Source: an uncultured archaeon
GTDB lineage: Archaea; Asgardarchaeota; Thorarchaeia; Thorarchaeales; Thorarchaeaceae
Assembly: GCA_964473825.1 (NCBI GenBank)
Contig: CAYYQL010000036.1
Coordinates: 1 to 26,020, forward strand
DNA length: 26,020 nt
Reading direction: 5' to 3'
The translations under genes and the position numbers were made by a program. Position 1 is the stretch's first letter; each line of letters begins with the position of its first letter. Below are positions 1 through 26,020 of this stretch, piece by piece. A model generated the notes under the pieces. It searched no databases. It was not told the origin of the DNA and saw only the letters and a list, made by a program, of their open reading frames with translations.

Positions 1-2
1 AT

Positions 3-137
3 ATTGCCCTCTGGGCACTGATAGGTACACAGGATGTGCTCTACTACATTCTCTCCATGGCCATTGTCAACCTTATGGTGGCAACCCTCGGATTCACTAT
101 AGCCTCAAGAACACCAGGTGGCAAGACAGCCAGATAG
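3..137 (+). CDS. C-terminal fragment of a membrane protein (runs off the window start)
   Basis: Frame 3 is open from the edge: IALWALIGTQDVLYYILSMAIVNLMVATLGFTIASRTPGGKTAR then TAG at 135-137; hydrophobic stretches. Confidence 0.6.
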   Translation: MALWALIGTQDVLYYILSMAIVNLMVATLGFTIASRTPGGKTAR

Positions 138-203
138 ACCGAACCCGAAGATTCATCGCAGGTAATGCTCCGCATGATCAAACCGCCCTATTGTTCGAAA
201 CGT

Positions 204-224
204 TATAGGACAACTTGTCCTATA
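204..224. promoter_or_regulatory. Perfect 10-1-10 palindrome, candidate operator or hairpin
   Basis: TATAGGACAA-C-TTGTCCTATA, nested inside TCGAAAC(195-201)...GTTTCGA(232-238), intergenic upstream of the 312 ORF. Confidence 0.45.
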
Positions 225-311
225 GATGCATGTTTCGATATCCATATCGAGAGCTGGAGACGTAGATGATTGACAAATGCCATAAACCCGTATAGCTACA
301 TCTGACACAAG

Positions 312-935
312 ATGACTCTGTGGTTCTGGCTATCCCTAGCAGGCTTCATTCTGATACAACCGATTCTCTACAAATCATATGAACATCGTGCACTAAAGTC
401 ACGCTTTGGACCAGAGAAAGCAGAGAGAGTTGGCAGGATGCTAGGAATAGTGAGCGGCTATGCATTCTTTGTCTTTTGGATTGGGATGTGGATTGCCCCA
501 CAACCGAGATTTGAGATTGGGTTCCTCCAGGAAGTCGTCATTGTGATACCGTTTGTGACTCCCTATATCTCTTGGAGGATTCCGGTGGTTCATTTCCTTG
601 CAGGTGCTGCTTTTCTCCTGCTCGGCGGATGGCTAGGACTCAAAGGGGTGACTGAGCTCACGCTTGAAGTCTCGGAGACCCACCACCCGGATGAGATTGT
701 CAAATCAGGAATCTACTCCAGCATCAGACATCCACAGTATCTTGGCGGATTTCTGTCCCACATAGGAATGACGTTCCTGTTGTCATCGTTGTACTCACTG
801 CTCTGTACACCCATTGTCGCCCTTGTCATCTACCTTCTATGCCGGAAAGAGGAACGAGAACTTGTCAGGGAATTCGGAGATGAATATAGAGGATACAGGG
901 AAGAAGTACCGATGTTCTTTCCCGGACTACACTAG
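312..935 (+). CDS. Isoprenylcysteine carboxylmethyltransferase / PEMT family membrane methyltransferase
   Basis: Several TM segments, IVKSGIYSSIRHPQYLG motif, C-terminal EERELVREFGDEYRGYREEVPMFFP. Confidence 0.85.
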   Translation: MTLWFWLSLAGFILIQPILYKSYEHRALKSRFGPEKAERVGRMLGIVSGYAFFVFWIGMWIAPQPRFEIGFLQEVVIVIPFVTPYISWRIPVVHFLAGAAFLLLGGWLGLKGVTELTLEVSETHHPDEIVKSGIYSSIRHPQYLGGFLSHIGMTFLLSSLYSLLCTPIVALVIYLLCRKEERELVREFGDEYRGYREEVPMFFPGLH

Positions 936-953
936 ATTTGAGAAATAGCGAGT

Positions 954-974
954 TCCGGTGGCAATACCACCGGA
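954..974. terminator. Stem-loop between convergent genes
   Basis: TCCGGTGG-CAATA-CCACCGGA between the 935 and 1002 stop codons. Confidence 0.5.
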
Positions 975-1001
975 TACTTGTTCCTGCATTTCAGACGCGG
1001 G

Positions 1002-1367
1002 TTACTCGATTCCGACTCTGTCAGCAATCTTCACAATCACGAACACAACAAATGCCACGATAATGAATGTGAGAAGGGTCCCTGCAAAGTGGCCGACCCG
1101 GAATATGTAAAAGGTGATATCTTCCCACTTGATCTCGCCCAAGGGAATCTGGACAATGGGCATGATTATATCGCTCACCAAGGCCTGAACAAGATTGCCG
1201 ATATAGATGCCCAAGATGAAGGCCACAGCCAATCCTAGTACCTTATACTTGCTCAGGAAATTGATGAATTCAGCAAAGAATCCTTCTGGTTGGGGCTTAG
1301 GCGGGGCTGGCTCAAGAAGCTTCCTGATACTACGCAGTTCCTCCAAAATCTCATCATTTCTCTCCAT
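1002..1367 (-). CDS. mscL: MscL family large-conductance mechanosensitive channel
   Basis: FFAEFINFLSKYKVLGLAVAFILG...LVQALVSDIIMPIV...GHFAGTLLTFIIVAFVVFVIVK matches MscL S1/TM1/TM2. Start moved to ATG 1367 (MERNDE) to avoid overlap with the DJ-1 gene. Confidence 0.85.
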   Translation of the reverse strand: MERNDEILEELRSIRKLLEPAPPKPQPEGFFAEFINFLSKYKVLGLAVAFILGIYIGNLVQALVSDIIMPIVQIPLGEIKWEDITFYIFRVGHFAGTLLTFIIVAFVVFVIVKIADRVGIE

Positions 1368-1452
1368 GTGACAACCATCCTTCGATAGTATAGGTGAAGA
1401 ATGTGAGTCTTCTTTATACAAGTATTGGAGTACAGTACATGGAAGAAGGAAA

Positions 1453-2064
1453 CTACTCTGTCCTGAGAGAAGAGGGAATCTCAAGTTCATCCGCAACGAA
1501 CTCGGCCACATCGTTCCCATGGATGATCTCCAAGAGCCGCAGACCTAACGGGATAGACGAGGCAACTCCTGCAGCTGTGACCACCATGCCATCGAAGACA
1601 ACTCGGTCTTCTGATACGGTGGCATACTTCGCTAGTTCCTTCTTTGCGATCTGGTGGGTTGCGGCCCTCTTCCCCTCGAGAATTCCAGCTGCGCCCAAGA
1701 TGAGAGCACCAGTACAGACGGAGCAGATGGGTTTCTTCTCACTGAACAACCGCAGTTTCGTGAGCATATGTTCGTCACCCATTACTCCACGGATCCCCTT
1801 CCCACCAGGTACAATCACAAAGTCGTATCTGTTTGGGTCATCTGTGACAATGTGGGGTTTCACAATCATACGATTAGCACACTCGACTGTTCTATGAGGA
1901 GAAAAGATCTCAACTTCGATTGGGTCAGAGATGTCTAACAGACCCTCGTCTACCAGGGTTCTTACACTGGCAAGAACCTCATACACGCCGGCAAAATCTA
2001 GCTCTTCAGCCAGAGGGAACAGGTAGATACCAATCTTTCGCACGCCTTCTAAGTTCGAAGTCAA
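1453..2064 (-). CDS. DJ-1/PfpI family protein
   Basis: EELDF, VIVPGG, SVCTGALIL nucleophile elbow, ATH, TAAGVASSI. Confidence 0.9.
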   Translation of the reverse strand: MTSNLEGVRKIGIYLFPLAEELDFAGVYEVLASVRTLVDEGLLDISDPIEVEIFSPHRTVECANRMIVKPHIVTDDPNRYDFVIVPGGKGIRGVMGDEHMLTKLRLFSEKKPICSVCTGALILGAAGILEGKRAATHQIAKKELAKYATVSEDRVVFDGMVVTAAGVASSIPLGLRLLEIIHGNDVAEFVADELEIPSSLRTE

Positions 2065-2092
2065 GATGAGAGTCTCCTGTGTTATTCGCGTT

Positions 2093-3352
2093 CTATTTGC
2101 TCACCGGGCTTACGTTGCCGCTATCGTGTACGACCAAGGCATCGATGTCTGTCCCAAGTTTGTCAATTGCCGCATCAATCGCAGCCTGTACTGTCTTGAA
2201 ACCCTTCATGTGCATACTGCACACTTTCTCCTCAGCCATCTTGGTAACCATCCAGAGCTCGTGTTTGTCCAGAAACGGTGGTACTGAACCTACTTTGTGC
2301 CAACCGAGCTCGTAGTCCTCCTTGACCTCAAGAAACTTCTGATACATCTCCTCCACGCTCTTAGAGGATGTCATCATCCGTTCATAGTCTTCCGAGCCGA
2401 TTCCGCCGGGGCAGGCAGCCACCAGTATCAGAATGCCTCCGTCCTTCACGGCCATTCGGGTGTTCTCGAATCCCTTGGCGCCCTGATAGAGGTCTTGGTC
2501 CAGTGGCGAGTGCACAACTGAGAGAACAAGGTCTGCGGGCCGATCAATCTCGGGAGCATAAATCTCTCGAGCGGTCTCGGCTCCTATATAGAGCTGTTTG
2601 AATATGTCACCAGCAAGGGCTTTAGCAACCTTCCCTGCCCCATCCTGAACCAGATTTATGGCGAAGGTCGGGTGGTCTTCTAGGAGCATGTGGACAGCTT
2701 CCTCCATGTCCTCGTGCAACGGGTTTCCCTTCAGACGAAGAAGCTGTGCCTCCTCAAGGAGTGCCATGGAGTGATTGGCCTCTACCGTATCATATGCAGC
2801 TACTCCAGGAAAGAGGCTCTTGCGTCCACCCGTGAATCCTGCGAAATAATGAGGCTCGATGGAGTTGATGGGAATGAATGCCTCAAAGTCGTTCAGTACT
2901 CCGTTGAATCTAAGTGGAGTGCCTCGAGTGGTCTCACCGAGTTCGAACATCTCGCTCTCTTTTGCGCTATGAAATATGACCGAGTCGCGAAGCTCATCGT
3001 AGAACTCACCAAGAATGAGGTCTCGAATGTCTTCTTCGGAGGGGCGCGCATGAGTGCCACTAGCGATTATGATCTTGAATTCCTCATCTTGAAGGAATGG
3101 TAGTATCTCTTTCAGAACAGTAGGCGTGGGAGTGCGCCTTGCATGGTCGTTCACTATGACCAAGAATGACTCGTGTTTCTCGATAAACTCTTCAAAGGAG
3201 ATAGACTCGATAGGGTTGGATAATGCATTTCTAATCATAGCGCTCTCAGATTCTGAAGTTTCAACTGACTTGGGTTCCACGACATTAACATTACAGGCAT
3301 CAGGAATCTCTATCTCTTCTTCAGAACCGCTATACTCGACTTTGATACGCAA
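2093..3352 (-). CDS. larA: LarA family nickel-pincer racemase/epimerase (lactate racemase-like)
   Basis: VNDHARRTP, ASGTH, GETTRGTP, PHYFAGFTGGRKSLFPG, ANHS, DLYQGAKG motifs. Probable TTG start at 3352 behind GGTGA; the ORF extends to 3388. Confidence 0.88.
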   Translation of the reverse strand: MRIKVEYSGSEEEIEIPDACNVNVVEPKSVETSESESAMIRNALSNPIESISFEEFIEKHESFLVIVNDHARRTPTPTVLKEILPFLQDEEFKIIIASGTHARPSEEDIRDLILGEFYDELRDSVIFHSAKESEMFELGETTRGTPLRFNGVLNDFEAFIPINSIEPHYFAGFTGGRKSLFPGVAAYDTVEANHSMALLEEAQLLRLKGNPLHEDMEEAVHMLLEDHPTFAINLVQDGAGKVAKALAGDIFKQLYIGAETAREIYAPEIDRPADLVLSVVHSPLDQDLYQGAKGFENTRMAVKDGGILILVAACPGGIGSEDYERMMTSSKSVEEMYQKFLEVKEDYELGWHKVGSVPPFLDKHELWMVTKMAEEKVCSMHMKGFKTVQAAIDAAIDKLGTDIDALVVHDSGNVSPVSK

Positions 3353-3500
3353 AAGGCTTTCACCACACCATACTGAGGCGAAAGCCAATATAGGTGTAAG
3401 GAAATGGTCGAATCTGCACGTCTATACCGATGGAAACATATCTCTGACCATATGGACGGTAGGATAGCCCACCAGTAACGTCTGAGAGGTTGCCGGAACA

Positions 3501-4631
3501 ATGAAGCTTGATGAATTTCACCTAGAGAGGATCCAGTCAAAATGGGAGAATGTCGTAGAGTATAACTTGAGTGAGAGTGGGATTGAGCCCCTCAGGCTCA
3601 ATGAGCTGGTGCCTCATAACACGATGCAAAAGGCCATTCTGGAGACCAAACTCGGCTATCCTCAGACAAACGGGAGTATTCCACTGCGGAGAAACATCAG
3701 CAAGTTGTATCATGAAGCCACAGAGAATAACATCCTCGTGACGAATGGCGGCTCTGAGGCGAACATGGTGAGCATGTGGAATATGTTGCATGAGAATGAA
3801 GGCCGAAAGGACATCGTCATTGAACTCCCTAACTATATGCAAATCTGGGGCTATTCCAGAGCCCTCGGAGCCAATGTCAAGTCGTTCTGGCTGAAGAAGG
3901 AGGATAAGATGTGGGTTCCCGATATTGAGGGATTGAAACATCTTGTGTCTAAGAAGACCAGACTGATTGCACTCTGCAACCCAAACAACCCGACAGGATC
4001 CGTGATGAAAGAAGATCATCTGAAGGCAATCGCAGATATAGCAGAAGACTGTGGAGCATGGATTCTCTCGGACGAGATATATTCTGGAGCGGAGCTGATT
4101 GATCAGAGAACCCCAACTATGTGGGACTATTACGATAAGGTGCTTGTCACAGCGGGGCTCTCCAAGGTTTATGCGTTACCTGGTCTAAGAATCGGCTGGA
4201 TAGCATGCAAAGATGAGGAGAAAGCAACTGAGCTCTGGGCCTACTCAGATTACACAAGTATTGCACCCTCGATGATGGGAGACGTGCTCGGACAGATTGC
4301 TCTCGAAACAAAGATGAGAGAATTCATAGAGGAGCGGACAAGACGCATCCTGAGGGAGAACTGGACTGTCATGGAGAACTGGTTAGAAGAGAACCAGGAT
4401 ATGTTCAGCTGCATCCACCCCGAGGCCTCTCCTGTGTGTCTGGTGGAATATCATGAAGATATCAAATCCACCAATCTTGCCGACAGGCTGATTGAGGAGA
4501 AGAGCGTCCTCATTGCACCTGGAGATCATTTTCTCCTACCTCAGAACATCAGAGTCGGCTATGGTCATGACAAGAAGAAACTCGTGAAGGGTCTCTCTCT
4601 GATTGCAGATTTTCTGAGAAAAGAGAAGTAG
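3501..4631 (+). CDS. PLP-dependent aminotransferase class I/II
   Basis: TNGGSEAN, CNPNNPTG, SDEIY, GLSKVYALPGLRIGW (PLP lysine). Confidence 0.92.
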   Translation: MKLDEFHLERIQSKWENVVEYNLSESGIEPLRLNELVPHNTMQKAILETKLGYPQTNGSIPLRRNISKLYHEATENNILVTNGGSEANMVSMWNMLHENEGRKDIVIELPNYMQIWGYSRALGANVKSFWLKKEDKMWVPDIEGLKHLVSKKTRLIALCNPNNPTGSVMKEDHLKAIADIAEDCGAWILSDEIYSGAELIDQRTPTMWDYYDKVLVTAGLSKVYALPGLRIGWIACKDEEKATELWAYSDYTSIAPSMMGDVLGQIALETKMREFIEERTRRILRENWTVMENWLEENQDMFSCIHPEASPVCLVEYHEDIKSTNLADRLIEEKSVLIAPGDHFLLPQNIRVGYGHDKKKLVKGLSLIADFLRKEK

Positions 4632-4649
4632 GGGGCACGACCCCCCCTA
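4629..4649. terminator. GC hairpin between convergent genes
   Basis: TAGGGGG-CACGA-CCCCCCCTA directly at the aminotransferase stop. Confidence 0.4.
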
Positions 4650-4678
4650 CCTATAGATTAGAGAGGATACAACGAACC

Positions 4679-5485
4679 TCAGTTTCTTGCGAGGTAGTAG
4701 TCGGATATCTTCCGCTTCTTGATTATCGGAAGGGCCACTATCAGAATCGCAACCAGAATGGCCACGCCAGCAGCAGTGAAGAATATCACTGGGCTCGCTA
4801 TCTGTTTGAGTGCAATCCCGGACGAGGCCCATACGACCACCAAGCCGAAGGCTAAGTCGCGCCGCTGGATGAGCATCAGCAGCGTCAGAACGAAGGCGAC
4901 AATGACCATTGCAGCTGTAGCAAGCTCCTGAGTAGCGATAGGAATACCAGGGATGAGAACGTTCAGTGCTGATGCGATGTTCGCTATGGTCGCCAGAGAT
5001 ATCCACCCAAGATAGACACTAACAGGTAGGTGCACTGCCAGCTTCTCACGTAGTGGCACCTCATTCAGACCTATTCCAAGCCGCGTGTAGATGAAGAGCA
5101 GCGAGATCAGCAGGAGTATGATAGGCAGCGTTGAGGCAACTAACAGACTTGGGTTTCCAGCAGAGTAGTGGAAGAGGAATATCCATGATGTGTTCCCAAT
5201 GGCTCCAAGCAGATGCCAGTACCCAATCTTCGGCAGGTATTCAGCACTTCTTTGCGACGGCCTTGCCTGATACACCATAAACACTCCAAGCAGGACGTAG
5301 ATCACACCCCAAATTGCAAAGACCCACCCTGGTGGAGTGAAGAGATTGGGATATGAATCTGCGACATCGCCTGTCAGAACCCCATTGATTGGAATGATGT
5401 TGGCCACAGCATCCACAATCAGAGTCAGCAGGATTGCGACGATGTTGACCACTTGAAAGATCCGGTAATCATTACTCTCTGTCAT
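4679..5485 (-). CDS. TspO/MBR-related multi-TM tryptophan-rich membrane protein
   Basis: YPNLFTPPGWVFAIWGVIY, NTSWIFLF, SVYLGWISLATIAN; about 8 TM helices. Start ATG 5485 (alternative 5503) with a TTTATTAA box about 25 nt upstream. Confidence 0.75.
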   Translation of the reverse strand: MTESNDYRIFQVVNIVAILLTLIVDAVANIIPINGVLTGDVADSYPNLFTPPGWVFAIWGVIYVLLGVFMVYQARPSQRSAEYLPKIGYWHLLGAIGNTSWIFLFHYSAGNPSLLVASTLPIILLLISLLFIYTRLGIGLNEVPLREKLAVHLPVSVYLGWISLATIANIASALNVLIPGIPIATQELATAAMVIVAFVLTLLMLIQRRDLAFGLVVVWASSGIALKQIASPVIFFTAAGVAILVAILIVALPIIKKRKISDYYLARN

Positions 5486-5596
5486 AGTTATCAATGAATT
5501 CATTATTGTTAATAAACTTGCTTATTTTGCTGCAAATAGAACTCGACCAGACAGCTACTGATACGGGACGGATTAGTCCTCGAAGACCATGGGAGA

Positions 5597-6310
5597 CTAT
5601 CCCGAAGCCTTGACAGGTGCGCCGCAGTAGGGGCAGAACCGGTCTTGCGGTTTCAGAGAGAATCCGCAGTATACACAAGAACCTGCGCCCTCCTTCACCG
5701 ATTCAGGAATCTGTACAGGTGTGGGAATCGTCCCTCCAGTTGAGGAATCAAACCAGACATCACTAGACCCACGTCGTTTCTCACGGATGATATGTTCCCT
5801 AGCCTTTTCTTGGGGAACGCCCGCACTATCAGCGATGTCCGATACTGTTCTTCCGGAGCCGGTACGGAGCTCTCGAGCTACTTCAGAACGCCCTTTCATG
5901 TTCTTGTAAATCTTTGATATCAACGAGCCAATCAAGATGATGAGGGGAATCAGAAAGAGCCAGCTTCGTGAGACCCAGTAAAGCCATCCGAGAATCACTA
6001 TGGGGATGAAGGTCCCGCAAGTTACACCCTCTTCTTTCTGTTTCTTCCGGTCATAGATAGGCTTGTCAATACGAGATGTTTTTCCGTGGGCAGAACCGGA
6101 TGTATAGGTATCAACATCTGGTGCGCGCCAGTAATCTACTTCTCGCCGAGTCTGGCTGATTTTCTTCTCTTCAGTTCTATCGGAGACCAACACACATACC
6201 AAGACGAAGATGGGGATGAAGAGCCAACCATTGCCTGTCACCATGAACACGATGAACAGAACACCGATAGGTATCAGCAAACTCCAGTTATTGTCATCGT
6301 CCGATTGCAT
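5597..6310 (-). CDS. Membrane protein with duplicated TM hairpin, HTH-like segment and C-terminal zinc ribbon
   Basis: Two similar hydrophobic hairpins; TVSDIADSAGVPQEKAREHI; CVYCG...FCPYCG. Confidence 0.75.
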   Translation of the reverse strand: MQSDDDNNWSLLIPIGVLFIVFMVTGNGWLFIPIFVLVCVLVSDRTEEKKISQTRREVDYWRAPDVDTYTSGSAHGKTSRIDKPIYDRKKQKEEGVTCGTFIPIVILGWLYWVSRSWLFLIPLIILIGSLISKIYKNMKGRSEVARELRTGSGRTVSDIADSAGVPQEKAREHIIREKRRGSSDVWFDSSTGGTIPTPVQIPESVKEGAGSCVYCGFSLKPQDRFCPYCGAPVKASG

Positions 6311-6404
6311 TGAACTGGCCCCTTTGAACTATCTAATGCATTGATGATGTCTATACTTATTGGTATTGTTGGCAGGTGGTATTCCCGACAGCAGGTTCCT
6401 CACA

Positions 6405-7403
6405 CTATATCCTTCTAATGGCAACTGCCAATCCGATGAGAACCCCTGCAGCAAGAAGTGCAGTAAATACAAGAGGATCGACTATGAGAGGCGGAGAGGA
6501 CGATGTGGTGGTTGTAGTGGATGTTGAAGTTGTTGTGGCTGTTGGGTCCCAGCCCACAAGCCGGGCGGCAAGCCACCAGAATGCTTGGCCCTTCTGTTCA
6601 CAACTTGTATAGGTGGTATGGCCTGCCTCATTACCATGGAAATCGTCATGTTCGACTGGAATGTCATAGGTCGTACCGTCACTCTCATACTCATATGTGG
6701 AATGATCCCCATCACTCCAACTGTCCAGATCCGCAAAATCGAACAGTATCTTGCCATTCTCCTCACAGTAGACACGGATCTGTTCGTTTCGAAGCCAACG
6801 GTTGTAACCATCTGCACCAGTGGATTGAGCGTTACAGGTCATGTACACGAATGTGACATCAGGATTTGCGGTTTCTAGGCCAGACACAGTATCAAGATAT
6901 GCTTGCGTCTGTGCTTCGGAGTAGTAGTTCAGTTGCGCGCACCAAGACCACAAAGAAACGGTGATAGAAGGGGTTTCATCGAGAGTCGCCTGTGTTAGCT
7001 GGACGCCGCTCGTTGATTCCCAGTACAATTCGGGAGTAATATACGAGTGGTCACCATTCCCATCGTAGATACACAGGGTTCCAACCTCATCAGGGAGGTA
7101 TCGGTCTCCCCGCGATTGGCTGAAAGTCGAGTTAGCAGACTCTATCCGTGACAGTCCAGTGGTTATCTGACTGCCATGACTGGTATGTGCGTAGTGTATC
7201 TTCAGATCATCCTTAGCCGCATCGACCCATTCAGACGGAATCTGGCCGAGATCAATGCAGGTGTGGTCGATTAGAATATACTCACTTGATTGAGCAGGAG
7301 AAGGAAGGTTCGATTGGGCCAGTGGCACCTCTACGCCGAATACAGAAACTGCAGAAACAAGGGCTACAACAAGCGTGACAGAGATGAACCTGTGGGACGG
7401 CAC
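6405..7403 (-). CDS. Secreted, C-terminally anchored surface protein, possibly SGNH-like hydrolase fold
   Basis: N-terminal signal peptide, globular domain ([22 protein letters not shown]), Thr/Ser linker [17 protein letters not shown]-terminal TM plus RR. The fold assignment is inference. Confidence 0.7.
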
Positions 7404-7535
7404 GGTCTTTTCCTCATGTTTCTATCTGACTGAGAAGATAATATCTCTTCTTCCGCGAAACCACTACTCAGAAGATTCAATTGTGTCAAGGACATTAGAA
7501 CTTCCAGAGACAGTCTATCAGGAGAAACAGACGCG

Positions 7536-8045
7536 ATGGAAGAATCAAGACTATGGCTCATTGTCTTCACTCTTGTTATCTTGGCAGGAATCATATTGAT
7601 GCTGATACTCACTCCGCTGGGTATTGATGTTGTAGTGGTCAATGGCGTCCGACTTCTATCGATATTCTTGGGCATGTTGGGAGGTATAGCCCTGGGAGAA
7701 TATCTGAAGATACGTAAGAATGAGAAGACGGGAGATATCCTCCTCTTAGACCTCACGGAGGAGCTAAGAGTCAATCGAAACCTGCTTGGTAAGGGAATCC
7801 CATTGAGAAAGGGGTTTTGGATTCTTGGTGTACGCTCAGGACGTGCGGAATACATCCCAAAAACAGAGAGACGAATGCTCTGGGGGATCTATCCAGTAAT
7901 CACACACTACAATGACGATCTTGCTGAAGTCCATCGAGCTGAACTCAGAGGTAGAGATGTAAGCCCTCAAGTTGAATCGGAGTTGGAACAACTTGCTGCA
8001 AATATCAGGAATAAGATTGATGAATTCTTGGAGAGCCAAGATTGA
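7536..8045 (+). CDS. Hypothetical protein with two N-terminal TM helices
   Basis: 169-aa ORF, two hydrophobic segments, helical soluble C-terminus; fits the local gene tiling. Confidence 0.7.
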   Translation: MEESRLWLIVFTLVILAGIILMLILTPLGIDVVVVNGVRLLSIFLGMLGGIALGEYLKIRKNEKTGDILLLDLTEELRVNRNLLGKGIPLRKGFWILGVRSGRAEYIPKTERRMLWGIYPVITHYNDDLAEVHRAELRGRDVSPQVESELEQLAANIRNKIDEFLESQD

Positions 8046-8090
8046 TAGGCAGCATCTTACTGTCTATCCACAAAGAAACAGTGAGCGAAA

Positions 8091-8882
8091 ATGGTGATGT
8101 TCATATCCTGTTCAACCCTCGGTGGCCTGCGGACTGAATCAGACTCAGAGATGTTTCTCTTTGACCAGATAACTACCCTGTATAGAGTCAAACACTCTGG
8201 CTATGACTGTGTCGAACTTTACTACCGTCCTCATCCTAGCTGGGTGAAAGACACAATAGTTGCAGCACTTGAAGACCTCGAGCTGGCCGCCTATTCTATC
8301 CATCTGCCCAAGTTTCTCTTTGGATATGAAGAGAACGAATTCCGTGAGATTCTCGAGCATGCTTTTGGTCTAGCTGCTGATGCCGAGGTCGAGGTTGTAG
8401 TGCTTCACCCACCAAATGAAGAGGACCTGAAAGGAGATCTGTGGCGTGACTACATGGAGAGGATGTTGGAAACGTGCGACGAAGTGGACTGCATCCTCAC
8501 TCTTGAGATTGTTCCCTATCTGACGAATGTCCATGAATTCATCCGCGACCAAGTTGATTTCTATGATGAGTATGACCTAGGTGTAACAATCGACCTTGAA
8601 TTCATGCATATCCAGGGACTGCAAATCGAGAGTCTGATGGACATGTTTGGGGATAGAGTCAGCAACATACATTTTAGAGATAGTGATGGAGAACTCCTAG
8701 ACCAAGAGGGACGTAGAAAATACTTGGTTCCGGGTAGTGGAGAGATTGACCTTAAGAACGTCATCAAGGTGCTGAAGAATAATGACTATGAAGGAGCGGT
8801 GACAGTGGAGGTCTCCCATAAGAAGCGCAAGGATATAGTCACGGCCAAACAATACCTTGACTATCTTCTCTCGATAACGTGA
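8091..8882 (+). CDS. Sugar phosphate isomerase/epimerase (xylose isomerase-like / AP endonuclease 2 TIM barrel)
   Basis: GYDCVEL, SIHLP, VVLHP, LTLE, IDLEF, NIHFRD, PGSGEID, YEGAVTVE metal-binding pattern. Confidence 0.85.
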   Translation: MVMFISCSTLGGLRTESDSEMFLFDQITTLYRVKHSGYDCVELYYRPHPSWVKDTIVAALEDLELAAYSIHLPKFLFGYEENEFREILEHAFGLAADAEVEVVVLHPPNEEDLKGDLWRDYMERMLETCDEVDCILTLEIVPYLTNVHEFIRDQVDFYDEYDLGVTIDLEFMHIQGLQIESLMDMFGDRVSNIHFRDSDGELLDQEGRRKYLVPGSGEIDLKNVIKVLKNNDYEGAVTVEVSHKKRKDIVTAKQYLDYLLSIT

Positions 8883-8981
8883 AGGCTTGTTCTGAGAACT
8901 GACCGCAATACAAGACGTACGTCGCCACTGCAATCATGATGAGTACGTATCACCCCGCCAAGACCGAATGGAGGCCAAAGA

Positions 8982-9338
8982 GTGAGTTACTACCAAGACA
9001 CCAGTAGAATGCTGTCGCGAAAGGAACTGGCAGACCTAAGAAGACTGAAGGCTGTACGGGAAGCGTTGGATGAACTGAAAAGAAAGGGAATCTCAGCAGA
9101 TGTTCCAGTATGCCCAAACTGCAAGAGTGCCCGATTGGTCGACCTGACATCTTATCATGATTTGGGATATATCGGATCATTCCAGCCTGCGTACTACTGT
9201 CTGGACTGTGGTTGGTATGGTAGAGTACTGACAATCATGTCAAATCGAAACGAAAAGGATGCGATCTTGAAGGATATGCGCGATGCCTTCCCATCAATGC
9301 TAGATGATACAGATTTGACAGAGAGAAACAGTCTTTGA
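8982..9338 (+). CDS. Zinc-ribbon hypothetical protein
   Basis: CPNCKS...YCLDCGW; GTG start preceded by GGAGG. Confidence 0.7.
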   Translation: MSYYQDTSRMLSRKELADLRRLKAVREALDELKRKGISADVPVCPNCKSARLVDLTSYHDLGYIGSFQPAYYCLDCGWYGRVLTIMSNRNEKDAILKDMRDAFPSMLDDTDLTERNSL

Positions 9339-9429
9339 TATTCATTCCAGCTGTCCTGGCTCGGTCACCTACGGTGAGTTTCTCCCACTCTTTTCATATA
9401 CTGCATTAGTATCCGAATTCTCTTCAGAG

Positions 9430-10092
9430 CTAAGCCATAGAGGCGAAATAGCTACAGTGTCGACTCAGAATACACTGACCACATAGGGGATTTCTCGCCC
9501 GGCAAACCTGGCGCCCATGTGTCACTAGGTTGTGATTCAATGAATAGATGCAGGATTTGGGGATGATTGCCTCAAGGAGTTCATGAGCCTTCTCTCTTGT
9601 AGTGTCGTCATCAATCAACCCCAGACGCTTCGTCACTCGCCAGACGTGAGTATCGACAGGTAGTGCTGCGCGTCCGAATGAGAACAAGAGAACGATTGCA
9701 GCAGTCTTGGGACCAACACCATGTAGTGAGGTCAACCAGTCTTTCGCCTCCGCCAACGGCAGGTCCTTCAAGTGGGAGATGTCGAGAGAACCGACCCTCC
9801 TTTTAATCTCGGAGAGAGCAGCCTTGATTCTCTCCGTCTTTATGCGGAAGAAGCCTGAAACGCGGATAGCATCCTCAACCGCTTCATTGGGCGCCTTCAG
9901 TAGTTCCTCCCAGCTTGAGAATCTCTCCTTCAATCTTGCAAAGGCACGACTGGTATTGACATCTGAGGTGTTCTGACTCAATATTGTGAGAACCAGTTCA
10001 TCGATGGCTGGTAGCTGTCTACTGGCAATTCTGTCACCATATTCCTCCACAAGAACATCGCAGATTCGTTGTGCTTTCCGCTCGACCGACAT
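9430..10092 (-). CDS. nth: Endonuclease III (HhH-GPD glycosylase, 4Fe-4S)
   Basis: ILSQNT, LHGVGPKTA (HhH), PVDTHVWRV, C-x6-C-x2-C-x5-C cluster. Confidence 0.93.
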   Translation of the reverse strand: MSVERKAQRICDVLVEEYGDRIASRQLPAIDELVLTILSQNTSDVNTSRAFARLKERFSSWEELLKAPNEAVEDAIRVSGFFRIKTERIKAALSEIKRRVGSLDISHLKDLPLAEAKDWLTSLHGVGPKTAAIVLLFSFGRAALPVDTHVWRVTKRLGLIDDDTTREKAHELLEAIIPKSCIYSLNHNLVTHGRQVCRARNPLCGQCILSRHCSYFASMA

Positions 10093-10095
10093 CTC

Positions 10096-11898
10096 TCATC
10101 CAGCCATCGCTTGATGTGCCTGAATCTGCAGTTCGTACAAGGAATAGTACTTACCTCTCTTCTTCATGAGTTCGGCATGATTTCCGGACTCAACAATCTT
10201 GCCATCTTCGAGGACAAGGATCCTATCAGCCTTGACAATGGTGGAAAGCCTGTGAGCAATGACTATTGATGTCCGATTCTTCAAGAGCGCCTTCATTCCC
10301 TTCTGGATTGCGTATTCAGTATACACATCTATTGAACTCGTGGCCTCATCTAGCACCAGGATTCGAGGATTTGCCAGCAGCGCGCGAGCGAAACTCACAA
10401 GTTGACGTTCTCCCTCGCTGAGCCGTTCACCGCGCTCGCCCACCTCTGTATCAAGTCCGTTTTCAAGTCCTTCAATTATTCTTCGAGCACCAATTGCGTC
10501 AGTGGCAGCAACTACCTCCTCATCACTGGCATCTGGCCGCCCGTACTTGATATTCTCCCTGACAGTACCCATGAACAGGAACGAGTCCTGAAGAACGAGA
10601 CCAATAGTCGCTTGAAGTGAGTTTAGAGTCACATCTCGAATATCAATACCGTCAATTCTGACAGATCCCTTGTCTACGTCGTAGAATCTGTTCAGAAGAC
10701 TGACGACCGTTGTCTTTCCGGCACCAGTGTCCCCAACGAGGGCTATCGTTTCGCCTGCTTGTATCTCGAGGTTGAAGTTCTCAAGTACGTTCTTACCCTC
10801 AACATAGCTGAATGTGACATCATCAAATGCGATGTGACCATCCACATGAGGCATCTCGATTGCGCCCGGTCGGTCACGTACCGTTGATTCCGTGTCCATG
10901 ACCGTGAAGACTCGCTCACCACCAGCAAATGCGCTCTGTACACTGGTGTAAAAGTTGGAAATGATCAGAATCGGCCTGAAGAACTGATCGCTGAAGCGGA
11001 TGAACATGATAACTGTTCCGAGGGTCACAAGACCCTGGATGAGCCTCATTCCTCCAAACCAGAGTATGAGGAATGTTCCAAGACCACCGATGAAACGGAT
11101 TGAGGGGAAGAAAGTAGATTGTGCCTTTCCCGCATCTACGTTGGACTCGTAGTCTGCTCGGTTTACTACATCGAAGTTCTCTACGTTGATTCTCTCGCGG
11201 GCAAAGCTTTTGGTGACCTTAGCGCCAGATATGCTCTCAGCCAGGTTCGCAGTGACAACCGAAATGGTCTTTCTGGTCTGCCTGTAGGCCTCCTTTAGCC
11301 GCTTTCGATAATATACGGTTGAAACCAGGAGGAGAGGAACCACGGCCAACGTGACCAGAGCAAGCTCCGTATCCACAGTGAAAATGACTCCTCCAATGGC
11401 AACCACAATGAATACTTGAGCGAAGGCATTGATGAGACCACCATTGAGCAGTTCACTCATTCTGTCGATATCGTTTGTCAGTCGAGAGATAACTCGGCCA
11501 CTTGCAGATTCATCGTAGAAGTCTTGGGAGAGCGCCTGTAGATGTGAAAAGAGATCTTGCCTGATATCGTAGATGGCATTCTGGCCCATCCAGCTCATGA
11601 GATACTCACTACCATATGTAGAAACCCAAGAGAGTATCTGCAAAATCACATAGATGGCTGCTGTCATCATGAGAGCCTGAAGATCACCACTAGGAAAGTC
11701 CACATCTATAGCTTGTCTGAGTACGAATGGAATCAAGACACTGGTCACGATTCCAAGCACCACAAAAGCAGCCACTGCTGCAAAAGCTCTTGGATATCGT
11801 AGAAGGTATCCGACCATCCGTTTCAGAAGCTGTGTATCAGAGAACTCGTAAGTCCTGGCCTCTGGCTCGTCCTGTTGGTTAAGAGCACTACTCACCAC
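10096..11898 (-). CDS. ABC exporter TMD-NBD half (TM288-like: intact Walker B Glu, degenerate signature)
   Basis: 6-TM domain, GDTGAGKT, LSEGERQ, LVLDEATS, IAHRLST. Confidence 0.93.
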   Translation of the reverse strand: MVSSALNQQDEPEARTYEFSDTQLLKRMVGYLLRYPRAFAAVAAFVVLGIVTSVLIPFVLRQAIDVDFPSGDLQALMMTAAIYVILQILSWVSTYGSEYLMSWMGQNAIYDIRQDLFSHLQALSQDFYDESASGRVISRLTNDIDRMSELLNGGLINAFAQVFIVVAIGGVIFTVDTELALVTLAVVPLLLVSTVYYRKRLKEAYRQTRKTISVVTANLAESISGAKVTKSFARERINVENFDVVNRADYESNVDAGKAQSTFFPSIRFIGGLGTFLILWFGGMRLIQGLVTLGTVIMFIRFSDQFFRPILIISNFYTSVQSAFAGGERVFTVMDTESTVRDRPGAIEMPHVDGHIAFDDVTFSYVEGKNVLENFNLEIQAGETIALVGDTGAGKTTVVSLLNRFYDVDKGSVRIDGIDIRDVTLNSLQATIGLVLQDSFLFMGTVRENIKYGRPDASDEEVVAATDAIGARRIIEGLENGLDTEVGERGERLSEGERQLVSFARALLANPRILVLDEATSSIDVYTEYAIQKGMKALLKNRTSIVIAHRLSTIVKADRILVLEDGKIVESGNHAELMKKRGKYYSLYELQIQAHQAMAG

Positions 11899-13813
11899 TG
11901 ATACCTCCCACTGTAACCTTTGCGCTGTCTTCTTCGTCGGGAACGGCTGCCGCCAGCTCCATCTCTGTCAGGGTGGAATGAATGCCTGCATAGAGCCCGT
12001 CCTTTGCTAGGAGCTCTTCATGGCTACCCATCTCAATGATTCTTCCTCGTTCCATCATCACAATTATGCTGGCATTGCGGATAGTACTAAGTCTGTGAGT
12101 GATGATGAAGGTGGTTCGACCCTCCATAAGATACTCCATAGCCTCTTGGATGAGTTTCTCTGTGTTAGCGTCAACAGAGCTTGTTGAATCGTCGAGAATC
12201 AGAATCTGCGGATCTGCAAGGAGCGCCCGTGCAATGGCAATCCTCTGCTTCTGACCCCCGCTCAATGTCACACCGCGTTCGCCAACAACCGAGTCGTATT
12301 GCTCATCGAGGGTCATGATGAAGTCGTGGATTCTAGCGGCTCTCGCGGCATCTTTCACCTTCTCCAATGGAGCGTCAGGACAGGCGAAGGCTATATTCTC
12401 ACGAATTGTGGCAGAGAACAGAAAAGGATCCTGATGTACCATGCCAGTCTTTGCACGTAGTTCTCGGATCCCATATCTCCTGACATCGATGCCGTCGATG
12501 AGGACTCTCCCCGGAGAACGTAATTCGCACTGTTCTCCCTCGATCTCAACAAAGCCATCTTTGACGGGATGCTTCTGTTCATCAATTCTGACAAACTCGC
12601 CATCAATGACCCGATGCACCCGTCCGTCATAGTAGATTGTGGGATCCGAACTGACATCATAGAATCGGGGGATCAGGTTCATGAGACTACTCTTTCCAGA
12701 ACCCGTCCCGCCCAGAAGCGCCACAACAGCCCCAGGCTTTACAGAGAAATCTATGTCTTTGAGCTGATACTTTTCTCCACTATAGCTGAAGTAGACATGC
12801 TCGAAGTCTATCGCACCCTGTATTTCATCGATATCAACAGGATCTTCAGGGTCAGTAACTTCTTCTTCATGATCAAGTATGTAGAAAGTCCTCTCAGCTG
12901 CTGCGGAGGCACGTTGATACATCCCCACACCCCAGCTCAGAAAACGAGCGGGAAGGATGAGCATGCTCACTAGTGTGATATATGCAACAAACTTGCCGTA
13001 TGTGAGACCCTCGAGGACGAAAGACACACCGCCCAGGTAGATGAGAAATCCTATCGCCAAGCCGAACAGGGTGGGCAGCATTGGCCGATAGAGAGCAAGA
13101 AGTCTGAATGCCTCAGTCGCGAGATCGCGGTACTTACTGTTCTCCACTTCAACACGTGCATTTTCCCGTTCCTTTGCGGCGTATGACTTGACAACCTTCA
13201 TTCCAACGATGTTCTCGGCAAGGACTGAGCTGAGCTCACCGTATTGGCTACGGGTCTTGTAGAAGACGGGACGAACCTTCTTTGCAAAGACATAGACAAA
13301 TGTGCCAATGACAATGAGCATGGGGAGCATGTATAGTGTCAGTGTGGTGCTGATTGTCCACATGACTGCATAGGTGCCAACCAGAGTAGCAATGCCGATA
13401 ACAATCACCCTGTACCCCCAATACAGAAACTCACGCATGGTGGTGACATCAGTCGTAACTCGCGCCAGCAGTTGACCGGTCTCATTGGCATCGTAGAACG
13501 AGAGATCTTTCTCCATCAGTGATTCATACAACTCGCCTCTCATGTCGTAGATCGACTGCTGAGAGGAGAGCGCAGCACCAAAACGACCAGCAATATCGAA
13601 TATTGCATATAGACCGGCGAGTGCCAAATAGAGGAATACATTAGGGATGAGAGCGCTGTAGTCCTGTGAAGGTATGACTTGATCTACAATCTGCTCAATG
13701 ACAATTGGCGTCAGTACGTTGAATATAGTACCCGCTATTGCACACGAGACGAATCCGACAAACAGCTTCCGGTTCCTGAGGGGATAGCTGGTGAGACGTG
13801 AGATGTAGCCCAT
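11888..13813 (-). CDS. ABC exporter TMD-NBD half (TM287-like: Walker B DD), with an NBD insertion
   Basis: GGTGSGKS, LSGGQKQR, LILDDSTS, ITHRLST; overlaps the partner gene. Start ATG 13813 (alternative 13846). Confidence 0.93.
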   Translation of the reverse strand: MGYISRLTSYPLRNRKLFVGFVSCAIAGTIFNVLTPIVIEQIVDQVIPSQDYSALIPNVFLYLALAGLYAIFDIAGRFGAALSSQQSIYDMRGELYESLMEKDLSFYDANETGQLLARVTTDVTTMREFLYWGYRVIVIGIATLVGTYAVMWTISTTLTLYMLPMLIVIGTFVYVFAKKVRPVFYKTRSQYGELSSVLAENIVGMKVVKSYAAKERENARVEVENSKYRDLATEAFRLLALYRPMLPTLFGLAIGFLIYLGGVSFVLEGLTYGKFVAYITLVSMLILPARFLSWGVGMYQRASAAAERTFYILDHEEEVTDPEDPVDIDEIQGAIDFEHVYFSYSGEKYQLKDIDFSVKPGAVVALLGGTGSGKSSLMNLIPRFYDVSSDPTIYYDGRVHRVIDGEFVRIDEQKHPVKDGFVEIEGEQCELRSPGRVLIDGIDVRRYGIRELRAKTGMVHQDPFLFSATIRENIAFACPDAPLEKVKDAARAARIHDFIMTLDEQYDSVVGERGVTLSGGQKQRIAIARALLADPQILILDDSTSSVDANTEKLIQEAMEYLMEGRTTFIITHRLSTIRNASIIVMMERGRIIEMGSHEELLAKDGLYAGIHSTLTEMELAAAVPDEEDSAKVTVGGISGE

Positions 13814-13874
13814 AGTATCTTCTTCCAGCCCTCCATCATTATGCATGATAAGAGTTGTGAAAACTACATGAAAT

Positions 13875-14300
13875 TCATGAGTTATTGGCGCATTGCTGCG
13901 TCAAGGCAACACCCAGCTCCCGACAGGCATCAAGATCCCGACCATAAGGATGGTCCTTGACCTTGAGTGGACTCTCTGCTACCAATACCGCTCCGACATT
14001 CTCCAAGTGCTCGGCAATGATATCCGGAGCTTCACCGCTCCATCCGTAAGACCCAAAGGCTGCAGCAGGTAGCTCGTCAATCTCAGCAAGCTCTGCAAGT
14101 ATCTGGCGAACCTTAGGTAGGGGTTTCTTCATTCGTGTCGAACTTCCAATGGCCACAGCGCAGTCATCAACTACTCCGTCGAACTTGCGTGCTTCAACGA
14201 GTCTGCATTGAACACCCTCTGACTCGACCCCCTCACAGATCGTTTCGGCCATTTTCTTTGTCCTACCCATGGTGCTCTCATATATGACCAGTACTCGCAT
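13875..14300 (-). CDS. Flavodoxin-like protein
   Basis: MRVLVIYESTMGRTKKMAETI FMN loop, AIGSST, AFGSYGWSGEA. Start ATG 14300. Confidence 0.85.
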   Translation of the reverse strand: MRVLVIYESTMGRTKKMAETICEGVESEGVQCRLVEARKFDGVVDDCAVAIGSSTRMKKPLPKVRQILAELAEIDELPAAAFGSYGWSGEAPDIIAEHLENVGAVLVAESPLKVKDHPYGRDLDACRELGVALTQQCANNS

Positions 14301-14384
14301 CTGAATCAAGACAACGCAGACTTCAAAGAACAAAAGGCTTCTGCAACAAGCATTGTCTTTGTCATGACGAAAAGTAAATGGAAA

Positions 14385-14405
14385 GGGACGCGCTAATGGC
14401 GTCCC
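14385..14405 (-). terminator. Hairpin plus T-rich tract after the 14418 ORF
   Basis: GGGACGC-7nt-GCGTCCC, followed on the minus strand by TTTCCATTTACTTTT. Confidence 0.55.
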
Positions 14406-14417
14406 CCAAGACCGGGA

Positions 14418-15143
14418 CTACTCCCAGTTGTAGAAGTCGTCATCCTCGGATACTCTTGAGTTGAACCTCTTGAATTTCTTCATCGAGCGGTTGACAGCTC
14501 GTTCAACTTGGCCACCTATCCGCTCTCCAAGGTTCTCAAGCTCTTCGAGGCCCTTGATTCCCTTCTTGGTCAGCAGAATCTCCTTGCCGTTAGAGCCTCT
14601 GACAGATACTCCCTCATCTCCAACAGAGACCATCTTGTTCTCGCTCACAACATAGACGCGCTTGCCATAGGTGAGGACCAGCTCATCTTCTTTGACTACC
14701 AGAACAATCTTGGTTTCTGATTCATCTCTGCCGATGAGTATCTTACCATCAGGCTCGAAGTTGACTGATTCCTGGTCATGCTGCCCAAGGAGGGGTGCTG
14801 CCTCTGCAAGGAACTCATCCTTACCTCTGAAACCAGCTCCTGAGAGATCTTCATCCTCTGCCGTTTTGGAGTGCCCTTCGATGTCGGGCTTGTAAAATAG
14901 CAGTTGTACTCCCTTCAGGTCGCCACTCTCGGACTTGCCCACCGCACCTGCACGGGTCTCTGCAATGGCATCAACCACGAATCTGGCCGGCCCTGCAAAG
15001 ACGATCCCTACTCTCCTATCATCTAGAGTTACATAGGACCAGACACACCCTAGGTCCATCTCGATGATAGCCTTGTCTGTAGATATCGGCAAGTAGGGCT
15101 CGGTTGTTACCATGACTCGCTCGTCAATCTCCAGCCTTGCCAT
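14418..15143 (-). CDS. Hypothetical beta-rich protein, translationally coupled to the wHTH gene
   Basis: 241 aa; its ATG overlaps the upstream stop (TAATG at 15143). Confidence 0.75.
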   Translation of the reverse strand: MARLEIDERVMVTTEPYLPISTDKAIIEMDLGCVWSYVTLDDRRVGIVFAGPARFVVDAIAETRAGAVGKSESGDLKGVQLLFYKPDIEGHSKTAEDEDLSGAGFRGKDEFLAEAAPLLGQHDQESVNFEPDGKILIGRDESETKIVLVVKEDELVLTYGKRVYVVSENKMVSVGDEGVSVRGSNGKEILLTKKGIKGLEELENLGERIGGQVERAVNRSMKKFKRFNSRVSEDDDFYNWE

Positions 15144-15934
15144 TACTCTTCGTCCTCCTCTGAGTAGTTCTCTGATGTGTATTCAGATTGCTCTCCAGAG
15201 TCTTCAGGTTCGCCCTCGTCGAATTCGACACCCACCTCGTCCTCGGCCTCACGGCTCTGGCCATTTGTCAGCTGATACTCAACTCTGCTCGTAAGCCATT
15301 GGGCGAGACGATACGCAAGACGACCTACGACAGTCACATAATAGGTACCGCGGACCTCCCCCTTGATGATGTATCCCGCATCTAGCAGAGGATTCAGATG
15401 GTGAGTGAGAGAACTCCCGGTCTTACCGGTGTGGGCCTCCAACTCGTTGAACGATTTGCCACCATCTTTCAGGAAGTCCAATATCTTCAGACGTTCTTCA
15501 CTGCCAAGTGGGCTTATGACTTCCGCCACCCGCTCGGGAGGTATTTTCTCGATCGCCCTCTTCTTTGGCCTGCGTCTGTGTTTGACCCTGAACTGGGGAA
15601 ACTGGAGGCTGGCCTCTATCCCCTCGATGCCTCTGAGGCTTGCTGAGATTTGCTCACCCAGTCCGTCCATCATCTCTTCCAGACTCTCAGTCAGACCTTC
15701 GAGATTGATGGTTGCGCCGTAAGGCCTTGGTGGATGAGGGGGGCCAATCTTCTTTGGAGGAATAGGTTTTTTCGGATGTTCATGTCTCGGATGCCGTCGC
15801 CGTGGCTCTGACTCCCTCAGTCTCTTCTTCTCTTCACGAACTTCTTCGACTTCTTTCTGCAGAGCCTCCTTGAGCCTGCGTACTTCCTCGAGTTCGTCCT
15901 TGATCCTGTCTATGTCATCACTCAATTGTATCAC
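15143..15934 (-). CDS. ArsR/SmtB-type winged-helix regulator with N-terminal coiled coil and acidic tail
   Basis: LGSEERLKILDFL...KSFNELEAHTGKTGSSLTHHLNPLLDAGYI...GTYYVT. Start GTG 15934 or TTG 15925. Confidence 0.85.
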   Translation of the reverse strand: MIQLSDDIDRIKDELEEVRRLKEALQKEVEEVREEKKRLRESEPRRRHPRHEHPKKPIPPKKIGPPHPPRPYGATINLEGLTESLEEMMDGLGEQISASLRGIEGIEASLQFPQFRVKHRRRPKKRAIEKIPPERVAEVISPLGSEERLKILDFLKDGGKSFNELEAHTGKTGSSLTHHLNPLLDAGYIIKGEVRGTYYVTVVGRLAYRLAQWLTSRVEYQLTNGQSREAEDEVGVEFDEGEPEDSGEQSEYTSENYSEEDEE

Positions 15935-15940
15935 TTATCC

Positions 15941-16084
15941 TTAGACTATCATGTATGATCGGAGTGCGCCTGAACCATAGTGACTGCTTGGACTCTTCGT
16001 CCCTTCAGCGTGTCGATCCAAATGGGTGTGTTCACATCTTGGACTCTCAGTCTTTTGTTGTGCAGTATCGACCCCGTCACACAT
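15941..16084 (-). CDS. Putative 47-aa small protein at the head of the wHTH operon
   Basis: MCDGVDTAQQKTESPRCEHTHLDRHAEGTKSPSSHYGSGALRSYMIV*; follows a BRE/TATA (AAAAACGCTTATAT) and TAAGTGATA; stops 6 nt before the wHTH start. Confidence 0.45.
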   Translation of the reverse strand: MCDGVDTAQQKTESPRCEHTHLDRHAEGTKSPSSHYGSGALRSYMIV

Positions 16085-16119
16085 GCTTATCACTTAACTG
16101 TATTAAGGTACATTATTAC

Positions 16120-16133
16120 ATATAAGCGTTTTT
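16120..16133 (-). promoter_or_regulatory. Archaeal BRE/TATA for the small ORF-wHTH operon
   Basis: Minus strand reads AAAAACGCTTATAT in an AT-rich divergent intergenic region. Confidence 0.5.
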
Positions 16134-16276
16134 ATTCGGTCAATTTACATTAAATCTGACAGGGTCAAAACGGTGTTTGCTTATCTATGAACCCACTATG
16201 TGCAATCTAAGCGAACCATAGAAAAGCAAGGGGTACTCAAGCAGCTCTGAAAGATATAGACACGAAATACACGCCT

Positions 16277-16292
16277 AAAAAACCCTTATTAA
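16277..16292 (+). promoter_or_regulatory. Archaeal BRE/TATA for the histone gene
   Basis: AAAAAACCCTTATTAA, about 140 nt upstream of ATG 16433. Confidence 0.5.
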
Positions 16293-16316
16293 CAAGATAC
16301 AGCCTCTCTAACGCCT

Positions 16317-16425
16317 CACGCCTTGGTCTTGGATGTTTGCGTGGATGCGGAGGAAATGCCCCCTCTCGTCGATTGAGGGCACATCTACAGCACGTAGACG
16401 TTCAGCCAAAAAAAAGACGGGTGTG
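16317..16425 (+). ncRNA. Candidate structured 5' leader (long hairpin) of the histone mRNA
   Basis: 16330-16343 pairs with 16391-16404 (14 contiguous pairs, 4 G-U), plus inner and outer stems; folded by eye. Confidence 0.4.
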
Positions 16426-16432
16426 CAAAAAG

Positions 16433-16630
16433 ATGGCAAAGAAGAAGAAAGAAACTAAGACTGACTATGTAGTCAAGAAGGCTGTCCAAGATTTTGCTCG
16501 GGCAAATAACATGATGGTTGGATCCGATTCGTATGATGCGATAAACGCCGGAATCCATGCCATGCTAGAAGGAGCAGCAGAACGCGCCAAGGCTAACAAG
16601 AGAAAGACTCTGAAGGCCTACGACTTCTAG
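16433..16630 (+). CDS. Short prokaryotic histone-fold protein (alpha3-truncated, face-to-face/Bd0055-like) with Lys-rich N-terminus
   Basis: MAKKKKETKTDYVVKKAVQDFARANNMMVGSDSYDAINAGIHAMLEGAAERAKANKRKTLKAYDF (65 aa) with the histone L2 motif AxxxxRKTxxxxD at the C-terminus. Confidence 0.85.
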   Translation: MAKKKKETKTDYVVKKAVQDFARANNMMVGSDSYDAINAGIHAMLEGAAERAKANKRKTLKAYDF

Positions 16631-16645
16631 TTCTAGTATATCTGT

Positions 16646-16673
16646 TGGGGCGTGCTCTGCAGAACGCGCCCCA
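16646..16673 (+). terminator. GC-rich stem-loop 3' of the histone gene
   Basis: TGGGGCGTG...CGCGCCCCA 15 nt after the stop, between convergent genes. Confidence 0.5.
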
Positions 16674-16750
16674 CTATTCACCAATTATCCGCTTGTTGGC
16701 CTACTCAGAAGCCAGACGCTGCTTTGACGCTAAGGCATTTGAGGAGAATC

Positions 16751-17644
16751 TCATCTCAGCCCTGCATCTTCCAGAAGATAGTCCAGTACGCTCTTCCAGA
16801 TCTTGTTGTCCTCACGCATCTTGTTCTCGAAATTGTTGGTGTTGATGTATTCTTGCAGAGCCATCTCAGCCTCTTTGCCATAGCCCTCTTCTGAGGGGGT
16901 AGAGAGATAGCCGAGCTCTGACAGTGCCTTCGTAATCTCTGACGCAACATCACCCTTTATTGTCAAGAGATTGCTTGGGTCTTCACGGCTCAGAAGAGTC
17001 ATATCATAGATGGAGAAGACACGCTCGAGTTCCTCGATGGGGCTTGGATGGTCATCGACACGCACATCGACATATCTGTCAGTGCCTCCCTCGTAGCCGC
17101 CACCTTTTCTGACCACAAGAAGGGCGGCCGACTGCATACCACGACGATCTCCCCCCTTGCTCTGACCTGCCTTCAGCGCTCCAAACAGCCTGTCTATGAG
17201 GTCGCCTTGTGTGGCCTCGAAGGTCTCAGCCATAGCACCAACAACCTCTGGTCCAGCTAGGATGTTCCCCTGACAGGCATACCCATCACCCATATGGTGC
17301 CCGGCCCACTCCATGCACTCCTCGCCAGTATGTACGGCCACATTTCCCCTAGAGTCCACGATGGCTACCTGTCTATGTTTGCGGCCCTCATCTGCAGCAA
17401 GAAGGACATCCAAAACCTCGGATGCGTTCATTCCACTCTTCAGAAAGTCGAGGCCCTTAGGCCCATACGAAACATTCGCCCACGCCTGGGTTGCGATTGC
17501 GCCAACCTCGGCCTCTGCCCAAGGGACGAGAGAACCCACTGCTGGGAACTTGCTCTGTACTATCACTCCGAGGTCCCCGTTTTCAGGGTCACGGGCCACC
17601 ATTGAGAACGTTGAGAGCCTCGGGAAACGTGTGTTGATACTCAT
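16751..17644 (-). CDS. DUF1028 family Ntn-hydrolase-like protein with C-terminal PG-binding-like domain
   Basis: STFSMVARD, AIATQA, RQVAIVD, HTG, QGNIL, GGDRRGMQSAAL, DVRVDDHPSPIEEL. Confidence 0.88.
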   Translation of the reverse strand: MSINTRFPRLSTFSMVARDPENGDLGVIVQSKFPAVGSLVPWAEAEVGAIATQAWANVSYGPKGLDFLKSGMNASEVLDVLLAADEGRKHRQVAIVDSRGNVAVHTGEECMEWAGHHMGDGYACQGNILAGPEVVGAMAETFEATQGDLIDRLFGALKAGQSKGGDRRGMQSAALLVVRKGGGYEGGTDRYVDVRVDDHPSPIEELERVFSIYDMTLLSREDPSNLLTIKGDVASEITKALSELGYLSTPSEEGYGKEAEMALQEYINTNNFENKMREDNKIWKSVLDYLLEDAGLR

Positions 17645-17747
17645 GTCCTATCCACCAATCAGTCTACGTCAACCAGGCTAAGAGAGCTTCATGACATAAA
17701 ACCATCCGGGTTTGATAAGATTACGAGAAGAGCTAGATTGAAGAGGA

Positions 17748-18116
17748 ATGGAATCGAGAAGATTGAAGCGGGTGATGGTCGAGTTGGAAGATATCTCAAC
17801 TCTCACGTTGTGCGGACATGACTGTTCATTCTGTCCCAGTCTCAGAGAAGATGCCGAGCAACGGTGTCAGGGATGTAACGGTCAGAGCGGCAGACCATGG
17901 TGGGGCGAGTGCAAGGTATACAGATGCGCCGGCGATAAGGGCATCCACCACTGCGGGCTTTGCAACGATTTTCCTTGCGACTTACTCGCGGGACACTACG
18001 ATCCTGACAACCCGGAGGGGCAGAGGAATGCAGTCGTGAGAATGGGAGTCTTGGCCTACCGGCGACAACATGGGGATAGGAAAGCACTGGCACTCCTAAA
18101 GAAGACAAGAAGATGA
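17748..18116 (+). CDS. DUF3795 Cys-rich protein
   Basis: CGHDCSFCP...CQGC...CKVYRC...HCGLCNDFPC. Start may be ATG 17775. Confidence 0.8.
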   Translation: MESRRLKRVMVELEDISTLTLCGHDCSFCPSLREDAEQRCQGCNGQSGRPWWGECKVYRCAGDKGIHHCGLCNDFPCDLLAGHYDPDNPEGQRNAVVRMGVLAYRRQHGDRKALALLKKTRR

Positions 18117-18143
18117 AAATCTTGCACCCGGGGTTGGTATGAG

Positions 18144-18398
18144 ATGAAGTTTGATGGCTATGGAACGCCCTGTCTGCTCTATTGCGGCTCGTGCCGCTAC
18201 TTCATGAACGCGGAATGCAAGGGGTGTGGAACAGAGAGCAGAGAGGGATGCAGCATCTATGAGTGCTGTAGGAACAAAAGGGGGCTGAAGTTCTGTTCAG
18301 AGTGTGAGCAGTTCCCCTGTGACACCCTGAAACAGAGTGTGGGGGTTCATCCCAAGTGGCTGGAGGATCAAGCCCGGTTCCCCGCAAGGAAATGGTGA
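18144..18398 (+). CDS. DUF3795 Cys-rich protein (second copy)
   Basis: PCLLYCGSC...CKGC...CSIYECC...FCSECEQFPC. Confidence 0.8.
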   Translation: MKFDGYGTPCLLYCGSCRYFMNAECKGCGTESREGCSIYECCRNKRGLKFCSECEQFPCDTLKQSVGVHPKWLEDQARFPARKW

Positions 18399-18614
18399 GA
18401 TTTGACTGAGAGCCGCAAAGAGCCCAGACATATGTGTGTAGGCGCTCGTTCATGATTGCACTCTCTCGAGGTCATCTTCACACGATACAAAACGTTGCGA
18501 TTTTTTTTTCCAGTTCCGTTGCTGAGCAGACCATCCAGATTTCAATCAACGATATCAGAAGATAAACTCCCGACCGAGTTATCTCCCAGACCACCGTCAA
18601 ATCTGTCCGAGCAC

Positions 18615-18631
18615 AGTCACAAATTGTGACT
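18615..18631. promoter_or_regulatory. Perfect 8-1-8 palindrome upstream of the micropeptide promoter
   Basis: AGTCACAA-A-TTGTGACT, about 30 nt upstream of TTATATA (18663-18669). Confidence 0.5.
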
Positions 18632-18701
18632 TCATTGCGTGACCCTTCATTGTGGCTTCGCATTATATACTGATTCTGAGTGTTATTCCTTGTGAAATAC
18701 A

Positions 18702-18809
18702 ATGGCTCTAGCTACCAATGACCAAGTTTCATTCGAGAAGAAGAACAGTTTCCAGGGCAACACCCACGCGGTCGACGCCCTCTACTACGCATACATCTAT
18801 CGGAGGTGA
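18702..18809 (+). CDS. Micropeptide 1 (35 aa)
   Basis: MALATNDQVSFEKKNSFQGNTHAVDALYYAYIYRR*; ATG 32 nt after a TATA box (short or no leader). Confidence 0.6.
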   Translation: MALATNDQVSFEKKNSFQGNTHAVDALYYAYIYRR

Positions 18810-18816
18810 TAGGACA

Positions 18817-18909
18817 ATGGCAATTACTCTAGACAACAAGCATCCCAAGGACAACATCTCGAAGGAGATTACTACCAAGGCTATTGCTGAGGCATTCTTC
18901 CGGAGGTAG
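18817..18909 (+). CDS. Micropeptide 2 (30 aa)
   Basis: MAITLDNKHPKDNISKEITTKAIAEAFFRR*; full SD GGAGGTGAT (18802-18810) 6 nt before the ATG. Confidence 0.68.
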   Translation: MAITLDNKHPKDNISKEITTKAIAEAFFRR

Positions 18910-18916
18910 GATCACC

Positions 18917-19027
18917 ATGCGTGATGCTCCCGACAGGAACACCTTTGATAACGAGGCCCCCAGCTCAGACCGCAGCAAGAGTAGTTCACTCTCGCTTGCC
19001 GAAGTGCTCGCGTTGGAAGCGACGTGA
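18917..19027 (+). CDS. Micropeptide 3 (36 aa)
   Basis: MRDAPDRNTFDNEAPSSDRSKSSSLSLAEVLALEAT*; SD GGAGGT (18902-18907) upstream. Confidence 0.58.
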   Translation: MRDAPDRNTFDNEAPSSDRSKSSSLSLAEVLALEAT

Positions 19028-19030
19028 GCA

Positions 19031-19044
19031 TTCTCCTTTTTCTT
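19031..19044 (+). terminator. Archaeal pyrimidine/oligo-T terminator
   Basis: TTCTCCTTTTTCTT immediately after the micropeptide 3 stop. Confidence 0.55.
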
Positions 19045-19308
19045 ATAATCACTACTCAGACTTGAACCAAATTGTTAAGCAGTCTTTAGCAACTGTGGAC
19101 CCACCGCGGATGGATATTTTCATATAACGGGACATCTATATCTCCAAAGGCTGCGATCTCGATGACTCGGCTTGGTGACTCTTGGCCGTTGCTGTCACAT
19201 AAGAAGTCGGGGAGCCGTCACCTATTAGGCGATCGCCTTTGAAGCAGTTGCAATCTCCTGTCCCTGTAGAGCTCCAAGTACGGAAACCTGTTAAGATGAG
19301 AGTTCGAC

Positions 19309-20514
19309 ATGAACGCAATGAAGAGAGCATATAGTAGAGAAGAAGTACGGAGGGTTCTGAGCGAGTCACACGGATTCTCTCCACTTGAGGAGGGGCATCA
19401 GGGCGTCCTGAATTGTTTCGAGAAACACCCCTGCGTACAGGTGGACTCGATTGATGTAGCTGGACGGAATCAGGACCTCACCCTATTCAGTCGAGTCAAG
19501 GACTACCGGCAAGAGTACCTCCAGAACCTTCTCTATGAGAAACGCGCTCTGTTCGAGTATTTCTGCAAGATGATGTCTATCATTTCAGTAGAGAAATACC
19601 CAATCTTTGGTTTCAGAATGAGTAAGCGAAAGCGGGAATACCGCCCATTCTTCGAGAAACACAAGGCGGAGATTGAGTTCATACTGGATGCCGTTAAGCG
19701 GGGGCCGATCTGCTCAAGAGATCTCAAACACATGGGTACAACCGAGTGGGGCTGGGGCCAGCGAGCACGGGTCGGAAACACCTTACTCACCAGACTCTGG
19801 GTCGCGGGCCTGCTAATGGTCCATCACAGATCTGGAAACACGAGGTACTACGGTCTTCCCGAGGTCATCATTCCCGAAGAATATCTGGAAGAGGATATTC
19901 CCGAGGAGAAGGCAGTCAAGGAGCTGGCTGCCATGATTGTCAAATCCTCTCGGATCGTATCCCCCTCAAAGGCCCCTGAACAGTGGCATGAGGTAGGTAA
20001 GGTGAAGGACGTGCGAGAAACTCTGGGGGCACTAGTAAGTGAAGGACGCCTCTTCACAGTGAATGTTGAGGACTGGAGAGGGGAACTCTATTGTCCAACG
20101 GAGGATGAACCTCTGTGGGAGGAGGTAACCGATCAACAAGATTCATTCGTGCGCTTTCTGGCCCCGTTAGACCCACTCTTGTGGAACCGTGCCCTGTTCC
20201 AACATATCTATGGTCATGAATACGTATGGGAAGTGTACAAGAAGAAAGAGGACCGAATCTATGGGTACTATTGCTTGCCAATCCTGTTCGATGGTGACTA
20301 CGTTGGCTTGATCGAACCTCGATTCCATTCGAAGAAAGGGGTCTTGGAGATTCGTAGCCTTCATCTATTCAGCAACTTGGACAATAGGAGGACATTCCAT
20401 GAGATGTTCAACGAGGAGATCACTCGATTCGTGAACTATCTTGGTGCGGAACGAGTTGAAAACTGGACGAAGCACAAGTGGCTTGATGGCCTGCTACAAT
20501 CCGCTCTGTCATGA
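19309..20514 (+). CDS. ycaQ: YcaQ/AlkZ-like (HTH_42) crosslink-repair DNA glycosylase
   Basis: VQVDSI (QxD), LFEY, LAPLDPLLWNR, YVWEVY...RIYGYYCLPIL. Confidence 0.88.
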   Translation: MNAMKRAYSREEVRRVLSESHGFSPLEEGHQGVLNCFEKHPCVQVDSIDVAGRNQDLTLFSRVKDYRQEYLQNLLYEKRALFEYFCKMMSIISVEKYPIFGFRMSKRKREYRPFFEKHKAEIEFILDAVKRGPICSRDLKHMGTTEWGWGQRARVGNTLLTRLWVAGLLMVHHRSGNTRYYGLPEVIIPEEYLEEDIPEEKAVKELAAMIVKSSRIVSPSKAPEQWHEVGKVKDVRETLGALVSEGRLFTVNVEDWRGELYCPTEDEPLWEEVTDQQDSFVRFLAPLDPLLWNRALFQHIYGHEYVWEVYKKKEDRIYGYYCLPILFDGDYVGLIEPRFHSKKGVLEIRSLHLFSNLDNRRTFHEMFNEEITRFVNYLGAERVENWTKHKWLDGLLQSALS

Positions 20515-20622
20515 AGGAACATACACTACTCTGATACCGGTCTATTGCGCATCGCTCATCACTGTCCTCTGGAGGCCACCTGTTCTGGACCTGATTGCCT
20601 GGAAGCTCCAGAGATGCGATTC

Positions 20623-21108
20623 CTACCATCTGTTCGTCCTGTGAAGATAGACGCGTCCAAAGAGAGCGAGAAGGCCAGTTATTGGAGTTGGCACCAGCCC
20701 TGTCAACATCCATATGCTAGGCGGGGAGGACAACGTGGCCAGCACCGGCATGCTAATCTGGACCAGCAATGCCGCAAGGGCTGAGAACCATCTCATTGAG
20801 TCTCGGTGGGCATCGTTTCCTTCTCTCCAAATGATCACTGCGAGGAAAAATCCAACTGCAAGAAGCACTGAAGCGACCAAGGGCTCCAGTCCAATCAAGG
20901 GAAACTCTGCGGTTCCAAGAGGTATGATGTATGCAAACACACCGGACCCACCATAGCCGAGGTATAATCTCCAGAGTGGAAAGTACCAGATGAAACCATG
21001 GGCAAAAATCGCAGTCGTGTATTGTTGAACGGCATACGGTGTGAAGAGTGTGCTGATGGCTACTAAGACAGGCAGGATATTCTCTGCCTTTCTGAAATCT
21101 CGATGCAA
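20623..21108 (-). CDS. Hypothetical multi-TM membrane protein
   Basis: 161 aa with 4-5 hydrophobic segments; start uncertain (TTG). Confidence 0.6.
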   Translation of the reverse strand: MHRDFRKAENILPVLVAISTLFTPYAVQQYTTAIFAHGFIWYFPLWRLYLGYGGSGVFAYIIPLGTAEFPLIGLEPLVASVLLAVGFFLAVIIWREGNDAHRDSMRWFSALAALLVQISMPVLATLSSPPSIWMLTGLVPTPITGLLALFGRVYLHRTNRW

Positions 21109-21243
21109 CTCGATTCAACACCACAAGACTGCATCTATCGCGAAAGCTCATATGATTTTCGAGACTGACGTCTGGTGCTGGTGATCACGGTGAAATCGAG
21201 CAGCCATAAGAGAAAAAATCGGTTCCCTCTCGTATCGAATTTC

Positions 21244-21378
21244 ATATCTCTCAGCTTGGACACGCTTGATCTAGTCGATAATCGTCGGAATCACATCGAA
21301 CAAGTCGCCGACGATGCCGAAGTCTGCAATGTCAAATATCGGCGCTTCTGGGTCTTTGTTCACTGCAATTATGATATC
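21244..21378 (-). pseudogene. etfA: 3' relic of electron transfer flavoprotein alpha subunit (etfA/fixB)
   Basis: Minus strand from 21378: [42 protein letters not shown], the EtfA C-terminal signature; no start or N-terminal part; TAG at 21273-21271. Confidence 0.85.
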
Positions 21379-22558
21379 ACCCACTCTCGGACTCCTCTTC
21401 CGTCCAGAACAGCGTTATCCCCCAGTAATTGCCATAGGTCATACCATCAAAAATCGCCCGAACTGCGATGCATGTGGTTCCATCCGCTCCCCGATGTATC
21501 AAGACAGGATCAAAGGGCTCGTCAGTCTTCGGGAGAAGCTCAGTCTTTGAGACCGTACCTGACAGCTCGTTCTCGATCAGAATTGTGTGACCATCAAAAG
21601 ATGTCAGAATGACATCAGCATCTGAGTCCTCATCGAAGTTGCCAGCTGTTGCGCCGCTCCATCCAGATGAGTACGACCAGGTGTAAGGAGTCAAGTCCGA
21701 TTGAAACGGTACTTGGATGAAAGCGAGTTGACCTGTCATATCCTCTGTGTTCGTGGCCATCACGATTTCGTCAGAGCCATCCCCGTCAACATCAAGAGCC
21801 TGCAGGTAGACATCACGTTCTAAGTATATTGACGGGGGCAACTCGAGAGTTGCGGTGGCAGTAGAGGAAGAGAAGGGATACAGAATCGTCAGATTGTGCT
21901 CGGGCTGAGCAAAGACAATCTCGTCATTACCGTCACCATCGAAATCATGGGAGAGCACGGCTGAGAAATGATCTGACAGAGTCAAGTTACGTTCTTCAAT
22001 CAGATTCCAGCTATCTGTGACCAAGAAAAGGAGAAGTCGCTTAGGTGGCCCGCTGGTGATCATACCGATCAGAGTACCATTCTGAGTACTGACGGGGAAG
22101 AGTCGTTGTATGAAATCCCCGTTCGTGAGCCTGCTTACCACCTCGGCCTGAAAGGTGTCGGTACCGTTCCCGATCATGATTATGAGTGACCCGGAGTTGT
22201 TCACTGTACAGATATCCGTGGCTGCATCGCCATCGAGGTCACCAACCAAGAGCTCTCCATACCCGTCAACCTCTGCCAGAACTGACGCGTTCTGAAACGA
22301 CCCGTCAGGGTTCTGAAGGACTATCTCCACCGTGTAGAGGCTGGCCAAGATGAAGTCCTCGAGAGAGTCGTTGTTCACATCCGCAACCTTGACTGTGACA
22401 TAGGGGATGCCAGAGATGCCGAATCTAAGTCGGATGCTCTACGAACTAAACCGCTCGCTGTCCGTCGGTGGAAAGACTTGAAAGACTACGACGACAGAAA
22501 CGCCTACAACCAAGACTGTGATGACCGAAGCAAGAATGATCCTCTGCCTTCTATCCAT
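21377..22558 (-). pseudogene. Membrane-anchored FG-GAP/VCBS-repeat protein, copy 2, interrupted by an in-frame TAG at codon 40
   Basis: MDRRQRIILASVITVLVVGVSVVVVFQVFPPTDSERFSS*SIRLRF... continues in frame into the 22378 ORF; DLDGD, DFDGDGNDEI, DVDGDGSDEI repeats; colinear with 22636-23937. Confidence 0.8.
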
Positions 22559-22580
22559 ATTTCCAACTCCTTACTATTGG

Positions 22581-22601
22581 TGTAGAATGATGTTCACATA
22601 G
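22581..22601. repeat. 21-bp direct repeat, copy A (3' tip of the protease gene)
   Basis: TGTAGAATGATGTTCACATAG, identical to 23959-23979. Confidence 0.9.
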
Positions 22602-22635
22602 CGTCATCAGTCTTCGGCCCATGGCCCCAAACTCC

Positions 22636-23937
22636 TCATTGCCCATCTTCTGCATAGAACAGGACTATCTCCCAGAAGTGAAGAGGGATTTCTTCCCATT
22701 TCGCCAGAACACCGATACTTGGAACACTGTCTTCACCAAGATGAAGCAGAAAAGGTCCGAGAGGGTCCGTGGTCTTAGGAAGGAGTTCGGTCTGTGACAC
22801 CGTGCCTGTGAACTCGTTCTCGATGAGGATTGTGTAGTCATCATAGGATGTGAGGACGATGTCCATGTCCGAGTCCACATCGAAATCACAGGCTGTTGCA
22901 CCGCTCCATCCTGACGCATAGGTCCAGATGCTGTAAGATGGGTCTGACTCTGTCGTAATCTTGAGGATCAGGAGTTGACCTGTCATCTCCCAGGTATTGG
23001 CTGCCACCACTAGCTCCTTTGACCCATCACCCGTCATGTCAACCATCATCATCCACGCATCGCGCTCTGTATAGGTTGGGATAGGTAGCTCCACGTATCT
23101 TGTCGGGGTTGTGGAGAAGGGATGAATGATGGTCAGGTTTCCACTTGTCTGGAGTACAGCAACATCGTCGTTGCCATCCTCATCGAAGTCGTGCCGCAAG
23201 ACAGCAATGGGATAGCCCGAGATGCTCACCGAGATCTCCTCAACGAGATGAAGACTGCCGTTCAGAGAGAAGAAGAAGACATTCCTGTCTTCCTCACTGG
23301 TTAGGATACCTAGCCCGGGGCCGTCCTCTGTTGAGAGTGTGAACAGTCTCCAGATGATACCCTCCACGAGAATTGGGGTTTCGGTTCGCTCGATGTGTCG
23401 GCTGCTGTTGACTGACATGAAGACAACCTTCCTAGGAGATCCAGCTGTCACAGCACCAATCACTGGTCCTGCGTCTGTTGAGAGGGAGAACCATCTATCG
23501 ATAGTGCTATCAGTCGTGACCTCGATATCCCTCTGGTCGGGGAACGCGCCAGTGCCATTTCCAAAGGCAATCAGCAGGGATTGCGCGGACCTGCGAGCGC
23601 AGATATCGAGGTGACCATCTCCGTCCAGATCATACACGGCCAGCCCTCCTCCATCGGACTCGAGGATCACTGAAGTGTTGGGAAATGAGCCATCAGTGTT
23701 CTGGATAGCCAGTTCTACGGTGCTTATGGTTCCGACAATGAGATCGTCGTTGGAGTCGGAGTTCACATCAGCGAGTTTCACCGACACCGAGGGCGTTGAT
23801 GTGTTCACTCTGATAGTCTGGGAGGTGAAGCGCTCGCTGACCTTCGGGGGAAGGAGCTGGAGAGCTACGATAAGCAAGGCACCTATTGCCACCACCATAA
23901 CGATTGCAGTCAGTATCATCTTCCGTCTACTATCCAT
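22636..23937 (-). CDS. Membrane-anchored FG-GAP/VCBS-repeat (beta-propeller) protein, copy 1
   Basis: N-terminal TM/signal anchor; DVNSDSNDDL, DLDGDGHLDI, DFDEDGNDDV, DMTGDGSKEL, DFDVDSDMDI Ca-binding loops; SD AAGGAG. Confidence 0.85.
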   Translation of the reverse strand: MDSRRKMILTAIVMVVAIGALLIVALQLLPPKVSERFTSQTIRVNTSTPSVSVKLADVNSDSNDDLIVGTISTVELAIQNTDGSFPNTSVILESDGGGLAVYDLDGDGHLDICARRSAQSLLIAFGNGTGAFPDQRDIEVTTDSTIDRWFSLSTDAGPVIGAVTAGSPRKVVFMSVNSSRHIERTETPILVEGIIWRLFTLSTEDGPGLGILTSEEDRNVFFFSLNGSLHLVEEISVSISGYPIAVLRHDFDEDGNDDVAVLQTSGNLTIIHPFSTTPTRYVELPIPTYTERDAWMMMVDMTGDGSKELVVAANTWEMTGQLLILKITTESDPSYSIWTYASGWSGATACDFDVDSDMDIVLTSYDDYTILIENEFTGTVSQTELLPKTTDPLGPFLLHLGEDSVPSIGVLAKWEEIPLHFWEIVLFYAEDGQ

Positions 23938-23954
23938 GTTGCCGACTCCTTATG

Positions 23955-25604
23955 TTAATGTAGAATGATGTTCACATAGTCTGCAGCCACACTGCCGGTC
24001 ACTGTGGTATGAGGAGGATAGGGTTCATAGACCTGAGGGTTGAACTCCGCAATGGTTCCCCAGCAAGACAAAGCCCACCACCAAGACTGAGCAGTATCTC
24101 CATCAGGATCATGATTGAGCCTTGTACAGAATTCAGTCTTCTCCCAATTCGAGGCAGCATCCATTATCGATGCGTCTTCGTATGGTGGCCTGCACACAGC
24201 TTCCTGTGGCGGGTCAATATCGGGTCCGGTAACATACTCATCAGCAAGGTGAAAGAAAGCATGAGCAAGCTCATGGGTAATCGCAAGGTAACTCAACCAG
24301 CCGGTCCACGTCCCACTATCATGTGGCCAGTATCTTGGCAGGTGTATCTTTCCAAGTCCACGTAGGCTCCCCTGTATGGGATTGCCCTGAGGGTCCTTCG
24401 AGAACTGCATCACCGCATAGGGTGTGAAGTTGTTCAGCCAGTGGACATTCACATTAGTATCTGGGTCATTCCACATCTGGCCGCCAGTGTAGATGTCAAT
24501 CCTTGTTATGATGAGTTGCTCTTCAAATGCATCCCATGCATGTGCAACGAATTCGTGCAACCCGGCGATGAAATCATTCAGATACTCGTCTGAAGGATTC
24601 CACTCGACTGATACAATCAGCTGGAGATCAAGTGGGACATACTTGCTCTCGCTCCTTTCCAAGCCAAGGTAGACAAGCTGCCACTGGCGATAATGACCTG
24701 CCTTGATCTCCAATTCAACTTCATATATGTCTGCATCTGGCATATATGATGACACGTCAACCGTCGTTTCGTATGATTGATAGATTATCACCTCATGCAC
24801 TAGCTGGCCATTTACTCTAAGACGTAGATACCGATGGTACGGATCATCCGATTCCACTGCTACACGGATTCTCTCATCAAATGCACCGCTGCCATCATTC
24901 ACGAAGACCTTCCGCTGTATCTGGGAAACATAGATCTGTGGCATTGCCTCGTTTCCGCCCAGGTCAGCCGAGGTATGCACTTGCGAGTGCATCCCGTTCT
25001 CAATGTATGCATATTCAAGGGCCCAACCCTTAGAGTAAGCCCCATGCCGTACTTCGAATATGATCTCATGAGGACCATCGGAGAGATACTGTGCAACTGT
25101 GCCAGAATGTCTGGTTGTGGAATCCACCTCTTCATACACCTTCTGGCCGTCCAGATAGATTCTGAAGTAACGTGCGTAGGTTTCATAGGGGTTGTAGAAA
25201 GAGAACTCCAGATTGACCCAAGTTTGCGATGCGGTTGGATGGTCAATCCAGACATGCTTGGTGATCCTCGCAATCGAGATATCGGGCAAGTACTCACCTG
25301 GGCTTAGGTCCTCGCGGTGGTAGAAGGATTTGAGAGTCTCATTGTTGCCAGCAATCTCACGGTCGCTCTCTGATGTAGGGTTGGGATGCAGGAGTTCTAG
25401 AGTCTGATTGTAGTCGATGTTGCCATACGGAGGCTCAGACTTTACTTCTCTATCGAAACTGATGCCCGTTGTAGATGCCACTGTGCTGTTGCCTGGTCGA
25501 GTTCCCGGAGAGAGGGTGTCATATTGAAACGTACTGGCGGAAACGCTTGGTATCCCGGCTCTTAGAAACGAGAGTACCAGAAATGTACATAGAATGGTTC
25601 TCAT
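23955..25604 (-). CDS. Secreted zinc metalloprotease: two tandem beta-rich repeats plus a C-terminal CLCA-like catalytic domain
   Basis: Signal peptide from ATG 25604 (MRTILCTFLVLSFLRAGIPSVSA); HELAHAFFHLADEY; ASIM...EFCTRLNH...Q...SCWGTI. Confidence 0.8.
   Translation of the reverse strand: MRTILCTFLVLSFLRAGIPSVSASTFQYDTLSPGTRPGNSTVASTTGISFDREVKSEPPYGNIDYNQTLELLHPNPTSESDREIAGNNETLKSFYHREDLSPGEYLPDISIARITKHVWIDHPTASQTWVNLEFSFYNPYETYARYFRIYLDGQKVYEEVDSTTRHSGTVAQYLSDGPHEIIFEVRHGAYSKGWALEYAYIENGMHSQVHTSADLGGNEAMPQIYVSQIQRKVFVNDGSGAFDERIRVAVESDDPYHRYLRLRVNGQLVHEVIIYQSYETTVDVSSYMPDADIYEVELEIKAGHYRQWQLVYLGLERSESKYVPLDLQLIVSVEWNPSDEYLNDFIAGLHEFVAHAWDAFEEQLIITRIDIYTGGQMWNDPDTNVNVHWLNNFTPYAVMQFSKDPQGNPIQGSLRGLGKIHLPRYWPHDSGTWTGWLSYLAITHELAHAFFHLADEYVTGPDIDPPQEAVCRPPYEDASIMDAASNWEKTEFCTRLNHDPDGDTAQSWWWALSCWGTIAEFNPQVYEPYPPHTTVTGSVAADYVNIILH
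23959..23979. repeat. 21-bp direct repeat, copy B
   Basis: Same 21-mer; encodes part of the protease C-terminus YVNIILH. Confidence 0.9.
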
Positions 25605-25678
25605 GACTCTATTGCGAAACAAACCTATACCCCCCGTAGTTATCCTACGGGATGTATAAAAGAATTCTGTCCAGTTGT

Positions 25679-26020
25679 GCTCTGTGTGAAAAGTCACCTC
25701 CCGGCATACTCCAGATAATTGGAACGATTCATATTATGCAGGATTACCTTGGGCAGTAGTTCTTGCCGTTGCTTCCGGTGCGTCCGTGACTGCAGGCTCC
25801 CACCGAATCGCACCTTCATCATGCTGAAAACGGTCTCCACAGGGCTCCTCTGTACATACTCGTGGAGTCGCCTCCACTTGTCAGGGTTTCGGTGGTACTC
25901 CAGGATCAACTCCCTGTAGCCACGGTGGCCCCGGGACCGGGGGCGTAGTCGCTCCTTAGGCTCGATCGCATGATAGACCCCACGGTCAGCGATGGACTGG
26001 ACGTTTCGTCGGGAGATGTA
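25679..26020 (-). mobile_element. Right end of an IS5-family insertion sequence
   Basis: Transposase 3' end plus candidate terminal IR GCTCTGTGTGAAAAG (25679-25693, loosely IS903-like); visibly higher GC than the flank. Confidence 0.65.
25694..26020 (-). CDS. IS5-family DDE transposase, C-terminal part (runs off the window end)
   Basis: Open from 26020: YISRRNVQSIADRGVYHAIEPK...YVQRSPVETVFSMMKVRFGGSLQSR...QELLPKVILHN; Y-x2-R-x3-E-x6-K (YREK) motif. Confidence 0.85.
   Translation of the reverse strand, partial: YISRRNVQSIADRGVYHAIEPKERLRPRSRGHRGYRELILEYHRNPDKWRRLHEYVQRSPVETVFSMMKVRFGGSLQSRTHRKQRQELLPKVILHNMNRSNYLEYAGR

Follow-up and report, generated by a model that had tools for sequence, protein, structure and literature searches.

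A probable autonomous three-cistron micro-protein operon in an uncultured Asgard archaeon, a divergent copy within a family found in Thorarchaeota

The window analysed here is the whole of a 26,020-nt stretch of DNA from the genome of an uncultured archaeon. An earlier note, drawn up from this sequence alone, had proposed that an apparently empty intergenic region at positions 18615-19044 holds a complete operon of three micro-peptides, and the palindrome, the TATA element, the three ORFs with their 7-nt gaps, the SD junctions and the T-rich tail were all found where it had placed them. All features described below for the window lie on the plus strand. The unit opens with a palindrome of 17 nt (operator site 1, 18615-18631), whose core GTCACA-N3-TGTGAC occupies 18616-18630. 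It is followed by two half-sites, GTGACCC (18639-18645), 13 bp past the GTGAC of the palindrome, and GTGGCT (18652-18657), another 13 bp further on and immediately 5' of an archaeal TATA box, TTATATAC (18663-18670, with TTATATA at 18663-18669). A TTGTGAA box and a short untranslated leader (18690-18701) complete the control region; the box resembles a fourth half-site and sits at the predicted transcript start.

The same elements were recovered in near-invariant order in an alignment of 32 loci, namely GTMACA-N3-TGTGAC, GTGACCC 13 bp on, GTGGCT after another 13 bp and the centre of TATATAC after a further 13 bp. The palindrome was conserved in 32/32 loci, the second half-site was near-invariant and the third invariant, and CTTGTGAA was conserved immediately 5' of the ATG. 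From its position and conservation we infer that TATATAC, invariant among the aligned loci, is the promoter element. The control region of the window fits this family pattern, with the first ATG about 31 nt past TATATAC, and it was among the best nhmmer matches for the operator region in the genome.

Three ORFs follow, separated by 7 nt at both junctions. ORF1 (18702-18809), which has no SD upstream, encodes a basic micro-protein of 35 aa that we assign to type A; ORF2 (18817-18909) encodes a basic micro-protein of 30 aa, type B, with the C-terminus A-F-F-R-R; and ORF3 (18917-19027) encodes 36 aa of type C, with an acidic, Ser-rich and variable N-terminal part and an invariant EVLALEAT end. 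ORF1 terminates in CGG AGG TGA and ORF2 in CGG AGG TAG, each junction forming the SD of the next ATG: GGAGGTGA (18802-18809) overlaps the final codons and stop of ORF1, and GGAGGT (18902-18907), part of a direct repeat, overlaps the final codons of ORF2. The last codons of ORF3, its stop and 5 further bases form a terminator-like hairpin of 13 pairs (19003-19032), which the earlier note did not mention, directly followed by a T-rich termination tract, CTCCTTTTTCTT (19033-19044). The tiling of three ORFs is beyond chance: such a chain appeared in 0/5000 shuffles of the region, and a two-ORF chain in 79/5000. It had also been pointed out that the junctions and the following ATGs lie exactly 100 nt apart. 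This spacing is real in the window but is not conserved, since the paralogs differ and the ortholog in the related genome G002 has a 3-nt insertion; we thus regard it as coincidental.

The neighbours of the operon in the window are a DUF1028 gene, two DUF3795 genes and an AlkZ-like gene. A functional link with the DUF3795 genes had been considered and can be dropped, the neighbours being different at every copy of the unit. The AlkZ-like gene (PF06224, 19309-20514) is absent at the orthologous G002 site (L005, G002:C2), where homology resumes at window position 20637; this corresponds to an insertion or deletion of about 1.5 kb right behind the operon terminator.

The architecture recurs at four other places in this genome and at about 70 loci in relatives. 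The genome, of 3.27 Mb, thus contains five paralogous micro-protein operons, the window unit included. Three of the further copies share the upstream block and the start of ORF1 with the window at 79-86% identity, and have an identical layout in a different neighbourhood each time. When only the block from operator to ATG is compared, the window copy is 90-91% identical to two of these paralogs and 74% to the third, and the ORFs are only 53-71% identical. The fifth operon was found by a motif scan of the six-frame translation and lies on the minus strand of contig C6 (G000, about 11395-11824). It contains three cistrons of the A/B type, two of them with TTG starts, and a C-type cistron ending in VLAWEAT; it has another TATA promoter, another palindrome, GTTTGTTTAACAAAC, and its own terminal hairpin, and its junctions are again CGGAGGTAG. 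One EVLALE match, on contig C67, was rejected as a chance occurrence within a longer unrelated frame. Downstream of the copy on contig C30, on the opposite strand, we observed a tRNA-like sequence (L003, about 1970-2090) that looks interrupted, possibly by an intron.

The search for homologues in related archaeal genomes recovered the unit in 21/24 genomes of the same taxonomic family and in 0/16 genomes from other families of the phylum, with up to 11 DNA matches per genome. The operator-plus-TATA pattern was present in 78/85 other genomes of the family (79/86 with this one), and a reversed control gave 0 matches. These comparisons place the window unit as a divergent copy among five operons of a family that appears restricted to Thorarchaeota, within the Asgard archaea. 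The operator, the promoter, the coupled SD sites and the terminator that the earlier note had described in a single copy are each kept across this family.

The peptide types were defined on the basis of about 70 loci. Type A peptides have 29-36 aa (median 34) and a median net charge of +4; they start with MAL, contain a KKN-like stretch and end in S-T-x-A-L-x-Y-A-Y-x(4)-R. Type B peptides mostly have 27-32 aa (median 29) and a median net charge of +5, with a MALAK start and the end S-T-K-A-I-x-x-A-Y-F-R-R. Type C peptides, of 33-40 aa and with a median net charge of -3, are Ser-rich and variable up to their EVLALEAT end. A and B align as one family, so that the proposed tandem duplication of ORF1 and ORF2 holds for these two, and ORF3 is unrelated to both. 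Comparison thus shows A and B to be homologous basic peptides with a conserved MAL start and a conserved, Tyr-rich predicted C-terminal helix, S-T-x-A-I/L-x-x-A-Y...R, and type C to be an acidic peptide in which selection acts on the last ten or so residues only. In the window, ORF2 and ORF3 fit the B and C patterns fully; ORF1 is a divergent member, with the A-L-Y-Y-A-Y...R-R tail but without the usual Q-S-T.

A and B are polar and weakly amphipathic, with a mean hydrophobicity at or below about 0 and a hydrophobic moment of 0.26-0.37 in the tail; Trp makes up 0.1% of the residues, and Cys 0.1-0.5% in A and B. Analysis of sequence composition detected no hydrophobic or membrane segment in A, B or C. 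AlphaFold2 predicted one helix for ORF1, confident at residues 21-35 only, and the prediction of an A+B+C complex with alignments scored 0.04, a value that has no bearing on binding either way.

Several lines of comparison argue that the peptides are coding and under selection across the family. The invariant Ser, Thr, Ala and Leu residues are each encoded by 3-5 synonymous codons, and pairwise differences concentrate at third codon positions, both in the last 12 codons of B (1349:750:3123 for positions one to three) and in the last 8 codons of C (194:51:641). At about 88-92% DNA identity, the G002 ortholog keeps all three frames intact with one in-frame 3-nt indel, and ORF1 is 98% identical between the two. 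In the conserved tails, synonymous divergence from this ortholog is high and non-synonymous divergence low; in the last 12 codons of ORF2 there are 7 synonymous changes over 8.7 sites and 3 non-synonymous changes over 27.3 sites. In the same comparison, evolution of the N-terminal half of C is close to neutral. A profile search of 1.84 billion proteins returned 42 matches, nearly all stand-alone proteins of 29-42 aa, and none of the 42 belongs to a larger domain protein. Comparative evidence thus supports the proposal of the earlier note, a regulated polycistron whose products are real small proteins that gene callers have missed. Three B-C fusion proteins of 69-90 aa in the public protein library (P0024, P0027 and P0035) were rejected as gene-calling artefacts: the contig of P0027 (L055) translates to the query only when TAG is read as Gln, and P0024 and P0035, which have a Q at the same position, probably represent the same artefact.

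Were the locus a non-coding RNA gene present in multiple copies or a small mobile element, its open frames would be incidental; this would account for the promoter block and the 3' hairpin being the best-conserved DNA and for the occurrence of copies in unrelated contexts. This explanation is hardly credible in view of the third-position bias and the turnover of synonymous codons at invariant residues. Moreover, the frames are open at every locus despite the near-neutral evolution of the N-terminal part of C, every copy has an ortholog of its own within the genus, and Rfam 15 gave 0 matches at gathering score over the whole window. A mobile element was rejected because terminal inverted repeats are absent. 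A tRNA scan of the window found nothing.

The proteins themselves matched no family in Pfam or NCBIfam and gave nothing below E = 0.48 against PDB sequence profiles and no usable match in the ESM Atlas. ORF1 of the window is absent from 15 billion predicted proteins, among which members of the family are named "hypothetical protein" at most, and we found in the literature neither a description of this A/B/C micro-protein family nor a family model for it.

The Arg-Arg ends of A and B call for caution, as had been anticipated, because they may be by-products of selection for the SD. In type A, AGG is the final codon at 23/26 loci, compared with 17% genome-wide, and either AGG or AGA encodes the final Arg residues at 75-88% of loci (genome background, 17% and 29%), far above the average in both cases. 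The RR ends are thus partly shaped by SD selection. The tail of C has a second constraint of its own. The hairpin at 19003-19032, the sole terminator-like site in 18400-19320, has a predicted energy of -20.4 kcal/mol (z = -3.0), and the last seven codons of ORF3 also build it. Over the 15 loci compared, the outer 6-bp stem is mostly kept, with a few single cells mispaired and compensatory changes at 2 pairs, and T-rich tracts lie 3' of the hairpin at the 15 listed loci. Changes within the hairpin are almost all synonymous. The C tail is thus constrained both as peptide and as RNA, and its conservation is partly owed to the RNA hairpin.

The operator was also recovered in a short, two-site form upstream of other genes. 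In this genome, one such site (G000:C9:32045; L033, G000:C9:29000-37000) lies 16 nt past a single-copy winged-helix gene of the HTH_45 family (G000:C9:31714-32025) and is followed by a gene for a 414-aa protein with a bactofilin domain. This arrangement is repeated in at least 8 other genomes of the family. Among 21 short-operator sites read, a bactofilin-like gene was downstream at 11; of these 11, nine have an HTH_45 gene upstream, which ends 16-29 nt from the operator in 8 cases and 229 nt from it in the ninth. At 9 of the 21 sites the short operator precedes the gene for a membrane protein with ten predicted transmembrane segments (10-TM). This protein (L036, L044-L047, L049, L052, L054) has 360-390 aa, five repeated two-helix units and an N-terminus that is first acidic and then Arg-rich, and it belongs to no Pfam family. 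A specific DNA motif is thus shown, at the level of sequence, to be common to the micro-protein operons and to membrane-related genes.

HTH_45 was present in 77/85 other genomes of the family; in the one genus without operator and close bactofilin ortholog, it was not found either. In a genus where no micro-peptides were found, a degenerate short operator lies 5' of the bactofilin-like gene. The operator was not downstream of HTH_45 orthologs outside the family at the five loci read (families f12, f2 and f5), so that it is gene adjacency that makes the HTH_45 protein our candidate regulator. In a neighbouring family, one locus (L117, G187:C123:17734-17787) has a similar three-site operator with a membrane protein downstream and no micro-peptides, which hints that the switch may be older than the peptides. 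A bare palindrome, GTCACAATTTGTGAC, without half-sites or TATA box, was observed in this genome at C63:5948 (L034, G000:C63:3000-9000), where a gene for a 476-aa winged-helix (MarR-like) protein begins; a second MarR-like gene adjoins it.

The long form of the operator, sampled by pattern alone (n=38), leads into a type A peptide in almost all cases; about 10 loci continue as A-B-C and about 11 as A(-B)-MFS transporter, and one operator goes directly into an S41 peptidase. In relatives, the MFS gene often occupies the place of peptide C, and at the sampled loci C and MFS were never together in one operon. Where the transporter is of the MFS_3 type, its start is joined to the Arg-Arg-stop/SD junction of B by the very same coupling as the start of C. 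The MFS orthologs of this genome lack both operator and peptides, so that the transporter link is drawn from relatives, and no exporter or immunity genes adjoin the window operon or the other copies. A paralog of the peptide-linked MFS transporter in this genome (L098, G000:C39:16705-18036, minus strand) has one in-frame TAG; pseudogenization, a sequencing error or recoding at this site may account for it. At the locus with the peptidase (L061, G044:C1:572224-574178), the long operator directly precedes a Peptidase_S41 gene (C-terminal processing protease), and 1.7 kb away another operator is associated with a B peptide and an MFS gene. As all three peptides are C-terminally conserved, this single case is suggestive.

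Our best guess, at somewhat less than even odds, is that A, B and C serve as small, soluble accessory or cargo proteins in a membrane and transport regulon, whose candidate members beside the peptides are the MFS transporters, the bactofilin-like protein and the 10-TM membrane protein. In such a regulon, the MFS transporter found in place of C in many relatives could be the target of A and B, or could handle them. The polar character of A and B and their lack of a membrane segment count against an accessory role, being unlike most known small transporter partners.

The coupling to MFS genes can also be read as export. A and B would then be secreted without a leader, with the MFS protein as exporter, and would serve either antagonism (in the manner of bacteriocins) or signalling, and the acidic C would act inside the cell as a neutraliser or immunity partner. 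There are several cationic peptides of 27-36 aa per operon and multiple diversifying copies per genome, the transporter translationally coupled to B in relatives is of the Pfam MFS_1 or MFS_3 ("transmembrane secretion effector") type, and C and MFS never co-occur. However, the peptides are hydrophilic, almost Trp-free and of low hydrophobic moment, which sets them apart from membrane-active leaderless bacteriocins; the five operons of this genome include no operator-linked exporter; and conservation lies in the C-terminal helix, with no variable "warhead". The export of 30-residue peptides by an MFS protein would itself be unusual. We therefore consider this reading unlikely. A broader version, a lineage-specific peptide system in which a dedicated winged-helix regulator simultaneously switches on many dispersed operons, A and B are the cargo or working subunits of MFS proteins and the acidic C is their intracellular partner, seems to us just as doubtful; if true, Asgard archaea would gain their first described peptide-based system of export, signalling or antagonism.

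Still less probable is that A and B are regulatory upstream ORFs, that is, arrest or sensor peptides whose C-termini act in the ribosomal tunnel and whose pausing at the Arg-Arg-stop/SD determines how far the following cistron (C or an MFS pump) is translated. The focus of conservation on the last 12-14 residues, beside the stop, would suit such a role, as would the overlap of this stop with the next SD and the position of A and B, always 5' of the transporter where there is one. However, in most operons, including all five of this genome, the largest thing to control would be a further micro-protein, conservation extends to the N-terminal MAL(A/T) and KKN motifs, the junctions are too tight for an RNA switch, and multiple dispersed copies are unexpected for a leader acting in cis.

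RiPP-like precursors, another suggestion of the earlier note, would have to be matured by enzymes encoded elsewhere in the genome. The small size, the presence of several paralogs and the invariant Ser-Thr pair of A and B would be compatible with this, but no modifying enzyme gene was found in the flanks of the roughly 70 loci read, A and B are almost free of Cys, the conserved region is C-terminal and helical instead of a leader with a variable core, and Pfam and NCBIfam contain no match. We regard such precursors as very improbable.

With a probability of roughly 0.78, which covers the anatomical reading below but not the role, we thus read positions 18615-19044 as a real, autonomous three-cistron micro-protein operon of an undescribed family restricted to Thorarchaeota. 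According to its anatomy, transcription would start about 25 nt (23-27 nt) past the TATA box, near 18688-18692, under the control of a dimeric DNA-binding protein, possibly the HTH_45 winged-helix protein, that would recognise the palindrome together with the two half-sites at their 13-bp phasing. ORF1 would be translated from a very short leader without SD, by near-leaderless initiation, and ORF2 and ORF3 by termination-reinitiation coupling via the SD built into the preceding Arg-Arg-stop codons. The transcript would end at the hairpin formed by ORF3 codons and the following T-tract.

No closer relatives of eukaryotes are known than the Asgard archaea, of which almost none have been cultured. 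The operon illustrates that their annotation misses genes of such size, and points to a family-wide, multi-copy micro-protein system under selection with a clearly defined operator of 45 bp. The candidate regulon, with its micro-proteins, MFS transporters, bactofilin-like cytoskeletal protein and 10-TM protein, offers a first sketch of a transcriptional regulon in the phylum. The seven codons that serve both a conserved peptide tail and a terminator hairpin are a clean example of double use.

Among known systems, the arrest or leader peptides ErmCL, TnaC and SecM precede a regulated gene and come with an RNA switch or a masked SD, whereas the window operon ends in a terminator with nothing larger after it. 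RiPP precursors typically have a conserved leader and a variable core rich in Cys, Ser or Thr; the layout is reversed in the Thorarchaeota peptides, whose C-terminus is conserved, although a follower-type layout is possible. Bacteriocins, small transporter partners and spore proteins offer closer analogies, each of which fails at least one defining feature tested. Leaderless multi-peptide bacteriocin operons are known in Firmicutes (aureocin A70, enterocin L50, garvicin KS), together with psm-alpha of Staphylococcus aureus. Here too, a single small operon contains, head to tail, the genes for several peptides of 20-45 residues without signal sequence, and these peptides are cationic, duplicated paralogs, sometimes with an adjoining exporter. 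However, the bacteriocins are often Trp-rich and hydrophobic or amphipathic, whereas the Thorarchaeota peptides are hydrophilic and weakly amphipathic, include an acidic third member and belong to an archaeal host. The transporter linked to them is of the MFS and not the ABC type and accompanies none of the copies in this genome, and there is no sequence similarity.

Several small proteins of bacteria are partners of transporters, as in AcrZ-AcrB, KdpF-KdpABC, MgtS, SgrT-PtsG and MntS-MntP. They resemble the Thorarchaeota peptides in having fewer than 50 residues and in being co-regulated or co-transcribed with a membrane transporter, as B is with MFS in relatives. In contrast to A, B and C, most of them consist of a single transmembrane helix; the Thorarchaeota operons contain 2-3 peptides each, transporter binding by them is putative, and the co-regulation with a transporter that characterizes modulators of the AcrZ/KdpF/MgtS type is seen in relatives but absent in this genome. 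Finally, the multigene families of small acid-soluble spore proteins (SASP) of Bacillus, whose DNA-binding role is known, differ in being monocistronic, 60-70 residues long and controlled by sigma factors, and have no sequence similarity to the Thorarchaeota peptides, but they are likewise very small proteins encoded in dispersed multiple copies under one conserved type of promoter and firing together.

Follow-up and report, generated by a model that had tools for sequence, protein, structure and literature searches.

The window, that is, the whole stretch of 26,020 nucleotides analysed here, derives from an Asgard archaeon of the Thorarchaeota that lives in a microbial mat, assigned to the same GTDB family as a named Thorarchaeota MAG; the initial annotation had called the locus notable if the host was Asgard. 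On its minus strand, a protease gene is followed by a propeller gene and a second propeller paralogue, within an accessory stretch flanked by an IS5 fragment on one side and the relic of an etfA 3′ end on the other. The features are as follows:

25694–26020, minus strand: IS5-family transposase, 3′ part only, at the end of the contig, bounding the module (NCBIfam transpos_IS5_2, 7e-14; Pfam DDE_Tnp_1)
23955–25604, minus strand: gene for a secreted zinc metalloprotease of CLCA type, 549 aa counted from Met32 in translation P0001 (open reading frame, orthologue alignment)
25536–25604, minus strand: Sec-type signal peptide, aa 32–54, ending SVSA (sequence; equivalent hydrophobic N-termini in all orthologues)
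25323–25535, minus strand: weakly conserved linker in which an NST sequon (aa 70–72) is invariant (orthologue alignment; pLDDT <50)
24648–25322, minus strand: two tandem CBM-like jelly-roll β-sandwiches, aa ~126–237 and ~240–350
23958–24635, minus strand: C-terminal metzincin catalytic domain of the CLCA (CLCAsin) type, aa 355–580
24234–24275, minus strand: zinc-binding motif HELAHAFFHLADEY, aa 475–488 (H475, E476, H479, D486, E487, Y488; conservation in relatives)
24093–24194, minus strand: C502, Met-turn ASIM (M512), EFC524-x4-H529 and DPDGDT535, comprising the Met-turn and a candidate second metal site (conservation, CLCA1 spacing)
23938–23954, minus strand: intergenic spacer of 17 nt with a Shine–Dalgarno-like AAGGAG (read from the sequence)
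22636–23937, minus strand: FG-GAP propeller gene 1 (P0002), 433 aa, with an N-terminal membrane anchor (Pfam FG-GAP_3, 9.4e-18; FG-GAP, 6.9e-12)
22581–22601, minus strand: remnant of the final protease codons (YVNIILH), matching 23959–23979 at 21/21 nt
21377–22558, minus strand: FG-GAP propeller gene 2 (P0003 plus an N-terminal anchor), interrupted by a TAG (sequence, read depth)

The protease reading frame (25697–23955) is open as far as a GTG at 25697; its true start is likely the ATG at 25604 (Met32), with the signal peptide directly after it. All four full-length orthologues (45–54% identity) carry a signal peptide at the N-terminus, and a TATA-like TTTTATAC lies ~50 nt upstream of this ATG. 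The database gene call starts later (508 aa) and loses the signal peptide. The chain ends with the catalytic domain, without any further domain, its final residue being a His. The stop codon TAA (23957–23955) is followed by the AAGGAG-containing spacer and then by the ATG of the first propeller gene at 23937, so that the secreted protein with its C-terminal motifs, the 17-nt gap, the Shine–Dalgarno element and the N-anchored FG-GAP protein are all present as initially described.

Besides the zinc-binding motif, the C-terminal region contains ASIMD (aa 509–513) and EFCTRLNHDPDGDT (aa 522–535). H475, E476, H479 and D486 are invariant in the 45–47 aligned relatives, and M512 and T535 in 45 sequences; E487 occurs in 40/45 and Y488 in 43/45, with Tyr488 replaced by Gly in two orthologues. 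The spacing within HELAHAFFHLADEY is identical to that of the zinc motif residues of CLCA1, H156/E157/H160/D167/Y169 (10.1101/2025.10.18.683246). In CLCA1, the Met-turn Met is Met238, and a second zinc site before helix C is formed by C187, C250 and H255 (10.1101/2025.10.18.683246). Here, too, a Cys follows the Met-turn Met at +12 and a His lies five residues further on, as in M238/C250/H255; C502, C524 and H529 are invariant within the Thorarchaeota family, and a Cys followed by Cys-x4-His is a candidate second metal site like that of CLCA1.

The position of the motif Gly is variable (G in 13, H in 9 and F in 8 of 45 sequences); it is His in P0001, as had been noted, although H, N or G occur among orthologues. 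This departure from HExxHxxxGxxDEY and the variable Tyr488 might suggest a scaffold without catalytic function, like certain CLCA paralogues whose sites are substituted, and CLCAs do often have substituted active sites (PMC3650047). However, H475, E476, H479, D486 and M512 are invariant in all 45–47 aligned sequences, and we consider a pseudoprotease very improbable.

Against Pfam and NCBIfam, P0001 reached the cut-off of no protease model, and CLCA (PF08434, M87; gathering cut-off 25.6 bits) was absent even at E ≤ 1. The sole HMM match of P0001 was Pfam Peptidase_M64 (PF09471; cut-off 26 bits), at an E value of 0.005, below cut-off and in the HExxH region alone. M64 scores of 16.4–18.1 bits reflect the motif only, with matches spanning ~25–30 residues, and the family profile, too, found only M64 among PDB sequences (3P1V/4DF9) at E values of 0.003–0.006, likewise below cut-off. 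Membership of the igalysins (M64) was rejected, given a score below 26 bits and the presence of Ser510 (Ser in 34/45 sequences), not Cys, two residues before M512.

Among 45 distant relatives, by contrast, Pfam CLCA matches 12 and M64 matches 3, with CLCA scores of 27.8 bits for a segment of P0039, above the cut-off, and ~18 bits for 11 others. The AF2 model of the catalytic domain has a pLDDT of 92. A fold search of the ESM Atlas returned eukaryotic PF08434 clusters at TM 0.71–0.72 (200–207 of 231 residues, r.m.s.d. 3.4–3.7, both sides being predicted models) and a bacterial protein with a VWA domain at TM 0.76; in language-model features, CLCA scored 0.92 and 0.91 versus 0.89 for M64. Three routes (fold, language-model features and the Pfam matches of relatives) therefore support CLCA as the nearest named family, in agreement with the CLCA-like identity first proposed and not with unrelated metzincins only. 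This transitive and structural evidence supports a catalytic domain distantly related to CLCA1, the mucus protease of animals, within the CLCA/igalysin lineage. Since P0001 exceeds no Pfam cut-off, it represents an unannotated sister family; the enzyme family is already known but poorly annotated, and the module is not a new kind of system.

Both propeller proteins score above the Pfam thresholds (P0002: FG-GAP_3 (PF13517) 65.0 bits, FG-GAP (PF01839) 45.4 bits; P0003: 55.4 and 31.5 bits). P0002 has five DxDxDG-type Ca loops, all conserved, and, in the alignment, an extra blade-like insert of ~48 aa; membrane anchors, N- or C-terminal, are found in all propellers aligned. The two paralogues are 41–47% identical. 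A second paralogue was correctly recognized at the outset, but the open reading frame noted (from GTG 22378) covers just the portion beyond a missed TAG, and the gene is broken in this strain: its true start is ATG 22558, and an in-frame TAG occupies 22441–22439, where gene 1 has CAG. The TAG is present at depths of 75 (run X1) and 63 (run X2) in metagenome runs, and no PylS was found in the genome. In a related strain (run X3), a G at 22441 of the plus strand gives CAG, which indicates that the inactivation of gene 2 is recent. The 21 nt that end the protease gene, CTATGTGAACATCATTCTACA (23979–23959), are repeated exactly at 22601–22581, before the second paralogue, in paralogue DNA that is only ~50–65% identical on either side. 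The exact repeat marks the second copy as a tandem duplicate of ‘protease tail + Shine–Dalgarno + propeller gene’.

The pairing recurs. A propeller gene lies 1–28 nt downstream of the protease in the window and in L002, L003, L004 and L006, and the sequence of L005 stops after 90 aa of an anchor-bearing open reading frame in the same place; the suggested comparison of neighbourhoods therefore found the adjacency in every close orthologue with downstream sequence. A propeller gene is absent downstream of the protease in the sister clade L019–L021 (~40% identity). Almost all members of this propeller subfamily have protease sequence directly upstream. Moreover, in 16 of 149 distant relatives FG-GAP repeats precede the protease domain within a single chain, and many others have SBBP, BNR or sortilin propellers; because large secreted proteins often contain FG-GAP repeats, these fusions are only moderate evidence.

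In five related genomes (G386, G392, G394, G315 and G314), the propeller gene is intact and the protease is reduced to a 3′ remnant, which shows that the propeller is useful without its protease. The remnants, all 5′-truncated, always adjoin an intact propeller gene and begin at aa 282 (L018), 481 (L007, identical to L022), 498 (L002), 529 (L025), 538 (L027) and 573 (window); the L025 and L027 cassettes share a sharp 5′ edge, with unrelated flanks. The two cassettes of L002 form a mosaic, being 90–95% identical in the protease tail, 50–65% in the first two thirds of the propeller and 97–98% in its last third. Given near-identical tails and such divergent cores, propeller variation does not track protease variation. 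Overall, propellers are 24–38% and proteases 48–57% identical, the former diverging ~2× as fast; within the protease, the catalytic domain (54–62%) and the remaining protein (47–63%) are equally conserved.

Several of these observations would suit an effector–immunity pair, in which the protease is a weapon against the surface proteins of neighbours, the anchored propeller is the producer's inhibitor and the cassettes correspond to the orphan immunity genes of CDI/Rhs loci: the remnants vary in length but keep an intact propeller gene, only remnant and propeller are left in three genomes, the cassette edge is sharp and shared in L025 and L027, and the propeller evolves at about twice the rate. 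Yet polymorphic toxins vary at their C-terminal tip, whereas here the catalytic domain is conserved like the rest; the propellers of L002 vary independently of the protease; immunity proteins are not fused to toxins, as propeller and protease are in the 16/149 relatives; and a propeller of 400 aa would be atypical as an immunity protein. We regard this explanation as improbable. Membership of the polymorphic toxin/immunity systems as such was rejected, as the catalytic domain is not variable and the orphan tails match the resident protease; only the orphan-module pattern is present.

Complex prediction for protease and propeller, a further check proposed initially, gave a median score of 0.53 (runs 0.53, 0.00 and 0.62; best control 0.07), with a contact agreement of at least 0% and a partner pLDDT of at least 81. 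The score mark is passed by 58/80 solved complexes and 2/110 mismatched pairs; scores at or below 0.60 account for only 7/80 solved complexes and for both passing mismatches. The models thus lend weak support to binding. This would accord with a looser relationship, in which the propeller is itself an adhesin or receptor that experiences diversifying selection (for example, by viruses or changing ligands), while the protease, inherited alongside it, would at most process or shed it, with no stable complex. The survival of propeller genes after protease loss, the mosaic L002 cassettes, the fast divergence of the propeller and the location of the module between the IS5 fragment and the etfA relic all fit such loosely coupled cargo. 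However, the tight, Shine–Dalgarno-linked spacing is kept across genera with only ~50% protein identity, nearly all propellers of the subfamily still have protease sequence directly upstream, and single-chain fusions exist among relatives; loose coupling is conceivable, but on this evidence unlikely.

We put the chances at about even that the locus encodes a surface module split into protease and propeller, carried on an accessory island of a Thorarchaeota archaeon. The observed basis is the gene structure, the domain identities, the conserved catalytic residues, the repeated pairing of the genes and the fused chains of relatives. The product of the first gene would be a Sec-exported zinc endopeptidase, presumably proteolytically active, whose two CBM-like jelly rolls probably bind glycan or substrate. 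The downstream gene, with its own Shine–Dalgarno element, would provide an outward-facing, membrane-anchored, Ca-binding FG-GAP β-propeller, supplying in trans the ligand-binding module that in many bacterial relatives forms one chain with the same protease domain. As to the roles of tether, receptor and inhibitor first put forward, we infer that the propeller would bind the otherwise anchorless protease and keep it at the cell surface, or pick its target, or both. The propeller is also the part that evolves fast and duplicates, with cassettes of protease 3′ tail and propeller gene being copied and outlasting the lost protease. A more far-reaching reading, which we consider rather doubtful, is that ‘protease 3′ tail + Shine–Dalgarno + propeller gene’ is a recombination cassette, flanked by conserved sequence (the tail of the protease and the final third of the propeller gene) that would let blades 1–5 be swapped or stockpiled, giving a variable surface recognition or antagonism system around a CLCA-type protease. 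If so, the propellers might be specificity or immunity subunits in Asgard archaea.

Among known systems, the protease resembles CLCA (PF08434, human CLCA1) in its metzincin fold, in a zinc motif that has one more residue ahead of the Gly position and then DEY, in its His, His and Asp ligands (Asp being the third), in the ASIM Met-turn, in lacking a pro-domain and in placing Cys and His at the spacing of the CLCA1 second-zinc ligands C250 and H255. Autocatalytic cleavage and an inhibitory loop within the active site are further traits of the CLCA metallohydrolases. It differs in that the catalytic domain is C-terminal, behind two jelly rolls, with no VWA, BSR or FnIII domain, and in that D486 and M512 are 26 residues apart, compared with 71 in CLCA1, the ~45-residue Cys-rich insert being missing; in position, missing VWA and missing insert, the description given initially was accurate. 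The substituted motif Gly is a further difference, and the Pfam model misses P0001. The M64 igalysins (Thomasclavelia ramosa IgA protease; Bacteroides 3P1V/4DF9) share the HExxHxxx(G)xxDEY motif, but use a Cys at position −2 from the Met, along with two further Cys at helix C, for the second zinc.

Bacterial propeller-linked CLCA-like proteases, mostly unannotated, have the same catalytic domain (HMMER E values of 1e-22 to 1e-6). They are secreted, large and built of several domains, with T9SS tails in many and a VWA directly after the catalytic domain in ~14/149, as in CLCA, whereas here the protease is small (549 aa) and the propeller is a separate, membrane-anchored product. In 2013, Lenart et al. 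described CLCA_N proteins from prokaryotes and reported no conserved neighbourhoods and Thermococcus as the only archaeal genus found (PMC3650047). With integrin α, the propeller shares FG-GAP repeats with DxDxDG Ca loops in an extracellular, membrane-anchored protein; it has, however, no thigh or calf domains and no β-subunit or VWA partner, and its anchor is N-terminal in this copy. FG-GAP propellers are common in prokaryotes (PMC3192720), so no specific integrin ancestry is implied. Finally, by analogy only, the cassettes recall the orphans of CDI/Rhs loci, where intact downstream genes likewise retain 5′-truncated remnants of the upstream gene, in some cases in an array next to a complete copy; here, however, the remnant tails match the resident protease and bear no different tip, and the variable part is the downstream propeller.

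The module genes (the protease and both propellers) all lie on the minus strand, and the arrangement first reported for them, with a secreted protease followed across a short spacer by an anchored FG-GAP protein and then by a second paralogue, was confirmed in the sequence. The features are as follows:

25697–23955, minus strand: protease open reading frame (P0001), longest frame
25604, minus strand: likely protease start, ATG (Met32), directly followed by a hydrophobic stretch ending SVSA
~50 nt upstream of ATG 25604, minus strand: TATA-like TTTTATAC
23957–23955, minus strand: protease stop, TAA, then 17 nt with AAGGAG, then the ATG of P0002
23937–22636, minus strand: first propeller (P0002), FG-GAP_3 and FG-GAP above Pfam cut-offs
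22558, minus strand: start ATG of the second propeller paralogue, 77 nt beyond P0002
25694–26020: 3′ part of an IS5-family transposase at the contig end, 90 nt upstream of the protease start and running off the contig

Because the orthologues start with a hydrophobic signal sequence, as does the frame from Met32, the protease product is most likely a Sec-exported protein of 549 aa. The database gene call (508 aa) begins at an internal GTG and drops the signal peptide; ATG 25604 agrees better with the orthologues than that start. The N-terminus of P0002 is a basic and hydrophobic anchor. Residues ~175–222 of P0002 (23386–23536) are an additional, blade-like insertion of ~48 aa in which the blade before it is repeated; neither the second copy nor any orthologue has it. 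Among the window neighbours (AlkZ-like glycosylase, DUF1028, ABC exporters, EndoIII and others), no functional link was seen.

In CLCA1, the catalytic zinc ligands are His156, His160 and Asp167, with Tyr169 close by, the Met-turn is Met238, and a second zinc is bound by Cys187, Cys250 and His255 (10.1101/2025.10.18.683246). The counterparts in P0001 are H475, H479, D486, Y488, M512, C502, C524 and H529, with the same spacings (H+4 H, +7 D, +2 Y; M+12 C, +5 H). The second site of igalysins, by contrast, involves a Cys at position −2 from the Met together with two Cys at helix C (10.1101/2025.10.18.683246), and P0001 has Ser at the former position. Apart from Y488, none of these P0001 residues varies within the Thorarchaeota family, and H/E/H/D/M is invariant over 45–47 aligned sequences; at position 488, 43 of the 45 sequences aligned have Tyr, and two orthologues have Gly. 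Where the motif has ‘Gly’, orthologues carry H, N or G, and the position is no conserved ligand. The distance from Asp to Met is 26 residues in P0001 as against 71 in CLCA1, and the Cys-rich insert is therefore absent, as the initial annotation had it.

Searched with Pfam and NCBIfam, P0001 gave no CLCA match and reached no threshold, its sole Pfam match being M64 (E 0.005) in the zinc motif region; the family profile matched only M64 proteins among PDB sequences, over the zinc motif alone, and phmmer of P0001 against the same sequences gave no match. Eukaryotic CLCA sequences were sought with the family profile against longer proteins and with a PF08434-tagged relative (P0174), and prokaryotic proteins alone were returned. 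Among 45 relatives, Pfam CLCA matches 12 (one above the gathering score) and M64 matches three. In an AlphaFold2 model of the whole protease built from five aligned sequences, the catalytic domain stayed at pLDDT below 50; a model of that domain from an alignment of 45 domains reached pLDDT 92. Among ESM Atlas models, the latter was matched best by a VWA protein from a bacterium (TM 0.76) and by CLCA clusters from eukaryotes (TM 0.71–0.72, aligning 200–207 of the model’s 231 residues), and language-model features ranked CLCA first (0.92, 0.91), followed by M64 (0.89). The CLCA reading originally proposed for the domain is thus supported, CLCA being the nearest named family in the fold search, in language-model features and in the Pfam matches of relatives. 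From sequence and model together, we conclude that the protease domain represents a putative, unannotated sister family of the CLCAsins within the CLCA/igalysin lineage; judged by its profile matches, it lies outside PF08434 as now defined.

Only four full-length orthologues (45–54% identity) were found in a search of 5.8 billion clusters. A profile of the C-terminal domain, searched exhaustively, retrieved 365 representatives at E<1e-3, most of them with the domain inside proteins of 500–2000 aa. Named holders include Zixibacteria, Bacteroidota and other T9SS-bearing phyla, Anaerolineae, Armatimonadota and one member of the Thermoplasmata, and almost none carries a protease annotation.

The adjacency of protease and propeller recurs at each close orthologue with downstream sequence: an anchored FG-GAP gene begins 1–28 nt downstream in the window and at loci L002, L003, L004 and L006 (=L017), and at L005 the contig ends 90 aa into an anchored FG-GAP-type gene. 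A sister protease clade (L019–L021; ~40% identity, ending VHP) is without propeller. Beside these propeller-less proteases lies a convergent gene for a ~195-aa protein (L019:838-1416, L020:1407-2003, L021:2975-3568), both termini of which are hydrophobic in L019 and L020, the C-terminal one bearing a basic tail; the proteins of these two loci (same genus) are clearly homologous, and that of L021, without a comparable C-terminus, is uncertain.

Members of the propeller subfamily are present in 11 of 86 family genomes, and the protease or a 5′-truncated remnant of it precedes nearly every copy; L034 and L035 carry decayed protease tails and only L039 is without any. The truncated remnants start at the following protease residues:

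aa 282: L018
aa 481: L007 (=L022)
aa 498: L002, second cassette
aa 529: L025
aa 538: L027
aa 573: window copy 2

At L025 and L027 homology starts sharply at a common point, and the upstream flanks are unrelated. The two cassettes of L002 (5982–7585 and 11479–12976) form a sharp mosaic within one Thorarchaeota genome, with 90–95% identity in the tail, 50–65% in the first two thirds of the propeller and 97–98% in the last third. The window propeller pair has a faint form of this pattern, and the spacer before its second member matches the last protease codons plus SD at 21 of 21 nt, which indicates that this copy arose by duplication of ‘protease tail + SD + propeller gene’. An effector–immunity pair, with the protease as effector and the propeller as immunity protein, would match the orphan-like cassettes; yet the catalytic domain is conserved, variation lies in the propeller core and the tails agree with the resident protease, and relatives carry propeller and protease in a single chain, and we regard this account as improbable. 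Between orthologues, propellers share 24–38% identity and their proteases 48–57%. A looser alternative, less likely than tethering or targeting but still substantial, makes the propeller a fast-evolving surface receptor of use in its own right, which the protease would accompany or process.

Of 149 distant relatives, 16 have FG-GAP repeats in the same chain, N-terminal to the protease domain, and ~14 have VWA directly after the protease domain, the CLCA arrangement; others carry SBBP, BNR or sortilin propellers. Given these fusions, the Thorarchaeota pair seems to be a two-gene version of a common ‘propeller + CLCA-like protease’ architecture in which the propeller is membrane-anchored. A predicted complex of protease residues 126–580 with propeller residues 36–433 lends weak support to the pairing suggested in the initial annotation: the median was 0.53 (runs 0.53, 0.00, 0.62) and the best control 0.07. 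Across the runs at least 0% of contacts coincide, and partner pLDDT is at least 81. Of 80 solved complexes, 58 attain the mark applied, as do 2 of 110 mismatched pairs; scores of 0.60 or under account for only 7 of these solved complexes and for both passing mismatches. Our best reading, to which we give an even chance, is that the propeller would tether or target the secreted protease at the cell surface.

The second paralogue is present, as first described, but the frame assigned to it from GTG 22378 is only the part after an in-frame stop: codon 40 is TAG (22441–22439), where P0002 has CAG. The TAG is found in Logan contigs of two microbial-mat runs, which may be the source samples, at depths of ~75 and ~63. 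In a third run (2021), a related strain, ~3% different in the second propeller gene, has G at 22441 (plus strand), giving CAG (Gln). The second paralogue is therefore uninterrupted in a sister strain, and its loss in the window’s own strain is very recent. Pyrrolysine reading of the codon was rejected, as PylS was not found in the window’s genome (95.7% complete) and the reads explain the codon as a strain polymorphism; a second in-frame TAG, in the propeller of genome G315, lies upstream of the likely start and so outside the gene. In the strain of the third run, ~30 differing sites cluster in ~170 nt (22076–22244) of the second propeller gene, with only a few elsewhere in the module.

The host is an Asgard archaeon, as the initial annotation had allowed, since locus L006, from a Candidatus Thorarchaeota archaeon MAG, is identical in sequence to G334:C14, and G334 and the window’s genome are placed in the same family. 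The DNA of the window was found in microbial-mat metagenomes of one study, and none of the matching runs listed was an RNA run. Any protease match occurs in 16 of 400 genomes of the phylum; full-length close orthologues are present in only a few of 85 family genomes and absent from both congeners. A second, paralogous and more distant family of CLCA-like proteases (P0030, at L023 and L026; 24–28% identity, ~530–600 aa) occurs in other Asgard genomes, one labelled Thorarchaeota.

Just past the second propeller gene, ~130 nt (21250–21377) are a copy of the etfA 3′ end. The true etfA/etfB lie on contig C60, where the etfA 3′ end is 91% identical; a third copy (79%) lies 2.8 kb downstream of etfA, past a secreted NosD/beta-helix+PKD protein. 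The coordinates on that contig are G000:C60:3345-3421 and 408-535 (L045). Contigs branch at 21368 in three runs, which fits a repeat. These copies look like successive insertions of surface-protein cargo at the etfA 3′ end, and on this pattern the protease module is probably island cargo. The protease family is found in ~3% of the phylum’s genomes, sits in an accessory stretch and has bacterial nearest relatives; the locus is therefore no evidence that eukaryotic CLCA or integrins came from Asgard archaea.

Only very recently was CLCA1 recognised as the founding member of a separate metzincin family. At the present locus, Asgard archaea have a compact version that lacks VWA and in which both putative metal sites fall at CLCA1-like positions, and its 230-residue domain would serve as a minimal model of CLCAsin catalysis. 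Prokaryotic CLCA_N domains were described as rare and patchy, with Thermococcus as sole archaeal genus, no conserved neighbourhoods and M64 as the closest known family, and transfer from animals was proposed (Lenart et al. 2013, PMC3650047). The 365 representatives, a large and mostly unannotated prokaryotic family, weaken the picture of few scattered animal-derived genes, and the propeller gene is the first conserved partner on offer for this protease family. The present family far exceeds the prokaryotic CLCA_N set of Lenart et al. in size, and its partner gene is conserved.
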